DNA of 64,000 bases from Dehalococcoidia bacterium (lineage in GTDB: Bacteria; Chloroflexota; Dehalococcoidia; SHYB01), in contig CAXXHW010000006.1 of the NCBI GenBank assembly GCA_963666265.2, positions 822,325-886,324 on the forward strand, in the 5' to 3' direction. Numbering within the stretch: position 1 is the first letter of the stretch; every line of letters begins with the position of its first letter. Below, one piece after another: positions 1 to 64,000 of this stretch. The notes under the pieces were generated by a model. That model did not search any database and was not told where the DNA came from. It worked only from the letters and a program-made list of their open reading frames with translations. The position numbers and the translations under genes are program-made.

Positions 1-127
1 ACAATATGATGATGCCTATCCCGATCAACGACCACTTGATAACTCGCCTGTACGGGAAGTTAGGACGCGAAAGGAAGTCCCCGGGAAATTGAGGAGGACG
101 GCCGTTGGGGTCGCCGTTAGAGGCCAT
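1..127 (-). CDS. Partial CDS (N-terminus) of a probable membrane protein, runs off the window edge
   Basis: ATG at 127-125 overlaps the argB stop (TAATG); reads MASNGDPNGRPPQFPGDFLSRPNFPYRRVIKWSLIGIGIIIL with a hydrophobic stretch. Confidence 0.6.
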   Translation of the reverse strand, partial: MASNGDPNGRPPQFPGDFLSRPNFPYRRVIKWSLIGIGIIIL

Positions 128-915
128 TAGGAGTCCATCTCGATTCTTGTTCCGATGGCTTGTCCGAGGATGGAATCTCGCAGGGCGTGAGAGGTTCGCC
201 CGTCCGCGATGACGGAGGAGGGACCGTGACGGAGAGCCCTCAAGCAGGCTTCCACCTTCGGCACCATACCTCCTGCAATAGTTCCCGCTACCATAAGGGC
301 ACGTGCTCTGTCCGCCGAGAGCGCTGGGAACACGGCCCCGCTCTCGTCACGGACGCCAGGCACGTCGGTCAGGAATATGAACCGCTCCGCATTGATCGCG
401 CCGCCGATCTCCGCGGCGAAGGTGTCAGCGTTGATATTGAGCAACGCTCCCATGGGGCCGGAGCCTTCCTCCAGCAGACCGATGGGCGCGATCACCGGTA
501 AGTAGCCGGCATCGAGCAGCGTTTCGATCACCTGCGCATCAACGTTTGTGGGCTCCCCCACCCTGCCCAGGGCTGGGTCTTTGATCCGGGCGCGCACCGC
601 GGCGCCGTCAGCTCCGGAAAGCCCTACGGCACGGCCTCCTAAGGCGCTAAGGGAAGCCACCAACTGTTTGTTCACTAGACCGGCCAGGGTTGCCACCACC
701 ACGTCTATACTTTCGGCATCGGTCACTCGGAGGCCGTCGACAAAGCGGCTGGAGACTCCCAACCGCTCCAGCCATTGGGTGATGGTTTTCCCACCACCGT
801 GGACGACCACAACCTGGACGCCCTCGCGCTGCAGCCACACCAGGTCCTCGAGGGTGGTGTCGTGCTGCCCCAGAGTGCTTCCGCCAATCTTGACTACGAT
901 TCGTTTATCCGTCAA
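127..915 (-). CDS. argB: Acetylglutamate kinase
   Basis: VVKIGG, VVVHGGG, GLRVTD, NINAD, GGMVPKV motifs; adjacent to argJ. Confidence 0.95.
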   Translation of the reverse strand: MTDKRIVVKIGGSTLGQHDTTLEDLVWLQREGVQVVVVHGGGKTITQWLERLGVSSRFVDGLRVTDAESIDVVVATLAGLVNKQLVASLSALGGRAVGLSGADGAAVRARIKDPALGRVGEPTNVDAQVIETLLDAGYLPVIAPIGLLEEGSGPMGALLNINADTFAAEIGGAINAERFIFLTDVPGVRDESGAVFPALSADRARALMVAGTIAGGMVPKVEACLRALRHGPSSVIADGRTSHALRDSILGQAIGTRIEMDS

Positions 916-1019
916 GTTCCCTCGGCTGGCGCGAATAAGCGCGGGTGCTGCTTACGAACAGCAGGGAGGCCACGCGGGGAGCGTGGGCATGGTATACAAC
1001 GGCTGCATTCGAGCCCCGG

Positions 1020-2240
1020 TCATGTCGTGTACTCACTGTTGAATCGAACATACTCTTCAGTAAGGTCGCAGCCCCAGGCCGTAGCCGAATGCTCCCCGAG
1101 ACCCAGGCGGACGATAATCTTCACGTCACTCTCTTTCATGGAGAGAACGGCGAGGTCTTTATGAAAGGGTATCGGCGCGCCGGCGTCGAACATACAGATC
1201 CCATTGAGGTACAGGGCCAGCATGTCCTCCTGGACCTCTGCCCCGCTTCTTCCGATGGCCATCATAAGCCGGCCCCAGTTTGGATCGGCGCCGTGGACGG
1301 CCGTCTTGACCAAGGGGGAGCTCACGACCGTTCGGGCCACCTTCCGAGCATCCTGGGCGCTGGCAGCCCCTTCCACCGTTACGTCTATGAGCTTGGTGGC
1401 TCCTTCGCCATCCCGCGCTATCATCCGTGCCAGGGTCTGGCAGACATCGCTCAAGGCCTGCTGAAAAAGCTCTGCCTCCGGCGTCTCAGCCCTGATAGGC
1501 TTGTTCCCAGCATCTCCGTTCGCCAGCACGACGAGCAGGTCATTGGTGCTGGTGTCCCCATCTATCGTGAGCATATTGAAACTGCTGTCGGCCGCCGCCC
1601 CCAGCGTGGACTGAAGAAAGCCTGGCTCCACCGCGGCGTCGGTACCGACGAAACAGAGCATCGTGGCCATGTCCGGATGGATCATCCCCACACCTTTGGC
1701 CGCGGCCCCCAGCGTGCAGCGCTTCCCGTCGATTTCAAAGCTCACGGCCACTTCTTTTGGGTGGGTGTCCGTCGTCATGATTGCCCCGGCAAAGGAGTGG
1801 CCGCCGTCCGGGGACATCTCGATCTTGTCGATGGCGGGCCGGATCAGGGACATGGGTATCTCGACGCCTATGACCCCTGTGCTGGCCACCAGCACCGACT
1901 CCTGGGCCATCCCAAGCTTGTCAGCAGCCAGCGAGGCCATCTCCATCGCGTCCACCATCCCCTGGGGACCGACACAAGCATTCGCGCAACCGCTGTTGAC
2001 GATCACCGCTTGGGCACGCCCGGACTGCACTCGCTGACGGGTAAGAGTGACCGTGGAGGAGACGATCTTGCTCCTGGTGAAGACCCCCGCCACGGCGGAG
2101 GGCTTATCCGAAGCGAGGATCCCGAGGTCCAGCTTGTCCTGGCCGTATGTCTTAAGACCGGCATAGGTGGAGCCGGCGGTGAAGCCCCGCGCCGACGTGA
2201 CGGTGCCGTTCTCAACGGTGTTGATCAACTGTTCCGACAT
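1020..2240 (-). CDS. argJ: Bifunctional ornithine acetyltransferase/N-acetylglutamate synthase
   Basis: NSGCANAC, STGVIG, IMTTDT, KGVGMIHPDMAT(ML) autoproteolytic motif, DGEGATK, DPNWGR. Confidence 0.96.
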   Translation of the reverse strand: MSEQLINTVENGTVTSARGFTAGSTYAGLKTYGQDKLDLGILASDKPSAVAGVFTRSKIVSSTVTLTRQRVQSGRAQAVIVNSGCANACVGPQGMVDAMEMASLAADKLGMAQESVLVASTGVIGVEIPMSLIRPAIDKIEMSPDGGHSFAGAIMTTDTHPKEVAVSFEIDGKRCTLGAAAKGVGMIHPDMATMLCFVGTDAAVEPGFLQSTLGAAADSSFNMLTIDGDTSTNDLLVVLANGDAGNKPIRAETPEAELFQQALSDVCQTLARMIARDGEGATKLIDVTVEGAASAQDARKVARTVVSSPLVKTAVHGADPNWGRLMMAIGRSGAEVQEDMLALYLNGICMFDAGAPIPFHKDLAVLSMKESDVKIIVRLGLGEHSATAWGCDLTEEYVRFNSEYTT

Positions 2241-2287
2241 GGCCTACATACTATAACACCCTGGGCTAACCAGGGCCTGCGAGGCTG

Positions 2288-3535
2288 CTAGCTTCCCAGC
2301 CCCAGGTCCCGCAGTATGGACCCATAGCTGGCGTAGCCGGCGATGGTGAAAAGGAAATCGCTCAGACTGTCGCTACTTTCCCGAAGTCCCCGCATCTGTT
2401 CTCCTATGGGACTGACTGAGCCCGGCCTCTCAGCGTAGGTGCCGTTGAAGGCGAAGAACGCCTGGTTCAGTTTTCTGAAGACAAATCCGTTCTCCGCCAT
2501 GAAGAGGCGCCGTTGCTCCATGTAGGCCTCAGCCTCCTCGATCAGTCCCTGCCCCAGGAGCCGGTCAGCCATAAGCCGGGTCTCCCGCATCTCCAGATCG
2601 AAGTCGAACTCTGGCCCTTCGCTATCGGCGGGCGGAGGATCGGGTCCCGGCTCCGCCAGGTTCTCCTCCTCTGGTTGGGCAAAGAAGCGCCGGTACACCT
2701 CCAGGCCGATCTCTTGGCCCACGATGTCGGCGACGGTCTCGTTGACGGTCGTCATATCCCCGCTGGCCCAGTAGCTTCTGCCCAGGGGGTGGAAGAACAA
2801 GTAATGGTGGACCCACTCGTGAGCGGCTGTGGTCAGGACCGACCTCAGCGACCGGTCATCCGGCACCAGGCTTGGGTAAGTGGCTACGCCCGCGATCCCG
2901 GACACCAGACTCGACAGGTCGCGCAGATCGATGGTCTCCTCCAGGGCCACAATTTCATCAGCGTTGATATCCGGGTCCAAGAGATGGGTCTCCTGCAACT
3001 CGATCCTGTCTCTAGGAGAGACGATGAGGAGCCGAGGGACCTCGGCCAGACGAAGGTCGACCGGAGGCCACAGAAGCCCGGCGAACAGGAATGTACTGGA
3101 GATCCCCTCGTCTTTCAGGACACGCGAGATCATACCTTCCATGGTCCGCTCCACCGAGCTTTCCAGCTTGTTCCGGCGGCTTTCGAGCTCCTTCACGCGA
3201 TTCTCCAGCGTAACCCTGTCCGCCTCACCGTCCAGTCCAGCCAGGACACCACGAAGGCCATCCTTCTCCCGGTTGATCATCTTGGTTAGCTCGAAGTAAC
3301 GCCGCACCTCCTGGACATCCTCCTCCTGGCTCGAGGAGCCGGGGAACAGCTCCTGGAAGGTGTGTATCCATTTCCTGGGAAAATTTCCGATCTCCCATCC
3401 GGCGACACTGAACAGGTGCGGACGAGCAATCTGGAGGATGGGGCTGCCAGCCCCGAAGGTGTCCCCGCTAAGGAAGACTACCGAGAGCACCAGAAGAAAA
3501 GTCCAAATTCCCTTCGCAACCCGCCTTCGCTTCAT
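2288..3535 (-). CDS. Membrane-anchored/secreted hypothetical protein with gluzincin-like HExxH...NExxA motif
   Basis: N-terminal basic + hydrophobic segment; AHEWVHH followed by NETVA. Confidence 0.7.
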   Translation of the reverse strand: MKRRRVAKGIWTFLLVLSVVFLSGDTFGAGSPILQIARPHLFSVAGWEIGNFPRKWIHTFQELFPGSSSQEEDVQEVRRYFELTKMINREKDGLRGVLAGLDGEADRVTLENRVKELESRRNKLESSVERTMEGMISRVLKDEGISSTFLFAGLLWPPVDLRLAEVPRLLIVSPRDRIELQETHLLDPDINADEIVALEETIDLRDLSSLVSGIAGVATYPSLVPDDRSLRSVLTTAAHEWVHHYLFFHPLGRSYWASGDMTTVNETVADIVGQEIGLEVYRRFFAQPEEENLAEPGPDPPPADSEGPEFDFDLEMRETRLMADRLLGQGLIEEAEAYMEQRRLFMAENGFVFRKLNQAFFAFNGTYAERPGSVSPIGEQMRGLRESSDSLSDFLFTIAGYASYGSILRDLGLGS

Positions 3536-3673
3536 TCCGCCAGCATACCTCCGGGTTCAGGATACCTCACGGGAACGGACGGAAGAGAGACGTCCCTTTC
3601 AAATAGTACGATACTTCCTGTAGTACGATACTAGCTGTAATGCAGCCCTGGAATGGGGTGAAGCCGGGATGAT

Positions 3674-3702
3674 TTGCAGAGCCCGGATACCTCGCCTACA
3701 AT
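3674..3702 (+). promoter_or_regulatory. Sigma70-type promoter for the EF-G2 gene
   Basis: TTGCAG-17 nt-TACAAT; AGGAGG RBS upstream of the ATG at 3757. Confidence 0.55.
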
Positions 3703-3756
3703 GGGTCAGGTTTTCTGTTGTGATCAGGTTTACTGTTTACAGGAGGCACCAGTCGC

Positions 3757-5784
3757 ATGCAGATCTACAACACGGAGTCGATAAGGAATCTAGCCCTTCT
3801 CTCCCACAGTGGCGCCGGCAAGACCGCGCTTTCGGAGGCGATGCTCTTCTCTTCCGGAGCAATCAACCGTCTGGGGCAGATAACCGAAGGCAACACCGCA
3901 TCGGACCATGAGCCCGAGGAGATCGAGCGCCAGGGCAGTATCCAAACCACTATCGTTCCTTGCGAATGGCAAGGCAAGAAGATCAATGTGCTGGACACAC
4001 CAGGCTACGCAGATTTTGCTGGGGAGGTTGTCTCAGCTCTCGAGGCCGTGGACTGCGGGGTAGTGTTGGTCAGCGCGGTCGATGGCGTAGAGGTCGGGAC
4101 CGAGGCAACCTGGCAGCGGGCCGAGGGGCTGGGGCTGCCTAGAATCGTCGTGATCAACAAGCTGGACAGGGAGAATGCGGACTTTTTGCAGTCTCTCGAG
4201 ACCATCCAGGGGAAATTCGGCCGCAGGTGCATCCCGGTCCAACTGCCCAAGGGCACCGGCGCCTTCGAGGGAGTAGTAGACCTGTTGGACCCCTCCGCCT
4301 CCGACCAACACCCCCGGTTCGCCGAGTTCCACGAAGCGCTGGTAGAGGCGGCCGCCGAGGCGGAAGACTCCCTGACGGAGAAATACCTTGAGGAAGGGGA
4401 CCTCTCTCAAGAAGAGCTGGTACAGGGGCTGAAGATCGGCATCGCGGCCGGCTCCCTTTTTCCCGTTCTGGCGACCTCGGCAACCCAAGAGGTGGGCATC
4501 ACTCAGCTCCTGGACTTCATCGCGGAGTACGCGCCGTCACCGTTGGACAGGCCCGCAACGGAGGCCAAGAACGCGTCTGGCGACTCCGTGCAGATAACAC
4601 CGGGGGATGATGCACCTTTGGCGGTAAAGGTCTTCAAGACGACCGCCGACCCTTACGTCGGCAAGCTGTCCTTCTTACGAGTGGTGGGTGCTCCTCTTAA
4701 AAGCGACACCCAGGTTTGGAACGTCAACAAGGGGCAGACCGAACGAGTAGCCCAGCTCTTTGTGCCTCGCGGCAAGGTCCAGGATGGGGTGCCCTCCCTG
4801 GCATCGGGGGATATCGGCGCCGTAGCCAAACTTCAACACACAGGCACTGGCGACACCTTGGTCCAGAAGGACAAGACGGTGACGTTCCCCAAGTTCGAGT
4901 TCCCCAGCCCTGCACACAGCATCGCCATCTCCCCCAAGACCAAGACGGACATGGACAAGATGGGCACTTCCCTGACCAGACTAATAGAGGAGGACCCAAG
5001 CCTCCAGGTCACCAGGGACCAGGCTATCAGCGAAACCGTGCTCTCGGGCCTTGGCGAAGCCCATGTCGATGTAGCTTGCAAGAAAATGAAGAGGAAATTC
5101 CAGGTAGATGTGCTGACCGCCACACCGTCAATCCCCTACCGGGAAACGATCAAGACAAAGATCAGGACCGAGTACAAGCACAAGAAGCAATCGGGCGGGC
5201 ACGGTCAATACGCCCATGTCTACCTCGAGCTCGAGCCCACGCCCCGCGGGAGCGGCGTCGAGTTCGGTAACAAGGTGGTCGGCGGGTCCGTCCCCAAGGA
5301 GTACATCCCTGCGGTGGAGAAGGGGGTGATGGAGGCAGCCCATCAGGGAGTGATCTCAGGCAACCCGGTCGTGGATGTCAAAGTCACCCTGGTCGATGGG
5401 AGCTCCCACTCCGTGGATTCTTCCAACATGGCGTTCCAGATAGCTGGAAGTCAAGCGCTAAAGAAGGGGCTGCAAGACGGCGCTTCGGTTCTCCTGGAGC
5501 CCATCATGCGGGTGGGGGTGACCGTGCCGGACACCTATACCGGCGACATCATGGGAGACCTGAATGGGAAGCGAGGACGTGTATCGGGCACCACACCCCA
5601 CAACGGGGCCACTCTCGTGGAGGCTCATGTCCCGTTATCGGAGATGCAGCGCTACGCAACAGACCTGCGCTCCATGACCCAGGGGCGCGGCAGCTACACC
5701 ATGGACTTCAGCCGCTACGAAGAGGTACCGGCTAACCTCGCGCAGAAGGTGGCGGAAGAGACAAAGCAACACGCGTCATCATGA
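3757..5784 (+). CDS. fusA: Elongation factor G paralogue (EF-G2 type)
   Basis: HSGAGKT, DTPGYADF, NKLD, KQSGGHGQY, LRSMTQGRG; RQGSI in place of RGITI and Tyr in place of the switch-II His; not in a str operon. Confidence 0.92.
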   Translation: MQIYNTESIRNLALLSHSGAGKTALSEAMLFSSGAINRLGQITEGNTASDHEPEEIERQGSIQTTIVPCEWQGKKINVLDTPGYADFAGEVVSALEAVDCGVVLVSAVDGVEVGTEATWQRAEGLGLPRIVVINKLDRENADFLQSLETIQGKFGRRCIPVQLPKGTGAFEGVVDLLDPSASDQHPRFAEFHEALVEAAAEAEDSLTEKYLEEGDLSQEELVQGLKIGIAAGSLFPVLATSATQEVGITQLLDFIAEYAPSPLDRPATEAKNASGDSVQITPGDDAPLAVKVFKTTADPYVGKLSFLRVVGAPLKSDTQVWNVNKGQTERVAQLFVPRGKVQDGVPSLASGDIGAVAKLQHTGTGDTLVQKDKTVTFPKFEFPSPAHSIAISPKTKTDMDKMGTSLTRLIEEDPSLQVTRDQAISETVLSGLGEAHVDVACKKMKRKFQVDVLTATPSIPYRETIKTKIRTEYKHKKQSGGHGQYAHVYLELEPTPRGSGVEFGNKVVGGSVPKEYIPAVEKGVMEAAHQGVISGNPVVDVKVTLVDGSSHSVDSSNMAFQIAGSQALKKGLQDGASVLLEPIMRVGVTVPDTYTGDIMGDLNGKRGRVSGTTPHNGATLVEAHVPLSEMQRYATDLRSMTQGRGSYTMDFSRYEEVPANLAQKVAEETKQHASS

Positions 5785-5864
5785 CGGGTGATTCGTGTGC
5801 CGCATCAGAAGGGCGCCTACAAATTCAGTAACGAGCGCTTCGCAGGCGCCGGGGTACCGTCCCT

Positions 5865-5888
5865 GAGGGACACCGCGCGGTGTCCCTC
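5865..5888. repeat. Perfect 24-bp palindrome between convergent genes (REP-like or terminator)
   Basis: GAGGGACACCGCGCGGTGTCCCTC is its own reverse complement. Confidence 0.7.
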
Positions 5889-5909
5889 GCAGCTGGCCTG
5901 CGTTGCCGC

Positions 5910-6350
5910 CTACGTAGCGGGGGCCTGCCAGATAGTATGGTACTGGTCGCCGGTGATAACGGCGGCCATTTCCTCTTTCTCAAGTTTGCGCAGCTCATCC
6001 AGGGCGTCGGCGCAAGACTTCACGCTACCCTTGTCGCCTGTGGCGGCGCATCGCTCAACGAGCATGTCCCAAATGCCCATACGCACCAGGCTGTCTACAT
6101 ACTTGGGCCATGGGAGGATCGCAAGCTTCTCGGGCTGAGGGAAACGCGGCCGTAGCTTCTTGAGGCTCCTTACCCGTTCCTCAATGGAGTTGACCATGGG
6201 CAGCAGCCGCACGACGGGAGGGTCCTCCACGTCCGTTCGGAGGTCTACTACCAGGGTCTTCCTCAACAGCGGAAAGTAGAAGCAGACCACTTCGGCCCGC
6301 TGGATGTTCCTGCTGATCTCGTCCATATCCATGCGGTAATCGCTGTTCAT
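5910..6350 (-). CDS. Hypothetical protein, co-oriented downstream of etfA
   Basis: 146-aa ORF with GAGGAG RBS and protein-like composition. Confidence 0.75.
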   Translation of the reverse strand: MNSDYRMDMDEISRNIQRAEVVCFYFPLLRKTLVVDLRTDVEDPPVVRLLPMVNSIEERVRSLKKLRPRFPQPEKLAILPWPKYVDSLVRMGIWDMLVERCAATGDKGSVKSCADALDELRKLEKEEMAAVITGDQYHTIWQAPAT

Positions 6351-6395
6351 CTACCAGTCTCCTCTTCCAAACCCTCAGCGGATTGGCCGCGTACG

Positions 6396-7379
6396 CTACG
6401 CTCCCCGTAACTCTCGGCACATCTCGATGAACGCTGGCAGGACTTCTTGCCAGTCCCCTTCCACGCCGTACCGGGCCTCCTTGAACATGGTGCAGTCCTT
6501 GTCCTTATTGATGGCGACGATGGTCTTCGATCCGGAGCAGCCCGCCATATGCTGGCTGGCTCCGGAGATAGCCACCGATATGTACAGGTTCGGCGTGACA
6601 GTCTTGCCTGTAAGTCCCACCTGGAAGGAGTGCGGCAGCCATCCAGCGTCGCAGACGGCGCGGCTGGCACCCACGGCGCCGCCCAGGATCTTGGCCAGGT
6701 CCTCAAGCTGCTCGAAGGGCTCCGGCCCTCCAAGTCCTCGGCCTCCTGAGACCACCACAGGAGCATCCTCAAGCCGCATGCCGGTGGACTCCTCCTTCCG
6801 CACCTCAAGGACCTTGACCTTCAGGCTGCCTGGATCGATGGTTACGTCCAGTGGGGTGACCGATCCCGCCCGCGAGTCATCTCGTTCCAAGGGCTCAAAG
6901 GCTTTGGCCCTGACCGTCGCCACGCGCACATCGGTATTGGTCTCTGAAACGGCCAGAGCGTTTCCGCCGTACACCGGCTTGGTGGCGATGAGCCCTTTGC
7001 TGGGGTCCTGCTCGAGCTCGACGCAGTCCATCACCACCCCGGCCTTTAGCCGGAAGGCTAGCTTGGGCGCCAGGTCCTTCGTGGCGTCGGTATGGCCCAT
7101 CAGCACAACCTGCGGAGTGTCAGCCTCAATCGCGTGCTGCAGAAGCTGAAGATAAGCGTCCGGCTGGTAACCGGCCATCTCCCCATCCTCATAGGTGTAG
7201 ACCTTGTCGGCCCCAAAGGCTACCAGCTCTTTGGCCACCGCCTCTGTGCCCTTCCCAATAACAACGGCTGAGACGCCGCCGCCCAACCGGGTCCCGACGC
7301 CCAGGGACTCTTTGGCCGCAGCCGTTAGTTTACCGTTGTTCACTTCGGCAAAGACAAGGACTCCTTGAGAATCTGCCAT
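6396..7379 (-). CDS. etfA: Electron transfer flavoprotein alpha subunit
   Basis: VVSGGRG, GASRA, QVGLTGKTV, ISGASQH, AINKD motifs. Confidence 0.95.
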   Translation of the reverse strand: MADSQGVLVFAEVNNGKLTAAAKESLGVGTRLGGGVSAVVIGKGTEAVAKELVAFGADKVYTYEDGEMAGYQPDAYLQLLQHAIEADTPQVVLMGHTDATKDLAPKLAFRLKAGVVMDCVELEQDPSKGLIATKPVYGGNALAVSETNTDVRVATVRAKAFEPLERDDSRAGSVTPLDVTIDPGSLKVKVLEVRKEESTGMRLEDAPVVVSGGRGLGGPEPFEQLEDLAKILGGAVGASRAVCDAGWLPHSFQVGLTGKTVTPNLYISVAISGASQHMAGCSGSKTIVAINKDKDCTMFKEARYGVEGDWQEVLPAFIEMCRELRGA

Positions 7380-7415
7380 GAATCCGGGTCTCCTTTCGCC
7401 TCGAAGGCTCCTTGG

Positions 7416-8216
7416 TTAGATCAGCTTGTCTTCTCGAAGCTTCAGGGCCAACTTACGACCGGCGTCGGCGCCATTGTCACCTTCGATGAACTCGCATTCC
7501 TTTTCAGTCGTGGGGATGAACAGCCTGGTCATATGAATTCGCCGGCCCGCCGCACCTAACATCGCGGGGTCGGCTCCGATGTCCGCCGGCCCCCAAACCG
7601 TAGGCTGCTTGCGGCTGGCCTGCATGATCCCTCTCAGCGTCGGGTAGCGGGGCTCACCGAGCTCGTTGCTGACGGTCACCAGCGCGGGTAGCGGGGCCTC
7701 GACCAGCTCGGTGCCGTCCGTCCGCACACGCTCCACCAGCACCTTACCGTCCTTGATGGCCACGCTCTTGCCGATGGTTATACACGGCACCCCCAGCATA
7801 TCGGCAACGCCGGGTCCCACCAGGCTACGGTCCGTGTCCGAGGCCTGTCGGCCGCAGATGATCAGATCAAAATCGCCGACCTTTTTGACGGCCATGGCCA
7901 GGGCATAGGCGGTCGAGTAGGCATCGCCGTCCTCGAAGGCGTCATCCTGGAGAAGGATCAGCTCGTCAGCGCCCATGGAAAGGGGCTTCTTGATCACGTC
8001 CATGACCAGACCTTTACCCATGCTGATAACCGTTACCGTGGCATCGTGCTGCTCCTTCAGCTGCAACGCCGCCTCGGTGGCCTGCTCATCGAAGCCGTTG
8101 ACTACGGGGGGGATCCCGGGCACCGGTACCACCTTGATAGCGGCCTCGTCTATCTTGAAGCTCGCCTGGGGGGTCTCAGGGTCCATCACCTGCTTGACAA
8201 AAACGATGATCCTCAT
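7416..8216 (-). CDS. etfB: Electron transfer flavoprotein beta subunit
   Basis: MRIIVFVKQV start (ATG 8216), CGRQASD, EPRYP motifs; adjacent to etfA. Confidence 0.95.
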   Translation of the reverse strand: MRIIVFVKQVMDPETPQASFKIDEAAIKVVPVPGIPPVVNGFDEQATEAALQLKEQHDATVTVISMGKGLVMDVIKKPLSMGADELILLQDDAFEDGDAYSTAYALAMAVKKVGDFDLIICGRQASDTDRSLVGPGVADMLGVPCITIGKSVAIKDGKVLVERVRTDGTELVEAPLPALVTVSNELGEPRYPTLRGIMQASRKQPTVWGPADIGADPAMLGAAGRRIHMTRLFIPTTEKECEFIEGDNGADAGRKLALKLREDKLI

Positions 8217-8292
8217 CAACTCACCGAGGTCCTTTCCCGAAGCCAATATCGTTTGACATACGTAACCCGCAACGGGTGTGCGGGGCAACGGT

Positions 8293-8322
8293 ACTCTACC
8301 ATTCGAGCGGTTTTAGTGTCAA
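8293..8322 (-). promoter_or_regulatory. Sigma70-type promoter for etfBA
   Basis: Minus strand TTGACA-18 nt-TAGAGT. Confidence 0.55.
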
Positions 8323-8351
8323 GGAAAAACCGCCATCGGCAGGCCTGGCGA

Positions 8352-8765
8352 CTACCGGTCATAGACCATAAATTCTAGCAGGTTTCCGTCTGGGTCTCGG
8401 ATGTACACGCTTTGGGAAGGTACAGCACCGGCGCCTCTCCCACCCCGCCGTTGGACCGGCCCCTCCAGGACCTGCACCCCTGCCCCTTTGAGCATTTCAA
8501 CTACCTGGTCGACGGTCCCCTCCCAGACGAAGCAGAGATCGCCGCAGCCTGGCTCGGCGCTCTCTCCTCTAAGGTTTGCTACAAGGCCGGCCGGGTGGAC
8601 ATTGATAATGTTGTTGGGCCCCACCTGGACCATGAAGATGGCACTCTTGCCCTGCCGCCATTCCTCTTCCTTCAGGAATCTGAAGCCGATACGCTTGTAG
8701 AATTCCAGGAACCGCTCAGAGTCTGCGGTCGGTATGGCCACGTGGTCGAAGCTTATTACAGGCAT
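8352..8765 (-). CDS. VOC/glyoxalase family protein
   Basis: FDHVAI, GCGDLCF, SVYIRDPDGNLLEF. Confidence 0.9.
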   Translation of the reverse strand: MPVISFDHVAIPTADSERFLEFYKRIGFRFLKEEEWRQGKSAIFMVQVGPNNIINVHPAGLVANLRGESAEPGCGDLCFVWEGTVDQVVEMLKGAGVQVLEGPVQRRGGRGAGAVPSQSVYIRDPDGNLLEFMVYDR

Positions 8766-8804
8766 GACGCCCTCCCTCAGCGCTCATCCTTACCCCTGGG
8801 ACCG

Positions 8805-9758
8805 CTATCCTGCAAACGCCGGCATCACCTTGGCGGCGAACCACTCCATGTGGCGCATCAGATCGCTGGGCTTTTCCCAATTGAACCGGATGTACAGGTG
8901 ACTGAATCCGGCGTCTCGCTGCCGTTCAATAGCCTCGATCACGGCCTCCGCCTCGTACGGCAACCCCTCCGAGAGGCTTCGCACGTTAGCATGGTGCGTC
9001 CGGTCCGTCGTGGTCGTAAATGGGGTGGACACCTCCCGGTCCCCAACCTCCAAGCTGTGAGAGAACCTGAACCGGTCAGGGTCTCGTCCCAGGGCCTCCA
9101 GCTGCTCCTTAATCCACGCGACCTTCCCCGGCAGGTCTTCCTGGTTACTGGCCATGGGCACCACCCAGCCGTCGCCGAGCTCGACAGCCCTACGCAAGGC
9201 CCGCGGGCTTTCGCCACCGATCCAGATGGGAAGGTGCGGCTTTTGCAGGCACTTTGGCAGGAAGCCCACGTTGGAGAAGGTCGCGTATTTCCCTCGGAAG
9301 GCGGGCTCCTCTTCAGTCCACAGGACCTTCATCGCCCTGACATACTCATCGGTCAAGGCCCCTCGCTCCTTGAAGGGAATGCCGAGAATGCTGAACTCCT
9401 CGGGAAGCCACCCGGTACCAACCCCGCATATTATCCGACCGCCGGAGACCACATCCAACGTCGCCAGCATCTTGGCCGTCTGAACCGGTGGCCTGTACGG
9501 GACTACCAGTGTGTAGAAGATGAGCTTGATGCGCCTGGTGACGGTGGCGAGGTAGGAGGCCAGCACAAAGTTGTCGTACCAGAGAGCCCCCGGTGAAGGT
9601 CCGCCGGGCCGCCCCGGCATGACGATATGCTCTGTTAAATTTATCCCGAAAAAGCCAAGCTCGTCCGCTAAGCGGGCAGCCTCCCCCATCGCCTCAACGC
9701 CACCCCATCGGGAATGGGGTGAGAGTCTGAACAAGGTAAAGTCCAGTTGCTTATCCAT
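8805..9758 (-). CDS. Luciferase-like (LLM) flavin/F420-dependent oxidoreductase
   Basis: EHIV, AKMLATLDVVSGGR, GVGTGW..EEF, PIWIGG; start placed at MDKQLDF. Confidence 0.9.
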   Translation of the reverse strand: MDKQLDFTLFRLSPHSRWGGVEAMGEAARLADELGFFGINLTEHIVMPGRPGGPSPGALWYDNFVLASYLATVTRRIKLIFYTLVVPYRPPVQTAKMLATLDVVSGGRIICGVGTGWLPEEFSILGIPFKERGALTDEYVRAMKVLWTEEEPAFRGKYATFSNVGFLPKCLQKPHLPIWIGGESPRALRRAVELGDGWVVPMASNQEDLPGKVAWIKEQLEALGRDPDRFRFSHSLEVGDREVSTPFTTTTDRTHHANVRSLSEGLPYEAEAVIEAIERQRDAGFSHLYIRFNWEKPSDLMRHMEWFAAKVMPAFAG

Positions 9759-9913
9759 GAACGTGGCCTCGTTCTCGGCTGCTTCCGCCCATGCCGCAGC
9801 GCCGCCATTTACACAAGTCCTACGGGCGTTTAGGAAGTATGGTAGCATGTCAGCCTGAAAAGGTGGGTACTGACAACATCCCATTGCCCTCACCGCCGAA
9901 AAGTCAGGAGCAG

Positions 9914-10426
9914 ATGGTCGATACATGGGTCGCGGTCGTCGCCGCATCAGCCGTCGGAGGAGCCGGGATCGCCGGCGCTATCCTCATGGCGATTCTTCTG
10001 AACGGCTGGGCAAGAGACCGTGAGGAGGCCCTCTGGTACCGGCAGCGAGAGGCGGAGCGCGAGGAGCGGATACAGACCGAGCGGATGAGGGAGATCTCCC
10101 GTATGGAGGAGTTCCTGGACGCCGCCTCGAGGCATCTCGAGCTTGTTCACCTCGCAGAGTTTCTGCCCAATGGGAGCCAGCAGATCGACCACGTAGACGT
10201 GTACAGGCAACTGCTTCAAAGCCGTACCCGGGCCCAGACCTCGGCGCTCGCCCTGAGCATATCGCAGCAAACGCTCGACAAGTTCACCGAGCTGTTTGAC
10301 AACGCGAGAGCGCTTGCCCAAACCGCTCAAAACGGCAATACATCCGAGCCCTGGATAGTCCAGGCCGCCCTGGCGATTATCGGCGACATCCGACGCGACC
10401 TAATGGTTTTGAAAGGCACAGGCTAG
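9914..10426 (+). CDS. Hypothetical protein with N-terminal transmembrane helix and coiled segment
   Basis: AGGAG RBS before ATG 9914; hydrophobic N-terminus followed by a charged helical region. Confidence 0.65.
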   Translation: MVDTWVAVVAASAVGGAGIAGAILMAILLNGWARDREEALWYRQREAEREERIQTERMREISRMEEFLDAASRHLELVHLAEFLPNGSQQIDHVDVYRQLLQSRTRAQTSALALSISQQTLDKFTELFDNARALAQTAQNGNTSEPWIVQAALAIIGDIRRDLMVLKGTG

Positions 10427-10560
10427 CGTTTTGCGGCGGCCTGGCCAATCCGGAGTCCGGCCGCCAGCCCGTTTTCTCTCCAATCCCCTCTTGCCATCGC
10501 GTCCGGCGCGGCCCCCTCTCTGACTTCAGCGTTGTGGGCAATCCAATACTTACCTCTGTC

Positions 10561-11115
10561 TCATTCGTTGTCTCCCCACAGGGCTTTCCGTACACCCGGT
10601 GCCGCATGGCGGGCGCGAGCATGGATTTCCTCCATGGTTAGCGTGCTCAGCGGGTGCTCGATGACCACCGGTTCGAGGCGTTCCATTCCCAACGCGACAA
10701 CCTGTGACCGTGCCTCGTCTAAAAATGCCTCGGTGACAATGGCCGCCGTGGGCAGCCCCATTTCCTCCAGTACCGTTGCATCGTGCATACAGCACGAGGT
10801 GCACGAGCCTCAGTCTCCCACGGCTGTCAGGACGGCGTCATTTTCCTGTGCGATCTGCCGGATCAAGTCTGGGGCCGCGTTTTTCGAAAACGTCTCCTTC
10901 TTGTAATAGCGGACCTCGCCGATAGCGCCGCCACTTTCGAGCTCCGCAACCGTCGCTTGGAGGAGCTTGCGAGCATTCCACTTGGTGTTGTCCAGGACTC
11001 CGAGCCGGATGGCGCTCCCAGCCTCGAGCCGGGGGGCTATCGAGCGTGGCTCAGCCTCCACCACCCCTCTGGGGTCGTAGACGGTCCGCTCCCTTCGCGT
11101 TGCCCTGGTGCTCAT
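10561..11115 (-). CDS. UGSC-motif selenoprotein (in-frame UGA = Sec102)
   Basis: ORFs 10810-11166 and 10561-10788 share a frame and join through TGA at 10812-10810: VLTAVGD-U-GSCTSCCMHD; SECIS-like hairpin follows; selD present in the window. Confidence 0.88.
10777..10803 (-). promoter_or_regulatory. Bacterial SECIS-like hairpin of the UGSC gene
   Basis: TGCA-CC-TCGTGC-[TGTAT]-GCACGA-TGCA; apical loop starts 18 nt after the UGA with G at loop position 2. Confidence 0.7.
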
Positions 11116-11153
11116 CTCTTCCTCCGTATTGTTCGAGCTTCTTGGCCGTCCGC

Positions 11154-12251
11154 TCAAAGAGCGCACGTTCCATCCACGCAGACCGGTCCTGATGCCGGCG
11201 GCCTCCCGTCAATGGCCCGAATGACAGGACTTGTCATGTGCCCCCAGCCGGGGATGAACGCTGAAAAGCGGCCCGCCTCCCCGCCAGCTACGAATAAGTG
11301 GATCTCGTTAGGACTGGGAACGATGGGGGTTCGGGACTCGGGTGCTCGTCCATACCATCGGGGCAGGTTGCGGTTGTAGACGGTGCCATAGCGATGGTTA
11401 AAGCTGACATCCGCGAAGGTATTCTTGGTGTTCATCCACAGATAGCTGCGTACATCGCTACGGGTCCAGCCCTTGGATGCGATGGTGGCGCCGTGCTCGG
11501 GCCCGATCACCACGACGCATGCCCCGCTGCTCACGGCGTTGTTGTGGGCAATGGTGCTCATGGCCGAGACGACGCTGTCCAGGACTCCTTCGGGGTCGTT
11601 GGCGATGTGGTTGGTCACGCTGTGAGGCGCTTCGGCCGCAATGGCGAAGACGGTGCTGTCCTCGGCCTCATACCCCTGTTCCACGTGGTAGGGGGCCCAG
11701 GGGCTGGCCTCCTCGTTCTCAGCGATGCAGTAGGTGTACTTGCTGGGATGGCCCAGGGTGCTCTTGTCGAGCTCGCCAGGACGGCCACCACCGACGTTCA
11801 GCAAAATCAGGCGCACCGCCCGGCCGATGGTCGCATTCGCCCTATTTCCGGAACCGAAAACGTTGGCGCCGGCGTTCATGCCAATCTCGTTCCGCACCGG
11901 GCCGTTGACCACAATCAGCGGACTTGCCATGTGGGTGGTGGCCTGGACGCCGTTCAGGTTAAAGGCCGGGCCGGAGAGGGCCAGCATCGCCGCTCGCACC
12001 ACCGGGGCGTACTCCGGCTTGCACCCGGCCATCACGATATTAACCGCGAGGACTTCCCGCGTGAGGTTTCCCCAGCGCGGCGGTACACGGCACTCGACCA
12101 GGTCGGGCTCGCCCCCCAGCGCCGCCAATACCGCCGAGGGCTTCTCGGGCGTGGGCGGAACGACGGGGAGCCCGTCGGAAAAGCCCTGCTCGTAGTACCA
12201 CTCGACCAGGTCTACGTCCTCAGCGACAGGCTGGGTGATTTTGGCTACCAT
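11154..12251 (-). CDS. Conserved uncharacterised partner of the UGSC protein (DGLPVVPPT / MAGCxPEY family)
   Basis: GGAGGAGG RBS before ATG 12251; SDGLPVVPPT, VMAGCKPEY, RANATIGRA, ENEEASPW motifs; C-terminal CVDGTC. Confidence 0.85.
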   Translation of the reverse strand: MVAKITQPVAEDVDLVEWYYEQGFSDGLPVVPPTPEKPSAVLAALGGEPDLVECRVPPRWGNLTREVLAVNIVMAGCKPEYAPVVRAAMLALSGPAFNLNGVQATTHMASPLIVVNGPVRNEIGMNAGANVFGSGNRANATIGRAVRLILLNVGGGRPGELDKSTLGHPSKYTYCIAENEEASPWAPYHVEQGYEAEDSTVFAIAAEAPHSVTNHIANDPEGVLDSVVSAMSTIAHNNAVSSGACVVVIGPEHGATIASKGWTRSDVRSYLWMNTKNTFADVSFNHRYGTVYNRNLPRWYGRAPESRTPIVPSPNEIHLFVAGGEAGRFSAFIPGWGHMTSPVIRAIDGRPPASGPVCVDGTCAL

Positions 12252-12300
12252 ATCCCTCCTCCGACCGCGTCCTCTCGTGGCGCGAACCCTTATTAAGTCC

Positions 12301-13095
12301 TTAGCCCCTCGGCCGATTGAGAAAGCCCTGTAAAAGGGAGACGGGCTCGCTCGTCCGATAAGCCTCCGCAAAGGACTCTATCCCTTTGTCGATGGCCTGC
12401 TCCAAAGGGAGGCGCTCCCACTCACGAATAAGCTCCTTCTGAAGCCGTATAGCCCTGGGCCCCGCTCTCAGGACCGCTGTCACCCATTCTTCTACGCTGG
12501 CGTCCAACTCTTGCCGGTCGACGACACGCTCGACCAGACCGGACCTCAGGGCCTCCCCCGCATCGATGACCCTGCCGGTGTACACCATCTCCCTGGCCTT
12601 GCCCCATCCGACCAGCCGAGGCAACAGCGCGGCCTCGACGACGGAGGGGAGCCCGACGGCTACCTCGGGCATGCCGAAGCGGGAATCCTCCGTCGCGACC
12701 CTCATGTCGCAGGCGGCGGCAACCTCCAGCCCTGCTCCCAAGCAATGCCCGCGGATTCGGGCGATGACCGGCACCGGAAGGGAACGCAGAGCCCCGCAGA
12801 CTCTATGAACGCCGGTGATGAACCTGACGGCTTCCTCGGGTGAGGCGATGCCGGCCAGCTCATTGATGTCGGCCCCCCCACAGAAGGCCCGGTCACCAGC
12901 GCCGGTCAGCACTACGACTCTTAGCCGTTCGTCGCTCCTCATGCCTTCGATGGTCCGCCAGAGCTGTTCGCTGAGGGGTGACCCCAGCACGTTGAGCTTG
13001 GCCTCGTGGTCTATGGTAATCCGAGCGACACGGCCAGCTTCGCCGCGGTCGTCAAGGTCAAGGTGGACCGTTGGACTGGTCGACACGGTATTCAC
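12301..13095 (-). CDS. Enoyl-CoA hydratase/isomerase (crotonase) family protein
   Basis: AFCGGADI, CLGAGLE, FGMPEVAVG. Confidence 0.92.
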   Translation of the reverse strand: MNTVSTSPTVHLDLDDRGEAGRVARITIDHEAKLNVLGSPLSEQLWRTIEGMRSDERLRVVVLTGAGDRAFCGGADINELAGIASPEEAVRFITGVHRVCGALRSLPVPVIARIRGHCLGAGLEVAAACDMRVATEDSRFGMPEVAVGLPSVVEAALLPRLVGWGKAREMVYTGRVIDAGEALRSGLVERVVDRQELDASVEEWVTAVLRAGPRAIRLQKELIREWERLPLEQAIDKGIESFAEAYRTSEPVSLLQGFLNRPRG

Positions 13096-13150
13096 TCCTG
13101 CATCTTAACGAAGGCACGTCTTGCAACGGCAGGTGCGAGTATAAACAGGG

Positions 13151-13293
13151 GCCAACAGGTGGTCAAACCGGTGTGCTCGTTGAGTACATATAAGACAGCG
13201 CGGGGGCGGAAGCAGGTCATGCGCTTGTCGCCGCAGTAGCTTCCTGCCTCCGCAGGCTTTCCAGACATCCAGATAACCGAAAGACCCTGGGGC
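13151..13293 (+). ncRNA. Candidate rod-shaped structured ncRNA (6S-like)
   Basis: Nested pairings GCC/GGC, CAG/CTG, GGTC/GACC, CGGT/ACCG, a central bubble, then 13200-13213 paired with 13239-13253; TATAAA at 13140-13145 upstream; strand not proven. Confidence 0.4.
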
Positions 13294-13387
13294 ACGGACA
13301 GCGAGGGCTTGACCCTGTGTCCGACCCGGCGATAGGGTGACTACCGGGCTGCCGGCCGATATGGCAGTGCAAGAAAGGGCGAGAGCG

Positions 13388-14005
13388 ATGAACCTGGCGC
13401 CCAAGGTGCTTTTTTTATGTCAGAACAGCGCGATGGCTGGGGCCGCGGTACGGTCCTTGCTGAAGAACGGCGCCTCCGCGACGCATGTAAAGACAATCAA
13501 ACAGGCCGTGAAGCAGTTGGAAGAGAGGCCGATAAGCCTATTACTGGTGGACATGCCTGAGGGCCGTGTGAGCAACGGCGGGGAGTGGACGCGATTGGCC
13601 CAGGAAGTTACCGTGCCGACAGTGGTACTCGCTCCGATAGCTTCCCGGCGTCCAGCGTGGCCGCGTGGCCCAGCCGCGTTCGTAGAGCTGAGCAAGCCCG
13701 TATCTTGGGAGCGGGTGCTTCGCGTCGTGGCAGACCTTCTGGAGGGGCGAGGCAGCAACGGCCGACCTGGCGTAAGACCCCTCAACACAGAGGTGGGAAG
13801 GAAGGGACTCAGCAGAAGAAAGACGCAGGTGCTCGGACTTGTGGTGGAAGGGCGACCCAACAAGAGCATCGCCGCCGAGATGGGGATCAGCGAGCCAACG
13901 GTGAAAAAGCATGTCCAGCGGATCATTGGCAAACTGAACGCTAGGGACCGCGTTCAGGCGGCGGTCATCGCCGTGCGTGAAGGGCTGGTAGGGGAGGCCG
14001 CCTAG
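13388..14005 (+). CDS. NarL/LuxR-family response regulator with atypical receiver domain
   Basis: C-terminal HTH NKSIAAEMGISEPTVKKHV..KL..RDRVQA; receiver LLVD...SKP; start uncertain (13361/13388). Confidence 0.85.
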   Translation: MNLAPKVLFLCQNSAMAGAAVRSLLKNGASATHVKTIKQAVKQLEERPISLLLVDMPEGRVSNGGEWTRLAQEVTVPTVVLAPIASRRPAWPRGPAAFVELSKPVSWERVLRVVADLLEGRGSNGRPGVRPLNTEVGRKGLSRRKTQVLGLVVEGRPNKSIAAEMGISEPTVKKHVQRIIGKLNARDRVQAAVIAVREGLVGEAA

Positions 14006-14379
14006 TCGCGGCTTTGGAACCGGCTCGGGTCCACCACGGCCCGCTCGTGAATCCCGTCGCCGATCTTCTTGTCCCCCGCGAAGGCCTGCACCTCAAAGAT
14101 GTAACGCCGTCCCTCAGTCCGGAGGAAGGTCGCCTTGACCCTCACCATGGTACCGACCGGCGCGGGGGCCAGGTGGCGCACGTCGACTCGAGCCCCCACA
14201 GAGCGCTCGGACGCGTCCTGATATTCCTGAAGCAGTAGCAAGCATGTGCGTTCCATAAAGCCGATCATAGTGGGGGTGGAAAGCATCTCCACGGGACCGA
14301 TGTGGGTCACACCCATGCCCGGCTCTGTCTTGAACTCTTCCTCGCGGGAGACTCCGGTCGGCGGCGGCTGAACGGGCAT
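14002..14379 (-). CDS. Hotdog-fold thioesterase (fluoroacetyl-CoA thioesterase FlK-like)
   Basis: LSTPTMIGFME, SVG..VDVRHLAPAPVG, GIHERAVVD. Confidence 0.88.
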   Translation of the reverse strand: MPVQPPPTGVSREEEFKTEPGMGVTHIGPVEMLSTPTMIGFMERTCLLLLQEYQDASERSVGARVDVRHLAPAPVGTMVRVKATFLRTEGRRYIFEVQAFAGDKKIGDGIHERAVVDPSRFQSRD

Positions 14380-14463
14380 CGAAAGCTCTCCTTCACGTGT
14401 GGGGGTTAAGCGCCGTGAGCGCGATGGTGAATCCTCGCGGAGGCGCCGGTGACGCCTCGCAGA

Positions 14464-15504
14464 TCATGTTTCCCACAGGGTCCCCTGCGGCGTCTCCCCA
14501 CTGGGTCGCTCCTTAAAAGGGATCCCTAAGTACTCGTAAGCGTGGCGAGTGGCGGTGCGGCCCCGCGGTGTTCGTCCCAGGAAACCCAGCTGAAGGAGAT
14601 AGGGCTCGTACACATCCATTATGGTGTCCGCTTCCTCGCCGATGGCCATAGCGATGGTGTCCAGCCCCACGGGCCCACCGTCAAACTTTTCGATAATGGC
14701 CCTCAGAACTTTGTGGTCCATCTCGTCCAGCCCCAGGGGGTCCACATCCATCTTTCCGAGCGCTTCCTGGGCGACCACCTGGTTTATCCTGCCGTCGGCC
14801 ATGACTTCGGCATAGTCCCGGACCCGTTTCAGGAGGCGGTTGGCGACCCGCGGCGTCCCCCGGGCCCGCTGGCTGATCTCCCTCACCCCGGCCTCGTCCG
14901 CCTCCACCGCCAGGATGCCAGCCGCCCGGGCGATGATCTGCCGGACCGCCTCCTGGGTATAGAAATCCAGCCGGTACACGGAGCCGAACCGGTCGCGCAA
15001 AGGCGCGCTGACCATCGCGTATCGGGTTGTCGCGCCGATGAGGGTGAAGCGCGGTATTTTCAACCGAATACTCCTGGCCGTCGGCCCCTTGCCCACCACT
15101 ATGTCCAGGGCGAATTCCTCCAGAGCGGGGTAGAGTATTTCCTCCACCGTGCGGCTGAGACGGTGCACCTCGTCGACGAACAGGACCTCTCCCGGCTTGA
15201 GGTTGGTCAGAATAGCGGCCATATCGCCGGGCCGCTCGACAGCCGGGCCGGAGGTGATCCGAACGTTGACCCCCATTTCAGCGCCGATGATGTTGGCCAG
15301 GGTAGTCTTGCCGAGGCCTGGAGGGCCGTAGAGGAGGATGTGGTCAAGGGCCTCGCCGCGTTTCTGGGCGGCCATGATGGAGATTTTGAGATTCTCCTTG
15401 ACCTTTTCCTGCCCGATATACTCCTCCAGCCTCTTGGGCCGGAGGCTGGTTTCGATAGCGGCCTCCTCGGGCCGGGGTTTGGCCGAGATGATCCGTTCGG
15501 GCAT
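14464..15504 (-). CDS. ruvB: Holliday junction branch migration helicase RuvB
   Basis: [46 protein letters not shown]. Confidence 0.97.
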
Positions 15505-15660
15505 GGGCGAGGCACCTCGCCTCATGGTATGGCCCTCCTTCGGCGGGTGTCAAGGAAACCCTGGCGGAGTCCTTAGCATGTCTTCCGTATCGCTTTTGGG
15601 ACTGGCGCCCGATAGACTCAGCCGTTACCATTGCACGAAAACTGACCCCCGGAGGCCGGC

Positions 15661-16461
15661 ATGAGCCCCAAACACGTTCTCCTGGACCAGCAAGACCACG
15701 TCCTGACCATCACCTTGAACCGGCCCGAAAGGCTGAACGCCCTGATCAACGACATGCTGATCGAGCTTCGGGCCGCCGTCATAGAAGGGGACTCCGACCC
15801 GGAGACGCGCGCGATCGTCATCACCGGCTCCGGAAGGGGCTTTAGCGCCGGAGCTGACCTGAACGCCTTCAAGGAAGCCATGGAAGAATCCAAGCGCCTG
15901 GGCCGGGTGACGGAGAGTATTAACCCGGCGCTGCTGGACAACTTCGCCGTCAGGCTCGCGGAGACCTCCACACCCATCATCGCCGCCGTGAACGGCCCGG
16001 CCATTGGGTTCGGGCTCACCCTCTCCATCGCCTGCGATATCCGCATCGCATCCGAGGCGGCGACATTTGGGGCCGTTTTCGTCAAGCTGGGACTCACGCC
16101 GGAGTTCGGCTCGACCTACAACCTGGTCAGGCTGGTGGGCATGGGAAAAGCCACCGAGATGGTCTTTACCGCCAGGATTATCGGGGCGGCGGAGGCCAAG
16201 GAGATGGGGCTGGTCAATCAGGTGGTCCCACCGGAGGAGCTGATGCCGACGGCCATGGAGATGGCCCGGACCATCGCCGGCTTCCCGCCCATCGCCATGG
16301 GCCACGCCAAGAGGAACCTCCGCAGTGGCATGGACTCGGACCTGGCGACGCAGACCCACCTGGAAGTGATGGCGCAAAAGCTCTGCCGGACCACGCAGGA
16401 TTACGAAGAAGGGGTCAATGCGTTCCTGGAGAAGCGGCAGCCGGTATTTACGGGCCGCTAG
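15661..16461 (+). CDS. Enoyl-CoA hydratase/isomerase family protein (PaaG-like)
   Basis: LNRPERLNAL, GFSAGADL, AVNGPAIGFG, FVKLGLTPE. Confidence 0.92.
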   Translation: MSPKHVLLDQQDHVLTITLNRPERLNALINDMLIELRAAVIEGDSDPETRAIVITGSGRGFSAGADLNAFKEAMEESKRLGRVTESINPALLDNFAVRLAETSTPIIAAVNGPAIGFGLTLSIACDIRIASEAATFGAVFVKLGLTPEFGSTYNLVRLVGMGKATEMVFTARIIGAAEAKEMGLVNQVVPPEELMPTAMEMARTIAGFPPIAMGHAKRNLRSGMDSDLATQTHLEVMAQKLCRTTQDYEEGVNAFLEKRQPVFTGR

Positions 16462-16471
16462 GCAGGAAACG

Positions 16472-19066
16472 CTACGGGCTGCCCTGAGCGGTCCCGCCCT
16501 TGGCCGACCTGGACTTGCGCTTGAACGACAGGTCGGTTTGCTTGCGGCCCGCACCCTTCGTCACGAAGATGGTGTCGCCGTCCCTGAACCTGCCTTGGAG
16601 AACATTGAGGGCCAGCGGCTCCAGCACCTTCTGCTGGATAAGCCGCTTCAGGGGACGCGCCCCTTGCAGCAGGTCAAAGCCCTCCTCGGCCAGATAGACC
16701 TTCACCGGCTCCGCCACCTCAAGCTGTATACCACCTTCGGCCATGCGCCGGTTGACCATGCCGATCTGGATGTCGACGACCTCCTTGATCTGCCGCTCCC
16801 GCAGGAGGTCGAAATAGACGATGGCGTCGACCCGGTTCAGGAACTCGGGCTTGAAGTGAGCGCGCAGCTCTTCCGCTAGCTGGTCTTGCAGCGCAATGGT
16901 CCCTTTACCCGGATTCTCCCTGTACAGGTGGCCGCCGACGTTGCTGGTCATGGTAATAATCGTGTTCTTGAAGTCGACCGTCCGGCCGTGGCCGTCGGTC
17001 AGGCGGCCATCGTCCATGATCTGTAGCAGGATATTGAAGACGTCAGGGTGGGCCTTCTCGACCTCGTCGAAGAGTATCAAAGAGTAAGGCCTGCGGCGCA
17101 CCGTCTCGGTGAGCTGGCCGCTCTCGTCGTAGCCGATGTAGCCGGGCGGCGCGCCGGTCAGGCGGGAGACGGTGTGCTTGTCCATGTACTCGGACATATC
17201 GATGCGCACCATGGCCGCCTCGTCGTCGAACAGGAACTCGGCCAGGGCCCGGGAGAGCTCCGTCTTGCCCACCCCCGTGGGCCCAAGAAACAGGAAGCTG
17301 CCGACAGGCCGGTTCGGGTCCTTCATCCCAACCCGTGCGAGACGCACCGCGTTAGACACGGTGCGGATGGAGGAGTCCTGGCCGACCACCCGTTGGCGCA
17401 GGGTGTCCTCCATGTGGAGGAGCCTGCCGCGTTCGTCCTCCATCAGCTTGCTCAGGGGGATGCCGGTGCCGGTGGCGACGACCTCCGCCACGTCCTCCTC
17501 ATCGATCTCCACCTTGCACAGGCGGCGTACCCGCTGGAGCTCAGCCAGCTTCCCTTCGCTGGCGGCCAAGCTGCGGCGCAGGCGTGTCAAGACGCTCGAC
17601 GGCCCCTTCGCCGATCCGTTCTGCCCGATGAACACGTGCCAGGCGACGCGCTCTCGGTCGGCCCGTATTCGGCGCGCCAGGGCTCCCTGGACCTCCCAGC
17701 CGGCGCTGGCCTCCTCGACTCCGGCCCGAATCTCGTCGATCCTATCCCCCATACGCCTGTGCTGCTCTTCTCGAGAGCCCTGGCCGGTGGGCATCCCTCG
17801 CATCTCAGATTCCATCTGCGTGATCCGCCGCCCCGCCGAGTCCAAGGATACGGGCATGCTGTCCCACTCGATCCGGACCTTTGCCGCGGCCTCGTCGATA
17901 AGGTCGATCGCCTTATCCGGCAGCGACCGGTCGGGCATGAAGCGGTGGCTTAGGTTAGCGGCGGCCACCAGGGCGTCGTCCGAGATGCTGAGATCATGGT
18001 AGGCCTCGTAACGGCTCTTGATGCCGCGGAGGATGCTGACGGTCTGGTCGACCGTCGGCTCGTTGATCAGGATAGGCTGGAAGCGCCGTTCGAGGGCGCT
18101 GTCCTTTTCGATGTGGTTGCGGTATTCGTCCAGGCTGGTGACGCCGATGCACCGAAGCTCGCCGGTGGCCAGGGCGGGCTTCAGCATACTGCCAAGGTCC
18201 ATGGGGCCGCTGCCCCGAACGATGGCGGGGAGCTCGTCGATGAAGACGATGACATCACCCCGGGCGCCCCGAATGTCGCTCATGACGCCCTTGGTGCGCT
18301 CCTCCAGGATGCCCCGGTACTCGGCCCCGGCCGCCAGCGTATTGACGTCCAGGGTGAAAAGCTCCTTGCCCCGGAGGTTCTCCGGCACGTCGCCCTGGGC
18401 GATGCGCTGCGCCAGCGCCTCGACGATGGCGGTCTTGCCGATTCCCGGCTGCCCGATGAGGACCGGGTTGTTCTTGACCCGGCGGCAGAGCACCTGCATC
18501 AGGCGCCGCACCTCTTCATGCCGACCGATAACCGGGTCCAGCAACCCCTGGCGGGCCATGTCGGTGAGGCACCGGCTGAAGTTACGCAGATTGCGGAACC
18601 TTGGCGCCCCGTCCCCCGAGGCGTTGCCGGAGGTGTGGTCCAGCAGGGCCCGCTCCAGGACGGCGATTTTGACTCCCGCGCCCTCGAGCTTGCGGCGCAC
18701 GGGGGAGGCCGACTCTTCGTCCAGCAGACCGTGGGCGATATCCGTCAGGTGGATCTGGTGTCGGAGGCCGTCCTTGACCCGCTCCCACACATCGGCAAGC
18801 ATGCTTTCCAATGCGGGGGAGGGCTCCAGCCCCTGGCTGTGGCGTGACGGCGCACGACGCCCCACCGGCTTACTGCCGTTCATGGCGGCCCGGACGCCTT
18901 CGACCTCGATGGCCTGCTGGGACAGGGACCGGGCGGCGCCGCTGTCATCCAGCACGGCCAGGAACAGGTGCTCAGGCTCGACGGCGTCGGCCCTGGCCGC
19001 ACAGGCGGCCTGGTGGGCCTGGGCCATCAAGGCCCGCGCTTCCTCCGTGAATCGCGCTAGGTTCAT
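16472..19066 (-). CDS. clpB: ClpB-like AAA+ disaggregase (divergent)
   Basis: [69 protein letters not shown]. Confidence 0.88.
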
Positions 19067-19182
19067 CTCGAATCACACCGCCAAAAAAACTCACGTGCCT
19101 CACAACCCTGTATTGTACCAGAAGCGGGTCTGGACAGCGGCTGACGGAAAGCGACAACGGTGCTATACTCCTCACGTCACGA

Positions 19183-19257
19183 GCGGGCGTAACTCAGTGG
19201 TAGAGTGTTTGCTTCCCAAGCAAAAGGTCGTGGGTTCGAATCCCATCGCCCGCTCCA
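19183..19257 (+). tRNA. tRNA-Gly(CCC)
   Basis: Acceptor stem GCGGGCG/CGCCCGC, D arm, anticodon arm TTTGC-TTCCCAA-GCAAA, TTCGAAT T loop, encoded CCA; TGnTATACT extended -10 upstream. Confidence 0.97.
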
Positions 19258-19497
19258 GTACATATTTTCATTGAGTGACGAAGCAACCGTGATCTTTGCC
19301 TGCGAATGTTACGAGCACCTCCCTGCTGACCTGTGTCAGCCTGAATCAAATCAGGACGCTACCCCCAAACGAATCGCTTGATTTGACATGCAAAAATTCT
19401 GGCGCGCCACGGATAATCCCATCAACAACCCTGAGCCTATAGTGCGGTCTTTTGGGAGAACCCATTTTGACCTAGGGGAGCTCCGGGGAGACGACAC

Positions 19498-21039
19498 GTG
19501 AGAATAGGGATCCTCGAAATACTGACGGTGAAGAGGAGCGCGGGTTGGGCTAACACGGCCTATGCGAACCTGGTCATCCGGCAATACTCTAGCGTCATGC
19601 CCCAAGCGGTAAGTGTATGGTGCCGCGAACTGGGCCATCAAGTGTTCTATGCCACCTATTTCGGCCAGAAGGACCCTAAGCAACTGCTGCCGAATGACCT
19701 GGACGTGGTGTTCATCTCGGCCTATACGCAGGCGAGCGCATTGGCGTATGCGCTGGCCAAGCTCTACCGGCAGGAGAAGACCCTGACGGTCATAGGCGGA
19801 CCTCACTCCAAGGCGTTCCCCGAGGACTGCCTCCGCTTCTTTGACGTTGTGGTGCGGGAGTGCGACAAGGCCTTGATCGCCGACATCTTGGGGAGCGCCC
19901 CCCACGAAGAAATCGTCACCAGCGGCCGCATGCTCAAGGATGTCCCGAGCGTGGAAGAGCGCATGCCGGAGATCCGGGCGTCTGCCTTTTTGCGAGGCAG
20001 ACCTTACCCCGCTTCCTGTGTCCCCATGCTGACCAGTGTCGGGTGTCCGTACGCGTGTGACTTCTGCGTAGACTGGAACAATCCCTACTCCCTTCTGCCG
20101 CTGGACCGGCTGGAAGCGGACCTGCGCTTTCTCCACCAGAAATTCCCCGGGATCTTGGTGGCCTTCCATGACCCAAACTTCGCCGTGAAGTTCGATCAGG
20201 TATTTGACATCCTGGAGAAATTGCCGCCCCAACGGCGCAGATGGTATTTCATGGAAAGCTCCCTCTCCATCTTGCGAGGGCCTCGACTAAAGCGAATTCA
20301 GGATACGGGGTGTCTGTTCGTCGCTCCGGGGGTCGAGTCGTGGAGAGCGTACTCGAATAAGTCTGGCGTAGGGCCGGCGGCGGGCGCTCGGCAGAAGCTG
20401 GACGAGGTAGTGGAGCATTTCCATCTCCTCCATGAGCACGTACCGGGCACCCAGGCCAATTTCATCTTTGGGCTTGATGTGGACGAAGGAGACGACCCCG
20501 TTGAGCTGACCAAAGAATTCATGACTAGAGCCCCTTTCGCCTGGCCTACCGTCAATATCCCAACCCCTTTCGGCGGGACGCCTCTCTATGACCAGTATGT
20601 GGATGAAGGCCGGGTGCTGACGTCCATGCCGTTCGCCTTTTATTACGCACCCTACCTGGTGACTACGGTGAAGAACTACAACCCCGTGACCTACTATCAG
20701 AAACTTATTGAGATGTTCTCCCACATGACATCCGGGAGCATGTTGCTCAAAAGACTACGGTCCACCTCCGGCAGGATTCGCTTCTCGTACCTGCTGAGAA
20801 CCCTGAGCGAGCGCCGAGCGCTCAAGGCGATTCAACGTATTGCTGAGGCTATAAGGACCGATCGGCAGCTAAGGGCATTTCACGAAGGCGAGTCACAGGC
20901 CCTGCCGGAGTTCTATCACCACCAGTACGAGCGTTCCCTCGGTCCCTATGCAACCCTCTTATCCCGAGAGGACCGCCAGCCCCTGCTCCCGAGTGTACGG
21001 TCTGGGTCGCCTGATCCGGGACTCGTCGTCCAACGATAA
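19498..21039 (+). CDS. Radical SAM protein with N-terminal B12-binding-like domain
   Basis: GCPYACDFC (CxxxCxxC); VIGGPH..FPE in the N-terminal domain; GVES, FIFGLD, TPFGGTPLY. Confidence 0.9.
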   Translation: MRIGILEILTVKRSAGWANTAYANLVIRQYSSVMPQAVSVWCRELGHQVFYATYFGQKDPKQLLPNDLDVVFISAYTQASALAYALAKLYRQEKTLTVIGGPHSKAFPEDCLRFFDVVVRECDKALIADILGSAPHEEIVTSGRMLKDVPSVEERMPEIRASAFLRGRPYPASCVPMLTSVGCPYACDFCVDWNNPYSLLPLDRLEADLRFLHQKFPGILVAFHDPNFAVKFDQVFDILEKLPPQRRRWYFMESSLSILRGPRLKRIQDTGCLFVAPGVESWRAYSNKSGVGPAAGARQKLDEVVEHFHLLHEHVPGTQANFIFGLDVDEGDDPVELTKEFMTRAPFAWPTVNIPTPFGGTPLYDQYVDEGRVLTSMPFAFYYAPYLVTTVKNYNPVTYYQKLIEMFSHMTSGSMLLKRLRSTSGRIRFSYLLRTLSERRALKAIQRIAEAIRTDRQLRAFHEGESQALPEFYHHQYERSLGPYATLLSREDRQPLLPSVRSGSPDPGLVVQR

Positions 21040-21044
21040 ACAGG

Positions 21045-21129
21045 CAGAGCCGGGTCCGACCAGCCGTTCAGCGTCGTTGGTGTCCTCGTAGCCGGCAAGG
21101 CGGCCGTACACAGCCTGGCGGAGCAGGGG
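21045..21129 (-). pseudogene. IS1380-family transposase fragment
   Basis: Translates as PLLRQAVYGRLAGYEDTNDAERL, matching the recalled IS1380 N-terminal GYEDxND motif. Confidence 0.7.
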
Positions 21130-21197
21130 TAACTTAGTGGTAGAGTGTTTGCTTCCCAAGCAAAAGGCCGTGGGTTCGAATCCCATCGCCCGCTCCA
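21123..21197 (+). repeat. Degenerate tRNA-Gly copy (att-like direct repeat / pseudo-tRNA)
   Basis: 71 of 75 nt identical to 19183-19257; two acceptor-stem mismatches (A3.C70, G6.G67). Confidence 0.85.
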
Positions 21198-21201
21198 GCC
21201 C

Positions 21202-21357
21202 TGTCACAACCTGCATCTGCTGGCCCGCTGCTTCCGTCACTACTTCGCCACCAAGCTGGTCGATCGCGGAGCTAACCTCGTGGCGGAACAGCAACTACTT
21301 GGACACGCGTGGCTCGACACGACTCAGGTGGATATAACCGACACTGCCGCCAGCTAG
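21202..21357 (+). pseudogene. Tyrosine recombinase C-terminal remnant
   Basis: FRHYFATKLVDRGANL...QQLLGHAWLDTTQV resembles XerC/D box II; the catalytic Tyr position is lost. Confidence 0.75.
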
Positions 21358-21465
21358 ACGACGCTATAGCGCCGCCACCGATCACGATGGCGATAGGCTT
21401 CCTGGCCGCTTTTGGCATCCTGTACGAAGTGAGCTTCTGTGCCAGTTGGCACGTGTTCACGCTCA

Positions 21466-22373
21466 TCAATCTTGGTCATCATATTCCGACCCTTCGCTCA
21501 TCCACTCGATTAGCCTCTCTACCATGTCCACCTTTCGGCCCGAACGGACCTCAGCGTACCCACAAAGCTGTTGCAGCTCCGGCACTCTGAACGATTCAAG
21601 AATGTCGGAGGCAGAACCTCCTTCGCTCACAAGCCTTTGGATTCTCTCGGACTTGGTACCGGACACCGGCAAATAAAGTTCTCTCAGTTTGTCCGCGATC
21701 TGTTCAGAAGTGAAGTTGTTCGCCAACAGTTCGTCCAAGCTCTCGGCCAAAAAGTCAGCACCGCCATGTATCGATTCCTCGCCGAGACCGAACACCTCTC
21801 CGAATACTGCTGGGAGGTCATTAAACTCGTCAGCGTCTTGGATATACATCACCATTACAGAATCGTCTTCGATACTTACGGGGTTAATGTTTCCCTCTTG
21901 CTCGTCTATGGGGTGACCAAAGGCCCAGATTGTTGCGTCGGTAATCGTGGGGGCGTCCTCATCGAGAACGAACACGACAAAAGAGTAATTTCCAGGCCAT
22001 AGTGCTACTTCGAAGCCGTGCCACTCGCTTTCGAGGAGGTAAACCTCGGGGTCAGGTTCCACATCATGATCGACGATAAGAAGAAGTACGACCCCATCCT
22101 GTTTTAGTCTCAGATTCTCGTAACTCCAATCATCGAACATAAACGTACAAGCCAAGGCGACCGGCGAAACTTCTTCTGTGTCATCCTCTTCATAAACTGG
22201 AGACGGAAGCAACAGATACCCCGCAGTGGGAGGGGCCAGGGCGTTCACCTCTTGACCAGAGTGCACCTGCAAGGCTCTCTCATTCGACCCACGGCTATTC
22301 CACCATCGGTCGAAAACTTTTTCCCGACGTGGAGTGCAAAGCCAGCGATCCCAAGTGTTACCGGATCCGCCAT
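21466..22373 (-). CDS. Acidic hypothetical protein with C-terminal SAP-like motifs; frameshift near 22315
   Basis: AAGGAGG RBS + ATG 22373 (MADPVTLGIAG...) joins the 21466-22272 frame after a -1 shift at GGG AAA AAG TTT TCG; LRELYLPVSGTKSERIQRL is SAP-like. Confidence 0.6.
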
Positions 22374-22693
22374 GACATCCTCCTTGCCTTTAGCCGGAAT
22401 TTCCCTATCTACCGACTTGCTGTCAAAGTAGGCGCCTCTCCTTGATAGCCGGTAGACTGGCAGGCTGCGGATAAAAGGGGGGCCCGACCCGTGAATCCAA
22501 GGCGGCAGTCGCTGTTGCCCAAATGTGCAAAAGGTTAAATTGACAGTTCCTATTTCAGGCTGATGGCACCCTGATTGACGGGGCGCCGGTGATGGGCTGA
22601 ACTATAGCGCCGCCTCCCGTTGCGGTCAATCGTGATGTGACGCCCAGGTAAGGGGGACCTTGCGATTTGCGGGCTCCATATGGCACCCGCCCT

Positions 22694-22712
22694 CCCCCCC
22701 CCCCCCCCCCCC
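22694..22712. repeat. C19 homopolymer tract
   Basis: 19 consecutive C in an intergenic region. Confidence 0.85.
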
Positions 22713-23076
22713 GGGTTTCGGGCAGGAAACTATGACGCGTCCCTGAATAAGAATCTTCATAGTGTCACGTTCCCTACTTTCATGCCGCCAATGCCACTAT
22801 GCCTTCGGACCCATCCAACCATTCGTCAACGACGCCGAGCCGCCATCCGAGCTCTATTAGCGCCTTCCCGTGCTTCAGCATGTAACGCCGCTGGACAGCA
22901 GCGCTTGCGGGTGCTCGGCGTACCGAGCCGGAGTATAATAGCCGGGCGTCGTCAGAGCGCATACGCCGACTGAAGGCGGCCGGGTGGGACCGCCCAGGGG
23001 AAGCTACGGAGCGCGGCGCGGCAACAGGTAGGAGGCAAGACGAGCACACGGGGCAAGTAGTGGCCGGAGGCGGGAG

Positions 23077-23259
23077 ATGGGGAACGTCGTGGTCCAGTGC
23101 CTGTGGTGCGGCAGGCAGTTCGATACACCGAACGGGTCGGAGGAGCGTAAAGTCCCCGATCACAGACAGGGTGAGGGTGATCGGCGAGGGCGTCAGTGTC
23201 CCGGCGCCAGCGCGCCCGGCGCGATCGTCAGGGCGAAGGTTAAGGCCACCGGCAAGTAG
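23077..23259 (+). CDS. Small putative zinc-binding protein (60 aa)
   Basis: GGAGG RBS; CLWC...H...C spacing; TATAAT about 140 nt upstream. Confidence 0.55.
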   Translation: MGNVVVQCLWCGRQFDTPNGSEERKVPDHRQGEGDRRGRQCPGASAPGAIVRAKVKATGK

Positions 23260-23332
23260 CAGGCGGCCGGGGACGATCGACAGACCTTGCACCTAGTTCC
23301 GGCAAGGCTGTGGTTTCTGCGTCGCCAGCGGC

Positions 23333-24025
23333 TCAGCCGCCTTCCGTGAGCCCGCGCAACAGCCCCGGCAACTCGTCCAGCGACTGGACGCGGTGGACTC
23401 CCGCGGGCAGCGGGTAGGGGTCCCCGTAGCGGTCCAGCCAGACAGGGACCAGCCCCGCGCCAAGGGCCCCTTCCACGTCGTTGTAGATGCTGTCCCCCAC
23501 GTAGGCCGTCTCCCCTGGTACAACGCCCAGCGCCTCGCAGGCCTTCAAAAACCCCTCCGGAGCGGGCTTTTTCGAGGGCTCGGAAGCGACGACCACCTCG
23601 CCGAAGTAATGACGCAGTCCCAGTCTGCCCACGATGTCGACGGCGCTGGGGTTGTTGCTGAACGCCCCCAGGCTGTACTCCTGCGAGAGAGCCTCGATAG
23701 TCGGCGGCACGTCGGCGAAAGAGACAGCCTCCAGGAGCGACCGGAAGCGCTGGGCGATGCGGTCGACCGTCGCGCTATTGGCCCCGGCCAGGGCCGTCCG
23801 CCAGGGCGAGAGTGGATCGACGAGGTACATCCAGTGCTTGCGGTCGACCACCAGGCCGTCGCGCTCAACGAAGAAGTGCTCAACGGTCGCCGCCTGCAGA
23901 CGCCCTTCAAGGCCTTCCCTGTGCTCAGCCGGGACCTCCGGAAGAAGGTCCCGCAATGCCAGGCTGATAGAGAGCTCCCAGTCGTGCAGGGTGCCGTCGA
24001 TATCGAAAATGACGGCTTCGATCAT
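23333..24025 (-). CDS. HAD-superfamily hydrolase
   Basis: FDIDGTL, KPAPEGF, YVGDS..NDV.GA. Confidence 0.92.
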   Translation of the reverse strand: MIEAVIFDIDGTLHDWELSISLALRDLLPEVPAEHREGLEGRLQAATVEHFFVERDGLVVDRKHWMYLVDPLSPWRTALAGANSATVDRIAQRFRSLLEAVSFADVPPTIEALSQEYSLGAFSNNPSAVDIVGRLGLRHYFGEVVVASEPSKKPAPEGFLKACEALGVVPGETAYVGDSIYNDVEGALGAGLVPVWLDRYGDPYPLPAGVHRVQSLDELPGLLRGLTEGG

Positions 24026-24038
24026 AGTGGCGCTCGTG

Positions 24039-25158
24039 TCACGTCAGGCGGCCGAACCTGGGCAGCGGCCCGCCGATGAGCGGCCGGGCATACTCCACGA
24101 AGTGATGGTTGGCCAGGCCCGAGGCGTCGTCGATGTAGTCAGAGGGCATCAGGCGCTCCTTCCCGCCGACGGCCTCCAGCGGGGCCAGCCCGGTGACGCA
24201 CCGGTAGCGCTTGCCAGGCTCGCGCAGCAGCGTGACCATGACGTCTGAGTGACCCTCCGTGGCGTAGCGCACCGCCATCCGGCCCGCCAGGGCAGCCTCG
24301 GCGGCGTCCACAGTCGAGACGCACGCCGCCATGGATCGCTGGACCGTCCCCGGCTTCTCGCTCCGGACCCGCACGCCCAGGACGCCGCTCAGCCGGTGGG
24401 CCAGGTACTGGCCCGGACTCTGGTAGTAGCGATGGCCGAAGTCGTCGACGTGCAGCGGTTCGCCCCGGTGCCCCACGGGGCCCTCGGGGCCCCGCAGATT
24501 CTCGCTAAGACGGCCACAGCGAAGCCCCAGCGCCTGTAGGCCTCCTCCATGCTTCCCAGAAAGCGGCCCTCGTCGAAGAGCCTCTCCGGCAGGCACAGCA
24601 CGTGGGGTGGGTCGCGCTCCTCCCGTCTCCCCAGGACCGATGAGGCCGCCAGCCAGCCGGCGTTGCGCCCCATGACCTCGAGGACAGTGATGGGCGCCGC
24701 TTGGGCCATGGACTCGGCGTCTCGGGCAGGTCGTTGTCGACGGTCTTGGGCACCGCGATAACGGTCAGGGGCTGGCCTGAAGCGCGGGCGGCGGCCTCCA
24801 GGGTGTGGGCCGTCTCCGCCGAGTCGTTTCCGCCGATGGGGAAGAAGTAGGTAATACCGCGCTCCGCCAGGGTCCGAAGGACGGCGGGTACCTCTTCGGG
24901 TTGCAGCTTTCGGCGGGCCGACCCCAGCGCGGCGCCGGGGGTCCGGGCGACTCGCGACCAGGCCGCTTTGGACTGCCGGCGCAGGTCCAGGAAGTTCTCG
25001 CCCAGAACGCCTTCCAGTCCGTGAACGGCCCCATACAACTCGCCGAACTGCCGGTGCTCCATCGCCTCCCGGACCACGCCGGCGAGGCTCTGGTTGATGA
25101 CGGGTGTGGGACCGCCCGACTGCATGACGAGGGCATTGCCTCTGCCAGGGGAGGGCAT
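24039..25158 (-). pseudogene. PPi/ATP-dependent 6-phosphofructokinase (pfp-like), disrupted
   Basis: QSGGPTPVIN, IGGNDS, VPKTVDNDL, EVMGRNAGWLA, SEKPG motifs spread over three frames; deletion near 24720 and frameshift near 24509. Confidence 0.85.
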
Positions 25159-25340
25159 GGTGGGGTCATTGTAACCGATGGCTTGCACTGGCCCTATCAC
25201 CGGCCCGGCGTTCCTCTGGCGTGATCTGCGAAATCTGCGGACTGGTCCCTTCCCGGTTGTGGCGGCCTTTTGGGCTATGCTACACTCCGCTTCGGCTCAC
25301 CATCCCGTCGTAACCCCAGAATGCCGGAGGCCCTGTCCCG

Positions 25341-26156
25341 ATGTCTGAACTACCTACGTCCACCAGCGGCAGGAGCGCCTATGAAATCGGCCGAGAGATT
25401 GTCCAGGAAGCCGGTCGGCTGCTGGAGAGCAGGTTTGGGACGGAGAAGAAGATCGAGGAGAAGGGGCGCGGCAACATCGTGACGGACGTCGACATCCTGG
25501 CGGAAAAGCTGATAAAGAGCAAGCTCAAGGAGGAGTTCCCCCAGTGCGGCATCCTGGCCGAGGAATCAGGGGCCAGCGGCGATGGCGAGTACACCTGGAT
25601 CATCGACCCCGTGGATGGCACCAGGAACTATGCCTCTGGCGTGCCGCTGTATGCCGTGACTATCGCCCTCGCCAGGGATGATGAGGTGCTGCTGGGACTC
25701 ACGTATGATCCCATGCGCAAAGAGCTGTTCCGGGCGGAAAAGGGAGGCGGCGCCTTCGCCAACGACGTGCCGATGGCGGTCTCCCGGAGGCCGTCTGTTC
25801 AGGCATCGGTCATCGGCCTGGACATGGGCTACGACGATGAGATGGGCCGGTACGTCTTGGGGCTGCTGGACGCCCTGTGGCCCGGCGTCCAGGCGATCCG
25901 GATTCTCGGTTCAGCCGCACTGGGGCTGGCCTACACTGCCGCGGGGCGCGTCGATATCTATGTCCATCACCTGCTATCGCCGTGGGACCTCGCGGCCGGC
26001 GTCCTGATGGGACTGGAGGCAGGCGCGGTGGTCACCAACCGGGACAACCAGCCGATCAGGTTCACGCAAGACCGGAGCATCATCATCTCCAATCCGGCCA
26101 TCCACGCCGACTTCCTGGAACGGACCAAGGGGTTGAGGTGGCGGGGCAGCAGTTAG
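25341..26156 (+). CDS. suhB: Inositol monophosphatase family protein
   Basis: VTDVD, ILAEE, WIIDPVDGTRNY, GSAAL, PWDLAAG. Confidence 0.9.
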   Translation: MSELPTSTSGRSAYEIGREIVQEAGRLLESRFGTEKKIEEKGRGNIVTDVDILAEKLIKSKLKEEFPQCGILAEESGASGDGEYTWIIDPVDGTRNYASGVPLYAVTIALARDDEVLLGLTYDPMRKELFRAEKGGGAFANDVPMAVSRRPSVQASVIGLDMGYDDEMGRYVLGLLDALWPGVQAIRILGSAALGLAYTAAGRVDIYVHHLLSPWDLAAGVLMGLEAGAVVTNRDNQPIRFTQDRSIIISNPAIHADFLERTKGLRWRGSS

Positions 26157-26180
26157 GCTCAACGGCATACCGCCCAGAGA

Positions 26181-26903
26181 CTATCGGAGCTTGTCTACCA
26201 GCCATGCGCTGAGCAGGTCGAAGAGCAGGTCGCGACACTCCCGAAGTCCGTGACCCGCGCCGGGTATTAGGACAAGTTCCTTGGGGTCCTGGGCCCATTC
26301 GTAAATCTGCTCCGAGCAGGCGGGGGCCAGGCGGGTGTCCTCCTTGCCATGGACCAACAACAGGGACCTGGGAGCCAATCGTCCAGCTCCGGTTGCGCCG
26401 TGGGTCTGGCTGCTGAGTCCCACCACTGTGCTCACGATGGGGCTCAGCCCCCCCGCGGCGATGACCACGGCCCCACCGAAGGAATGCCCGACCAGGGCGA
26501 CCTTCTCCGCCCCAATCCCCTTCAGGACGGATACGCCGCCCAGGGTGTCTAGCACGCACTCCTGTAGGTTGTTGGGAAGGCGGTAATTCAGGCGCAGCGA
26601 CGTCAGGCCGTCCTTGACCAGGGCCTCACCGAGGTCGGCATAGATACCTCCGGCGGGGCCATCGAACCCCCCAACCGCGCCGCAGACCCAGACGATGGCC
26701 CCACGTCCGCCGTCACAGGGGTGCAAGATGCCGGGAATCTCCCCTTTGGAGGTCTTGATGGCGAGCCGGTGCCGACCCTTCTCCTCAGGCTCGGCGTCGA
26801 CACTCAAGACCTGGAGGGTAAGGTCGTCGCCGGAGGCAGGGGCCGCTGGCCGGTCATCGGCTAACCGGGCGCCGGGCCCCCTGGTGTAGATGACGTTTGA
26901 CAA
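26181..26903 (-). CDS. Alpha/beta hydrolase (dienelactone hydrolase-like); start uncertain
   Basis: GHSFGG nucleophile elbow, HGKED, GAGH catalytic triad. Confidence 0.85.
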   Translation of the reverse strand: MSNVIYTRGPGARLADDRPAAPASGDDLTLQVLSVDAEPEEKGRHRLAIKTSKGEIPGILHPCDGGRGAIVWVCGAVGGFDGPAGGIYADLGEALVKDGLTSLRLNYRLPNNLQECVLDTLGGVSVLKGIGAEKVALVGHSFGGAVVIAAGGLSPIVSTVVGLSSQTHGATGAGRLAPRSLLLVHGKEDTRLAPACSEQIYEWAQDPKELVLIPGAGHGLRECRDLLFDLLSAWLVDKLR

Positions 26904-28056
26904 ACCGGCCGATCCTCTCCAGGGCCTCCTCGATCTCCCCGACAGAGACCGCATAGCAACAACGGACGTGCCCCTCACCGGAGAGGCCGAAGGCCGTGCC
27001 AGGCACGACCGCTACCTTTTCCTCTCTGAGAAGGCCCTCTGCGAACTCCTCGGAGGTCAGGCCTGTCGATTTGATCGATGGGAAGGTGTAGAAGGCGCCT
27101 TTGGGCATGAGGCAGGGTAACCCGATCTCGTTGAGACCCTTGACCATGAGGCGGCGGCGCTGGTCGTAGGCCTCTACCATGCTCTCGACCTCCGGTCCGC
27201 CTGTGGACATGGCCTCCAGAGCCGCCATCTGGCTCATAGTGGGGGCGCACATCATCGTATATTGGTGCACCTTCATCATCGCCTCGATGACTTGAGGCTG
27301 CCCTGCTGCGTAGCCCACACGCCAGCCGGTCATGGCGAAGTCCTTCGAAAAGCCTCCCAGATGGACCGTCCGCTCCTGTGCTCCATCGAGCGCCGAGAAA
27401 CACACATGGGCATGGCCATAGACCAGGCGATCGTAGACTTCGTCGGAGACAACCGTGAGGTCGTGCCGACCGGCGACATCCGCAATAGCCTGAAGCTCCC
27501 GGCGCTCCAGGACCGCCCCGGTGGGGTTGTTGGGATAGCCGATCATGATGGCCCTGGTCCTGGGGGTGACGCGAGCCTCGATGTCAGAGGGCCGGACCTT
27601 GAACTCCTCCTCTTCGGTTGTGGGCACAGGAACGGGAACGCCGCCTGCCAGAATAACGCAGGGGACGTAAGAGACATACGTGGGCTCGGGGATGATGACC
27701 TCGTCACCGGGGTCCAGAAGTGTCCGCATGGCCAGGTCCAGCCCCTCGCTCACCCCCACCGTCACGAGGACCTGGTCAGCCGGCTCGTAGTTGACGCCGT
27801 AACGGGCCGATAAGTCGTCGGCGATTTTTTCTCGGAGCTCTATCAGCCCATAGTTGGAGGTGTAATGGGTGTGCCCCTTTTCAACGGAGTGAATGGCCGC
27901 CTCTCGGACCCTCCAAGGAGTCGAAAAGTCCGGCTCGCCGACGCCCAGAGATATGACGTCATCCATACTCTGGATCAGGTCGAAGAACTTCCGGATGCCA
28001 GAGGGCGCCAGGCTGCTGACACGCTGCGAGATGCGAGGGCCGTCGCCGTCTGTCAC
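26854..28056 (-). CDS. Class I/II PLP-dependent aminotransferase
   Basis: SLGVGEPDF, YPNNPTG, SDEVY, GFSKDFAMTGWRVG. Confidence 0.95.
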   Translation of the reverse strand: MTDGDGPRISQRVSSLAPSGIRKFFDLIQSMDDVISLGVGEPDFSTPWRVREAAIHSVEKGHTHYTSNYGLIELREKIADDLSARYGVNYEPADQVLVTVGVSEGLDLAMRTLLDPGDEVIIPEPTYVSYVPCVILAGGVPVPVPTTEEEEFKVRPSDIEARVTPRTRAIMIGYPNNPTGAVLERRELQAIADVAGRHDLTVVSDEVYDRLVYGHAHVCFSALDGAQERTVHLGGFSKDFAMTGWRVGYAAGQPQVIEAMMKVHQYTMMCAPTMSQMAALEAMSTGGPEVESMVEAYDQRRRLMVKGLNEIGLPCLMPKGAFYTFPSIKSTGLTSEEFAEGLLREEKVAVVPGTAFGLSGEGHVRCCYAVSVGEIEEALERIGRFVKRHLHQGARRPVSR

Positions 28057-28215
28057 CGAAACTCCTAAAAGAGGGGCGAGAGCCCACCCCAGATGGAGAC
28101 CATTCTACATCGCGCCGAAAGCGGCGGCAAAGAGTCATGATTGACGAACCGAGCGTGCGCTGTGTAACCTGATCCGGAAGTCTGAAAGAAGGGAACAGGT
28201 CGGTCACCAGAGCCC

Positions 28216-29109
28216 ATGGGTCTGCCCAACTGGAAGTATTACTTGATGAGGCTGGCGAATACGCTGATTGCTCCCCTTCCATCACCGGTAGGATACCGGG
28301 TAGCCAACTTCTTCGGAGACTGCGGTTACTTCTTTGGCCGTAAGTCCCGGTCCAACTTGGAACAGAACCTCAAGCATGTTGTGGGTGGTGACGTAGAGCA
28401 GAGGGCGCTGCGCCGGCTGACTCGTGAGGCTTTCCGCAACCTCTCCCGAAACTATTTCGATCTGCTCAGAGTTCCCAAACTGTCGCCGGAGGAGACGTAC
28501 CGGCGGGTAGAGTTCGAGGGGCTGGAGTATGTGGAGCAGGCGAGAGCCGGAGGGCGCGGCGTGATCGCGGCTACGGCGCACCTGGGAAGCTGGGACCTGA
28601 TAGGCCAGGTGACGCTTGCCATGTCCATCCCGCTGACGATCCTGGTGGAGCGCCTCCAGTCCGAGCGGTTATGGGATTACTGGATGAAGCTCCGCGCCCA
28701 TCAAGGGATGGCTTTTCACCCAGCAGGGCCTCAAGGGGTCAGGGCCGCCTATCGAGCTCTTAAGCGGAACGAGCTGGTGGGTATAGCGTGCGACCGATCA
28801 GTGCAAGGAAACACGGTTACCACCACTTTCATGGGAGAGTCAGCGGTGATGCCAACGGGAGCGGCTGAGCTCGCTCTCAGGACCGGAGCGGCGGTGATGC
28901 CGATATTCAGCACGCGCACCGGACGTGACCGTTACCGGATCGCCATAGAGCCGCCGATCTTTGTCGGCTCCAATGGCGGCGGCCACACCCGGGAGGATGT
29001 GCGTCTCCTGGTCGATGAAATTATCTCCGCTATGGAGCCACACATTCGTCGGAACCCGGAGCAGTGGATGCTGTTCCATCCGCTTTGGCGTGGAGGCAAC
29101 GGCGGATGA
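28216..29109 (+). CDS. LPLAT/LpxL-like acyltransferase (PatA-like)
   Basis: TAHLGSWD (HxxxxD), ACDR, FMGE..MPTGAA.LA, PEQW. Confidence 0.88.
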   Translation: MGLPNWKYYLMRLANTLIAPLPSPVGYRVANFFGDCGYFFGRKSRSNLEQNLKHVVGGDVEQRALRRLTREAFRNLSRNYFDLLRVPKLSPEETYRRVEFEGLEYVEQARAGGRGVIAATAHLGSWDLIGQVTLAMSIPLTILVERLQSERLWDYWMKLRAHQGMAFHPAGPQGVRAAYRALKRNELVGIACDRSVQGNTVTTTFMGESAVMPTGAAELALRTGAAVMPIFSTRTGRDRYRIAIEPPIFVGSNGGGHTREDVRLLVDEIISAMEPHIRRNPEQWMLFHPLWRGGNGG

Positions 29110-30248
29110 AGATCGGACTGGTCTCCCCTTACGATTGGGCCTATCCAGGCGGTGTAACGGTGCACGTCGACCGCTTGTCAAGGGAGTTCACGAGGAAGGG
29201 CCACCAGGTAACCATCATCGCGCCGTCGTCCAAGCCTCCGGAGGAGCTGGACACCCCGAACCTGGTCGTCATCGGCAAGCCGATTCCGGTCCCTATCGCA
29301 GGCTCCTACGCCCGGGTTAGCCTCTCCTTCCACAGGACAGGGAGAGTGAAAGCCCTCCTGGAGGATGAGGAGTTCGATGTAGTACACATGCACGAGCCCT
29401 TCTTTCCGCACCTGCCGGTTACGGTCCTGCGCAACTCCAAAAGCGTCAATGTGGGGACGTTCCACGCCTACAGGCGGCGGAGCCGGGGCTATCGGTATTT
29501 CCGTCCTTTGCTAAGGCGTTGGTTCCGAAATCTGCACGGCAAGATCGCCGTATCCAAACCGGCGATGGAGCTTGTGAGCAGGTACTTCCCCGGCTACTAC
29601 AAGATCATCCCCAACGGCATCGACACAGAGCACTTCTCCGCGGCCTGCGAGCCCATCGAGCGGTTTAACGACGGGAAGCTCAACATTCTCTTTCTTGGCC
29701 GTCTTGAAAAGCGAAAGGGGCTGCCACACCTGCTGGCTGCCTACGCCCGCATCAAGTGGGAATACCCCCAGGTGCGTTTGATCGTGGTGGGACCGGGAAA
29801 GCTCGATGCAACGTCGGAGAGGATCATAGGAGAGCGGGCGCTCCAGGACGTAGAGATGGTGGGCCCGGTGTCTTATAACGATTTACCCCGGTACTACCGG
29901 GTCGCGGATATCTATTGCTCGCCCGCCACCGGCTTCGAGTCCCTGGGCATCGTTCTCCTGGAAGCCATGTCAGCGGGGAAACCCATAGTCGCCTCCGACA
30001 TCGCGGGCTACGCGACGGTAGTGGAGGACGGGGCACAGGGGCTGTTGGTCAAGCCCAAAGACGACCAGGCGCTGGCAGCCGCGCTGTTGGAGCTGATCAA
30101 CAACCCGCAACTACGCCAGCAGATGGGCGCACGGGGCCGGACTCACGCCGAGAGCTATTCCTGGCCTCGGGTTTCGGCACAGGTGCTGGACTACTACCAG
30201 GGTCTTTTGGAGGCACGGGAGCCGGGACGGATTCTTCGGGAGGAATGA
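29106..30248 (+). CDS. GT4 glycosyltransferase (PimA-like)
   Basis: MKIGLVSPY..PGGV, VHMHEP, IPNGID, GR.EKRKG, ESLGIVLLEAM. Confidence 0.9.
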   Translation: MKIGLVSPYDWAYPGGVTVHVDRLSREFTRKGHQVTIIAPSSKPPEELDTPNLVVIGKPIPVPIAGSYARVSLSFHRTGRVKALLEDEEFDVVHMHEPFFPHLPVTVLRNSKSVNVGTFHAYRRRSRGYRYFRPLLRRWFRNLHGKIAVSKPAMELVSRYFPGYYKIIPNGIDTEHFSAACEPIERFNDGKLNILFLGRLEKRKGLPHLLAAYARIKWEYPQVRLIVVGPGKLDATSERIIGERALQDVEMVGPVSYNDLPRYYRVADIYCSPATGFESLGIVLLEAMSAGKPIVASDIAGYATVVEDGAQGLLVKPKDDQALAAALLELINNPQLRQQMGARGRTHAESYSWPRVSAQVLDYYQGLLEAREPGRILREE

Positions 30249-30853
30249 TGGAGGCTCCCGTCAAGGACGGCAGGCTCTCCCGACTTCGCAGGGGCATCTC
30301 GGGGGCGTTTATCAGGCCCGTCGTACCGGTCCTGGTCGCCACGGGGTTAACGCCTAACCATGTGACGCTGATGGGACTGGCCATCGCCGGCGGAGCCGCA
30401 GCGCTGGCGGCTACCGATCACCTCATCATAGCCGGCTTGCTGGTATTGGTGGGCGGCCTCTTCGACCTCATGGACGGCGCCCTGGCCAGGGCTACCCAGC
30501 GCTCTTCCTCGCGGGGCGCTTTCCTCGACTCCATCATGGACCGGGTCTCGGAAGGGGCCATCCTTTTCGGGCTGCTGGTCCACTTTGCCCGGCAGGATGC
30601 TACCCAAGAAATACTGTTGATATTTCTTGTAGTCGCGGGCTCCTTCCTGGTGAGCTACGTCAAAGCCCGAGCAGAAGGGCTGGGGCTCTCTTGCAGCGTT
30701 GGCTTCTTCACCCGCCCGGAACGGGTGATCCTCTTAGCTATCGGGCTCCTCGCCGGCTACCTGTTAGTGCCGCTCTACCTCCTGGCGGTCCTTTCGTTCA
30801 TGACGGCGGGCCAGCGGTTTGTTCACGTTTGGATGCAGCGGGACGTTTCTTAG
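30245..30853 (+). CDS. CDP-alcohol phosphatidyltransferase (phosphatidylinositol-phosphate synthase-like)
   Basis: TPNHVT, DLMDGALAR...GAFLDSIMDR, VSYVKARAE, RPER. Confidence 0.9.
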   Translation: MMEAPVKDGRLSRLRRGISGAFIRPVVPVLVATGLTPNHVTLMGLAIAGGAAALAATDHLIIAGLLVLVGGLFDLMDGALARATQRSSSRGAFLDSIMDRVSEGAILFGLLVHFARQDATQEILLIFLVVAGSFLVSYVKARAEGLGLSCSVGFFTRPERVILLAIGLLAGYLLVPLYLLAVLSFMTAGQRFVHVWMQRDVS

Positions 30854-30901
30854 GGGGCAGTGCTTGCCCTGCTCTCGCAGCGAACACCGGAAGCAGCGCC
30901 T

Positions 30902-31590
30902 CTACAGGATCAGGGGTACGGGGTCGGTGATGGCTATCTCCTCGGCTGTAACGCGGCAACGGTAGGCATAGACCTCCACGCCGGCCCGATGGACGTCGCG
31001 AAGGACCCGAGCGAAGTCGGGTCGGCCTTGGCATGGGGAGAGAAGCCGGTGGCGTCCGCTCGCTGGATAACGAAGACCACAGCGGCCCGCGTACCCTGTC
31101 CCACGGGATGGGCCAGCTCTCCCAGGTGCCTGCGGCCTCGTTCGGTAGGGGCGTCGGGGAAGAGCGCGCGGCCGTCCTCCACCAGCGTGACCGACTTGAC
31201 CTCGATGATGCAGTCCGCGCCTTCGCCGGAGAGGAGGAGGTCCAGGCGGCTGTGGCCGTAGCGCACCTCTCGGCGGGCTGTAGTGAACTGGCTGAACGGG
31301 AGAAGGCGTCCCTCCAGGAAAGCCTCGTGCACCAGGGCGTTCGGGAGACGAGCGTCTGCCGAGACGAGCCCCTGGGGCAGCTTTACCAGCGTCAGGTCGA
31401 AAGCCGTTTTCCGGTGCTCCCCTTGTCGAGGCGCCAGAAGGACCGGCTGTCCGGGCTGGAAAAGCTCCCGCAGGCGGCCCGAGTTGGCCACGTGGGCGAG
31501 CACTTCGCCCTGCTGCAACCGTACCGTGGCAGTGAAACGGTTCGGGCGCGATACAAAGGTAGCTGGAAGAAGGTTTTCTGGAAGACGCAT
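30902..31590 (-). CDS. sfsA: Sugar fermentation stimulation protein / nuclease SfsA (frameshift near 31020)
   Basis: RPNRF, HVANSGRL.EL, SRLD, EVKSVTL, FPDAPTERG..HL; the C-terminus DFARVL...GVEVYAYRC is in another frame (one base missing at GGG 31019-31021). Confidence 0.88.
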
Positions 31591-31626
31591 CTCTAACCGC
31601 CCTGGGTTGGTGTTATCATCCGCTCC

Positions 31627-32343
31627 GTGAAGACAACCCCCGCAGCCGGAGCACGAGGCCCCAAGGTGTACGCCATGGAGGCACGGCTTCTGAAGGTGTA
31701 CCGGCTGCTCTACCACGCCTACGGCCCGCGACACTGGTGGCCGGGTGATACTCCCTTCGAGATCATCGTCGGGGCCATTCTCACGCAATCGGCGGCCTGG
31801 GGCAACGTCGAAAAGGCCATCCGCAACCTGAAAGAGGCCGGAGCCCTGTCGCCCCAGGCAATACGGCGCCTTCCCGACGACGAGCTGGCCCGCCTCGTTT
31901 TCCCATCAGGCTACTACAACGCCAAGGCCGCCAAGCTCAAGGCCTTTGTCCGGCATATGGAGCAGTACGATGATGACCTGGACCGGCTGTTCGCTCAGGA
32001 TGTCCAGCCCTTACGCCGGGAGCTCTTGGGCATCTACGGTATAGGGGAGGAGACCGCCGACTCGATCATCCTGTACGCCGCCGGGCAGCCCTCCTTTGTC
32101 ATCGACGCCTACACCCGCCGAATCGTGGCCCGCCTCGGTATCGCTCCACGCGTGAACACCTATCTCTCCTACCAGGCCCTCTTCGCAGGACACCTCGCAG
32201 CGGACGCTGACCTCTTCAACGAGTACCACGCCCTGCTGGTAGACCTTGGAAAAAGGGTCTGCCGGAAGAGACCGCTCTGCTCGGGCTGCCCCCTTTTAAA
32301 GGTGTGTCCGACCGGTCAGGAGAACCTGACGGGCGGAGGTTGA
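31627..32343 (+). CDS. Endonuclease III-domain HhH-GPD DNA glycosylase
   Basis: WWPGDTPFE..VGAILTQ, GIGEETADSI, EYHALLV, C-terminal four-Cys FeS motif. Confidence 0.9.
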   Translation: MKTTPAAGARGPKVYAMEARLLKVYRLLYHAYGPRHWWPGDTPFEIIVGAILTQSAAWGNVEKAIRNLKEAGALSPQAIRRLPDDELARLVFPSGYYNAKAAKLKAFVRHMEQYDDDLDRLFAQDVQPLRRELLGIYGIGEETADSIILYAAGQPSFVIDAYTRRIVARLGIAPRVNTYLSYQALFAGHLAADADLFNEYHALLVDLGKRVCRKRPLCSGCPLLKVCPTGQENLTGGG

Positions 32344-32362
32344 AGGCATTGGGCCTACGTCG

Positions 32363-34129
32363 CTACCAGGCGATGGCGTAAGCTGTAAAACGGGGGTCGG
32401 CAGCCCCGTGGAGCACGCCCGTATCGCGGTCTTTCAGAACGGCGCAGAGGTGGCCCGCCCTTGGCTCAAATGCGACCCACGGGTGCACCTGGTGCCCCAG
32501 CACCGCCATGGCCTTTTGCGTCTCAGCCGGAAAACGGGCCTCCATGTTGAGCCGTCCCGGGAAATAGGCGTGGGGCCAGAAGGTACCCGGAAAGCTCTCG
32601 CTGCCGACGCGCGGCTGCTCCACGGCCACCTGAGGCGACATGCCGAACTCCGTGACGTTCAGGAAGAACTGGACCATCCCCTGCGGCTGCTGGTCTCCTC
32701 CGGGGGTGCCGAAGACCATGAATAGCTCGCCGTCGCGCATGACCAGGCCCGGGTTCGGGGTTAGTCTCGGCCGCTTCCAAGGCTGCAGGGAGGAGGCGTG
32801 CTCCGGGTCCAGCCAGCTTTGAGAACCGCGACCGGAGATGATGAAGCCGAGTCCCGGCACCACCGGCACGTCGCCCATGAAATCGCTGGGGGTAACTGAG
32901 AAGCCGTTGCCTTCGGCGTCAACGACGCAGACGTAGCTTGTATCCCCCTCCTGCTCGCCGGACGATGCTTTGGGGGGGGCCAGCGTCGCTCCTACAGGCT
33001 GAGGCCCGGCTATCGCTCGTGGATCGCCGTAGGGCGGCATTTCCGGCCAGGCCTTGGCGGGATCGATCATGGGCCTACGCACCTGCGCATACTCCGCGGA
33101 GAGGAGGGAGTCCGTGGGCACAGAGACGAAGTCCGGGTCGCCATAGTAGCGGTCCCTATCGGCATAGGTGAGCTTGATCGCCTCCGCCACGTGATGCAGA
33201 TAGGCGGGGTTGTTGTGTCCCATGCCGGCGAGGTCGACCCCTTCCAGCAGCTTCAGCACCTGGGGCACCATTGGCCCCTGGCACCATGGCCCGCAGGCGT
33301 AGACATCGTAGCCTTTGTAGCTGATGGAGACCGGAGGCTCCTCGCGCACCTCGAAGTCGGCCAGGTCCTCCCGGGTCATGAGCCCGCCCTCAGAACGGTG
33401 GAACTCGGCCATCTGCCTGGCGATGTCACCCTTGTAAAAGAGGTCTCGTACTGCTCGGAGTCGGTCCTCCCTCGTCTTGCCGCTGCTGGAGGACTCGGCG
33501 GCCATGAGGGCCTTGAACGTCTTTGCCAGGTCCGGCTGCTTGATGACCTCCCCGGGGCCGGGAGCCCTGCCCAATGGGTAGAAGGTCTTCAGAGTCGACG
33601 GCCACCCGGCAACGCGCTCGTGACTGTTAGCAAGGGCGGCGGCGATTGAGGAATCGGCCGCGAAGCCCCCTTCGGCCAGCTCCAGCGCCGGCTCCGCCAC
33701 CTGGGCGAACGTGAGGCGGCCGTAACGGGATAGGGCCATCACCCAGGCGTCCAGTGCCGCCGGGGTGACGCAACGGAGGAGGCCAGGAGGTATCTCTGCG
33801 TTGCCACGCTCCTTCATGACGTCGATAGAAGCGGCCCTGGGCCAGCGCCCCAGGCCGCTGATGGTGGTGACCCGTCGGGTTTTGGCTGAATAGAGAATGA
33901 TGGGGGCAACCCCGCCCAGGTTGGTAAGGAACGGGAGCAGGACGTTGATGCAGAGCCCGGCGGCCACCCCCGCGTCGGTGGCGTTCCCGCCGGCCTGCAG
34001 TATCCGCATCCCGGCCTGGGAGGCCAGGTAGTGCCCCGAGGCGACGACGCCTCGGACCCCCATCACCGCCGGCCTGCGGGTCTGCTGCGATTCGCCGTAA
34101 AAATAGGCATTGGCCCTGCCCTGCGTCAT
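32363..34129 (-). CDS. ggt: Gamma-glutamyltransferase family protein (no signal peptide)
   Basis: GGNATDA, QPDLAKT, DRDRYYGDP, GDTSYVCVVD (Thr nucleophile), GTPGGD.QPQ, AADPR. Confidence 0.92.
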   Translation of the reverse strand: MTQGRANAYFYGESQQTRRPAVMGVRGVVASGHYLASQAGMRILQAGGNATDAGVAAGLCINVLLPFLTNLGGVAPIILYSAKTRRVTTISGLGRWPRAASIDVMKERGNAEIPPGLLRCVTPAALDAWVMALSRYGRLTFAQVAEPALELAEGGFAADSSIAAALANSHERVAGWPSTLKTFYPLGRAPGPGEVIKQPDLAKTFKALMAAESSSSGKTREDRLRAVRDLFYKGDIARQMAEFHRSEGGLMTREDLADFEVREEPPVSISYKGYDVYACGPWCQGPMVPQVLKLLEGVDLAGMGHNNPAYLHHVAEAIKLTYADRDRYYGDPDFVSVPTDSLLSAEYAQVRRPMIDPAKAWPEMPPYGDPRAIAGPQPVGATLAPPKASSGEQEGDTSYVCVVDAEGNGFSVTPSDFMGDVPVVPGLGFIISGRGSQSWLDPEHASSLQPWKRPRLTPNPGLVMRDGELFMVFGTPGGDQQPQGMVQFFLNVTEFGMSPQVAVEQPRVGSESFPGTFWPHAYFPGRLNMEARFPAETQKAMAVLGHQVHPWVAFEPRAGHLCAVLKDRDTGVLHGAADPRFTAYAIAW

Positions 34130-34298
34130 GACGTCACCCCCTACCGGATTCGCCCAGTGTACGACGGGCGTGGAGGCGCCGCAAGGACTTTCGATGCTGG
34201 CGCGCTGACCATGCTCGTGTTGCTAGCCAAACTTCGCCATCGCTATAATGGCGTTGAATTCGGCACCCTCTCCGGAGAGAAACGACAGCGTCGCCACG

Positions 34299-35060
34299 AT
34301 GATTCGACACCTTCTCCTGGATTTCGACCGTACCCTGAACGACTCGGACTATGTGTACGAGAAGAATCTGGACGGCTTTTTCGGCCTATCCGGTCAAGAG
34401 GTGCTGCAGCATTGGGAGGAGATCCACCGGAGGATTTTGGCGAAGGAGCCTCGTGAGAAGCATGAGGACCTGGACCATCACTACGAGCTCATGCTGGAGC
34501 GGTGGCGCAAGGAAGACCCGGAGACGATGAAAGAGGAGCTCAAGAAGCGCATCAGGGCAGCGCAAGAGGAGTGCTGGGACGCCACAGAGCTGTTTGAAGA
34601 GGCAATTCCTTTCCTCAACCGCGTCAAGGACGCGGGGCACACGCTGCACATCGCCACCGGCGACTACGCCAGGCAGAAGGCCGACGCCATTGAGCGTCAG
34701 GGCGGCAGAGTCTACTTTGACTGGACCTTTGACGAAGGCGTCCTGGGCGTGGGCAAGGGCAAGAGGGCCTACTTCGATCAGGCCCTCCAAAAGCTCGGCG
34801 TGGCGCCGAGGGAGGCTCTGGTTATCGGCGACAGCCTGGTCAACGACATCGGTCCGGCGACGAAGGCGGGAATTTCGGCGATCTGGGTCCGCCGAAAAGA
34901 AGAGAAGCAGAGGAAATCGGTCGAGCCGGATGTCACGGTCACCACCCTCATGGAGGCGTTGGACGTCCCGGCCCCGGTGGGACGGGACAGCGGCTGGTGG
35001 CTGTGGCGCCGCACGGCCGAGCGGGTCCCCCTCGTCCAGGTGGTCCCGGAGGACGTCTAA
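34299..35060 (+). CDS. HAD-superfamily hydrolase
   Basis: LLDFDRTL (DxDxT), VIGDSLVNDI..A..AGI. Confidence 0.88.
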   Translation: MIRHLLLDFDRTLNDSDYVYEKNLDGFFGLSGQEVLQHWEEIHRRILAKEPREKHEDLDHHYELMLERWRKEDPETMKEELKKRIRAAQEECWDATELFEEAIPFLNRVKDAGHTLHIATGDYARQKADAIERQGGRVYFDWTFDEGVLGVGKGKRAYFDQALQKLGVAPREALVIGDSLVNDIGPATKAGISAIWVRRKEEKQRKSVEPDVTVTTLMEALDVPAPVGRDSGWWLWRRTAERVPLVQVVPEDV

Positions 35061-35154
35061 CGCGGCAAAAGCTGGGCGCTCGTTCACCCATCAGGGGCGG
35101 CTCCGGTATACTAAGGCGAGATGCTGGGGAAGACCGCCCGGCCGTGGAGGCGAG

Positions 35155-36297
35155 ATGCAGCCGATATTCAAGGAAGCGCGGAGGCTGTTGGGCAAGGGAG
35201 AGCCCTTCGTCCTGGCAACGGTCGTGCGTACCAGAGGCTCGACGCCCCAGAAGCCGGGGGCCAAGCTCTTGGTCCGCAGCGACGGCAGCGCCGTTGGCAC
35301 TCTTGGCGGCGGCTGCATCGAGGCCGATGTGTGGGCGGAGGCCAAGGAGATTCTGGAGGAGAAAGGCGGGCCTCAGGTACGCAGCTTCTTTCTCAACGAA
35401 GAGATCGCCGCCAAGGACGGCCTGGTCTGCGGCGGCAACATGGATATCCTCATAGACCCGTTGGAGCAGCAGCCAGAGTCGAGCCTATTAATAGAGGAGA
35501 TACTGGCCGCTTACCAGGGTAAGGGGGATCGCGCTCTCGCAACGCTGGTGATGGGCAAGGGGAAGGTTAAAAACGGGGCCAAGCTGTTTATCAAGGCCGA
35601 CGGAACCACCGTTGGGACGCTGGGCGACGAGGCTCTGGAACAGAAGGCCGTCGAGGCCGCCCTGGAGATGATGCCCAAAGGGCGCGACCGCTGGATCGAG
35701 ACCAAGGAAGGCAAGCTCTTCGTGGAGAGCTTCACCACACCCCCGACGCTGGTGGTAGCGGGCGGCGGCCATGTGGGGAAGGCGCTCTACACCCTGGCCA
35801 AGTTCCTGGAGTTCAAGGTCATTATCGTTGACGACAGGCCCATGTACGCCAACAAGGAACGATTTCCCGAGGCGGATGCCATCGTGATAGATGAGTACGA
35901 CCGTGGGTTGCGCGGGCTGGACCTGACCCCCAACTGCCACGTCATCGTCGCGACGCGGGGCCATAAGCTTGACGACATCGCCCTCGCCGAGGCGGCGCGA
36001 TCTCGGGCGGGATACGTAGGCCTCCTGGGAAGCAAGCGCAAGGCGGTCATGATCTACCGGGACCTGATCCGGCAGGGCATCCCTCTGGAACGCATCGCCG
36101 AGATCAGGGCGCCCGTGGGCTTAGACCTGGGGGGCAGAACGCCTGAGGAGATCGCCATGAGTGTCATGGCGGAGATCCTAGCGCTGAGATATGGCGGCGG
36201 CGGCACACCCATGTCCTTGGACTCTGGAATGCTGGAAAAGGCCCAGCAGCTTGCCTCTAAGCCGCAGAGAAAGGCGCCCGTCGTCGCGGGGCTTTGA
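35155..36297 (+). CDS. XdhC/CoxI family molybdenum cofactor chaperone
   Basis: GSTPQKPGAK, GTLGGGCIE, LVCGG, GGGHV, TRGH, YVGLLGS, PVGLDLGG.TPEEIA. Confidence 0.93.
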   Translation: MQPIFKEARRLLGKGEPFVLATVVRTRGSTPQKPGAKLLVRSDGSAVGTLGGGCIEADVWAEAKEILEEKGGPQVRSFFLNEEIAAKDGLVCGGNMDILIDPLEQQPESSLLIEEILAAYQGKGDRALATLVMGKGKVKNGAKLFIKADGTTVGTLGDEALEQKAVEAALEMMPKGRDRWIETKEGKLFVESFTTPPTLVVAGGGHVGKALYTLAKFLEFKVIIVDDRPMYANKERFPEADAIVIDEYDRGLRGLDLTPNCHVIVATRGHKLDDIALAEAARSRAGYVGLLGSKRKAVMIYRDLIRQGIPLERIAEIRAPVGLDLGGRTPEEIAMSVMAEILALRYGGGGTPMSLDSGMLEKAQQLASKPQRKAPVVAGL

Positions 36298-36412
36298 GGG
36301 TCTCCGCCGCCTCAGCGCGAGTCCCGACCCCCTCCGGTCGCGAAAATCTCGCGGGCATTTTCGATTCCGTCGTTGCCCGATCGCTGAACACCGTGCGCCA
36401 CGGACGACAACT

Positions 36413-37060
36413 ATGACCGAGCGGCACACACATGAGAAAGACGGCGTCGCGGCGCTTCTGTTAGCGGCGGGAGAATCGTCCAGAATGGAGCAGCCGAAGC
36501 CCTTGCTGGAGTGGTGCGGCCTGCCGTTGCTTCAGTACCAGATCAAGCAGCTTCTTGAGACCTCCGTATCCGAGATCGTCGTCGTCCTCGGGCACAGGGC
36601 GGCTGAGCTGCTTCCACTCACGGAAGGCCTTGCGGACACCTCCAGGTTGCACCCAGTTATCAATCCGGACTACCAGCAGGGTAAGACAACCTCCATCAAA
36701 GCCGGGCTGAGGGGCCTTGCCTCAAATCCAACGGCGGTCATGCAGCTGGCGGTAGACCAGCCCCGGCCCAGCCATCTGCTCCAACAGCTAGTCGATGAGC
36801 ACCTGCACGGCGGCAGCCTGATCTCGGTGCCAAGCCATGAGGGTAAACACGGCCATCCGCCGTTGTTCGATGCCTCCCTGGTGCCCGAGCTCCTGGAAAT
36901 CGCCGAGGAGCGTCTGGGAATTCGGGAGGTGATAGAGCGGCACCGGGACGCTCTTCGGGACGTGCCCATGGCGTCGGCCATCGTGCTGACCAACCTCAAT
37001 ACACCGGAGGATTATCGCCGCGCCAAGGAGCTCTTCGAGCAACCGCCCCCAGAGCGCTGA
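36413..37060 (+). CDS. Molybdenum cofactor cytidylyltransferase (MocA-like)
   Basis: LLAAGESSRM..PKPLL, NPDY..G..TSI, DQP, GHPPLF, NLNTPEDY; follows xdhC. Confidence 0.88.
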   Translation: MTERHTHEKDGVAALLLAAGESSRMEQPKPLLEWCGLPLLQYQIKQLLETSVSEIVVVLGHRAAELLPLTEGLADTSRLHPVINPDYQQGKTTSIKAGLRGLASNPTAVMQLAVDQPRPSHLLQQLVDEHLHGGSLISVPSHEGKHGHPPLFDASLVPELLEIAEERLGIREVIERHRDALRDVPMASAIVLTNLNTPEDYRRAKELFEQPPPER

Positions 37061-37127
37061 ACGGCCCTGTCCGTTGTGCGTGACGGCAGGCGGCTGATAC
37101 ACTGGACATGGACGGAGGAGGTGCCGG

Positions 37128-37379
37128 GTGCGGCTGGCGCGGAGTTTGTTCAGGGGTATCGTAGACACCTTCGTTGGGCTCGGCTGGTTCGCCGGCACCG
37201 TGCTCTTCGCCGCCCTCGCCATCGGCCTGGTTGTCGGGAGCACGGTCCTGGTTAAGGTCATATTTCCATCCATCCCGGGCTATGGCGTGATGCTCGTCCT
37301 GCTCGTGTCCTTTTTCGCGGTCACCTTCTTGGCTGTATGGCTGGGATGGCGGTTCCTGTTGCGGAGGCTCGACATGTAG
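37128..37379 (+). CDS. Small two-helix membrane protein
   Basis: GGAGGAGG RBS; two hydrophobic segments. Confidence 0.65.
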   Translation: MRLARSLFRGIVDTFVGLGWFAGTVLFAALAIGLVVGSTVLVKVIFPSIPGYGVMLVLLVSFFAVTFLAVWLGWRFLLRRLDM

Positions 37380-37401
37380 TCCTGCGCCAGGCCCGACGTC
37401 A

Positions 37402-37430
37402 TTGACGAATCCTATGCGCCATATTAAAGT
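37402..37430 (+). promoter_or_regulatory. Sigma70-type promoter for the sulfite reductase gene
   Basis: TTGACG-17 nt-TAAAGT. Confidence 0.55.
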
Positions 37431-37493
37431 TATGAATCGGTACCCTAGCCATAGCAGGTGATTTTTTGGTACGGCACGAACCACTAGTGAGGT

Positions 37494-39293
37494 ATGGAAA
37501 GCATGACCACCGCCAAAGAGGCCAAAAAGGCCAAAGGCGTTATACCGACGCTGCCGGAAGAGCTGGATTACTTTGAAAGCGGAGTGAAGCGGTTTCAGGG
37601 TGGCGACATTCCCGAGGCTGACTTCGTCGGCTTTCGTTTGAAGCAAGGGGTATATGGCCAGCGCCAGGCTGACGTTCAGATGATCCGAGTCAAGATCCCT
37701 TTCGGCGGGCTTACGGCGGACCAGATGGAGGCCATGGGGCAAACAGCGGAAACGTACACCCCGTTGAAAAAGGGACACATCACGACCCGAGAGAACATGC
37801 AGTTTCACCATGTACCGCTGGCAGAGACCCCTGAGTTTCTCCGGGTCCTTGGCGACGTTGGGCTATCGACCCGCGAGGCCTGCGGAAACACTATGCGAAA
37901 CGTCGTCGGGTGCCCCAAGGCCGGCTGCTGCTCCGGAGAGACCTTCGACCCCACACCCTATGCCGGGGCCTATGCCCGCTACTTTGTGCGTCACCCCGTT
38001 ACGCAGCTGATGCCGCGAAAGGTCAAGAGCGCGTTCTCAGGCTGCGAAGACGACTGCGCAATGACCGCCATCCATGACTTCGGGTTCATCTCCAAGATCC
38101 AGGAGGTCGACGGCGTTCCCAGGAAGGGTTTCAAGGTGGTGGTCGGCGGCGGCACCTCAATCATGCCTCGCATTGCCCCCACGCTCTATGACTTTGTGCC
38201 GGTTGAAGAGTTCCTGAAGGTCGTCGAAGCGGCGCTCCGTGTCTTCAACCGTTCCGATATAGAGCGGAAGAACCGGATGAAGGCCAGGATCAAGTTCATG
38301 GTGAACCGCCTGGGCATCGATGAGTTTCGAAAGCTGGTGGAGGAGGAGCTCAAGGAGCCGTGGGCCCAGCAGGAGATCGACCCCACGCCGCTGCTGTTCG
38401 AGGACGACGAGTTGGCCGAGGCCCCACCGGTCTCGTCTAACGGCCACGCCGCCTCCAACGGCCACCATTCCCCGGAGTTCGAGCGATGGGCCTCCACCAA
38501 CACCGTGCCGCAGAAGCAGCCGGGCTATCGGATGCTTTACGTGACGGTCCCCCAGGGAGACCTCAGCCCGGCGCAGTTCGCCGGCCTGGCGGAGATCGCC
38601 AGGAAGCATGCCGGGGGCAGGGTGCGCACCACGCAGCAGCAGGACCTGATCTTGAGGTGGGTGCCCGAAACGGCGGTCTTCAAGGTCTGGGAGGAGCTGC
38701 AGGCGCTGGGCCTGGTCGAGCCCGGTTACAACGAGATCACGGATGTCACCTCTTGCCCTGGCACCGATAGCTGCAAGCTGGGGATTACCTCCTCGATGGG
38801 ACTCGGAAATTCCATGCGGGATACTCTGCTGGACATGAAGATCGACGACCCCGAGATCCGCAAGATGCACGTGAAGATCAGCGGCTGCCCCAACGGCTGC
38901 GGCCTGCATCACGTCGCCAACGTCGGCTTCCACGGGGCGGCGATCAAGGGCGCCGGCGGCCAGCAGGTCCCAGCCTATGAGGTATACCTCGGCGGCAACA
39001 CCGACGGTGACCGAGAGGCCATTCGTATCGGCGAGCGCGTCTCAGGCCGGGTCCCTGCCAAGAGAGCGCCAGCGTTTCTGAAGGAACTCCTGGCCTTCTA
39101 CACCGCCGAGCGGCGTGAGGGGGAGGCCTTCAACCGCTTCGTCGACCGTGTCGGCGTCAAGAGCTTCGAGCCTATCCTGGCCAAGTACAAGGAAGTGGGC
39201 GCGCTCAACAAAGAGACGATTGACACCTACATGGACTGGGGGAAGACCATTCCTTATAAGCTGGAGCGCGGCGAGGGTGAGTGCGCCGTGTAG
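37494..39293 (+). CDS. Ferredoxin-dependent siroheme sulfite/nitrite reductase (probably assimilatory sulfite reductase)
   Basis: GVYGQRQ, HITTRE, ACGNTMRN, PRKVK, CPGTDSCKLG and SGCPNGCG siroheme/4Fe-4S motifs, C-terminal GEGECA. Confidence 0.92.
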   Translation: MESMTTAKEAKKAKGVIPTLPEELDYFESGVKRFQGGDIPEADFVGFRLKQGVYGQRQADVQMIRVKIPFGGLTADQMEAMGQTAETYTPLKKGHITTRENMQFHHVPLAETPEFLRVLGDVGLSTREACGNTMRNVVGCPKAGCCSGETFDPTPYAGAYARYFVRHPVTQLMPRKVKSAFSGCEDDCAMTAIHDFGFISKIQEVDGVPRKGFKVVVGGGTSIMPRIAPTLYDFVPVEEFLKVVEAALRVFNRSDIERKNRMKARIKFMVNRLGIDEFRKLVEEELKEPWAQQEIDPTPLLFEDDELAEAPPVSSNGHAASNGHHSPEFERWASTNTVPQKQPGYRMLYVTVPQGDLSPAQFAGLAEIARKHAGGRVRTTQQQDLILRWVPETAVFKVWEELQALGLVEPGYNEITDVTSCPGTDSCKLGITSSMGLGNSMRDTLLDMKIDDPEIRKMHVKISGCPNGCGLHHVANVGFHGAAIKGAGGQQVPAYEVYLGGNTDGDREAIRIGERVSGRVPAKRAPAFLKELLAFYTAERREGEAFNRFVDRVGVKSFEPILAKYKEVGALNKETIDTYMDWGKTIPYKLERGEGECAV

Positions 39294-39327
39294 GGGCGTT
39301 GCATACAGCGCTCATTACGGAAGACGC

Positions 39328-39361
39328 AAAAGAGGCGGGCTGCTGGCCCGCCTCTTTCTTT
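39328..39361. terminator. Intrinsic (likely bidirectional) terminator
   Basis: AAAGAGGCGGGC-TGCTG-GCCCGCCTCTTT between convergent genes. Confidence 0.85.
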
Positions 39362-39383
39362 ATCTACTAGGGCGGAGGGCCTA

Positions 39384-40604
39384 TCAGCCGTGCCGCCCGC
39401 CGATCAGCTCGTTCAGCCGAGAGTTGTCCTCTCCCAAAAGGGGCGGCCGGCGGCGGATCTTCCAGCCTGCCTTGCTGAACCTGTACGGCTCGCCGGCATA
39501 GGTGTAGGAAGTGTTGTGCTCCGGGTGTTGGACCTCCTGGAAGAAGCCCCGATACTTCAGCTGCTCATCCTCAACGAGCTCGTCCGGGGCATTGAAGACC
39601 ATCCAGGTTAAACCCATCTTCTGGCCGATGGGACATATCTCCTCGACGGTCATTCTGGCAGCTACCTCGCCGATGGCCTCCATGATGCCCTCGAGGGGCG
39701 CCATGAATTGAGTCACCGCCTTCTCCTCGGTCAACCGTTTCAGGTCCTCGTCCCACGACGGCCTTGCTACTCCCTCTTCCTTGAGCCACTCCACCAACCT
39801 GCCCCAGTGGGTCGGATTGGTGAAGGTCATCTGGGGGATGAAGTACTTGCCGTCCTTGCAGCGGATAGACGTGTTCGCCGCACTCCCTCGGCTGGGCGCG
39901 ACCTTAGCGTCGAACTGGATCGGGAAGCTGGTGATAGAGCCGCGGTTCACGTAGGAGCAGGCCTCGTGGATCGACGTGTCGACCTGCTGCCCCTCACCCG
40001 ATATGTCCCGCCCCGCCAGCGCCATCAACGTCCCGACGAAGGACCAGTGCCCAGCCGCGAGGTAGGAGAGCTCGGCCTGCGCGGCCAGCGGGGGCGTCGA
40101 CGCGTCCGAATATCCACCCCCGGCGAGGATGCCGCCCATGGCCCAGTAGACGAGGTCAGACCCCTTCCAGTCCTTGAGCGGCCCCGTCTGGCCGAAAGGC
40201 GTCACCGAGGTCATGATCAGGCCGGGGTTTGTGGCGGATAGCTGATCGTAACCCAGGCCCAGGGTCTCCAGATAGCCGGGGCTGAAGTCCTCCAGGATGA
40301 TGTCCGCCTTCTGCGCCAGTCGTTTGAGTTTTCTTCGGTCGGCCTCCGCCGAAAGGTCCAGCGTGAGGCTCTCCTTGTTGGTGTTATAAGCCCAGAAGTA
40401 GAGGCTGCAGTTGGGATCGGGCTTGTCGTCCTTGAACGGCCCCCGATGGCGGGCGCCTGCGCCTTTCGGAGGCTCGATCTTGAGCACTCGCGCGCCCATA
40501 TCCGCGAGGAGCTGGCCGCAGTATTGGGTCCCTTCGTCCCCTAGCTCGAGCACCAAGAGGTCATCCAAACATTGCTCAGGTACGGTTGAGGTGCTTTTGG
40601 TCAT
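39384..40604 (-). CDS. CaiB/BaiF family CoA-transferase subunit
   Basis: CGQLLADMGA.V.KIEP, NTNKES.TLDL, TPFGQTGP, GEGQQVD.S, PLLGED. Confidence 0.9.
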   Translation of the reverse strand: MTKSTSTVPEQCLDDLLVLELGDEGTQYCGQLLADMGARVLKIEPPKGAGARHRGPFKDDKPDPNCSLYFWAYNTNKESLTLDLSAEADRRKLKRLAQKADIILEDFSPGYLETLGLGYDQLSATNPGLIMTSVTPFGQTGPLKDWKGSDLVYWAMGGILAGGGYSDASTPPLAAQAELSYLAAGHWSFVGTLMALAGRDISGEGQQVDTSIHEACSYVNRGSITSFPIQFDAKVAPSRGSAANTSIRCKDGKYFIPQMTFTNPTHWGRLVEWLKEEGVARPSWDEDLKRLTEEKAVTQFMAPLEGIMEAIGEVAARMTVEEICPIGQKMGLTWMVFNAPDELVEDEQLKYRGFFQEVQHPEHNTSYTYAGEPYRFSKAGWKIRRRPPLLGEDNSRLNELIGGRHG

Positions 40605-40605
40605 C

Positions 40606-41823
40606 TTAGACACCTCCCGCCACGCCACTGCGTTCGGGGAACCGGATGACCCCGTCCGCCGCAAGGGCGTCAATGTCGGCGTTGGAAAGGCCAAGCAGGG
40701 TGTGCAGGACATACGCGTTGTCCTGGCCGATGTTAGGGATGCCGCGCTTGGGCTGATGGGGCGTCTTCAATAGCCGGGGAACCGAGATCTTATGCCGTCC
40801 AGGTCCTCGGTCCGGGTTCGGGTAGAGATGGAAGGTCCCCCGATGGGCCAGCTGGACGTCGAACTCCGCCAGATCGAAGGCCGACTCCACAGGCCCGGCG
40901 GGAACGCCGTGATCTTGAAGGACAGCGGCGAGATGGAACCGTTCAAAGGTCCTGGTCCACTCGGCCAGTAATCCCTCCAGCTCCCGGCGGTGCTTGAAGC
41001 GACCCTCGGCCGAGTCATACTTTGGGTCCGCGGCCGACGAGGCGTTGCCCATGGCCTCTTTCAGGCCCTCCCACTCCTCGTCCCTGGTCACCGCGATCAC
41101 GCACCAGGTGTCGTTGCCCCGGCAGGGGAAGGCGTTGTGCGGCGCGGATGGCGGGTACTCGCGGGTGTTTCCCGCCGGGAAGCCCTCCCGGCGGGCGCTC
41201 CGTCCGTTTACGGAGCGGTCCAGGTGGAAGTGCCGCGTGAAGGTCGCCGCCACCTGGGTCTGGGCCATGTCAATGTGCATGCCTTCCCCGGTGCGTCGGC
41301 GGTGGTGCAAGGCCATGAGTATGGCGCTGGCGGCCAGCCACGGCGGGCTTTCGTCGGCGTACGCGACGGGCAAGCCGCAGGGTGGAAGGTCCGGCATCCC
41401 GCCGAGAAAGGCCAGCCCGCTGTGGGCCGCGGAAGAAGCCCCATATGACCCCCAGTCCCTGTGCGGCCCGTCCTGGCCCCAGCCTGACATCGAGAGATAG
41501 ATGATGTTCGGCTTCACGGCACGAACAGTCTCATAGTCAAGCCCCAGGTTGCCGATGGTGCCGGGCCGCATGCTCTCGGTGAAGATGTCCGAGCTCGCCA
41601 CCACGCGCTTCGCTAAGTCCAGCGCCTTCGGGTGCCGCATGTTCAGGGAAAGGCTGAGCTTGTCGCAATTCCAGTGGATCTCGCGGCCCGAATCGAACGC
41701 GGGAGGGTCCGGCCACTCGAGCCGGATCGACTCGGCGCCGAATCCTGCCAGGATACGCGTCGCTGCCGAGCCTGCTACCATCCTGGAAAAATCCGTTATT
41801 CGGATGCCCTTTAATGGTTCCAC
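40606..41823 (-). CDS. CaiB/BaiF family CoA-transferase subunit
   Basis: PLKGIRITDFS, RPG...LGLDY, SGWGQDGP, AYAD, RRRTGEG.HID. Confidence 0.9.
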   Translation of the reverse strand: MEPLKGIRITDFSRMVAGSAATRILAGFGAESIRLEWPDPPAFDSGREIHWNCDKLSLSLNMRHPKALDLAKRVVASSDIFTESMRPGTIGNLGLDYETVRAVKPNIIYLSMSGWGQDGPHRDWGSYGASSAAHSGLAFLGGMPDLPPCGLPVAYADESPPWLAASAILMALHHRRRTGEGMHIDMAQTQVAATFTRHFHLDRSVNGRSARREGFPAGNTREYPPSAPHNAFPCRGNDTWCVIAVTRDEEWEGLKEAMGNASSAADPKYDSAEGRFKHRRELEGLLAEWTRTFERFHLAAVLQDHGVPAGPVESAFDLAEFDVQLAHRGTFHLYPNPDRGPGRHKISVPRLLKTPHQPKRGIPNIGQDNAYVLHTLLGLSNADIDALAADGVIRFPERSGVAGGV

Positions 41824-41977
41824 GCTTTACTCTCCGTTCGGCGTGCGGGTCTGAGTATATGCCATACGCCTGGCTGCCGGATCGCGCCGCCTGGTACGCG
41901 TCCATCAAAGTCGAATTTGGAGAAGAGTATACCAGGGTGGGGGAAGCGAGGTCGTCTCGGTGGAATCAAAAATAAGC

Positions 41978-43168
41978 TCACCACGCCGCATGTAGCAGGC
42001 TGAGGGTATCCTCCTCTGACGCGGGTCTGCGGGGGTTCGTCTTGAAGCTGCGGTCGTTCGTTAGGCCCCTGGGGATTTCCGGCAGCAGCTTCCGTTCGAT
42101 ACCGACATCTCGCATGCGGAAGGGCAAGCCCAGGCTGGTAATCAACTCTTCGACGAGATCCGGGGCGTCCTTGCCTGGAGTAGGTCTCCCCGTGATAGCC
42201 GATGCCACTAGGCTCAGCCGGTCTTCAGCCTGCGGAAGGTTGTAGCGCATGACGTGCGGCAGGGTAATGCAGGAAGTCACGCCATGCGGTACACCAAAAC
42301 GCGTACCGAGGCTGTGGCCGATGGCATGGCTGAGGCCGAAAAAGGTATTGTTGTTGCCCCAGATAGATAGCCACGCCGCCACCTGGCACTGTCCCTTGGC
42401 GACGGTATCGCTCGGGTTTGCGTGAGACGGAGGCAGGTACCGGAAGAGCATGGGGATCGCCGTCAGGGCAGCGCCGTCGGTCGCGGGCTGATGGCGGAGG
42501 GAGCAGATCATCTCGATGGCGTGGTCGAGCGCCTTGATGCCCGTGGAGCACCAGAGCTGGTCCGGTGTCTCGACCGCCAGGGAGGGATCGAGGATGATGG
42601 CCTTGGGAGCCACGCCCTCGTCAATGATGCCGAGCCTGCGGCCGGAGGCCTCGTCGTTGGCGCCAGCGGCGTTGGTGAACTCGCCCGCCGAAAGCGTCGT
42701 CGGGATGAGGATGGTGGGCGTTGGTGCTCCAGTGGGAGGTGCCACGGAGACCCGGGGAGCTTGGGCTCCAGGACGGTGATGCTCGAAATCCTCTTGCGTG
42801 GAGAGCCCTTCGCTGAGCATAAAACCGACTATCTTGGCCGCGTCGGTGGCTGAGCTGCCGCCAAGACCGATGATGATGTCGGCTTTCGCTGCACGCGCCT
42901 CAGCGACTCCATCAATGATGCCCTGCACAGGAGCACGTTCCCTGATGCCGGGGTACACACCGCAATCGCGTGGGCCCAAAACCTCCTGAACGCGGTGTAG
43001 GACACTCGTTTTCGTGGCGACGCTGTTACCGGTGACGATGAAGGCGCGGCTGCGACCCAAGCGGTCTATCTCGTCAGGCAAAGAGGCGAGGGAGTCCGTG
43101 CCGAAAATGATAGCCTCGATGGAATGCGGTCGATATTGGCCGTGAAGTGCTGTTACCATTTTTTCCAT
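41978..43168 (-). CDS. Iron-containing alcohol dehydrogenase / maleylacetate reductase-like
   Basis: LGGSS..DAAK, IPTTLSAGE, ALDHAIE, LSHAIGH, VPHG. Confidence 0.9.
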   Translation of the reverse strand: MEKMVTALHGQYRPHSIEAIIFGTDSLASLPDEIDRLGRSRAFIVTGNSVATKTSVLHRVQEVLGPRDCGVYPGIRERAPVQGIIDGVAEARAAKADIIIGLGGSSATDAAKIVGFMLSEGLSTQEDFEHHRPGAQAPRVSVAPPTGAPTPTILIPTTLSAGEFTNAAGANDEASGRRLGIIDEGVAPKAIILDPSLAVETPDQLWCSTGIKALDHAIEMICSLRHQPATDGAALTAIPMLFRYLPPSHANPSDTVAKGQCQVAAWLSIWGNNNTFFGLSHAIGHSLGTRFGVPHGVTSCITLPHVMRYNLPQAEDRLSLVASAITGRPTPGKDAPDLVEELITSLGLPFRMRDVGIERKLLPEIPRGLTNDRSFKTNPRRPASEEDTLSLLHAAW

Positions 43169-43259
43169 CTCTATCTTGGCCAGAACGAGGTTCAGGGGTC
43201 AGGGACACTGCCTGGTAGCATTCCCGTAACGCCCCAGTCCAAGGCGATTCCTTAAGCCG

Positions 43260-43883
43260 CTACTCCATCTTGAGAGAGGTCACCGGGTTCGGGTCACGGA
43301 ACATGTCGGCGGCCGTGCGCTCCTTCCACGCCGGGGCGCCGTAGTCGAAGGTCGCGAACTCCAGGGGAACGCCGTTGGGGTCGTAGGTGTAAAATGAGTG
43401 GGTAAAGGGTGACCCATGGGGGTCGCTGATCTTCGAGACAGCGATGCCATGGTCCTGGAGACGCCGGTGCACCGCCTCCAGATCTTCGCGAGTGTCCACG
43501 TTCAGGGCGAGATGGTCCATCCCCCTGGGGAAGGCGCCGGTCTTGCCCCCTTCAGGCCAGAGAATATCGAAGAAAGAGGCGTTGGCCGTGGTGTCCACGC
43601 CGGGGAGGGCCGTGAAGCCGATGGTATCCCCGTTGCCCAGCTCGAAGAAGTAGATGCTGCCGGGGGCGATCTCAACCGGGCGCTTGTCGCGGCTTAGGCC
43701 TGTGGCCTGTTGCGCCCCGAAGGTTGTCGCCTTGGCCTTGAGCCCCAGAATGTCCTGGTAGAAGTGGACCGTCTCGGCCATATCTCTGGAGACGAGGACC
43801 AGGTGGTTTACGCCAGTGATCCGGCCCAGGACCTTCACCTTTTCGGACGCCCGTTTCCCTTTCACCGATGTCCTCGTGCTCAC
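43260..43883 (-). CDS. VOC/glyoxalase family protein
   Basis: GVNHLVL, FYQDILG, MDHLAL, FYTYDPNGVPLEF; AGGAGG RBS before GTG 43883. Confidence 0.88.
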   Translation of the reverse strand: MSTRTSVKGKRASEKVKVLGRITGVNHLVLVSRDMAETVHFYQDILGLKAKATTFGAQQATGLSRDKRPVEIAPGSIYFFELGNGDTIGFTALPGVDTTANASFFDILWPEGGKTGAFPRGMDHLALNVDTREDLEAVHRRLQDHGIAVSKISDPHGSPFTHSFYTYDPNGVPLEFATFDYGAPAWKERTAADMFRDPNPVTSLKME

Positions 43884-44073
43884 CCTTGGGCCTCCTGATG
43901 GCAGGTTGCCGCGATGGTAGCATGGGGGTCGCACGGGCACAAGGGACACACCGAGACATTGTCTGCCTCGCCCCCGACAAGGCCGCGTTGCACCGTCGTT
44001 GAAGGGAACACCACCCTGGGGCTATACTGAAGACAGCACTCACGCCGAAGCAGAGGACGGAACGAAGGACACC

Positions 44074-45672
44074 ATGGCGACCCCGGTAACAGAGATCTAT
44101 GACACCACTCTCCGAGACGGGACCCAAGCGGAGGGAATATCCCTGTCCGTCGAGGACAAGGTCAGGATCGCCCAGAGGCTGGACGAGATGGGGGTCCGCT
44201 ACATCGAGGGGGGCTACCCGGGCTCCAACCCCAAGGATGTCGAGTTCTTCGAGAGGGCGAAGCGGCTCGATCTGAAGCAGGCCACTATCGTCGCCTTCTC
44301 CAGTACCCGAAGGGCCGGTGTCGATGTCGACAAGGACCCCGGCATGGCGGCGGTCCTGGACTCGGGGGCCAAGGTGGTCACCTTGGTGGGCAAGAGCTGG
44401 GACCTTCACGTGACCGGGGTATTGGAGACCAGCCTCGAAGAGAACCTGAATATGATCGCCGACTCAATCTCCTATTTGAAATCCAAAGGGCTGGGTGTAT
44501 TCTTCGACGCCGAGCACTTCTTTGACGGTTTCCGGGCCAACCGAGAATACGCCCTCCAGAGCGTTCAGGCGGCGGAGCGGGCCGGCGCCGACTGCATCGT
44601 GTTATGCGACACCAACGGCGGCTCCCTCCCTCACGAGGTCCGGGCTATCGTCGAGGAGGTGAGTAAGGCCGTCGACACACGCCTGGGAGTCCACTGTCAC
44701 AACGACTCCGAGTTGGCCGTCGCCAACAGCCTCGCAGCCGTCTCCGCCGGCGCAGTCCAGGTCCAGGGGACCATAAACGGCATCGGGGAGCGCTGCGGCA
44801 ACGCGAACCTCGTCTCCGTCATCGCCAACCTGAAGCTAAAGATGGGCATCGACTGTGTCGACGATGAGCAGCTCGCCAAGCTGAAGGAAGTATCCACCTT
44901 TGTCAGCGAGACCGCCAACCTGGCTCCGGACCCCTTCCAACCGTACGTGGGAGAGAGCGCCTTTTCTCACAAGGGCGGCCTGCATGCGGCGGCCGTGGCC
45001 AAGGTGGAGCGCAGCTACCAGCATATCCCGCCGGAAAAGGTCGGCAACATCAAACGGGTCGTCGTCTCCGAGCTTTCGGGACGGAGCAACATCGTCTCCA
45101 AGGCAAAGGAGCTGGGAATCGACCTGCCGGTTAACGGCGCTGTTACGAAAAAGGCCCTGGAGCAGGTAAAGGAGCTCGAGAGCAGAGGCTACGTCTACGA
45201 GGGGGCCGAGGCATCGTTCGAGATGCTGGTCCGCCGCCTCATGCCCGACTATCGTTGCCCCTTTGAGCTCGTTGACTTCATGGCGTTGGTGGAAAAAGGG
45301 CGTCGCGTCTCCGCCGTCGGTGACGGGGAGACCCTCTCCGAAGCGACGGTGAAGGTTAGCGTCGACGGCGCCACTATCCACACAGCCGCCGAGGGCAACG
45401 GGCCGGTCAACGCCCTGGACGAGGCGCTGCGAAGGGCCCTGGTGCAGTTCTACCCTGACCTGGCGGTGGTCAAGCTGGTGGACTACAAGGTCCGAATCGT
45501 CGATGAGACCGAAGGGACCGAGGCCATCGTTCGTGTGGTTATCGAATCCACGGATGGGCACCAGCACTGGCGGACCGTAGGCTGCTCAGCCAACATCATT
45601 GAGGCCAGCTGGTGGGCATTAGTGGACAGTCTGGAATACTGGCTGTTGAAGTACAGTCCGCGGACTCCGTAG
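44074..45672 (+). CDS. cimA: Citramalate synthase
   Basis: [65 protein letters not shown]. Confidence 0.93.
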
Positions 45673-45682
45673 GGACGGCGTG

Positions 45683-45711
45683 CCCTAGCCCTCTCCCATC
45701 AAGGGAGAGGG
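45683..45711. repeat. CCCTCTCCC-N5-GGGAGAGGG intergenic palindromic element
   Basis: CCCTAG CCCTCTCCC ATCAA GGGAGAGGG between convergent genes; may act as a terminator. Confidence 0.6.
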
Positions 45712-45775
45712 CATTTTGGGATGACTTCTGGCTTGCTTGGTGTCCTTCGTACCTTGGTGGTAGGATTCTCTACCC

Positions 45776-47021
45776 CTATTCGTACCGGAGCGCCTCGATA
45801 GGATCGAGGGCCGAAGCGCGCACCGCCGGATAGATGCCGAAAAACAGACCGATCCCCACTGACACGGCTAGCGCCAGGATCGCGATGTCCGCCGACAGCA
45901 CCGTCTCGACCTGTTGGCCGCTGAGGGTAATCCCCTCCAGGAGCTGAGAGACGCCCCATCCCGCCAGGACGCCGAGCCCGCCTCCGCCGAAGCTGAGCAA
46001 CGTCGCCTCCGTGAGAAACTGGGCCAGGATGTCCCGGCGCTTCGCCCCGATGGCCTTGCGCAGCCCGATCTCCCTGGTGCGCTCCGTCACCGTCACCAGC
46101 ATGATGTTCATTATCCCGATCCCGCCGACGAGCAGCGAGATGCCGGCGATACTCCCCAGGAAGATGGTCAGGACGTTGGTGACCTCGGTCCGCGCCTCAA
46201 TAATGTCATCCTGGCTGGTCAGGGTGAAGTCATCCTCGCCTATGATCCGGTGCCGGTCCCGCAGGATCTCGGCGACCTGATCTTTTGCCGCGTCAAGCCT
46301 GTCCTCGTCGGCGACCTGCACGCTGATCGTTTGGACCCGCTCGAGTCCCTGGGCGGTCCTTTGAGAGATCAGGCGGGTCTGTACCGTCGTGATTGGGGCG
46401 AGGATCAGGTCGTCCTCGTTGCCGAGGCCGGTGCCCCCCTTGCTTTCCAACAGTCCCACCACTCTGAAAGGGCGCTGGTTGATCTGTATGACCTGGCCGA
46501 TGGGGCTTATCCCCCCGAACAGGGAATCCGCGACATTGCTGCCGATCACGGCGTTCAGCGCCCTGGCGGATATGTCCTGGTCCGATATGAACCGTCCCTC
46601 GATGACGGGAAAGTTCCGCACGTCCTCATACGCGGGCGTGACTCCCAGGATACGCGTGTTGACATTTTCCCGTCCCGCCTGGACCTGGGCGAAGGTTGTG
46701 ATGTCCGGGGCCACGGCGAGGATGTCCGGGGGCCAGGAATGGGTCCTCCAACGCCTCAGCGTCGCTCAGCGTCAGGGTGGCGGCGCTTCCCTGGGCGCCC
46801 CTGACCCCCTGGTCAGTGCTGGCTCCGGCCCGTACGAAGATCAGGTTGGTGCCTATCGACTCGATCTGCTCCGTGATGGCGGCCGAGCTTCCGCGCCCTA
46901 TGGCCATGACGGAGATGACGGCGCCGACACCGATGACGACGCCCAGCAGGGTCAGGACGGCCCGTAACTTGTTGCCGGCCAGTCCCCGGATGGCGATCAA
47001 GAAAACGTCGGTGGGGCTCAT
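45776..47021 (-). CDS. MacB/FtsX-like ABC exporter permease (frameshift near 46730)
   Basis: NKLR..LT.LGVVIGV, ISLLVGGIGIMNIMLV.VTERTREIG, GIYPA..A..LDPIEALRYE; extra G in the run at 46728-46732. Confidence 0.88.
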
Positions 47022-47728
47022 GGCTTGTCCTGGTCTTTCGCTTCGTCGCCGACGATCAGGCCGTCGCGCATGGTTATGATACGGCGGGCTTGGCCGCTTA
47101 CCTCCGTGTCGCGGGTGACAAGGATCACGGTGATTCCTTGTTCTTTGTTCAGCTCGTGGGACAGGGTCATAATCTCGCTGCCAACCTTCGAGTCCAGGTT
47201 GCCCGTTGGCTCATCGGCCAGAATGAGCGAGGGGTTGTTGATGAGGGCCCGGGCGATGGCGACACGCTGCTGCTCTCCCCCTGACAGCTCCGTGGGCTTG
47301 TGGTTCGCCCGTTGGGAAAGCCCTACCCGGTCCAGCGCTTCCAGCGCCCTGGCCCTCCGGTTGGCCCCTCGGCTATAGATCAAAGGCAGGGTGACATTCT
47401 CCAACGCGCTCATCCTCCCCAGGAGGTTGAAGGTCTGGAAGACGAAACCTACCCGGCCCCTCCTGATCTCGGCGAGCTGGTTGTCGTTCAGGTCGCCGAC
47501 CTTTTGACCGTCCAGGGTGTAGGTCCCCGAGCTTGGGTGGTCTAAACAGCCCAGGATATTCATCACGGATGACTTTCCCGAGCCGGATGGACCAACGATG
47601 GCAACCAGCTCCCCCTCTTTGATCTGGAAGGACACTCCCTGAAGGGCGTTGACCTCTACCTGCCCCATGTGATAGACCTTCGTCACTTCCTGGAACTCGA
47701 TGATAGCTTTACCGTTAGTGTTGCTCAA
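47018..47728 (-). CDS. MacB/LolD-like ABC ATP-binding protein
   Basis: GPSGSGKS, GFVFQ, LSGGEQQR, LADEPTGNLD; switch reads VTRD instead of VTHD. Confidence 0.93.
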   Translation of the reverse strand: MSNTNGKAIIEFQEVTKVYHMGQVEVNALQGVSFQIKEGELVAIVGPSGSGKSSVMNILGCLDHPSSGTYTLDGQKVGDLNDNQLAEIRRGRVGFVFQTFNLLGRMSALENVTLPLIYSRGANRRARALEALDRVGLSQRANHKPTELSGGEQQRVAIARALINNPSLILADEPTGNLDSKVGSEIMTLSHELNKEQGITVILVTRDTEVSGQARRIITMRDGLIVGDEAKDQDKP

Positions 47729-47739
47729 CGGTCCCCTCC

Positions 47740-50350
47740 CTATTGGCCTGGCCGGAAGCCGCCGCCACCACCAAATCCGCCGCCACCACCAAATCCGCCA
47801 CCGCCACCGAAGTTGCCGCCGACGCCGGGGATGAAAGCGGCCTGCCCTGTCTGGCCTCTTGAGGGCACGAGCACCCGCTCGCCCTCTGCGAGACCCTCCA
47901 GGACCTGTACTACCGTGCCATCGGAGAGCCCAAGCTGGACCGGGCGTTCCTCCGTTGTGCCGTCCTCCTGCACGACATTCACAACCCTCTCGGCGCCACT
48001 GAGCATGATGGCTCTCACCGGGACGGTTAACACGTCTGCTTGCTCTTGCTGGATGATGGTTAGCAGGGCGGAGAGGCCCTCTCTGAGGAGAAGAGTGGCC
48101 CCCTGATTACCGCCGAACTGGGCTCCGACCTGGCCTGCGCCGCCGAAGCGACCGTCGGTCGGTAAGCCGTCCTGGCCTGCGCCGCCGAATCGACCGCCCG
48201 GAGGTGCGCCGTCCTCACCCTGACCGCCGCCGAAGCGACCGCCCGGAGGTGCGCCGTCCTCACCCTGACCGCCGCCGAAACGACCGCCCGGAGGTGCGCC
48301 ATCCTCACCCTGACCGCCGCCGAAACGACCGCCGGGAGGTGCGCCGTCCTCACCCTGACCGCCGCCGAAACGACCACCGGGAGGTGCGCCATCTCCCAAC
48401 TGCCCGTCTCCACCCAGGCCTCCGGCGCCTCCAGGCAGCAGCGGGCCGGAGACCGTAATGGTGATGGGGTAACTGATAATGCCCTGGGCCCTGTTCGCCA
48501 GCACTCCGACACTTTTAACGGTGCCGACGAACTCAACCCCTGAGACGGACTGTAATGACACCACCACTTGCTGCCCTTCCCGCACGGAAAGGACGTCGAT
48601 CTCGTCTACCGAGGCGGTGATCTCGATGTCGGTGGGGTCTACGAGGACGATAGCCGGGGCGTTGGCCCCGACGGTATCCCCTTCCTCCACGTTCACGTTG
48701 GCGATCACCCCGGAGAAGGGCGCCGTGATCGTAGCTTTTCCCAGGCTCTCCTTGGCATCCGCCAGGGACTGCTCCGCCTCCAGGACCTGGACCGTGCGCT
48801 GGCCCATGAGCACCGGGTCTCCTCCAGCTTGTATCTCCTGAAGGAAGCGCTGTGCGTCGTCCAGGTTGGCCTGGGCAGTGACGACGCGCGCCTCCATGAG
48901 GGCGACCTCTAATGGATCGCCGCCGGCCAGAACATCCGATAGCGCCTGCTCGGCGTCGGCCAGATTGGCCCGCGCGGTCTCCAGTTGAGCCTCCTTGAGG
49001 GCTGACTCCAGAGAGTCGGCGTCGGCCAGATCAGCCTGTGCGGTGGCGATGCGAGCCTCTTTGACGGCAACGTCGGTGGGGTCTGGGCCAGCCTGAAACT
49101 CCGTTAGGGACTGTTCAGCATCGGTCAGATTGCTCTGGGCTGTGGCGACCTGGACCTCCCTGAGGGCGACATTCGTCAGGTCAGGCCCGGCTATCATCGC
49201 CGCGAGTGTCTCCTCGGCGGCGCGCAGGGAGTCTTCGGCCTGGGTCACCGCCTTGCGGGTGGCGGTAAGGGATATGGCCTCCTGGTTAACGGCCGCGTCC
49301 AGCCTGTCCCGTACACCGATCAATGCCTCCCAGGCCGCCTGTGGGTCGCCGACGTTGGCCCCGTTCCTTTCGGGATAAAGAGCAAGGATAGCGGTCGGCT
49401 CCAGGAGGATGTCGCTGTCTGGTATCAGGGCGACGGGCAGGCCATATTTGTCCAGAAGCTCCTGTCTATAGAATAGCTTGCCGCCTTCAAGTGCGGTTGA
49501 TGCGGCAGAGACAAGGTCGGCCTGCGTCCTCTCTGTCACGATCACCTGAGCCTGGTTGTTGGCCAGGGTCTCCTGAGCCCGCAGAACGGCTGCCTCTGAC
49601 GAGGCGATCTCGGTGGCCGTGAAAGAAGCCTGAGCGGTATCCAGGGCGTCTTGGGCGGACAGAAGTTGGGCGCGAGCGCTGGTGACCGCGTCCTCCCGCT
49701 TCACCCGTTCAGATGGGCTGGTGAGGTTGTCCAGGGCCTCTTGGGCGGCCTGGAGCTGCAAGCGGGCATTGGCGACTGGCGTCCTCTCGCTTCGCGCTTT
49801 CAGAGGCGCTGGTAAGGTTGTCCAGGGCATCCTGGGCGGCCTGGAGTTTGAACTCGGCGTCTGCGACCGCCTCGGTCTGCTTTTTCAGGTCCAGGTCACT
49901 GAAGGGCGTCTCGGCGGCAAGCAGGGCCTTTTCAGCAGCCTGAAGCTGGGAGCGGGCGCTGGCGACCGACTCCTCGCGCTTCGCCAGCTCAGCACTGGAG
50001 GTGAGGCTGGCCAGGGCGTCCTGAGCGGCGATGAGGCTGGATTCAGCTCGCGCCAGGGCAAGGACGAGGGCATCCGTGTCCAACGCAGCAAGAACGGCTC
50101 CTTCTCTGACACTATCGCCGACCTCAACGGCCACGCTAGTCACGTCTCCGGCGCTGCCGAAAGTTAAGGAGGCCTGATGCGGGAGGCTCACATTACCGGT
50201 GGCTGTGACCGCAATCTGTATGGTGCCTCGTTCGACATCGACGATCTGCCCTTCCGATTCCGAAGGTTCGCCATCACCGCCGCACGCCGCTACAACCAAC
50301 GCGACGATACCGACCATCAGGCCCATAGAGCCCAAACGCCTAGTCTTCAT
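47740..50350 (-). CDS. Very long lipoprotein membrane-fusion/adaptor protein (MacA/YknX-like; frameshift near 49778)
   Basis: LVVAAC lipobox, ATGNV, V.VGDSV..G lipoyl half, long helical repeats, ITAPFSGVI, VDEID, LTVP; two ORFs join on removing one base. Confidence 0.85.
48181..48393 (-). repeat. 45-bp coding tandem repeat, about 4.7 copies (GAPPGGRFGGGQGED)
   Basis: Units begin at 48181, 48226, 48271, 48316 and 48361 with few substitutions. Confidence 0.95.
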
Positions 50351-50540
50351 GCAGCATACCTCCGCGCATATCCGTTGGGCCCCCCGTTGCCAAACCAGGG
50401 ACCTTCGTATTCAGCTTCCATTCCAGGAGGTATAACGATGGATGCCGAGAAAGGTTCCTATCCCCCTGAAACGCAAACCGGCACCGGGATGATCAAGGGG
50501 CGGATACAGCCGGGAGGTGCAGTCTTTGCCTGCCTTGGTG

Positions 50541-50957
50541 TCAGTCCAGGAGGTCGACGCCGGTCTCTTCTACCTTTTTGTCGACGATGTGAAAGGAACG
50601 GATGACCGGCGAGGTCTCCTGCGCCAAAGAGACGATAACGTACAGGTAGTCAAAGAGGTCGGCCGGGGGGACCAACTTGATATCGGTGACAGACGGGTAG
50701 GCCTCGCTTGAGGTGTGGGAGTGGTAGAAGGCCAAGACGTCGTGTCCGCTCTGCTCCGCGTCACGAAAGATGCCGGGCATTTCCGCCGGGTCGATGGTGT
50801 ATTTCACGGGGCTATGGTCGATGTTGGTTGTGGGGTAGACGGCGGCGACCAATCCGTCCTTGCCAGCCAGGATGCCGCAGCATTCGTTGGGGGTGTCCCT
50901 TCGGGCGTGATCGATCATCTTTTGGGCAATGAGAGCGGGAATCTTCAAGGGTTCCAC
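50541..50957 (-). CDS. JAB/MPN (M67) metallopeptidase, Mec-like
   Basis: PNECCGILAG and FYHSHT...AYPS..D JAMM motif. Confidence 0.92.
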   Translation of the reverse strand: MEPLKIPALIAQKMIDHARRDTPNECCGILAGKDGLVAAVYPTTNIDHSPVKYTIDPAEMPGIFRDAEQSGHDVLAFYHSHTSSEAYPSVTDIKLVPPADLFDYLYVIVSLAQETSPVIRSFHIVDKKVEETGVDLLD

Positions 50958-51039
50958 CTGTGCAGTCTCCGTTGTTGCAGCAACGCCCCGCGCATAGAGT
51001 GAGGGGCGTGAAGATTACGGTCTGATGAAGCGCTTCCGA

Positions 51040-52092
51040 CTAGTTCACAACGTGTACATTTCCCCTACCGTCCGCCACAATCTCGCCGACTACGGCGGCA
51101 TGCCCCACCCCTTGCCGGCCAAGGGCCTCCATCAGCCGTCCGGCTTGGGCCTGCGGAGTGGAAAGGAGCAGTCCCCCGGAAGTCTGTGGGTCATAAAGGA
51201 TACGATGTGCCAGAGGGTGAATGCCCTTGTCCCAGGTCACGCCGTGGTCATGGTAGGTACGGTTGCGTTGCATCCCACTGGGGAATATCTCGCGTTCGGT
51301 GGCCAGGTCCCAGGCGCCGGCCATCTGCGGGACCTGGGCGTAGTAGATACGCGCGCTGGCGCCGCTGGCCTCAAGCATGGTCCTCAAATGGCCGAGAAAC
51401 GCGTACCCGGTGATGTCAGTGCAGGCGTTGATGTCGACCTCCCGGCCGGCCTGGGAGGCTGCCGCGTTGAGGGTCGCCATGTGTTGGATAGCCGCCTGGA
51501 GCACGGCGTCCTCGGCCTCACCACGCTTGCCGGCGGTGGTGATGATGCCAGAACCCAGAGGCTTGGTCAAAATCAGGGCGTCGCCGGGTTGAGCCCCTGC
51601 GTTGCTCCACTGTTCACCTGGCTTTACCACTCCGGTGATCGCCATGCCGTACTTGGGCTCGTGATCGTCGATGGTGTGGCCGCCTACGATCGGCATCCCG
51701 GCCTCCATGGCCTTGTCCGCCCCGCCCTTCAGAATCTCGTTGAGAGCGCTCCTGGGCTGATCGCTCGGAAAAGCCACGATGTTCAGACCGATGAGGGGCT
51801 TGGCTCCCATGGCATACACGTCACTGAGGGCGTTGGCCGCGGAGACGCTGCCAAACTGATACGGGTCGTCCACTACCGGAGGAAAGAAGTCCACCGTTTG
51901 CACCAGAGCGAGATCGTCGCTCATCCGGTACACCGCGGCGTCGTCACCCGTGCTGATCCCCACCAAAACGTTGGGGTCAACGATGGTCGGCAAATGCCTC
52001 CGGAGGTCGTTCAGGTCACCCGGACCGTACTTGGCAGCTCAGCCTCCGGATTTTGCCAAGGTGGTCAGCTTTACCTGTTCACCGGCTGGCAT
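51040..52092 (-). CDS. selD: Selenide, water dikinase (selenophosphate synthetase), Sec at codon 18
   Basis: GAGGAAGG RBS + ATG 52092: MPAGEQVKLTTLAKSGG-U-AAKYGPGDL in frame with the 51993 ORF; DDAAVY, TVDFF, ANALSDVYAMG, GGHT, TDITG, DPQTSGGLL. Confidence 0.95.
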
Positions 52093-52214
52093 CCTTCCTC
52101 CTTTTTCCGGCCCTTCGTCGGGGCATCTGCGTTATCGTAGAATATTATAGCGCACATTATAAAGTCTTATAGCTTGAGATGAACGATCAGGAGAAAAGGT
52201 TCTCGGGGGCGACT

Positions 52215-53147
52215 TTACCTGGAAGCGCGGACGTAACGGTCTCCGACATCCGGCAACACCGTCACCACACACCGTCCGGGGCCCAGCCTTTTTGCCACAC
52301 CTATGGCGATCGCCACGTTGGCTCCGGAGGAGGGGCCCACGAAAAGCCCTTCCTTGGAGGCTAAAAGACCGGCCATCTCGAAGGCCTCATCGTCGGACAC
52401 CTGCAGGATCTCGTCGATCAGCTCCCGCCGGATATGGGCTGGGACGAAGTCGGCCCCGATGCCGACGATACGATGAGGCCCGGAGACACCCTGGGACAGC
52501 ACCATCGAGCGGCTCGGCTCTATGGCTATGACAGCGGTCGAGGGATTTTTCCCCTTCAACGCCTGCCCGACCCCCATGAGTGTCGCCCCAGTGCCGACCG
52601 CTGCGACAAAGGCATCGACGGTCCGGTCCCCGAAAGCGTCCAGGATCTCTTGTCCGGTGCCGTCCTGGTGTGCTCGAAGACAGGCCGGATTTGAGAACTG
52701 GTCCATGAGAAAAGCGCCCGAGATGTCCCGCACGAGTTCCTGCGCCCGCTCCGTCGCGCCGATCATGCCCCGGATCGACGGGCTCTGGACGACTTCGGCG
52801 CCGTAGGATTGGACACGTCGCTTGGCGTCATCGGGCACGTCGGACGGCATGACAATGATAGCTCGATAACCCCTGGCGGCGCCCACCATGGCCAGGGCAG
52901 GACCCGCATTCCCGCTGGTGGCCTCCACCACGGCGGCGCCGGGGCGCAGGAGGCCCCGATCTTCAGCATCCAGGACCGCCGCCAGGGCTACCCTGTCTTT
53001 GATACTGCCGCTGGGGTTCAACATCTCGAGCTTTGCGAACAGCTCGGCAGAGTTCTCCGGCGCCAGGCGCTGAAGCCGGGCTAGCGGCGTGTTGCCTATG
53101 GCCGCTTCTACCCCAAGGACAACGCGGCCGGACTGGACATCTCTCAT
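52215..53147 (-). CDS. PLP-dependent cysteine synthase (CysK/CysM family)
   Basis: IGNTPL, KLE..NPSGSIKDR, EATSGN, QFSNP, GTGAT, EGLFVGPSSGA. Confidence 0.93.
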   Translation of the reverse strand: MRDVQSGRVVLGVEAAIGNTPLARLQRLAPENSAELFAKLEMLNPSGSIKDRVALAAVLDAEDRGLLRPGAAVVEATSGNAGPALAMVGAARGYRAIIVMPSDVPDDAKRRVQSYGAEVVQSPSIRGMIGATERAQELVRDISGAFLMDQFSNPACLRAHQDGTGQEILDAFGDRTVDAFVAAVGTGATLMGVGQALKGKNPSTAVIAIEPSRSMVLSQGVSGPHRIVGIGADFVPAHIRRELIDEILQVSDDEAFEMAGLLASKEGLFVGPSSGANVAIAIGVAKRLGPGRCVVTVLPDVGDRYVRASR

Positions 53148-53276
53148 GACGGAGGCATTGTGGCACAGGCATGCCCTTCCATCAAGGCCCAGCCGTGCGA
53201 GTGTACCTTGGGCAGGCAGGGGGTGAGCAGTCGGGTCACAGCCCCGATTTTCATCGAAAATGACCGGCCTTTCGGC

Positions 53277-53309
53277 TTGACACAGGCCATTTGTGAATGT
53301 AATCTCAAA
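53277..53309 (+). promoter_or_regulatory. ACIII operon promoter with overlapping Rex/CRP-like operator
   Basis: TTGACA-17 nt-TAATCT; TTGTGAATGTAATCTCAA (53291-53308) overlaps the -10. Confidence 0.6.
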
Positions 53310-53383
53310 GCGCCCGGAATCCGGGGTTCTAATCAGTGTCATCCTCTTTCAGGACTCCGGCCTGCCTCAGTTGACCTGGAGAA

Positions 53384-53689
53384 ATGATGGACCCGAGTCG
53401 GCTTACATTTGTGAACTGGAGTGACACAGGGTCTATCCTCCTTTTTATCTGGCTATTCGTTATCTTCGTCGTGATCTTCGGCGGCCTCATGCTCATGGCC
53501 CATGCAGTGATTCCATCTCTGCTGGAAACCGGACATATCCCAGAGGGCTTCAGGAGCATCGTCCGTAAGCAGCGGGCCCCGTTGTATTTGGGAGCCCTAC
53601 TCGCTCTAGGCATGATCTGTGTATGGCTGGCCTTTGCCACCAATTCGGCCCATGAGATCGAACGTTTCTGGCCCAGGGACTGGATATGA
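53384..53689 (+). CDS. Small two-TM membrane protein, first gene of the ACIII operon
   Basis: GGAGA RBS; two hydrophobic helices. Confidence 0.7.
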   Translation: MMDPSRLTFVNWSDTGSILLFIWLFVIFVVIFGGLMLMAHAVIPSLLETGHIPEGFRSIVRKQRAPLYLGALLALGMICVWLAFATNSAHEIERFWPRDWI

Positions 53690-53727
53690 TTACGGCGGCC
53701 TGCTCACGCTATCGGCTAGAGACGTAG

Positions 53728-54489
53728 ATGCCAAAGATCGAACTCCCAAAGATTCCCCTGGCCGTAATGATCGCTGGCGCGCTCGTGACCCTGGTGCTGG
53801 TTCTTGCCAGCGTCGTCGTAGGCGTGGGGGTTATCAAAGCGTGGTGGGGCCTGCCGTTCGGTCCCCTGCGCGTGGACGCCACCCAGCCAATCCAATTCCC
53901 GCACGATGCCCACACATCTGATCCACGGGTCGTGGTTGACGGAGACGTCACGGACCCGGCTAGCCAGATTAGTCTGGATGACGCCCTGGTGATCCAGCCG
54001 GCGGCTGGGGTTGGAGATGTCGTTGGAGCCGGGATCGACTGTCTGTTCTGCCACCGCACGGTCAACACGGACGAGGCTGCGAGCTTCCCCGCTGTGCAGC
54101 AGTGCCTATTCTGTCACCAGGTAGTGAAAAAGGACTCCCCGGAGGTTGCAAAACTGATTACCGCGGCGGAAACCGACCAGCCGATCAACTGGGTGCGGGT
54201 TCACCGTCTGCCAGACCACGTCCAATTCGTCCATGAGGCGCATATCCTCTTCTTCTCCGAGCAGAACAATATCGCCCCCTCTCAAGCATGCTCTATCTGC
54301 CATGGCGAAGTGCAGACCATGAAGGTCGCCGAGCAGGTCCGAAGCCTCAAGATGGGGGACTGCGTGGACTGCCATCGAAGCGGCTACCTTTCATATCTGA
54401 CGGACGAGGCCAGGGATCGCGTCGAAACAGAGGTTGAAGAGGGAAGACTCAAGGGTCCGCCGACTGATTGCGCGGCGTGCCACTACTAG
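53728..54489 (+). CDS. actA: Membrane-anchored pentaheme cytochrome c (ACIII ActA-like)
   Basis: Five CxxCH (CLFCH x2, CSICH, CVDCH, CAACH); QPIQFPH, INWVRVH.LPDHV.F.H..H. Confidence 0.88.
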   Translation: MPKIELPKIPLAVMIAGALVTLVLVLASVVVGVGVIKAWWGLPFGPLRVDATQPIQFPHDAHTSDPRVVVDGDVTDPASQISLDDALVIQPAAGVGDVVGAGIDCLFCHRTVNTDEAASFPAVQQCLFCHQVVKKDSPEVAKLITAAETDQPINWVRVHRLPDHVQFVHEAHILFFSEQNNIAPSQACSICHGEVQTMKVAEQVRSLKMGDCVDCHRSGYLSYLTDEARDRVETEVEEGRLKGPPTDCAACHY

Positions 54490-54506
54490 GGTCTGTTTAG
54501 GAATCC

Positions 54507-56780
54507 ATGGCGCTTTCAAGAAGAAAATTTCTAAAGCTGGTAGGAGGCTCCGGCGCTGGGGCGGCTATCCTGGCTGCCTGCCGCCCGGCGGTGAAGGAGT
54601 TCCTTGCCCAGAGTCCCGTTAGGATGCCCGAGGACCTGGTTACAGGCGTCGATAACTGGTATGCCAGTGTGTGTCATGAATGTGGCGCGGGCTGCGGAGT
54701 CATCGCCCGGGTGGTGGAGGGGCGAGCGAAGAAGATAGAGGGTAACCCCAAGCACCCCTTAAACGCCGGCAAGCTCTGCGTACGTGGCCAGGGAAGCGTC
54801 CAGGCCGTCTACCACCCTGACCGCATCCGGCGACCCCTTAAGGCGGTTGGAGCCAGGGGCTCCGGGGAGTTCCGAGAGATATCTTGGGACGAGGCGCTGG
54901 ATACACTGCTAGGCCAGCTCCGTGAGTTAAAGGGCGTAGCCGCTCCTGATGGCGATAGGAACAAGGTGGTGCTGGTCACTGAGCCTATCAGCGGTCACCT
55001 TGGTATGGTCGTGAGCCGATTCGCCAACGCATTCGGCGCTGTCCAGGCTTCCTATGAGCCCATGGACGTCACGGTCCTGAACGCGGCGATGGAGAAGGTC
55101 TTCGGCGCCAACCTGGTCCCGGACTTCGATCTGACAAACTCCCGCTACCTGCTTTCTTTCAGCGCCGACTTCCTGATGGGTTGGATATCTCAGGTCCGCC
55201 ACTCCAGGGGCTATGGCGAGTTGCGGCAGGGAGAGGGATCTGCTCGTGGCACCTTTGTTCACGTGGACACGCGCTTCTCGGCCACGGCTGCCAACGCTGA
55301 TGATTGGATCATCGTCAAGCCTGGCATGGAGGGGAAGCTGGCCCTGAGCATCGCCTACGTCATCATCCGAGCGGACCTTGCAGATGGGCAGGCGGCCGAG
55401 GCGCTGTTCGGCCCAGCCCCATTGGTGAGCGCGCTGGAGGGGTTCAGACCAGAGCTTGTCGCCGAGGCGACGGGGGTGTCGCCCCAAAAGATCGAGGAGA
55501 TCGCCCTGGAGTTCGCCAAACAGCGGGGCATCGCCATCGGCGGAGGCACCGCCGGGGCTCAGACCAACGGTCTCTTCAACCTTACGGCGATCTTCGCGCT
55601 CAACCAACTGGTGGGCAACGTCGGGAAGCCCGGAGGCGTGATACTCAACCCGGCCAGTCCCTTCGCCAGCGACCCTACCTTCAAGGACGGCGCTTCCTTC
55701 GATCGATATTCCGTAACCCCGCTGGAAGGCTGGCGAGATATAACACAGTCCATGCAGGCCGGGGAGGTCAGCGTGCTGCTGGTCCGGAACGCCAATCCCC
55801 TTCACGGCTTGCCCTCAGCCCTGGGCTTTCGAGAAGGGCTGGGGCTGGTCCCCTTCATTGCCAGCTTCTCCAGCTTTTTGGACGATACCACCGCTATGGC
55901 GGACCTGGTCCTGCCCACGCATTTGCCACTGGAGGACTGGGGAGACAAGAGCCCCAACCCCGGCCCAGGCTTCCAGGCGATTGGGTTCCAGCAGCCCGTG
56001 GTGAGGCCCTTCCACGAGACCCGTGGCTTCGGTGACCTTCTTCTGACGTTGAGCCAGGAGCTGGAGATGGAGCAGGAGCTGCCCTGGACGAGCTTCCGTG
56101 AGGTCTTGCGAGAGGGGGCCCAGAAGCTTCGGCAGCTCAATCGCGGCAACGTGTCCGGGATCTCGTTCGAGGCCTATTGGAACAACCTTCTGCAGCTAGG
56201 CGGATGGTGGGATGAGGGAGCAAGGGCCGATGGCGACATCTCCGTGCAGAGACTGGATTTAGGCGACGCTGAGCCCACGTTCTTGGGCTCAGAGGATGAG
56301 TTCCCTTTCCACCTGGTCCCCTTTGCTTCTGTCTCGCTGACAGACGGCCGGGGAGCGCACCTCCCATGGATGCAGGCGACGCCGGATCCCATCACCACAG
56401 CGGCCTGGGAGACATGGGTGGAGTTAAACTCCATGGATGCGAAAGAGCTCGATCTCCGCGAGGGGGATATGCTGCGGCTTCAGTCGGAGACTGGGTGGAG
56501 TATCGAAGCTGCCTTATATCCAAACCCAGCCATGCCGCGGGGTGTGCTGGCGATTCCCCTGGGCCAGGGCCACAAGGCTTACGGCCGATATGCGGAGGGC
56601 CGAGGGGCTAACCCCTTCAATGTGCTGGGGTTGCTCAGCGACAAGGAAACTGGGGCGCTGGCCTGGGGCGCCACTAGGGTAAAGATGACCAAGACGGATC
56701 GGCGCATCAGGCTACCCAAATACGAAGGGGTAGTCATCCCCATCGATTTCGACAACAACGTGAAGATCACGCGGGGCTAG
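54507..56780 (+). CDS. Tat-exported molybdopterin-oxidoreductase-like subunit (ActB1-like)
   Basis: SRRKFLK Tat motif + AAC lipobox; CHECGAGC...KLCVRG; GNPKHPLN; ADLVLP; WVELN. Confidence 0.9.
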   Translation: MALSRRKFLKLVGGSGAGAAILAACRPAVKEFLAQSPVRMPEDLVTGVDNWYASVCHECGAGCGVIARVVEGRAKKIEGNPKHPLNAGKLCVRGQGSVQAVYHPDRIRRPLKAVGARGSGEFREISWDEALDTLLGQLRELKGVAAPDGDRNKVVLVTEPISGHLGMVVSRFANAFGAVQASYEPMDVTVLNAAMEKVFGANLVPDFDLTNSRYLLSFSADFLMGWISQVRHSRGYGELRQGEGSARGTFVHVDTRFSATAANADDWIIVKPGMEGKLALSIAYVIIRADLADGQAAEALFGPAPLVSALEGFRPELVAEATGVSPQKIEEIALEFAKQRGIAIGGGTAGAQTNGLFNLTAIFALNQLVGNVGKPGGVILNPASPFASDPTFKDGASFDRYSVTPLEGWRDITQSMQAGEVSVLLVRNANPLHGLPSALGFREGLGLVPFIASFSSFLDDTTAMADLVLPTHLPLEDWGDKSPNPGPGFQAIGFQQPVVRPFHETRGFGDLLLTLSQELEMEQELPWTSFREVLREGAQKLRQLNRGNVSGISFEAYWNNLLQLGGWWDEGARADGDISVQRLDLGDAEPTFLGSEDEFPFHLVPFASVSLTDGRGAHLPWMQATPDPITTAAWETWVELNSMDAKELDLREGDMLRLQSETGWSIEAALYPNPAMPRGVLAIPLGQGHKAYGRYAEGRGANPFNVLGLLSDKETGALAWGATRVKMTKTDRRIRLPKYEGVVIPIDFDNNVKITRG

Positions 56781-56804
56781 GCAACCAAAGACTGAGGGAG
56801 TGGC

Positions 56805-57560
56805 ATGACAACGCAAGCGCATCACGCCAAGTGGACTATGGTGGTGGACTCCGATAGGTGCACCGGCTGTCAGGCCTGCGTTGTGGCTTGCCAGGCGGAG
56901 AACAATGTCCCCATAAATACGGCGGACATTTATCGGCAGAAACGAGTGATGGAATGGATACGGATCGAGCGTTATTGGGAAGGGATCGAAGAGGCGGAGG
57001 CTACGGGTGACCCATCCAAGGTCAAAGCCCGTTTCCTGCCCGTGCTGTGCCAGCACTGCGAGAATGCTCCCTGCGAGCCCGTGTGCCCGGTCTTCGCCAC
57101 CTATCACAACAATGAGGGGCTCAACATACAGGTCTATAACCGTTGCGTCGGCACCCGGTTCTGCGCCAATAACTGCCCCTATAACGTGCGTATGTTCAAT
57201 TTCTGGGAGCCGGTCTGGCCAGAGAGCCTGCAGAACCAGCTGAACCCGGACGTCACGGTGCGTAGCCGCGGGATCATGGAGAAGTGCACCTATTGCGTGC
57301 AGAGGATCAGACGCACTGAGCTGACCGCCAAGAAGGAAGGTCGCCTGCCCGCGGACGGCGAAATGCAGCCCGCCTGCGTTCAGGCCTGCCCCACGGATGC
57401 GCTGGTATTCGGAGATATCAAAGACCCTGAGTCCAAGGTCTCCAGGAAGGCCGCCAACGAGCGGCGCTACCGGCTTTTGGAGGTACAGGGGACCGAGCCC
57501 AACCTGGTCTACCTGAAGAAAGTTGACCCGCACTACGTCGAGCGTGAACACAATGAGTAG
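56805..57560 (+). CDS. FeS subunit (ActB2/NrfC-like)
   Basis: CTGCQACVVAC, CQHCENAPCEPVCP, YNRCVGTRFCANNCPY, EKCTYC...ACVQACP. Confidence 0.93.
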   Translation: MTTQAHHAKWTMVVDSDRCTGCQACVVACQAENNVPINTADIYRQKRVMEWIRIERYWEGIEEAEATGDPSKVKARFLPVLCQHCENAPCEPVCPVFATYHNNEGLNIQVYNRCVGTRFCANNCPYNVRMFNFWEPVWPESLQNQLNPDVTVRSRGIMEKCTYCVQRIRRTELTAKKEGRLPADGEMQPACVQACPTDALVFGDIKDPESKVSRKAANERRYRLLEVQGTEPNLVYLKKVDPHYVEREHNE

Positions 57561-58941
57561 AGTAGAGCCCCAGATAATAACAAAGAGTAACCAGGAGGTC
57601 ACCCGAGAGATCCTGGCTATCACCCACACCATGGGCCCAGGGTACAAGAAGGCGGTGGTGTTCTTCGGGCTGCTCTTGTTGCTGGGGATTATCGGCTTTA
57701 TCATCCGGGCCGTGGATGCCGGATTCAATGATTTCCGGCCCTGGGGCTACTTCATGGCCGGTTACGCCTTTCTGCTCACCACGGCCTCGACGGCGCCGCT
57801 CTTCTCTATCAGCCAACGTATGGTTCATAGCCACTGGCGGAGGCCCATGGCCCGCGCCTCCGAGATGTTCGGCGTTGTCGGCGTGCTGAGCACCTTGATG
57901 TTTATCCCGATGATCGCGCTGCTGCCTTCGTCTGCGGGCCGGAGGTCGATCTGGTTCGAGTGGCCCGGCACCCCTCTCTACAGCGATACGCTGGCCGTGG
58001 TCTTCCTCGCCGTCCTGGGGATCGTGTTGCTCTACGTGGCGGCGCTGCCTGACCTGGCCGTGAGCCGGCTTCACGCCACCGGCACCCGCCGCAAGATATT
58101 GGACCGCATCGTGATAGTGAACTGGAAAGGCACCGAGAGGCAGTGGGCGGTCCATCGAGCCAGCTTGAGGGTCTTGGGCGCTCTGTATTTTCTGTTCCTG
58201 GTCCTCGTGCATACCATTATCGCCTCGGACTTCGCCGAGGCGCTGGTACCGGGCTGGAAAGATGCCATCTTCCCGGCGTTTCATGTGCTGTCCGGCTTCC
58301 AGTCCGCGGTGGCATCCACCGTCGTCGCCCTTTTCTTGCTGTACAAGTTTGGAGGGTACAAGGACTACATAGCCGTCGACCAGTTCTGGGCCGCCAGTAA
58401 GCTGTTGCTCCCCCTCTGCCTACTGTGGATGTATTTCTGGTTCTCCGGCTTCATCGTCTACTGGTACGGTCGGCAGCCGGTGGAGCAGACGATACTGCGA
58501 ACGTTTATGTTCGAGGCCTACCTGGTCCCGTTCCTTCTGGGCGTCATGCTGAGCTTCGTCGTTCCCTTCCTGATCGTGATGTGGAACTTCGTTAGGAAGA
58601 CTATCTTGGGTCCGACGATCGTAGCAACGCTGATCCTGTTCGGGGCGCTGTTCGACCGCATTCGGATATATGTGGCCTCATTCTCCATCGCCGATATGAG
58701 ACCGGACGGGTTGACCAGCCTGGAACCGGAGGCCCTGAGCGCTGTTCCCCGAGCCGTGCTGCCCGGCGCTCCAGACGTGATGATGATTCTGGGCACCATC
58801 GGCGGCGCGATCTTCCTCTATCTCCTGGCGATAAAGCTGATCCCCCCCGTCTCCATATGGGAGATCAAAGAGGGGATGTTGTATCGGCGCCGCCGAAAGT
58901 ATCTGAAAACAGAGATTATGGTGATGGGCAAGCCGGAGTAG
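57553..58941 (+). CDS. NrfD/PsrC-family membrane subunit (ActF-like paralogue)
   Basis: About 10 TM helices, WRRP..RASE; motifs more degenerate than in the next gene. Confidence 0.82.
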   Translation: MSRVEPQIITKSNQEVTREILAITHTMGPGYKKAVVFFGLLLLLGIIGFIIRAVDAGFNDFRPWGYFMAGYAFLLTTASTAPLFSISQRMVHSHWRRPMARASEMFGVVGVLSTLMFIPMIALLPSSAGRRSIWFEWPGTPLYSDTLAVVFLAVLGIVLLYVAALPDLAVSRLHATGTRRKILDRIVIVNWKGTERQWAVHRASLRVLGALYFLFLVLVHTIIASDFAEALVPGWKDAIFPAFHVLSGFQSAVASTVVALFLLYKFGGYKDYIAVDQFWAASKLLLPLCLLWMYFWFSGFIVYWYGRQPVEQTILRTFMFEAYLVPFLLGVMLSFVVPFLIVMWNFVRKTILGPTIVATLILFGALFDRIRIYVASFSIADMRPDGLTSLEPEALSAVPRAVLPGAPDVMMILGTIGGAIFLYLLAIKLIPPVSIWEIKEGMLYRRRRKYLKTEIMVMGKPE

Positions 58942-58944
58942 CCT

Positions 58945-60339
58945 ATGCATGAACCTGCGGTACTGAGACGGCACACAACCCCGGAGATCGACCGGAGGAT
59001 CAACGACGATCTGACGAGCAGCATGTTCAAGACCCCGTCGAGGTATTGGATGCTCGTTGGATTTCTCGCGCTGGTCACCGCCATGGGCGCCGGCGCCGCC
59101 GGCTACATGTTCGTCAATGGTCTCGGGGTTACCGGACTCAACCGCCCGGTTATGTGGGCCTTCTTCATCACCAACTTCGTGTTCTGGATCGGCATCAGCC
59201 ATGCCGGAGTCATGCTCTCGGCCATCCTCCGTCTCTCCCAGGCCGAATGGCGGCGGCCGGCCACACGGGCCGCCGAAGTAGTAACGATCTTCTCACTGCT
59301 CCTGGCCCTGACTATGCCGCTGATGCACATGGGCAGGCCGTGGCGCTTCCTGTGGATCTTTCCCTGGGACTTCGCGCGGAGCATTTGGCCCAACGTCCGG
59401 TCTCCCCTGGTCTGGGACCCCGCGGCCATTGGCACCTACCTGACCTCCAGCATCTTGTTCGTCTATGTGGCGCTGATTCCGGACCTGGCGGTAGCCCGGG
59501 ACCGGACCAAAGGCATCGTCAAGGCCGGCTATAGCCTCCTGGCCATGGGTTGGCGTGGCTACCCTATGCAGTGGCGGTTGCAGATGATCGCCGGGATCCT
59601 GCTATCGGCCTTGATCCTGCCGGTTTTCGTCTCCGTCCACAGCATCGTCTCCTGGGACTTTGCCGTGACTCAATCGGTCGAGGGTTTCCACTCCACTATC
59701 TTCGCACCGTATTTCGTCATCGGCGCCGTCCACTCCGGCGTCTCGGCTGTGGTGACGGCTTTGATTATCTTCCGGTACATCTTTCATTGGGAGAGGTATA
59801 TCCTCCCCAAAACTATAGATAACCTGGGGCGGCTCCTTCTTGTCGTCGCCACCGCTTGGTTCTTCTTCCTTGCCTTGGAAATCCTGTTCGGCCTCTACGC
59901 CCGGGAGAATTCGGAGCTGGCGCTACGGACCCTTCAGATCTTCCGCTGGCCCTACAGCTTGCTGTTCCTGATCTTCATCATAGCGGCATATGGCTTCCCG
60001 GCGCCCATGTGGCTCTTCAAAGGCGTGCGGAGGAGTTTCTTCTGGATGGCTATCACGACCATTTCCGTGAATATCGGCATGTGGCTGGAGCGCTTCTTGA
60101 TCATCGTCCCCAGCCTTGCCCGCAAGCAGGCGCTTTCCTTTAACTGGAGCACCTATCACCCCAGCGTCATCGAGATTCTGATCATCATCGGCGGCTTTTC
60201 CTTCGTGGCGATGTTGGTGCTCCTGTTCGCGAAGGTCTTCCCGCTGATCCCGATCTACGACATTAAAGAGGGCGAGATCCTGAAGGATGAGATCATAATC
60301 GGGAAAAAACGCATCCCGGCGGTAATGCGGGAGGAGTAG
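58945..60339 (+). CDS. actC: NrfD/PsrC-family quinol-interacting subunit (ActC)
   Basis: ITNFVFWIGISHAG, HMGRPW, SPLVWD, SVHSIVSWDFA, HSTIFAPYFV.GA, GMWLER. Confidence 0.9.
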   Translation: MHEPAVLRRHTTPEIDRRINDDLTSSMFKTPSRYWMLVGFLALVTAMGAGAAGYMFVNGLGVTGLNRPVMWAFFITNFVFWIGISHAGVMLSAILRLSQAEWRRPATRAAEVVTIFSLLLALTMPLMHMGRPWRFLWIFPWDFARSIWPNVRSPLVWDPAAIGTYLTSSILFVYVALIPDLAVARDRTKGIVKAGYSLLAMGWRGYPMQWRLQMIAGILLSALILPVFVSVHSIVSWDFAVTQSVEGFHSTIFAPYFVIGAVHSGVSAVVTALIIFRYIFHWERYILPKTIDNLGRLLLVVATAWFFFLALEILFGLYARENSELALRTLQIFRWPYSLLFLIFIIAAYGFPAPMWLFKGVRRSFFWMAITTISVNIGMWLERFLIIVPSLARKQALSFNWSTYHPSVIEILIIIGGFSFVAMLVLLFAKVFPLIPIYDIKEGEILKDEIIIGKKRIPAVMREE

Positions 60340-60358
60340 AAGTCTATGAGGTGTCACG

Positions 60359-60877
60359 ATGGCCAATAAACAAATACTTGGACTTTTCGGCGATGCGGAA
60401 AGGGCGGCCCTGGCTACGGACCGTTTGCAAGATGCAGGCTTTGACAACAAGAGCTATCAGGTTTTGACCGGGAGCCCGTATCCTGAAGGCGCTTTCGGCG
60501 AAGAGCTGCCCAAACACCGGCTCTACGCCTGGCCCTTCATCGGGGCGGCCTGCGGCTTGGCCGTGGCGATCCTGATCACCGCGGGTACCCAGATCTCCTA
60601 CCCCGTGGTTACCGGCGGCAAACCCATCCTGGCGATCCCGCCAATAGCCATCATCTCCTATGAAGGGACGATGCTCGGGGCCATCCTGTTCACGATCTTG
60701 GGCATCTTGTTCGAGTCCCGGCTTCCTCGGCCTTTCCTGGGCCTCTACGATACCCGAATCACCGAGGGGTATATCGGTATCGCACTGACCTGTCCTGAGG
60801 AGCGATTGGCGGCAGCCGACCTGGCGTTCCGGCAGTCGGGCGCCGAGGATGTCAAGCACGAAGGGCAGCCTGAATAG
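60359..60877 (+). CDS. actD: ACIII ActD (DUF3341) subunit
   Basis: SPYP, YPVVTGGKP, two TM helices, YDTRI; follows actC. Confidence 0.85.
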   Translation: MANKQILGLFGDAERAALATDRLQDAGFDNKSYQVLTGSPYPEGAFGEELPKHRLYAWPFIGAACGLAVAILITAGTQISYPVVTGGKPILAIPPIAIISYEGTMLGAILFTILGILFESRLPRPFLGLYDTRITEGYIGIALTCPEERLAAADLAFRQSGAEDVKHEGQPE

Positions 60878-60886
60878 ACTCGGCTG

Positions 60887-61474
60887 ATGCCGGGTGGTAG
60901 TCAAACGATCATGATCCATGGTGGACTGAAAAAGACGAGGGGCGCGAACTGGCTTGCCAAGGGCCGGCTACTGGCATTCGCGGTCGTCCTGGGTCTTGTC
61001 GTGGCCGGCTGCACCAAGGGCACTTACCAGGTGGATATCTTCCCGGAGATGCACTACAACCAGTCGCTCAAGAGGCAGGAGCCGCCGCGGTTGGACCCAC
61101 CCGAGGGGGCGGTCCCCATCACCGGGCGTGAGGTGGCGCTGGACTTCGCCACGGCTATCGAAACCGCCAATCCTCTACCGGTAACGCAAGAAGTACTCGA
61201 GGGCGCCGCCGAGCTTTACCGGGTGAACTGCTCCATATGCCATGGTACGCAGGGGCTGGGGGATGGGACGGTTGGAGTGATGCTGGAGCGGGATGGTTAT
61301 GTCCGTCCTCCAGCACTGGTACGGGACGCGACGCAAAGCCAGCCTGACGGTCAGATCTTCTGGACCATCTCCAACGGCGTGGTGGTCATGCCTAGATTCG
61401 GCCCCTTGATCAGCGAGGATGGACGGTGGTCCCTCGTCCACTACCTTCGATATTTGGCGGAGCAACAGGGCTGA
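60887..61474 (+). CDS. actE: Monoheme cytochrome c lipoprotein (ActE)
   Basis: LVVAGC lipobox, PPEGAVP, NCSICHG..G.GDG, MP axial Met, RW..V.Y. Confidence 0.88.
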   Translation: MPGGSQTIMIHGGLKKTRGANWLAKGRLLAFAVVLGLVVAGCTKGTYQVDIFPEMHYNQSLKRQEPPRLDPPEGAVPITGREVALDFATAIETANPLPVTQEVLEGAAELYRVNCSICHGTQGLGDGTVGVMLERDGYVRPPALVRDATQSQPDGQIFWTISNGVVVMPRFGPLISEDGRWSLVHYLRYLAEQQG

Positions 61475-61488
61475 GGAGGCCGCAAGGG

Positions 61489-61725
61489 ATGACGAGCGAG
61501 ACGAGTAACCCGATGGCCGGAGCGATGAAGTCCCAGGGGGGGACTAACCGACGGCAGTTCTTGTTCAAGGCCGCTGTCGGTCTGGCAGCGGTCGCGGGTC
61601 TGGGCACCGTCTTGGGACGCCGCCTGCGGCGGAGCGCCGGTACCGTGGCTCCCCTCCAGCTTGAAGAAGGCTCTATCTTCATGCCCAGAGAAGACCAGCG
61701 GGACCGGGTGCTCGGCGGAAGGTAG
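61489..61725 (+). CDS. Small protein consisting mainly of a Tat-like signal and short tail
   Basis: NRRQFLFK + hydrophobic stretch, then ...EGSIFMPRED; start uncertain (61489/61513/61525). Confidence 0.6.
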   Translation: MTSETSNPMAGAMKSQGGTNRRQFLFKAAVGLAAVAGLGTVLGRRLRRSAGTVAPLQLEEGSIFMPREDQRDRVLGGR

Positions 61726-61782
61726 CCCCGTTCTCTTGAGGCCGACGAAGAGTAAAGTAGCAGCCCGACAGAACAAGTTCCC

Positions 61783-61810
61783 TTGACAAAAAACGACTTA
61801 CTGTTAGAAT
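61783..61810 (+). promoter_or_regulatory. Sigma70-type promoter for cysH-cysC
   Basis: TTGACA-16 nt-TAGAAT with extended -10 TG. Confidence 0.7.
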
Positions 61811-61820
61811 GTTGATGCTG

Positions 61821-61898
61821 ATGATAGAAAATTTTGATAGGCAGCCTCGTAAAGGCATATCGAAGCTGGCAGTACCCGTGACCTGCACCTGTAGCTAG
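61821..61898 (+). CDS. Candidate Cys-containing leader peptide MIENFDRQPRKGISKLAVPVTCTCS
   Basis: Short ORF (in-frame ATGs at 61815 and 61821) just after the promoter; TGC ACC TGT near its end; terminator immediately downstream. Confidence 0.55.
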   Translation: MIENFDRQPRKGISKLAVPVTCTCS

Positions 61899-61902
61899 GA
61901 AA

Positions 61903-61954
61903 AGACAGCCCCCCAGGAGAGCGATGTCGCTTCCCCGGAAGGCTGTCTCTTTTT
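61903..61954 (+). terminator. Intrinsic terminator/attenuator in the cysH leader
   Basis: AGACAGCC...GGCTGTCT outer stem with inner GAGCGA/TCGCTT stem, followed by CTTTTT. Confidence 0.7.
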
Positions 61955-61983
61955 GTGTCTGTTAAGAGGAAAAGGACGTAGGC

Positions 61984-62694
61984 GTGGCGATGAGGACACA
62001 CACCGGGTTCGGCGTGGAGGAACTTCAGAGGATTAGCGAGAGCTTCGAGGGCAAGCGCCCCGAAGAGGTACTGCGCTGGGCTTTCCAGACCTTTGGAAAT
62101 AAGGTGGGGTTGGCCAGCAGTTTCGGGGGCGCTTCCGGCGCCGTCATCTTGGACATGGCAGCCAAGATCACCTCAGACGTCAACGTCTTCTATCTGGACA
62201 CGGACTTCCTGTTCCCGGAGACCTACGAACTCATCAAGGAGAGCTCTCAACGCTACGGTATCACCCCCGTCGCGTACAAATCGGACCTGACGCCTGATGA
62301 GCAGAGCGCAAAGCACGGCGCCGCACTATGGAGTCGTGACCCGGACCTCTGCTGCGATCTCCGCAAGGTCCAGCCTAACCGGAAGGCCATGGCTGGACTG
62401 GACGCCTGGATCACCGGCATACGAAGAGACCAGAACCTTGGGCGCAAGGTCGTCGGTATCGTCGAATGGGACGAGAAGTTCGGCCTGGTCAAGGTGAACC
62501 CGGTGGCGCACTGGGGGAAGAAAGAGGTCTGGGATTACATCTTGGCCAACAACGTACCCTACAACGCCTTGCTGGACCAAGGATACAAAAGCATTGGATG
62601 CACATACTGCACCAGCCCTGTAGGGGGGGATGCGGATGATCGGGACGGCCGTTGGGTTGGGACCGACAAGACAGAGTGCGGGCTCCATACCTAA
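61984..62694 (+). CDS. cysH: APS/PAPS reductase (4Fe-4S-containing type)
   Basis: LDT.FLFPETY, CCDLRKV, WITGIRR.Q, GYKSIGCTYCT, ECGLH. Confidence 0.95.
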   Translation: MAMRTHTGFGVEELQRISESFEGKRPEEVLRWAFQTFGNKVGLASSFGGASGAVILDMAAKITSDVNVFYLDTDFLFPETYELIKESSQRYGITPVAYKSDLTPDEQSAKHGAALWSRDPDLCCDLRKVQPNRKAMAGLDAWITGIRRDQNLGRKVVGIVEWDEKFGLVKVNPVAHWGKKEVWDYILANNVPYNALLDQGYKSIGCTYCTSPVGGDADDRDGRWVGTDKTECGLHT

Positions 62695-62719
62695 GGCACA
62701 CTACGGAGGATGAACTACG

Positions 62720-63271
62720 GTGAGTAAGGGGTTTACGGTCTGGTTCACGGGCCTGTCTGGGGCAGGAAAAAGCACTCTGGCGGAGAGGCTGGGGCCGGCG
62801 CTGCAAGAACGCGGGCTCAACGTCGAGCTGCTGGACGGCGACGTCATCAGGACCAATCTCAGCAAGGGCCTCGGTTTTAGCAAAGAGGACAGGGACACCA
62901 ACATACGACGTATCGGCTTCGTTTGTGATCTGCTCACTCGCAATGGCGTTGTCGCCATCGCCTCGGCCATCTCTCCCTACCGGGATGTCAGAGACGAAGT
63001 GCGGAAAAGCATCGGTGACTTCGCCGAAATCTTCGTCAAGTGCCACATCGACGAGTTGGTGAAGCGGGACGTGAAAGGCCTTTACGAAAAGGCGTTACGC
63101 GGCGAGATCAAGAACTTCACGGGGGTCTCCGACCCTTACGAGGAGCCCCTGACTCCTGAGGTATTGGTGGAAAGCGACAAAGAGACCGTGGAAGAGAGCC
63201 TTGACAAGATTATTGCGCGGCTGGAAGAGCTGGGCTACCTGGCGCCAGCGGTCGTTCCGGCAACCCGCTAA
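62720..63271 (+). CDS. cysC: Adenylyl-sulfate kinase
   Basis: [44 protein letters not shown]. Confidence 0.96.
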
Positions 63272-63284
63272 CTCAAATAAAGTC

Positions 63285-63335
63285 AAAAAAGAGAGGGACC
63301 CGGATTTTAATACGCCTCCGGGTCCCTCTCTTTTT
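63285..63335. terminator. Bidirectional intrinsic terminator
   Basis: AAAAAAGAGAGGGACCCGGA...TCCGGGTCCCTCTCTTTTT between convergent genes. Confidence 0.9.
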
Positions 63336-63344
63336 GCCTCGTAG

Positions 63345-63830
63345 CTAGCCGCCGTAGTTGAGATTGTGGTCCCGCATGAGGATCGTCTGGTCCTCTCGCC
63401 GGACACCGGCTTCCAGCACCTCACCCACGAACAGGGTGTGGTCACCTTGCGCCACCTCGCCGACCACCTTGCACTCCCACCACGCCGGGGAGCTGAGTAG
63501 CAGGGCGCAGCCGGTCTCTTTCCCCGTCTCGTAACGCTCACCACCCACGCTGTTCTCCTCGGGCTCGTGGGACTTGAAAAAGTTGAAGGCCATGTCCTTC
63601 TGGTCTTTGCCGATCACGTTGAGAGCAAAGGTGCCCGTCTCTTTGATATGGGCATGAGAACCGGAGTCCGCCTTCACTCCAACCGCGATCAAAGGTGGCT
63701 GAAAGGAGGCCTGCGTGATCCAGTTGACCGTCGCGGCTCCTACCTGGGAGCCATCCTTACCCTTGCTGGTGAGGACAAACATGCCGTAAGGGATCATTCG
63801 CAGCGCCGTTTTCTTGGCTGCATCGTCCAT
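63345..63830 (-). CDS. Flavin reductase-like family protein
   Basis: LRMIPYG..VLT, QASFQPPL, FALNV, GDHTLFVGEV, YGG end. Confidence 0.9.
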   Translation of the reverse strand: MDDAAKKTALRMIPYGMFVLTSKGKDGSQVGAATVNWITQASFQPPLIAVGVKADSGSHAHIKETGTFALNVIGKDQKDMAFNFFKSHEPEENSVGGERYETGKETGCALLLSSPAWWECKVVGEVAQGDHTLFVGEVLEAGVRREDQTILMRDHNLNYGG

Positions 63831-63977
63831 GGGGTACCTCCTGGGATTGTTGCCGGCCCATTATATCCGAAACGCTCGGTCACGCCGGAATCGCGGGCGC
63901 GGGCGATGGATTGACCGAGCCGGGCCCCAAAGCCTAGACTGGGCTGCCTGCCACGTTCAAGGACAGAAAGGAGGCCC

Positions 63978-64000
63978 ATGTCCTGGATCGCCGGGGTCGA
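63978..64000 (+). CDS. Start of a CDS running off the window (MSWIAGV...)
   Basis: AAGGAGG RBS directly upstream of the ATG. Confidence 0.5.

Follow-up and report, generated by a model that had tools for sequence, protein, structure and literature searches.

What does a gene encode when its reading frame is interrupted by a TGA codon, and with what does its product work? The question is raised by positions 10561–11115 on the reverse strand of the window, the whole 64,000-nucleotide stretch of DNA that was analysed. Read directly from the sequence, this segment is a single frame of 184 codons, which starts with an ATG at 11115, ends with a TGA at 10561–10563 and contains a second, in-frame TGA at 10810–10812, where it reads ...VLTAVGD-TGA-GSCTSCCMHDATVLEEMGLPTAAI... 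The ORF listing splits it into two fragments (10810–11166 and 10561–10788). The earlier note had rejoined them into one 184-aa frame broken by TGA, which is what the sequence contains. A Shine-Dalgarno-like GGAGG (11121–11125, reverse strand) lies 5 nt 5′ of the ATG, and GGAGG-like sequences also precede most of the other ten paralogues in this genome. The assignment of the gene to the UGSC family of selenoproteins, also made in the earlier note, stands well: the protein scores above the curated cut-offs of both PF24696 (180.4 bits, cut-off 25; residues 12–179 on profile positions 2–170 of 172) and NF041046 (148.6 bits, cut-off 125). The family is already known and the gene is one more member of it. 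Such genes can be called hidden, as they had been, insofar as plain ORF callers are concerned, but NCBI already names them ‘UGSC family (seleno)protein’. Public collections hold many 101–105-aa fragments of the family, left by ordinary gene callers that end at the TGA.

The internal TGA (10810–10812, reverse strand) is codon 102 and corresponds to the selenocysteine of a G-D-U-G-S-C motif. It occupies the same column in all 11 paralogues of the genome, which are only 20–50% identical to one another, and the protein is conserved on both sides of it. Gly100, Sec102, Gly103 and Cys105 are invariant among these paralogues, and GDCGSC (with U printed as C in the alignment) is invariant in 24 full-length homologues. 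The motif had been described as UxxCxxC; its UxxC part holds, but the third cysteine varies among the paralogues. At the DNA level, 54 of 62 UGSC genes from other taxa carry TGA at this site and four carry a cysteine codon. The cysteine homologues whose existence the earlier note had left to be checked are thus found, and cysteine forms occur in the cultured organisms Parapusillimonas granuli, Candidimonas nitroreducens, Sphingomonas sp. and the haloarchaeon Natrialba asiatica. Faulty assembly does not account for the TGA: two further studies yielded contigs (4651 and 10096 nt) that span 10400–11751 with 2 and 4 differences, and none of these lies at the TGA. The genes selA and selB and the tRNA-Sec gene (selC), named in the same check, are all present in the genome, as is selD.

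The TGA is followed by a hairpin (10777–10803, reverse strand) that matches the 4 + 6 bp structure, with a G-containing loop 18 nt from the UGA, described in the earlier note. It consists of a lower stem of 4 bp (UGCA/UGCA), a CC bulge, an upper stem of 6 bp (UCGUGC/GCACGA, 10781–10797) and the loop UGUAU; counted from the UGA, these stems begin after 6 nt and 12 nt, respectively. Taken alone, the sequence of this hairpin has an unexceptional fold energy (z = −1.25, equalled or bettered by 18 of 200 shuffles), and no Rfam family matched. The hairpin nevertheless exceeds chance, because pairing in the upper stem is above that of shuffled alignments in two comparisons. Among the 11 paralogues, 84.8% of cells are paired, and shuffles give 67.8% (none of 500 attains the observed value), with compensatory changes in three of the six pairs; in the window together with 56 sequences from other taxa, the figures are 93.5% and 82.8% (0 of 500), with compensatory changes in four of the six pairs, and controls slid along the latter alignment give 12–56%. 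Loop positions G29 and U30 are at least 90% conserved in the same set, and the lower stem is weakly conserved, each of its pairs being present in 11 to 45 of the 56 sequences. Bacterial SECIS elements are hairpins within a few nucleotides of the UGA, with a conserved loop G about 16–37 nt downstream. The position and the conserved loop G of the present hairpin agree with this, and binding by SelB is predicted. Judged from sequence, the UGSC gene is almost certainly a genuine selenoprotein gene, in which UGA-102 would be read as selenocysteine with the aid of the downstream hairpin and of SelA, SelB, SelC and SelD.

The second half of the question concerns the neighbouring gene. Directly ahead of UGSC and in the same orientation, at 11154–12251, lies a gene for a 365-residue protein of an unnamed family, which stops 38 nt 5′ of the UGSC start. 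The first reading of this DNA did not mention it. In the genome, 10 of the 11 UGSC genes have an adjacent partner gene of this family on the same strand; one UGSC gene and two of the 12 partner copies are unpaired. Among 80 partner loci from many phyla, 62 have an adjacent same-strand UGSC gene and 18 have none within 2.5 kb, some of which end at contig edges and six of which are from Poribacteria. Around the 17 closest orthologues of the window’s partner, UGSC lies just downstream in 16, and the seventeenth locus stops 369 nt past the partner gene. Of 41 related genomes, 40 have either both families or neither, and the copy numbers of the two move together (e.g. 11/12, 18/19 and 19/19). The identity matrices of the ten UGSC–partner pairs are likewise correlated (Mantel r 0.70, a value attained by 2 of 5000 permutations). 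UGSC is present in 11 copies in this 3.2-Mb genome and in 6–19 copies in each of the 14 other genomes of the same taxonomic family that were searched.

The two proteins are also found joined. In a survey of 44 long partner homologues, chosen by length, 11 are full UGSC–partner fusions, 11 carry the post-UGA half of UGSC ahead of the partner and four carry the pre-UGA half behind it; 14 match no Pfam family. The likeliest reading of these arrangements is that UGSC is made together with its partner and that the two would form one enzyme, which in other organisms is a single fused chain.

The partner family is very large and has a distinct set of conserved residues: D26-G-L-P..P-P, N71-x-V-M-A-G-C77, G143-R144, C175..E178 and G323-G324. 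It matches no Pfam or NCBIfam family, even at E-values up to 5–10 and across nine paralogues, and sequence-profile searches against all PDB chains gave no match (best E 0.38). Profile comparison with the N-terminal part of GrdB, with PrdB-like proteins, with UGSC and with GrdE gave probabilities below 1% in each case. A split-off N-terminal domain of GrdB and a relative of GrdE/PrdA, both of which were considered as identities for the partner, are rejected at this sensitivity.

UGSC itself has detectable relatives. The comparison with GrdB and PrdB profiles that had been suggested was carried out with hhalign and aligns UGSC residues 90–181 with GrdB positions 336–423 of 433 (probability 94.8%, E 4.8e-8), selenocysteine on selenocysteine, continuing to the HP(L)G motif. 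The match is about 90 residues long, with 22% identity, and the two alignments behind it are small (35 and 11 sequences); a relaxed alignment extends to GrdB position 183 with low confidence. The PrdB-like profile gives a probability of 69% (E 4.4e-5). Weak NCBIfam matches of UGSC to GrdB and PrdB cover the same region. The UGSC segment around selenocysteine shares with the selenoprotein B subunits of glycine, sarcosine and betaine reductases (GrdB/GrdF/GrdH) and with PrdB of D-proline reductase (PF07355, TIGR01917, TIGR04483) a strand D-A-V-x-L-T, selenocysteine at the start of a helix, a strand E-x-x-G-[IL]-P and then HP(L)G. These comparisons support the C-terminal half of UGSC as a putative distant homologue of the selenocysteine-bearing C-terminal segment of GrdB/PrdB, a kinship of remote homology only.

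The earlier note had proposed a minimal GrdB/PrdB-like subunit. The remote homology of the selenocysteine segment sustains this proposal in part, but membership of the GrdB/PrdB family is rejected. The scores lie far below the cut-offs (16.7 bits against 602.2 for TIGR01917 and 16.2 bits against 300 for TIGR04483), and PF07355 gives no match. UGSC has only 101 residues before selenocysteine and lacks the N-terminal GRDB domain; its 184 residues compare with about 430 in GrdB and about 240–320 in PrdB and PrdB-like proteins. GrdB and PrdB act with the pyruvoyl proprotein GrdE/PrdA, and glycine-type reductases require GrdA as well. Neither GrdE/PrdA (PF09338) nor GrdA (PF04723) was found in the 91%-complete genome, whereas the same search found both in all five GrdB-bearing relatives of the class used as a positive control. 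The U-G-T-C motif given for GrdB and PrdB in the earlier note is correct only in part: 11 GrdB-like genes have U-G-T-x-T-R-[C/S] and PrdB-like genes have U-x-x-C. The partner of UGSC, moreover, belongs to an unrelated family.

The surroundings of the pair give some indication of its substrates. Immediately upstream of the partner lies a gene of the enoyl-CoA hydratase/isomerase family (12301–13095, reverse strand; PF00378, 2.3e-43), itself preceded by a promoter-like site at 13166–13138 that matches 10 of 12 positions, and it is possibly the first gene of a putative transcription unit with partner and UGSC. One RNA run contributes a single exact piece of 206 nt, which lies inside this hydratase gene and is uninformative on the UGSC gene; the remaining pieces are short and come from relatives. 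Downstream, a luciferase-like monooxygenase gene (8805–9947, reverse strand; PF00296, 7.6e-50) represents local context outside the conserved core; PF00296 also adjoins another UGSC pair in the genome (L027) and three loci of other taxa. A CoA-transferase of family III stands beside the pair at 7 of 62 loci elsewhere and at two loci in the genome, and other neighbours include enoyl-CoA hydratase, MmgE/PrpD, TctC/TRAP transporters, acyl-CoA dehydrogenase and ETF. The neighbourhoods are heterogeneous across loci and vary even among the closest orthologues, with no conserved third gene of the UGSC–partner unit, and no thioredoxin reductase gene stands beside the window’s pair. Taken together, the neighbouring genes suggest that the substrates are carboxylic acids or CoA esters of these.

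Thioredoxin or a dithiol drives the thiol/selenol redox cycle on which glycine and proline reductases depend. The substrate of glycine reductase is attacked by the selenol of GrdA, and what the selenocysteine of GrdB does is itself unsettled. We infer a catalytic role for UGSC and a redox cycle of the same thioredoxin- or dithiol-driven type. On balance we favour a two-subunit, thioredoxin-driven selenoenzyme, composed of UGSC, a genuine selenoprotein with a GrdB/PrdB-like selenocysteine segment, and its partner. UGSC would be a small protein, putatively of alpha/beta type. The partner, with its conserved Cys77 and Cys175, would bind the substrate; the selenol of Sec102 would make a reductive attack; Cys105 would resolve the adduct to give a selenenyl-sulfide, and a thioredoxin-type system would reduce the latter again. 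For this four-step scheme taken as a whole, we judge the chances for and against to be evenly balanced. The ten diverged pairs of the genome would then be isoenzymes, each for a different substrate.

A broader proposal is more tentative and, in our estimate, is somewhat less probable than its opposite. UGSC and its partner may be a thioredoxin-driven selenoenzyme of an undescribed class, the counterpart in the aerobic world of the Stickland reductases, in which the selenocysteine module of GrdB/PrdB alone is combined with a new substrate-binding subunit. Ten or more substrate-specific isoenzymes in this lineage of Dehalococcoidia would act on carboxylate or CoA-ester intermediates, by reductive cleavage or by reduction, in the breakdown of diverse organic matter. 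The hosts of the cysteine forms (Parapusillimonas, Candidimonas, Sphingomonas and Natrialba) are aerobic organisms, whereas Stickland reductases are used by fermenters. Gly76-Cys77 of the partner could also be imagined as the point at which the chain cleaves itself to leave a pyruvoyl group, as GrdE/PrdA does, a suggestion whose sole basis is the conservation of both residues and which we regard as improbable; since the partner has no similarity to GrdB, PrdB-like proteins or GrdE, the analogy with a pyruvoyl subunit is functional speculation only.

The alternative that survives best, with perhaps a modest chance of being correct, makes UGSC a dedicated redox carrier, similar to thioredoxin or GrdA, between a thioredoxin reductase-type enzyme and the partner, whose Cys77 and Cys175 would perform the chemistry. 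These two cysteines are nearly invariant (66/68 and 63/68 homologues), and redox carriers usually have a UxxC motif where a helix begins; a thioredoxin-like fold was guessed for UGSC in the available portion of PMC2398784. In five of the 44 long homologues, furthermore, the partner is joined to a redox domain instead of or besides UGSC: Pyr_redox_2 in one, FeThRed_B in two (one of which also belongs to the post-UGA group) and AhpC-TSA/Redoxin in two. The selenoproteins of thioredoxin fold with UxxC or CxxU (Trx-, Prx-, Grx- and SelW-like) resemble UGSC in the UxxC motif and in the presumed selenenyl-sulfide cycle. They differ in sequence family, UGSC having no match to thioredoxin-type families in Pfam or NCBIfam; sequence profiles against all PDB chains gave no match either (best E 0.23). 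Against the carrier, UGSC has no detectable relatives apart from the B-type selenoproteins GrdB and PrdB, which are not carriers. Moreover, UGSC and partner duplicate and diverge pairwise, which would be needless for a shared carrier, and the low identity among the UGSC paralogues suggests specific fits.

It is very unlikely that the pair serves the trafficking or detoxification of selenium, sulfur or a metal and not the conversion of an organic substrate. Clusters of conserved cysteine and selenocysteine in both proteins would suit such a role, as would the genes for SelB, DsbA-like proteins and glutathione peroxidase that are occasional neighbours, but no family of metal or sulfur carriers recurs among the neighbours, and diversification of substrates explains ten diverged pairs beside different catabolic genes in a 3.2-Mb genome better than a housekeeping relay does. 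That the TGA is a true stop, whether it separates two small genes, marks a pseudogene or results from a sequencing error, has a negligible chance of being right: gene callers that end there, the resulting fragments and the insignificant fold energy of the hairpin speak for it, but it is rejected by the TGA column kept in paralogues and other taxa with strong conservation of the protein beyond it, the four genomes with cysteine in its place, the covarying hairpin, the full selenocysteine machinery and the independent contigs.

UGSC was catalogued in the GOS selenoproteome by Zhang and Gladyshev (PMC2398784), where, in the portion available, it counts among the most abundant selenoprotein families of the ocean metagenomes analysed, with 255 selenocysteine forms and 21 cysteine forms. 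The window’s gene does not differ from the catalogued family (PF24696, NF041046), with which it agrees in size, in the U-G-S-C motif, in the SECIS hairpin that follows the UGA and in the predominance of selenocysteine forms; what is unusual is the 11 copies in one genome. In the literature searched, as far as its text was accessible, UGSC has had no function since about 2005–2007: the accessible parts of PMC2398784, PMC1976440, PMC9312934 and PMC13188914 assign none and report neither the partner nor the kinship with GrdB. The near-obligatory partner, the selenocysteine module homologous to that of GrdB/PrdB and the natural cysteine-form pairs in cultured hosts offer routes to a function. The presence of 6–19 copies per genome suggests that a sizeable share of the large selenoproteome of this lineage serves catabolic diversity and not antioxidant defence. 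The general adjacency and co-expansion of UGSC and partner are not reported in the available portion of PMC2398784. Figure S1A of that paper includes a ‘UGSC/Unknown_1 fusion’, in which UGSC of aquatic organisms is joined to a conserved domain of no known function, and the UGSC–partner fusions found here are probably the same.

The window contains a selenocysteine (Sec)-coding UGSC gene, the Sec module of which is homologous to that of GrdB and PrdB. UGSC genes consistently adjoin, expand together with, and are occasionally fused to members of one protein family that has no name, and some members of that family are themselves fused to thioredoxin-type redox modules. The UGSC gene runs on the minus strand from an ATG at 11115, located 5 nt past a GGAGG (11125–11121), to a TGA stop at 10561–10563, and has a single in-frame TGA (10810–10812). 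Reading through it gives a product of 184 residues, ...AVLTAVGD-U-GSCTSCCMHDATVLEEMGLPTAAIV..., with the Sec at position 102 (U102). As the earlier note described, the ORF track splits this frame into two fragments (10810..11166 and 10561..10788). The family assignment in that note was also right: the product scores 180.4 bits against Pfam PF24696 'UGSC family' (cut-off 25) and 148.6 bits against NCBIfam NF041046 'UGSC family (seleno)protein' (cut-off 125), and, with both curated cut-offs exceeded, it is a member of this catalogued family. Many of the 116 relatives returned for the read-through protein are 101–105-residue fragments ending at the UGA site; full-length relatives are ~180–210 residues long, and some carry the NCBI name 'UGSC family (seleno)protein'.

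In the available part of PMC1976440, UGSC, given in the literature excerpts as a predicted selenoprotein, is 'a selenoprotein of unknown function', and the available parts of PMC9312934 and PMC13188914 list the family with no function given. The excerpts of the literature at hand contain no functional assignment, partner or GrdB kinship for UGSC. An excerpt of PMC13326102 gives 46–49 selenoproteins for Dehalococcoidia, so selenoprotein-rich members of this class are already on record. Since the family is known and curated, the window gene is ordinary as a discovery; what is added here is a partner for it and an expansion throughout the lineage, which make an old open question testable.

The TGA is not a sequencing error, because contigs from two other studies (public runs X3, 4651 nt, and X6, 10096 nt) agree with it; they cover 10400–11751 with two and four differences, respectively, and none at the TGA. 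The genome of the window (3.18 Mb, six contigs, 91% complete) carries 11 UGSC genes, each with a single TGA inside the profile match. In all 11 aligned paralogues the TGA occupies one column of a G-x-U-G-[S/A]-C motif with conservation on both sides, and all 11 have plausible starts, nine after a GGAGG-like sequence and two after a weaker G-rich one. The Sec machinery, which the earlier note proposed to look for, is present: selA (547.9 bits), selB (316.1 bits, with its C-terminal winged-helix part also present) and tRNA-Sec with the anticodon TCA, and, in addition, selD (350.6 bits). The selD gene lies in the window (~51100–52092, minus strand) and itself encodes a selenoprotein, with the Sec codon (52039–52041) at the usual N-terminal position in M-P-A-G-E-Q-V-K-L-T-T-L-A-K-S-G-G-U-A-A-K-Y-G.

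The UGA is followed by a hairpin (10777–10803) made up of a lower stem UGCA/UGCA (4 bp), a CC bulge, an upper stem UCGUGC/GCACGA (6 bp) and a UGUAU loop that starts 18 nt past the UGA, exactly as first noted. Its single-sequence fold is unremarkable (z = -1.25; 18 of 200 shuffles fold equally well or better), and no Rfam family matches it. The upper stem covaries in gap-free alignments of 57 nt around the TGA, both in the 11 paralogues and in a set consisting of the window gene and 56 UGSC genes of other taxa. In the paralogues, 84.8% of cells are paired, against 67.8% for shuffled versions, none of which (0 of 500) attains the observed value; three of six pairs display compensatory changes, and sliding the partner columns gives 17–52%. 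In the larger set, the corresponding values are 93.5% and 82.8% (0 of 500), with compensatory changes in four of six pairs (24 cells) and 12–56% in slid controls; for example, CG occurs 38 times and GC 17 times at pair 27–33. Conservation of the loop residues G29 and U30 is 90% or higher. Because these columns also encode protein, constraint at that level contributes; the paired changes nevertheless sit at third codon positions in both arms. The lower stem is complete in the window and partly conserved elsewhere (11–45 of 56 sequences per pair).

Directly upstream of the UGSC gene, and separated from it by 38 nt, is a gene for a 365-residue protein, the partner (ATG at 12251 to 11154, minus strand), the start of which is preceded by GGAGGAGGG. 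In this genome, 10 of the 11 UGSC genes directly adjoin a same-strand partner copy, which is downstream of UGSC in seven pairs and upstream, as in the window, in three. There are 12 partner copies (tblastn; mutual identity 35–59%), two of which lack a neighbouring UGSC gene, just as one UGSC gene lacks a partner. Across the 10 pairs, the identity matrices of the two proteins correlate (Mantel r 0.70, reached by 2 of 5000 permutations), which shows that the pairs duplicated as units; co-evolution as such does not follow. Two loci hold two pairs each (L023 5980–10177 and L024 5974–9496), arranged in tandem in one and convergently in the other. Because the paralogues most similar to each other sit in different loci (C6_454/C4_914; C4_917/C6_451), recent tandem duplication does not account for these double loci. 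In one pair, the partner copy (locus L027 ~4693–5963, contig C4 ~819.5–820.4 kb, plus strand; UGSC at C4:820524) is split over two frames with a break near L027 5150–5190 and is either a pseudogene disrupted by a frameshift or the product of an assembly error. The lone UGSC gene (locus L022 ~5968–6525, contig C6 ~621.2–621.8 kb, plus strand) scores highest of all 11 against Pfam and is preceded by putative-cyclase (PF04199) genes, with a thioredoxin-reductase-type gene 4.7 kb upstream. By names read off translations with no profile search, one of the lone partner copies (C6:358686–359717 and C2:80597–81568) lies beside isocitrate-lyase-like genes and the other beside homocitrate-synthase-like and NAD-formate-dehydrogenase-like genes.

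The pairing extends to other taxa. Among 80 partner loci from named genomes, taken with 2.5 kb on each side, UGSC adjoins the partner on the same strand in 62; the other 18 lack UGSC in that interval, a group that includes loci cut by contig ends and six from Poribacteria. The U102 column is Cys in 24 full-length homologues, but the protein alignment concerned renders U as C, which makes the DNA-level count safer: the UGSC genes of the 62 loci comprise 54 full-length forms with TGA at the U site, four full-length forms with Cys (Parapusillimonas granuli, Candidimonas nitroreducens, Natrialba asiatica and Sphingomonas sp.) and four partial ones. Cys homologues at the UGA column, another check named in the earlier note, are therefore found. 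Where the partner is at least 63% identical to that of the window, UGSC is just downstream in 16 of 17 loci, and the 17th ends 369 nt past the partner. Both families are jointly present or absent in 40 of 41 related genomes, and their copy numbers run in parallel (UGSC/partner 11/12 here; 18/19, 14/14 and 19/19 in other genomes). The 14 other genomes from this taxonomic family each have 6–19 UGSC matches, with TGA in every listed match. These genomes (1.6–3.8 Mb) have 5–25 partner matches, the expansion spanning the whole taxonomic family; most other families of the class have zero of either, and a distant one (genome G038) has 12 and 14. Two segments, 10781–10812 (UGA and hairpin) and 11696–11763 (a conserved partner block), match many public-run contigs at 90–95% identity, including contigs of the RNA library X20; these come from other copies or organisms, and the nucleotide-level conservation of both segments is far beyond that of the remaining parts of the two genes.

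The partner matches no Pfam or NCBIfam family, permissive thresholds included, and has no relative among PDB sequences. Its family is very large, with at least 7999 relatives at E ≤0.001 (7999 of 8000 scored candidates) and 5041 representatives at this threshold in a library clustered at 50% identity. Orthologues of the window partner, 63–83% identical, carry the record labels Dehalococcoidia, Nitrospinota, Vicinamibacterales, Rhodospirillaceae, Stellaceae, Parapusillimonas and Candidimonas, whereas identity to its own paralogues is at most ~43%, so the partner subfamilies are old and individually conserved. From the 150 partner relatives listed, 44 longer than ~410 residues were picked and scanned with Pfam. 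Eleven are complete UGSC–partner fusions. In another 11, the post-UGA part of UGSC precedes the partner (one of them also ends in FeThRed_B, the ferredoxin-thioredoxin-reductase beta domain); such a start marks them as Sec forms that the gene caller truncated. Four consist of the partner followed by UGSC up to the UGA, four have other redox modules only (Pyr_redox_2 of the thioredoxin-reductase type, FeThRed_B, and AhpC-TSA/Redoxin twice), and 14 have no Pfam family.

The first reading of UGSC as GrdB/PrdB-like stands for the Sec module and fails for family membership. Matches to the NCBIfam profiles are weak and far under the cut-offs (GrdB, E 0.0027, UGSC residues 56–163 on profile 292–402 of 431; PrdB, E 0.0054, residues 73–127 on 119–173 of 238). 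Profiles were also built from genes read through TGA, namely the one PrdB-like gene of this genome and, from class relatives, nine PrdB-like and 11 full-length GrdB-like genes, the latter reading ...ILTST-U-GTxTR[C/S]GA...E..G[IL]P...HP[LV]G. Local hhalign of UGSC (35 sequences) against GrdB (11) gives a probability of 94.8% (E 4.8e-8) over 86 columns, UGSC 90–181 on GrdB 336–423 of 433, with Sec on Sec. The comparison with PrdB-like proteins (10 sequences) gives 69% (E 4.4e-5), again Sec on Sec, and the PrdB-like versus GrdB control 99.8% (E 8.2e-30). A relaxed alignment spreads UGSC 3–184 over GrdB 183–426 with a large GrdB insertion, the added stretch being of low confidence. These alignments support remote homology of the Sec modules. 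UGSC nevertheless falls outside the GrdB/PrdB family: besides its low profile scores, it has no GRDB domain, and searches of this 91%-complete genome for GrdA (PF04723) and GrdE/PrdA (PF09338) found neither, whereas both turned up in five of five GrdB-bearing relatives serving as a positive control. The sole PF07355 match here is the PrdB-like selenoprotein gene (locus L030 1273–2235, C4 ~386.7–387.7 kb, plus strand, 320 codons, ...FLTAT-U-PLC...), and with GrdA and GrdE/PrdA not found, it may encode a second orphan Sec-module protein.

On the likeliest reading, UGSC and the partner form one enzyme, in which the partner would hold the substrate, U102 would attack it, and C105 would resolve the adduct to give a selenenyl-sulfide that a thioredoxin-type system could recycle; the ten pairs of this genome would then be isoenzymes. 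The main alternative is that UGSC is a mere dedicated electron carrier serving the partner's own cysteines. Cys77 of the partner is kept in 66 of 68 sequences and Cys175 in 63; the residues invariant in all 68 are D26, G76, G143, R144, E178 and G323.

No conserved third gene was found beside the UGSC–partner pair. The window pair has an enoyl-CoA hydratase gene upstream and luciferase-like monooxygenase and ETF alpha and beta genes downstream. Other pairs of this genome adjoin CoA-transferase family III, Amidohydro_2, Amidohydro_3, luciferase-like monooxygenase, SBP_bac_5 (ABC-transporter solute-binding protein), FAD-linked oxidase, and SDR with thiolase-like genes. In other taxa, CoA-transferase III is the commonest neighbour (7 of 62 loci, judged on the 150 nearest ORFs), followed by NHL-repeat proteins (5), luciferase-like monooxygenase (3) and DUF6282 (3); MmgE/PrpD, TctC, LarA-like and Amidohydro_2 occur in two loci each, and thioredoxin-reductase-type flavoproteins lie beside the pair in two loci among the nearest ORFs, plus locus L065. 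These neighbours hint that the substrates may be carboxylic acids and CoA esters. In three distant taxa (L097 1530–2408, L129 1546–2397 and L100 3512–4345), the DUF6282 gene directly adjoins the pair and may be an optional third component; in two of the three loci it lies between UGSC and the partner. An NHL-repeat protein of 297–328 residues follows the pair in five Dehalococcoidia/Chloroflexota loci (L089, L105, L107, L121 and L122, ~4160–5781).

What the first reader, a model, noticed from the sequence alone, without database searches (positions are those of the whole stretch)
10561..13095. Candidate undescribed Se-dependent redox system: crotonase + DGLP-family protein + UGSC selenoprotein
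Seen: three co-oriented genes with gaps of about 40-50 nt. The middle 365-aa protein has DGLPVVPPT and MAGCKPEY motifs and a C-terminal CVDGTC dithiol tail. An LLM oxidoreductase, a VOC protein and etfBA lie nearby on the same strand. Inference: the DGLP and UGSC proteins form a two-subunit enzyme, with the C-terminal Cys pair recycling the selenol, acting on a CoA-thioester or organosulfur substrate linked to the crotonase. I know of no assigned function for this pair. This is my strongest candidate for an uncharacterised system in the window.
Basis: partly seen in the sequence, partly recalled or inferred. Interest (0 to 1): 0.82.

Follow-up and report, generated by a model that had tools for sequence, protein, structure and literature searches.

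The report
UGSC selenoprotein and its partner enzyme
A small selenium-containing protein of unknown function sits beside a large unnamed protein that is almost always its neighbour or fusion partner, so the two probably form one uncharacterised redox enzyme, while the crotonase next door is a local addition.

Summary
On the minus strand lie a crotonase (12301-13095), a 365-aa protein with no Pfam or NCBIfam family ("D", 11154-12251) and a UGSC-family selenoprotein ("U", 10561-11115; Sec at codon 102, with a covarying SECIS hairpin).

D and U are a true pair:
- U directly follows D in 65 of 67 orthologous loci from many phyla.
- The window's own genome holds 10 adjacent D/U pairs.
- Natural fusions exist in both orders, and also with thioredoxin-reductase-like and ferredoxin:thioredoxin-reductase-like domains.
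- Separated halves of one natural fusion got weak support as a complex (0.58, best control 0.01).

The C-terminal C-x4-C tail of D is conserved in this orthogroup only, not in the wider family. The crotonase link is not conserved. CoA-transferase III is the commonest neighbour (21 of 68 loci), but in this genome that adjacency is at chance level.

D has a confident fold with no clear solved relative. U weakly resembles the Sec site of GrdB/PrdB.

Best reading: a thioredoxin-type-driven two-subunit selenoenzyme whose substrate is unknown. This scan has noted the same pair before on other DNA (396 notes, at least 283 genomes). New here are 6-19 UGSC genes per genome in this bacterial family, the orthogroup-specific dithiol tail, and the test of the CoA link.

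The parts
12301..13095 (-). Crotonase / enoyl-CoA hydratase family gene (264 aa). Probably co-transcribed with D and U here, but not a conserved member of the system.
   Evidence: NF004795 scores 304.8 bits (cut-off 283); PF00378 matches at 2e-43. The gap to D is 49 nt. A directly upstream crotonase-domain gene occurs in only 2 of 67 other loci.
11154..12251 (-). D: 365-aa partner protein of UGSC, from a large family with no Pfam or NCBIfam model. Proposed substrate-binding or catalytic subunit.
   Evidence: No family hit; 0 of 64 relatives hit any recurrent Pfam family at E<=5. 5041 clusters at 50% identity match at E<=1e-3. The AlphaFold2 model has pLDDT 94.3 and pTM 0.93. The best solved match reaches only Z 4.3. 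Invariant residues are D26, G76, G143, R144, E178 and G323.
12150..12176 (-). DGLPVVPPT motif of D (residues 26-34), containing the invariant D26.
12009..12032 (-). MAGCKPEY motif of D (residues 74-81): G76 invariant, C77 in 90% or more of relatives.
   Evidence: C77 is replaced in P0069 and P0205.
11163..11180 (-). C-terminal C358-x4-C363 dithiol tail of D, specific to this orthogroup.
   Evidence: Present in 63 of 66 scored orthologues and in 0 of 14 remoter relatives. Absent from the other D paralogues of this genome.
10561..11115 (-). U: UGSC-family selenoprotein gene (184 codons plus TGA stop).
   Evidence: PF24696 scores 180.4 bits; NF041046 scores 148.6 bits (cut-off 125). Translation with TGA=U.
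10810..10812 (-). In-frame TGA = selenocysteine 102 in the U-G-S-C motif.
   Evidence: U/C102, G103 and C105 are invariant in 46 aligned sequences.
10780..10797 (-). SECIS-like hairpin, 16-33 nt after the U of UGA: 6-bp stem UCGUGC/GCACGA with loop UGUAU.
   Evidence: Consensus hairpin in 50 distinct orthologous sequences, with compensatory changes in L036 and L039. The same hairpin, with different stem sequences, is present in all 11 paralogues.
13138..13166 (-). Promoter-like site (TTGACC-17-TATACT) 43 nt upstream of the crotonase start. A possible promoter for crotonase-D-U.
   Evidence: It was the only site found, and 0.8 are expected by chance, so this is weak.
14002..14379 (-). FlK-like hotdog acyl-CoA thioesterase (context only).
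   Evidence: PF22636 at 7e-30.
8805..9761 (-). Luciferase-like monooxygenase (context; about 800 nt beyond U if it starts at 9761, about 610 nt if the long ORF start at 9947 is used).
   Evidence: PF00296 at 5e-50.
8352..8765 (-). VOC / glyoxalase-family protein (context only).
   Evidence: PF00903 at 1e-11.
6396..8213 (-). etfB and etfA, the electron-transfer flavoprotein subunits (context only).
   Evidence: PF01012 and PF00766.

Best explanation
D and U are the two subunits of one uncharacterised thiol/selenol redox enzyme.

**U.** It is a small alpha/beta (flavodoxin-like) protein. Its Sec102-x-x-Cys105 sits at a strand-to-helix turn, as in the Sec site of the selenoprotein B subunits of glycine and D-proline reductase.

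**D.** It is a 350-residue protein of a fold with no clear solved relative. It supplies the substrate pocket, whose invariant residues are Asp26, Arg144 and Glu178.

**Proposed cycle (inferred).** The selenolate attacks a D-bound substrate, or reduces a D-bound intermediate. A selenenylsulfide forms with Cys105. It is then re-reduced by a thioredoxin-type donor: free thioredoxin, a fused thioredoxin-like domain, a thioredoxin-reductase-like flavoprotein or an FTR-like Fe-S domain in different relatives. In this orthogroup the electrons may pass through D's own C-terminal C-x4-C tail.

**Likely substrate class (inferred).** A carboxylic acid, an amino-acid derivative or its CoA ester. The product would be handed to CoA-transferase and hydratase enzymes.

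**Local context.** In this genome the upstream crotonase is probably co-transcribed, but it is a local association.

**Shown:** the Sec gene and its SECIS hairpin, the pairing, the fusions, and the subfamily-specific tail.
**Inferred:** complex formation in this organism, the direction of electron flow, and the chemistry.
For: **The pairing**
- U directly follows D on the same strand in 65 of 67 orthologous loci. These come from Nitrospinota-, Chloroflexota-, Acidobacteria-, Alpha- and Betaproteobacteria-, Eremiobacterota- and Mycobacterium-labelled records. The 2 misses have fewer than 400 nt of sequence after D.
- The own genome has 12 D genes and 11 U genes, 10 of them in adjacent pairs in either order.

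**Fusions** (10 long forms scanned)
- 3 are full U-D.
- 1 is a post-Sec piece of U joined to D.
- 2 are D-U forms cut exactly at the Sec position.
- 1 is D plus Pyr_redox_2.
- 1 is U-D plus FeThRed_B.
- Tandem D-D forms also exist.

**Structure and binding**
- The AlphaFold2 model of a natural U-D fusion has pTM 0.88 despite a disordered linker.
- Halves of that fusion folded as separate chains scored 0.58 (runs 0.57-0.59), with a best control of 0.01. The verdict was 'weak support'. The mark was reached by 51 of 78 solved complexes and 2 of 108 mismatched pairs. A score of 0.60 or under was seen in only 5 of those 78, and in all 4 mismatches that passed (of 180). The runs agree in at least 90% of contacts, and partner pLDDT is 86.

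**The Sec site**
- U/C102, G103 and C105 are invariant in 46 sequences.
- There are weak hits to GrdB (E 0.0027) and PrdB (E 0.0054).
- hhalign against this genome's own PrdB-like selenoprotein aligns Sec to Sec (E 0.0015, probability 16%).

**Redox partners nearby**
- A Pyr_redox_2 gene lies in 4 of 68 loci.
- A TrxR-like gene lies 5 kb from the unpaired U of this genome.

**The CoA link**
- CoA-transferase III lies in 21 of 68 loci. In 18 it is downstream on the same strand, and in 11 of those within 140 nt or overlapping.
- MaoC dehydratase lies in 7 loci, and a FadB-type gene directly upstream in 2.

**The tail**
- C-x4-C is present in 63 of 66 scored orthologues, of both the Sec and the Cys type.
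Against: - No contacts or coordinates were returned. Neither the position of Sec102 relative to D's pocket nor its position relative to the C-terminal cysteines is known.
- The complex pass is weak, and it was obtained on a homologue (its D part is 46% identical to the window's D), not on the window's own proteins.
- D stands without U at 2 loci of this genome, and U without D at 1. Among 14 remoter relatives only 6 have U within the locus, and 4 Poribacteria loci have neither U nor a thioredoxin-like domain.
- Some fused U domains have lost both cysteines (P0173, P0204, P0229, P0260), so U can be non-redox.
- Neither C77 nor C175 of D is invariant.
- A TrxR-like neighbour is rare in this orthogroup (4 of 68 loci).
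- The likeness of U to GrdB/PrdB is far below the family cut-offs.
- The CoA link is soft. This genome has 117 CoA-transferase III domains in 3.18 Mb, so the 3 of 11 own loci with one nearby are at or below chance. The D-U-linked CoA-transferases of other genomes are only 35% identical to each other (median), hardly above the 30% paralogue background.
- No transcript evidence exists for D or U.
Confidence: 0.6

Rival explanations
1. One reading: crotonase, D and U form one conserved three-gene pathway on a CoA thioester, and the C-terminal Cys pair of D is the general recycler of the selenol.
For: - In this window the three genes are co-oriented with gaps of 49 and 38 nt. The one promoter-like site lies upstream of the crotonase, and no minus-strand terminator-like site lies between the genes.
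- A FlK-like thioesterase, a second crotonase and etfBA lie nearby.
- A hydratase function recurs in non-homologous form: FadB-type in L028 and L079, MaoC in 7 loci.
Against: - A directly upstream crotonase-domain gene occurs in 2 of 67 other loci.
- The one other genome of this bacterial family that has the orthologue has no crotonase beside it.
- The Cys pair is absent from all 14 remoter relatives and from the 11 other D paralogues of this genome.
Confidence: 0.12
2. D is a distant relative of the iron-sulfur hydro-lyases (class I fumarate hydratase, L-serine dehydratase) and is a hydratase or dehydratase for a dicarboxylate. U is its redox activator, or supplies a ligand or repair function for a labile cluster, and is not the catalytic nucleophile.
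For: - Class I fumarate hydratase is the top solved match for two independent models. For D alone: Foldseek E 3.7e-4, TM 0.23-0.26; VIA-align Z 4.3, rmsd 5.6 over 198 residues; M. jannaschii alpha subunit Z 4.1. For the D part of the fusion: 7xky_A, E 6.5e-5, probability 0.96.
- Fe-S L-serine dehydratase also appears (Z 2.9 and 2.7).
- Neighbours at D-only loci include HMGL-like, isocitrate-lyase-family and malate-synthase-like genes.
Against: - Z 4.3 is below the level at which the tool's own notes allow a fold claim.
- A profile-profile comparison of 64 D sequences with 24 fumarate hydratase alpha subunits gave probability 0.3%.
- D has only two near-conserved cysteines, and neither is invariant.
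- The fusions to TrxR-like and FTR-like domains point to dithiol/disulfide chemistry.
Confidence: 0.1
3. The pair is not a metabolic enzyme but a protein-thiol or small-molecule redox maintenance system: a peroxidase, a disulfide or persulfide reductase, or a selenium/sulfur carrier.
For: - U carries a UxxC motif. The survey papers group UGSC with thiol-oxidoreductase-like selenoproteins (PMC2398784 and PMC13188914, passages read).
- Automatic UniRef names for D are 'thiol-disulfide oxidoreductase' and 'thioredoxin'.
- Fusions to thioredoxin-like and TrxR-like domains exist.
Against: - 6-19 diverged U copies per genome in this bacterial family, and 12 D paralogues in this genome at about 40% identity to P0001, fit substrate diversification better than housekeeping.
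- The neighbours are catabolic enzymes and solute-binding proteins.
- D's invariant residues are Asp, Arg and Glu, not Cys.
Confidence: 0.13
4. The TGA is a true stop, and the region holds two small unrelated ORFs (10810-11166 and 10561-10788).
For: A plain table-11 ORF list splits the gene in this way.
Against: - One family model spans both halves (PF24696 covers residues 12-179).
- The TGA is replaced by Cys codons in 14 orthologues.
- A covarying SECIS hairpin follows the TGA.
- The genome has the full Sec machinery.
Confidence: 0.01

Closest known systems
UGSC family (seleno)protein (NCBIfam NF041046, Pfam PF24696; 'UGSC-containing protein' of Zhang and Gladyshev 2008, PMC2398784)
   Same: The window's U is a member. 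It scores over both cut-offs, carries the UGSC motif and has Sec encoded by TGA. The papers call it an abundant aquatic selenoprotein of unknown function (passages read).
   Different: Nothing differs for U itself. The 2008 paper guessed a thioredoxin-like fold. The model here gives generic flavodoxin-like alpha/beta matches instead. The paper mentions a fusion to a domain 'Unknown_1' (its Figure S1A). This may be D, but the supplement could not be opened.
Selenoprotein B subunits of glycine/sarcosine/betaine reductase (GrdB/F/H) and of D-proline reductase (PrdB), which work with the pyruvoyl proproteins GrdE/PrdA
   Same: Both have a UxxC motif after a beta-strand, followed by a helix and a 'G-I/V-P-T' strand. 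There are weak HMM hits (E 0.003-0.005), and Sec aligns to Sec in hhalign. Both are two-gene systems that pair a Sec subunit with a larger partner, and both draw electrons from the thioredoxin system (for Grd/Prd this last point is recalled knowledge, not from a call).
   Different: U is 184 aa, against about 240-430 aa, and scores far below the family cut-offs. D shows no likeness to any Pfam family, GrdE/PrdA included. The organisms that carry it include aerobes such as Mycobacterium, Cupriavidus and Achromobacter. No GrdA, GrdC or GrdD genes were seen near the pair, but they were not searched for specifically.
Class I (iron-sulfur) fumarate hydratase N-terminal domain / alpha subunit (PF05681; PDB 6mso, 7xky)
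   Same: It is the best solved structural match to D in two models.
   Different: Z is 4.3 and TM about 0.25 only. Profile-profile probability is 0.3%. The KGGGxEN and three-Cys signatures of the aligned fumarate hydratases have no counterpart among D's conserved residues.
Thioredoxin reductase and ferredoxin:thioredoxin reductase relays
   Same: Relatives of D are fused to Pyr_redox_2 (P0207) and to FeThRed_B (P0228). D in this orthogroup ends in a Cys pair on a terminal tail, which recalls the C-terminal redox tails of large thioredoxin reductases and mercuric reductase (recalled, not from a call).
   Different: The window's D and U carry no flavin or Fe-S domain. No reductase gene lies within the three-gene unit.

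Membership tests
UGSC family (seleno)protein (NF041046 / PF24696), for U | Whole-protein HMM score over the curated cut-off | tested here: met
   NF041046 scores 148.6 bits against a cut-off of 125; PF24696 scores 180.4 against 25.
UGSC family (seleno)protein, for U | U/C-G-S-C motif with Sec encoded by an in-frame TGA | tested here: met
   VGD-U-GSC at codon 102. The position is invariant U/C in 46 sequences.
Bacterial selenoprotein gene in general, for U | SECIS hairpin just downstream of the UGA, and Sec machinery in the genome | tested here: met
   A hairpin lies 16-33 nt after the UGA, has a GU-containing loop and shows compensatory changes. The genome has tRNA-Sec, selA, selB and selD. 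Insertion of Sec itself cannot be tested with these tools.
GrdB/PrdB selenoprotein B (TIGR01917, TIGR04483, PF07355), for U | HMM score over the family cut-off | tested here: not met
   16.7 bits against 602, and 16.2 bits against 300. PF07355 was not reported even at E<=10.
GrdB/PrdB selenoprotein B, for U | Sec in a UxxC motif at the equivalent position of the fold | tested here: inconclusive
   hhalign aligns Sec102 with the Sec of this genome's PrdB-like protein, but with probability 16% and E 0.0015. No solved GrdB/PrdB chain was found by sequence.
GrdE/PrdA pyruvoyl proprotein (Gly_reductase family), for D | Sequence membership | tested here: not met
   No Pfam family matches D at E<=0.01. 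No family recurs among 64 relatives at E<=5.
GrdE/PrdA pyruvoyl proprotein, for D | Self-cleavage at a Cys to give a pyruvoyl group | not testable with these tools
   G76-C77 is nearly invariant, but C77 is replaced in P0069 and P0205. Testing this needs protein chemistry.
Class I fumarate hydratase / Fe-S hydro-lyase N-terminal domain (PF05681), for D | Shared fold | tested here: inconclusive
   Best Z is 4.3 (rmsd 5.6, 198 residues aligned); Foldseek E is 3.7e-4 with TM 0.23-0.26.
Class I fumarate hydratase / Fe-S hydro-lyase N-terminal domain, for D | Sequence-profile relationship | tested here: not met
   hhalign of A1 (64 D sequences) against A5 (24 fumarate hydratase alpha subunits) gave probability 0.3%, E 0.18.
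Crotonase / enoyl-CoA hydratase superfamily, for the upstream gene | HMM score over the cut-off | tested here: met
   NF004795 scores 304.8 against 283; PF00378 scores 148.8 against 27.
Crotonase / enoyl-CoA hydratase superfamily, for the upstream gene | Catalytic glutamates and oxyanion hole that would separate a hydratase from an isomerase, hydrolase or decarboxylase | not tested
   No residue-level comparison was made.
Thioredoxin fold (guess of the 2008 paper), for U | Thioredoxin-like fold | tested here: inconclusive
   The U domain of the fusion model matches flavodoxin-like alpha/beta proteins (azoreductase 4n65_B, TMt 0.43; lumazine synthase). No thioredoxin appears among the rows shown.

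The most novel reading that the evidence does not exclude
D and U are the founding pair of a large, undescribed class of selenium-dependent reductases found in organisms that include aerobes.
- U would be a cut-down cousin of selenoprotein B.
- D would be a substrate-specific subunit of a new fold, unrelated to the pyruvoyl proteins of the Stickland reductases.
- The 6-19 diverged pairs per genome in this bacterial family would each reductively cleave or reduce a different organic acid or amino-acid derivative, with the products entering CoA-dependent catabolism. Near-identical pieces of this window lie in a sponge metagenome run.

If so, selenium would be a key micronutrient for the breakdown of diverse dissolved organic matter by these bacteria.
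Probability: 0.3. Interest if true: 0.85.

Novelty: new variant of a known kind. Interest (0 to 1): 0.68.

Why it matters
[quoted passage not shown] A 2026 review still lists it without a function (PMC13188914).

**What the pairing gives.** A defined partner, defined electron donors seen through the fusions, and natural Cys-type pairs in cultured bacteria turn an orphan family into a directly testable enzyme.

**What this window adds.**
- One bacterial family carries 6-19 UGSC genes per genome of 1.6-3.8 Mb. That is an unusually large investment in a single selenoprotein family.
- One highly conserved orthogroup (66-82% identical across the named records) has its own dithiol tail. It is present in only 2 of 15 genomes of the window's own family, which suggests horizontal spread.

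Tried and rejected
**Family and structure searches**
- D found no family in Pfam or NCBIfam.
- Sequence searches of the Protein Data Bank found nothing meaningful for D or U.
- The likeness of D to class I fumarate hydratase has no sequence support (hhalign probability 0.3%).

**Sec in D paralogues, rejected**
- Four D paralogues end at a TGA that could be read through, at C6:219311, C6:358719, C2:80627 and C6:452654.
- For the most suggestive one (U-VAR-C after the TGA) no SECIS-like hairpin follows, and the ribosome-binding site of the next gene does. I read these as plain stops. The other three were not folded.

**CoA-transferases in this genome, rejected as evidence**
- The 3 of 11 own-genome loci with a nearby CoA-transferase count for nothing. 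This genome has 117 CoA-transferase III domains, about one per 27 kb, so roughly 5 of 11 loci would have one by chance.

**Transcript evidence**
- One metatranscriptome run (X20) gave a single exact 206-nt contig, inside the crotonase gene (12729-12934).
- Its other matches were short and 90-95% alike, probably from relatives. Nothing bridged D and U.
- The second possible RNA run (X24) laid nothing.

**Complex prediction**

**Terminators**
- No terminator-like site was found after U on the minus strand. One lies inside D and is probably spurious.

**Literature**
- Three searches were run: 'UGSC' + 'selenoprotein' (9 papers); 'SAR202' + 'selenoprotein' (0 papers); and a six-term search on selenoprotein, thioredoxin reductase and glycine reductase (13 papers, titles and abstract starts seen).
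- None yielded a functional study of UGSC or of its partner.
- The supplement of PMC2398784 (Figure S1A, the UGSC/Unknown_1 fusion) could not be opened. It may already show D as the fused domain.


Full report
**1. What is there**

All three genes lie on the minus strand.

- The crotonase-family gene runs from 13095 to 12301. NF004795 scores 304.8 bits against a cut-off of 283, and PF00378 matches at 2e-43.
- After a 49-nt gap comes D, at 12251-11154 (365 aa).
- After a 38-nt gap, and a GGAGG, comes U at 11115-10561.
- Read with TGA as Sec, U is a 184-residue protein with VGD-U-GSC at codon 102. It is a full-length member of the UGSC family: PF24696 scores 180.4 bits, and NF041046 scores 148.6 bits against a cut-off of 125.
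A FlK-like acyl-CoA thioesterase, a divergent LuxR-type regulator and a second crotonase are also present.

**2. The selenocysteine is real**

- Of 65 orthologous U genes found next to D orthologues, 50 have TGA at this codon, 14 have a Cys codon, and 1 is cut by a contig end.
- A 6-bp hairpin with a GU-containing loop lies 16 to 33 nt after the UGA.
  - Fifty distinct orthologous sequences keep it.
  - L036 (UCCUGC/GCAGGA) and L039 (UCAUGC/GCAUGA) keep it through changes on both sides of the stem.
  - All 11 UGSC paralogues of this genome have the same hairpin with different stem sequences.
- The genome encodes tRNA-Sec, SelA, SelB and a SelD that is itself Sec-encoded.

**3. D and U are a pair**

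*Orthologous loci.* A scan of one genome per species returned 80 loci. In 67 of them D is 66-82% identical to the window's D. The record titles span Nitrospinota, Dehalococcoidia/Chloroflexota, Dormibacterota, Rokubacteria, Acidobacteria, Alpha- and Betaproteobacteria, Eremiobacterota and Mycobacterium.

- U follows D on the same strand in 65 of the 67 loci.
- The other two loci have fewer than 400 nt left after D.

*The window's own genome* (3.18 Mb).

- It has 12 D genes, one of them split between two frames, and 11 U genes, each with one TGA.
- Ten adjacent pairs occur, in either gene order.
- Two D genes stand alone, and one U stands alone.

*Size of the D family.*

- D is a very large family: 5041 clusters at 50% identity match at E<=1e-3.
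- The family has no Pfam or NCBIfam model.

*Fusions.* Ten long representatives were scanned.

| Form | Members |
|---|---|
| Full UGSC domain + D | 3 (P0153, P0166, P0167) |
| Post-Sec piece of UGSC + D | 1 (P0141) |
| D + first half of UGSC, ending at the Sec position (P0127 ends '...AIGD') | 2 (P0127, P0142) |
| UGSC piece + D + ferredoxin:thioredoxin-reductase beta domain | 1 (P0228) |
| D + pyridine-nucleotide-disulfide oxidoreductase | 1 (P0207) |
| No Pfam family; P0134 is a tandem D-D | 2 (P0134, P0179) |

In an alignment of 21 N-terminally extended forms, 14 carry a UGSC-like domain. Six carry a domain with a C-x-x-C motif that I read by eye as thioredoxin-like; I did not test it against Pfam. 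One carries something else.

*Structure and binding.*

- The AlphaFold2 model of the natural fusion P0153 has pLDDT 86.3 and pTM 0.88 although its linker is disordered. The two domains are therefore placed with confidence.
- The same protein was cut into its two domains and folded as two chains, without alignments. It scored 0.58 (runs 0.57-0.59) against a best control of 0.01. The tool's verdict was 'weak support'.
  - The mark was reached by 51 of 78 solved complexes and 2 of 108 mismatched pairs.
  - A score of 0.60 or under was seen in only 5 of those 78, and in all 4 mismatches that passed, of 180.
  - The runs agree in at least 90% of contacts, and partner pLDDT is 86.
- This was a homologue, not the window's own pair.

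**4. What is conserved**

- *In D:* Asp26, Gly76, Gly143, Arg144, Glu178 and Gly323 are invariant in 64 sequences. Cys77 and Cys175 are present in 90% or more but are replaced in some members.
- *In U:* U/C102, Gly103, Cys105 and Phe131 are invariant in 46 sequences.
- *The C-terminal C-x4-C tail of D:*
  - It is present in 63 of 66 scored orthogroup members. L075, which was scored apart, has it too. Two of the three misses have a frame break before it.
  - It is present with both Sec-type and Cys-type U.
  - It is absent from all 14 remoter relatives and from the other D paralogues of this genome.
  - So it marks this orthogroup and is not a family-wide device.

**5. Folds**

- D gives a very confident model (pLDDT 94.3, pTM 0.93) but has no clear solved relative.
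- The best matches are class I fumarate hydratases.
  - Foldseek gives E 3.7e-4 with TM 0.23-0.26.
  - VIA-align 2 gives Z 4.3, rmsd 5.6 over 198 residues.
  - The D part of the fusion model again matches 7xky_A, at E 6.5e-5.
- These values are below what the tool's notes allow as a fold claim. A profile-profile test against 24 fumarate hydratase alpha subunits gave probability 0.3%.
- The U domain matches generic flavodoxin-like alpha/beta proteins.

*Likeness of U to GrdB/PrdB.*

- U has weak HMM hits to GrdB (E 0.0027) and PrdB (E 0.0054).
- This genome also holds a PrdB-like selenoprotein (L097:1273-2235; TIGR04483 scores 178 bits, below its cut-off of 300).
- hhalign places U's Sec on that protein's Sec (E 0.0015, probability 16%).
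- I take this as a suggestive likeness to the Sec site of the selenoprotein B subunits, not a proven one.

**6. Crotonase and the CoA link**

*The crotonase is not conserved.*

- Among the 67 other orthologous loci, a crotonase-domain gene lies directly upstream of D in only two (L028, L079). Both are Acidobacteria, and there the gene is a FadB-type hydratase/dehydrogenase fusion.
- A third locus (L019) has a crotonase 3.5 kb away on the other strand.
- Within the window's own bacterial family, this orthologue occurs in only 2 of 15 genomes. In the other one it has no crotonase beside it.

*Recurrent neighbours.*

| Neighbour | Loci (of 68, window included) |
|---|---|
| CoA-transferase family III | 21 |
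| LysR regulator | 13 |
| MaoC dehydratase | 7 |
| SelB | 5 |
| TrxR-like gene | 4 |

In 18 of the 21 loci the CoA-transferase is full-length, downstream and on the same strand. In 11 of those 18 it lies within 140 nt of U or overlaps it.

*Two cautions.*

- The linked CoA-transferases are only 35% identical to each other (median), against 30% for unrelated paralogues. They are therefore not one inherited cassette.
- This genome has 117 CoA-transferase III domains. The CoA-transferases, thiolase/DUF35, acyl-CoA synthetase and HMGL-like genes seen beside its other D/U loci are not above chance for the CoA-transferases, and were not tested for the rest.

A same-strand downstream CoA-transferase in 18 of 68 loci still exceeds a rough expectation of a few percent for the next gene downstream, based on this genome's density of such genes. 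I therefore keep 'acts on, or feeds, carboxylic acid/CoA metabolism' as an inference only.

**7. Lineage**

- All 14 genomes of the same bacterial family carry UGSC genes, 6-19 each, and every match listed has one TGA.
- Only 2 of 11 genomes from other families of the order or class have one.
- Near-identical pieces of the stretch lie in a run labelled sponge metagenome.

**8. Reading**

The evidence fits a two-subunit enzyme. U brings a Sec-x-x-Cys redox centre. D brings the pocket. Electrons come from a thioredoxin-type relay, as the fusions show.

The reaction is unknown. By likeness to the selenoprotein B systems, I favour reductive cleavage or reduction of a small acid or amino-acid derivative.

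**9. Literature**

- Papers that name UGSC list it as a selenoprotein of unknown function (passages read in PMC2398784, PMC13188914, PMC9312934 and PMC1976440).
- The only hint of the partner is the 'UGSC/Unknown_1 fusion' in a supplement that I could not open.
- Searches found no functional study.

**10. Earlier notes of this scan**

The same pairing has been noted before on other DNA: 396 notes in at least 283 genomes. One note lies in this very genome, on the unpaired U. My tests agree with those notes.

Noticed in passing
window 51145-52071 (minus strand; G000:C6:873469-874395): The selD (selenophosphate synthetase) gene has one in-frame TGA, so it is itself a Sec-encoded selenoprotein, lying in the same window.
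   Followed up: no
G000, whole genome (two copies in the window at about 39423-40568 and 40717-41814, minus strand): The 3.18-Mb genome has 117 matches to CoA-transferase family III, many as tandem or double-domain genes. This extreme paralogue expansion makes neighbourhood arguments involving this family unsafe here.
   Followed up: partly
L097:1273-2235 (+) = G000:C4:386715-387677: A PrdB-like selenoprotein (320 aa, T-U-PLC motif). TIGR04483 scores 178 bits, below its cut-off of 300. No PrdA-like gene was seen in the 3.4-kb locus.
   Followed up: partly
G001-G014 (same bacterial family as the window's genome): Each genome carries 6-19 UGSC genes, each listed match with one TGA. Some sit in open frames of 575-615 aa, which look like Sec-containing U-D fusions.
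   Followed up: partly
G000:C4:819498-820321 (L102): One D paralogue is split between two reading frames (a frameshift or an assembly error), although it still lies next to an intact UGSC gene.
   Followed up: no
P0170, P0177, P0205, P0230, P0231, P0234; loci L083, L084, L090-L094, L096: Relatives in which D carries an N-terminal C-x-x-C domain share a conserved P-G-C-G-S/A motif in the linker. It resembles the U-G-S of UGSC. Its meaning is unknown.
   Followed up: no
G000:C4:572210-573312: A CoA-transferase III match is interrupted by one TGA near the middle of the domain. It could be a pseudogene, a frameshift or a Sec codon.
   Followed up: no
window 9791-10426 (+): A 211-codon ORF with no Pfam family fills the roughly 610-nt space between U and the LLM gene. 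Its codon composition did not pass my coding filter, so it is probably not a gene.
   Followed up: partly
window 10400-13300, run X19: A run labelled sponge metagenome holds pieces identical or nearly identical to this stretch, so the organism or a close strain lives in or near sponges.
   Followed up: no

Follow-up and report, generated by a model that had tools for sequence, protein, structure and literature searches.

Does a short reading frame that ends in cysteine codons just ahead of a terminator, and of the sulfate-assimilation genes cysH and cysC, serve a member of the Dehalococcoidia as a cysteine sensor? Ribosome-mediated attenuation is textbook material for Trp, His, Leu, Thr, Ile/Val and Phe, and its classical examples are the leader-peptide attenuators of amino-acid operons such as Escherichia coli trp and Salmonella his. 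For cysteine, such attenuation has rarely been described in print. A preliminary reading of the letters alone (the sequence-only reading) had proposed a cysteine attenuator of this kind in the window, the whole 64,000-nucleotide stretch of DNA that was analysed here. If the proposal holds, an uncultured lineage would govern sulfate assimilation, in its PAPS branch, through a terminator-based cysteine attenuator.

The leader and terminator ahead of cysH

The promoter, the reading frame, the terminator and cysH–cysC all lie where the sequence-only reading had placed them (Table 1). The promoter matches 11 of 12 consensus positions and is one of the 2 promoter-like sites that the region 61000–64000 contains, compared with 0.8 ± 0.9 in shuffled sequences. 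The terminator lies between the leader frame and cysH with the promoter 5′ of both, and no promoter-like site was found between terminator and cysH. Both genes were assigned by Pfam and NCBIfam, and their pathway matches the amino acid that would be sensed. In a metatranscriptome run, which had 0.13 of the sampled words, a single clean contig maps inside cysH (62172–62344), and the leader is covered by none.

Table 1. Promoter, leader, terminator and downstream genes, in window coordinates
Feature	Position	Strand	Details
Sigma-70-type promoter	61783..61810	+	TTGACA 61783-88, 16 nt, TAGAAT 61805-10; extended -10 TG 61802-03
Leader ORF	61815..61898	+	27 codons from ATG 61815, 25 from ATG 61821; end ...VTCTCS, stop TAG 61896-98
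Candidate regulatory Cys codons	61884..61892	+	TGC 61884-86, TGT 61890-92, ACC between
Intrinsic terminator (putative attenuator)	61903..61955	+	8-bp lower stem, AGACAGCC 61903-10 paired with GGCTGTCT 61942-49, enclosing an inner hairpin; CTTTTTG follows; U-tract 61950-55
cysH, phosphoadenylyl-sulfate reductase	61984..62694	+	PAPS_reduct; NF002537 250.8 bits vs cut-off 154
cysC, adenylyl-sulfate kinase, second gene of unit	62720..63271	+	NF002059 278.2 bits vs cut-off 244

From 61809 up to its stop codon, the frame runs for 29 codons without interruption. Its first ATG, at 61809, falls partly within the −10 box and should not be transcribed, which leaves ATG 61815 and ATG 61821, or the inner CTG 61866 and GTG 61878, as usable starts, all in the same frame. 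The sequence-only reading had noticed no obvious Shine–Dalgarno (SD) sequence, and a check of each of these starts found a clear one at none. The two ATG codons stand 5 nt and 11 nt after the −10 box, and leaderless initiation is possible. The only Cys codons of the frame both fall within its final five sense codons; that there are just two was counted against the attenuator reading. Contigs from X18, a run labelled sponge metagenome, map to 61659–61969, the part with promoter, leader and terminator, and show 0 to 1 differences from it, so near-identical strains have the same leader.

The base of the terminator stem is 4 nt 3′ of the leader stop codon, and the hairpin is 47 nt long, with a fold energy of −28.9 kcal/mol for a 65-nt piece. 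A simple terminator scan did not list it because the loop limit of that scan is 8 nt. The 176-nt leader as a whole folds modestly better than its shuffles (z = −1.77, with 9 of 200 shuffles equally good). No conserved antiterminator or alternative pairing was found by RNAalifold and masked folds, which mask the footprint of a ribosome, either in the window or in g2, the sister genus. The candidates that these folds yielded were non-conserved alternatives, such as GGCAGCC (61840–61846) with the 3′ arm, and are not relied on. This GGCAGCC is an upstream look-alike of the terminator 5′ arm, with GTCAGCC or CTAGCC as its g2 equivalents; it is weakly conserved and can pair with the 3′ arm when masking takes away the genuine 5′ arm.

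The sequence-only reading had proposed a scan to exclude SAM riboswitches. An Rfam scan with E values up to 10 returned six matches, to eukaryotic and other models without relation to the leader; none came close to its threshold, and the best had 17.4 bits against a gathering score of 60; by these scores, no known riboswitch is present in the window leader.

How often would such an arrangement arise by chance? In the genome of the window, there are 7,875 stop/terminator combinations when frames of every length are counted; among them, 154 frames that are shorter than 100 codons and adjoin a terminator-like hairpin have two or more Cys codons in their last eight. The sequence-only reading had left chance open, and for one locus alone this stands: chance occurrence is not negligible there, and the argument therefore rests on relatives, whose conservation removes the chance reading. 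The most similar frame in the genome (...PITCTC*, C6:678337) lies inside a 414-codon ORF, and the scan gave many alternate-frame matches. When the same genome was scanned for a promoter plus a terminator, 33 leader-like sites emerged. A Cys motif is present at 3 of these, of which two are within long ORFs and the third is the cysH locus, the sole such locus in this genome.

Conservation and class-wide distribution of the leader

One genus-level relative of the window was found, the metagenome contig L157, whose cysH is 90% identical. It retains TGC, TGT and TAG at the same place, together with the terminator, which differs by 3 substitutions and a 1-nt insertion (an A). The remaining aligned frame has 13 substitutions, distributed 5, 5 and 3 over codon positions 1, 2 and 3. 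Constraint thus seems to act only on the Cys codons and on the openness of the frame, the pattern that a leader peptide should show; as the substitutions have no third-position bias, the case for translation rests on just these two features. The same contig lacks 11 nt holding GTG 61984 (L157 140–150; window 61973–61992) and retains ATG 61990, which makes 61990 the more likely start of cysH.

Within the family, where 13 of the 14 other genomes have cysH, the first Cys codon is present in all nine leaders and the C-x-C pair in seven of them. All seven genomes of g2 have a respiratory operon, promoter, short ORF, terminator and cysH in the same order. Inspected by eye, the g2 promoters have TTGACA...TA(C/G)AAT boxes, and the leader ORFs, of 9–11 codons, begin with TTG or ATG, which an SD-like GGTGGGG precedes by 7 nt. 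These ORFs end in NVCTC* or NACTC* in four genomes and in NICICSR* in one; the other two of the seven leaders have a single Cys codon, the second being CGT or CGC, which was counted against the attenuator reading. An in-frame TGA just 5′ of the TTG restricts the ORF to 11 codons in one g2 genome. In the alignment, the short ORFs of g2 have their NTG starts in the same column as CTG 61866 of the window.

The lower stem of the terminator is kept in eight family leaders, and the upper stem shows compensatory changes. Because the alignment of the family leaders conserves little beyond the terminator, a plain pattern search was used. The pattern CAGCC-N25-45-GGCTGTNTNTTTT occurs exactly once in the genome of the window and once in each of the seven g2 genomes, always at cysH; it is absent from the other 7 of the 15 family genomes, and the reversed control gave 0 matches. 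In five other genera of the family cysH occurs without this leader, three of them in the same gene neighbourhood, and no Cys ORF was found upstream of sat, sir or the cysK-like gene of the window's genome; both observations were counted against the attenuator reading. Two genomes represent genus g8, of which one has cysH without the leader and the other gave no cysH.

At E ≤ 1e-40, cysH is present in 153 of 401 genomes of the class, a tally that includes the unpublished genome G247; this genome was left out when 100 additional cysH upstream regions were taken from the class. The 300 nt upstream of cysH were searched for two Cys within five codons and a terminator within 120 nt, with the reverse complement as control. 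Such a Cys-ORF plus terminator was found at 29 of 127 loci on the sense strand and at 0 of 127 on the reverse complement. The 29 loci are the window, 5 from g2, 22 from family f7 and one doubtful case; they amount to about 3 to 5 independent lineages, related genomes being non-independent.

The f7 leaders come from one genus, and all 22 have an intact ORF of 34–39 codons (M..HSPS..A..AAVTCSC..MPVPGRE...); the motif V-T-C-x-C is common to the window and to every one of them. They contain two Cys codons in 17 leaders, three in 4 and four in 1, and the additional codons are in-frame insertions of 3 or 6 nt. The leader lies 5′ of cysH in a gene neighbourhood different from that of the window, and it is absent from one genome of a second f7 genus. 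The sequence-only reading had proposed to look for terminal Cys codons and a terminator in orthologous cysH leaders. Cys codons followed by a terminator recur in L157, g2 and f7, and the identification as a Cys attenuator gains from the Cys codons, stop and terminator kept in L157, from the Cys-ORF with terminator in 7/7 g2 genomes and from the classical four-region form in 22 of 22 f7 leaders. The elements, their conservation and their link to cysH are matters of direct observation.

Further Cys leaders precede cysH elsewhere. The one in G383, of family f60, has a terminator and an almost leaderless ORF with CCCCC. In L131 and L132, from metagenome-assembled genomes labelled Dehalococcoidia with a cysH 53% identical, the leader (...RTCSCMCSCCY..., five Cys codons) is also followed by a terminator. 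The attenuator of these two lies about 230–100 nt 5′ of cysH, after a sulfite-reductase-like gene, and is therefore inside the operon, not at its start. Where families of the class have no leader in the 300 nt before cysH, the gene may be an inner member of an operon. In other phyla, unrelated short ORFs with a CCC run precede cysH in L135, an Alicyclobacillus record (86–14 nt before the gene), and in L139, L167, L169 and L178, of Gemmatimonadales type; this last type of leader was seen at 3 of 20 metagenome loci examined.

Ribosome position and the terminator

The f7 leader is laid out like the trp attenuator. Its Cys codons are on the 3′ strand of a hairpin, the codons after them (CCC GTC CCG GGG CGG) form a small 1:2 pair, and GGGGCGG is the sequence of the terminator 3′ arm and can pair with the 5′ arm CCGCCCC. 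Another hairpin, which contains the stop codon, covaries (CG 17, UA 2, UG 2). The 2:3 and 3:4 stems are invariant, so that covariation is neither for nor against them. In masked folds without region 4, the number of leaders in which the 5′ arm paired with region 2 was 20 of 22 when a ribosome sat on the last Cys codon, 18 of 22 when the RNA was free and 2 of 22 when the ribosome sat on the stop codon; in full-length minimum-free-energy folds, the antiterminator formed in 8, 1 and 0 of 22, respectively. These models suggest a reading in which a stall at Cys would give read-through and a completed peptide would give termination. An antiterminator exclusive with the terminator was also seen, by eye, in L131 and L132; none is recognisable in the window.

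We regard the window element as probably a ribosome-mediated, Cys-sensing transcription attenuator of cysH–cysC in a minimal form that lacks an antiterminator. Transcription would start a few bases past 61810, and the short leader ORF, with two Cys codons among its last codons, would be translated. With plentiful Cys-tRNA, the ribosome would finish and depart, the hairpin would close and most transcripts would stop near 61955. With scarce Cys-tRNA, the ribosome would be held at 61884–61892, just before the hairpin base, where it would hinder the lowest pairs and RNA polymerase would continue into cysH–cysC. The window leader would then be a minimal version of the four-region Cys attenuator that other families of the class carry before cysH. 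In this scheme we infer leader translation, stalling, the readout of ribosome position and the sign of the response, the last because of the function of the genes and the classical relatives before cysH.

Neither the window nor g2 has a segment that separates Cys codons from terminator, and no conserved antiterminator was found in either, so the ribosome must work on the terminator itself. Counted from the first base of the last Cys codon, the first paired base is 13 nt away in the window, 14 nt in L157, 11 nt in three g2 leaders and 7 nt in four; the gap from stop codon to stem is 4 nt in the window and 1 nt, or an overlap, in g2. The sequence-only reading had a stalled ribosome masking the 5′ arm. 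A ribosome held 10 nt before the stem can plausibly block the closing of the lowest pairs, as that reading proposed. Masking from −15 to +12 at the last Cys codon removed the lower stem in 4 of 8 family leaders, trimmed it in 2 and left the window terminator whole; the eighth leader (G014) gave no terminator fold even when free. With the footprint extended to +15, the window loses 3 of 8 pairs. The companion claim, that fast termination lets the hairpin form, needs a kinetic argument, as a ribosome at the stop codon removed the lower stem in 8 of 8 family leaders. The steric mechanism in its original wording is the weakest part of the proposal.

Measurements in E. coli bear on the same geometry. 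In the part of the source available (PMC4824070), a terminator 5 bp past the stop codon gave <10% termination, one at 8–9 bp was almost fully repressed and one at 17 bp worked at only 0.12 in one construct series. A terminating ribosome would also block closure of the lowest stem pairs, and as a stalled ribosome plausibly does so too, dwell time must be what distinguishes cysteine plenty from shortage, with quick release in the one and a long stall in the other. The 47-nt hairpin may give a finishing ribosome time to leave.

Tentatively, and with somewhat less than even expectation, we can go further and see in the window a two-element attenuator that is derived from the four-region Cys attenuator of the class, shares its V-T-C-x-C end and takes its decision kinetically. 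A finishing ribosome would leave before the polymerase gets to the U-tract, the stop codon abutting an unusually long hairpin of 47 nt, and a ribosome on a Cys codon 7–13 nt before the stem would hold the lowest pairs open. If this is true, the distance between ribosome and terminator and the length of the hairpin would be the tuning parameters of a natural amino-acid sensor.

The geometry could also be read the other way. In a translation-coupled attenuator that reports general translation, or cysteine with inverted sign, the ribosome at the stop codon would block the terminator and give read-through, and the terminator would form without translation or with a stall further back; the Cys codons would be minor or would switch the genes off in starvation. 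The removal of the lower stem by a stop-codon ribosome throughout the family, the intact window stem under a ribosome at the last Cys codon and the poor performance of the E. coli terminator 5 bp past a stop codon (in the available part of PMC4824070) all agree with it. An inverted sign is nevertheless not general across the relatives, as the stalled ribosome covers the stem in half of the family leaders, and cysH–cysC off in cysteine shortage would be physiologically senseless. The relatives with a clear antiterminator before cysH give read-through on a stall, and selective retention of the Cys codons would be left unexplained. We judge this reading unlikely.

Regulation without a ribosome, by an undescribed riboswitch or an RNA-binding protein, would make the Cys codons and the open frame incidental and the GTGACCTGC.C.TGT stretch a binding site. 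The lack of third-position bias in the ORF fits this idea, as do the absence of an SD sequence from the window ORF and the position of the Cys codons in a predicted hairpin in the window, g2 and f7. Extra in-frame TGY codons in 5 of 22 f7 leaders, together with the CCC or CCCCC runs of unrelated cysH leaders, point instead to codon counting and away from a fixed binding site. L157 retains frame and stop despite its 13 substitutions, the g2 ORFs have an SD 7 nt before the start (by eye) and no Rfam family matched; we consider a ribosome-free mechanism improbable, and return to cysteine sensing by the translating ribosome as the preferred reading.

It is very improbable that the hairpin has no role at cysH and serves only to end the respiratory operon upstream or a small independent RNA from the 61783 promoter: the operon does end at 61725 with no other terminator before cysH, and an A-tract 5′ of the stem with the U-tract 3′ of it would permit bidirectional action, but a near-consensus promoter stands between operon end and hairpin and none between hairpin and cysH, which would leave cysH without a promoter of its own, the same order recurs in all seven g2 genomes, and the f7 leader precedes cysH in a different neighbourhood.

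Relation to described leaders

Like the classical attenuators, the window has a leader ORF with end-product codons near its end and an intrinsic terminator before the genes, and the position of a ribosome would do the sensing. It differs in that cysteine would be sensed, in having neither antiterminator nor 1:2 pair and in a stop codon 4 nt before the terminator. Of the four classical sequence-level features, the window has three; the missing antiterminator is present in its relatives f7 and L131/L132. The full classical form and a minimal form before the same gene in one class would make a natural test of the RNA machinery that such a sensor needs.

One cysteine counterpart is uORFC-8-2, a predicted cysS leader of Rhodobacterales (Brewer et al. 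2021, PMC8632094). In the available part of that paper, two conserved Cys codons of a predicted uORF lie in a stem that is followed by an intrinsic terminator, with a proposed stall on low Cys-tRNA, as in our reading of the window. The differences, to the same extent of the source, are the gene (cysS), another phylum and sequence, tandem Cys codons at codons 14–15 and their place in the first of two stems; the window has cysH and Cys codons split by Thr.

Polycysteine leaderless sORFs of mycobacteria act on translation, and their authors describe uORF attenuation for cysteine as previously undescribed (Canestrari et al. 2020, 10.1101/834739, in the text available). Cys leader peptides without terminators have been predicted in Mycobacterium, Propionibacterium acnes and Bifidobacterium longum (Seliverstov et al. 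2005, PMC1262725, likewise in its available part). As far as these portions go, both share with the window Cys codons late in a very short and possibly leaderless uORF, sulfur genes and a role for stalling. In the mycobacterial sORFs, by the accessible text, the Cys tract is base-paired to the SD sequence of the following gene and terminator hairpins are lacking, whereas the window has a strong terminator and C-x-C in place of a run. The minimum-free-energy fold of the full window leader differs from them too: the stretch just after the U-tract, beside an SD-like purine run, is predicted to pair with an early segment (61832–61843) and not with the Cys codons. A precedent for the layout, in the sections of PMC1262725 available, is given by actinobacterial ilvB leaders, whose regulatory codons overlap the terminator and in which the ORF runs up to or into the hairpin without a clear antiterminator, a layout similar to that of the window; there, branched-chain amino acids are sensed, and in another phylum.

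The sequence-only reading knew of no such element in Chloroflexota. In the openly accessible main texts of the literature, we likewise found no Cys attenuator before cysH or in Chloroflexota. Cys leaders of this kind could give annotators a route to predicting cysteine-responsive genes in uncultured bacteria.

Around the leader, the genome offers some further observations. The segment 57523–61725 (+) resembles, by reading, an alternative-complex-III-like respiratory operon, two of whose ORFs were scanned. Among its ORFs are two large membrane ones, one of 172 codons, one for a cytochrome c (Pfam Cytochrome_CBB3) and a small final one, with a TAT-type signal, whose end is 58 nt 5′ of the cysH promoter. 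This final gene also precedes cysH in g2 and in three other genera of the family. Upstream of a sulfite-reductase-like gene (37494–39293), the stretch 37400–37493 (+) has a promoter-like TTGACG...TAAAGT and a 9-codon ORF without Cys, followed by six T, with no strong hairpin visible by eye; it could be another small leader.
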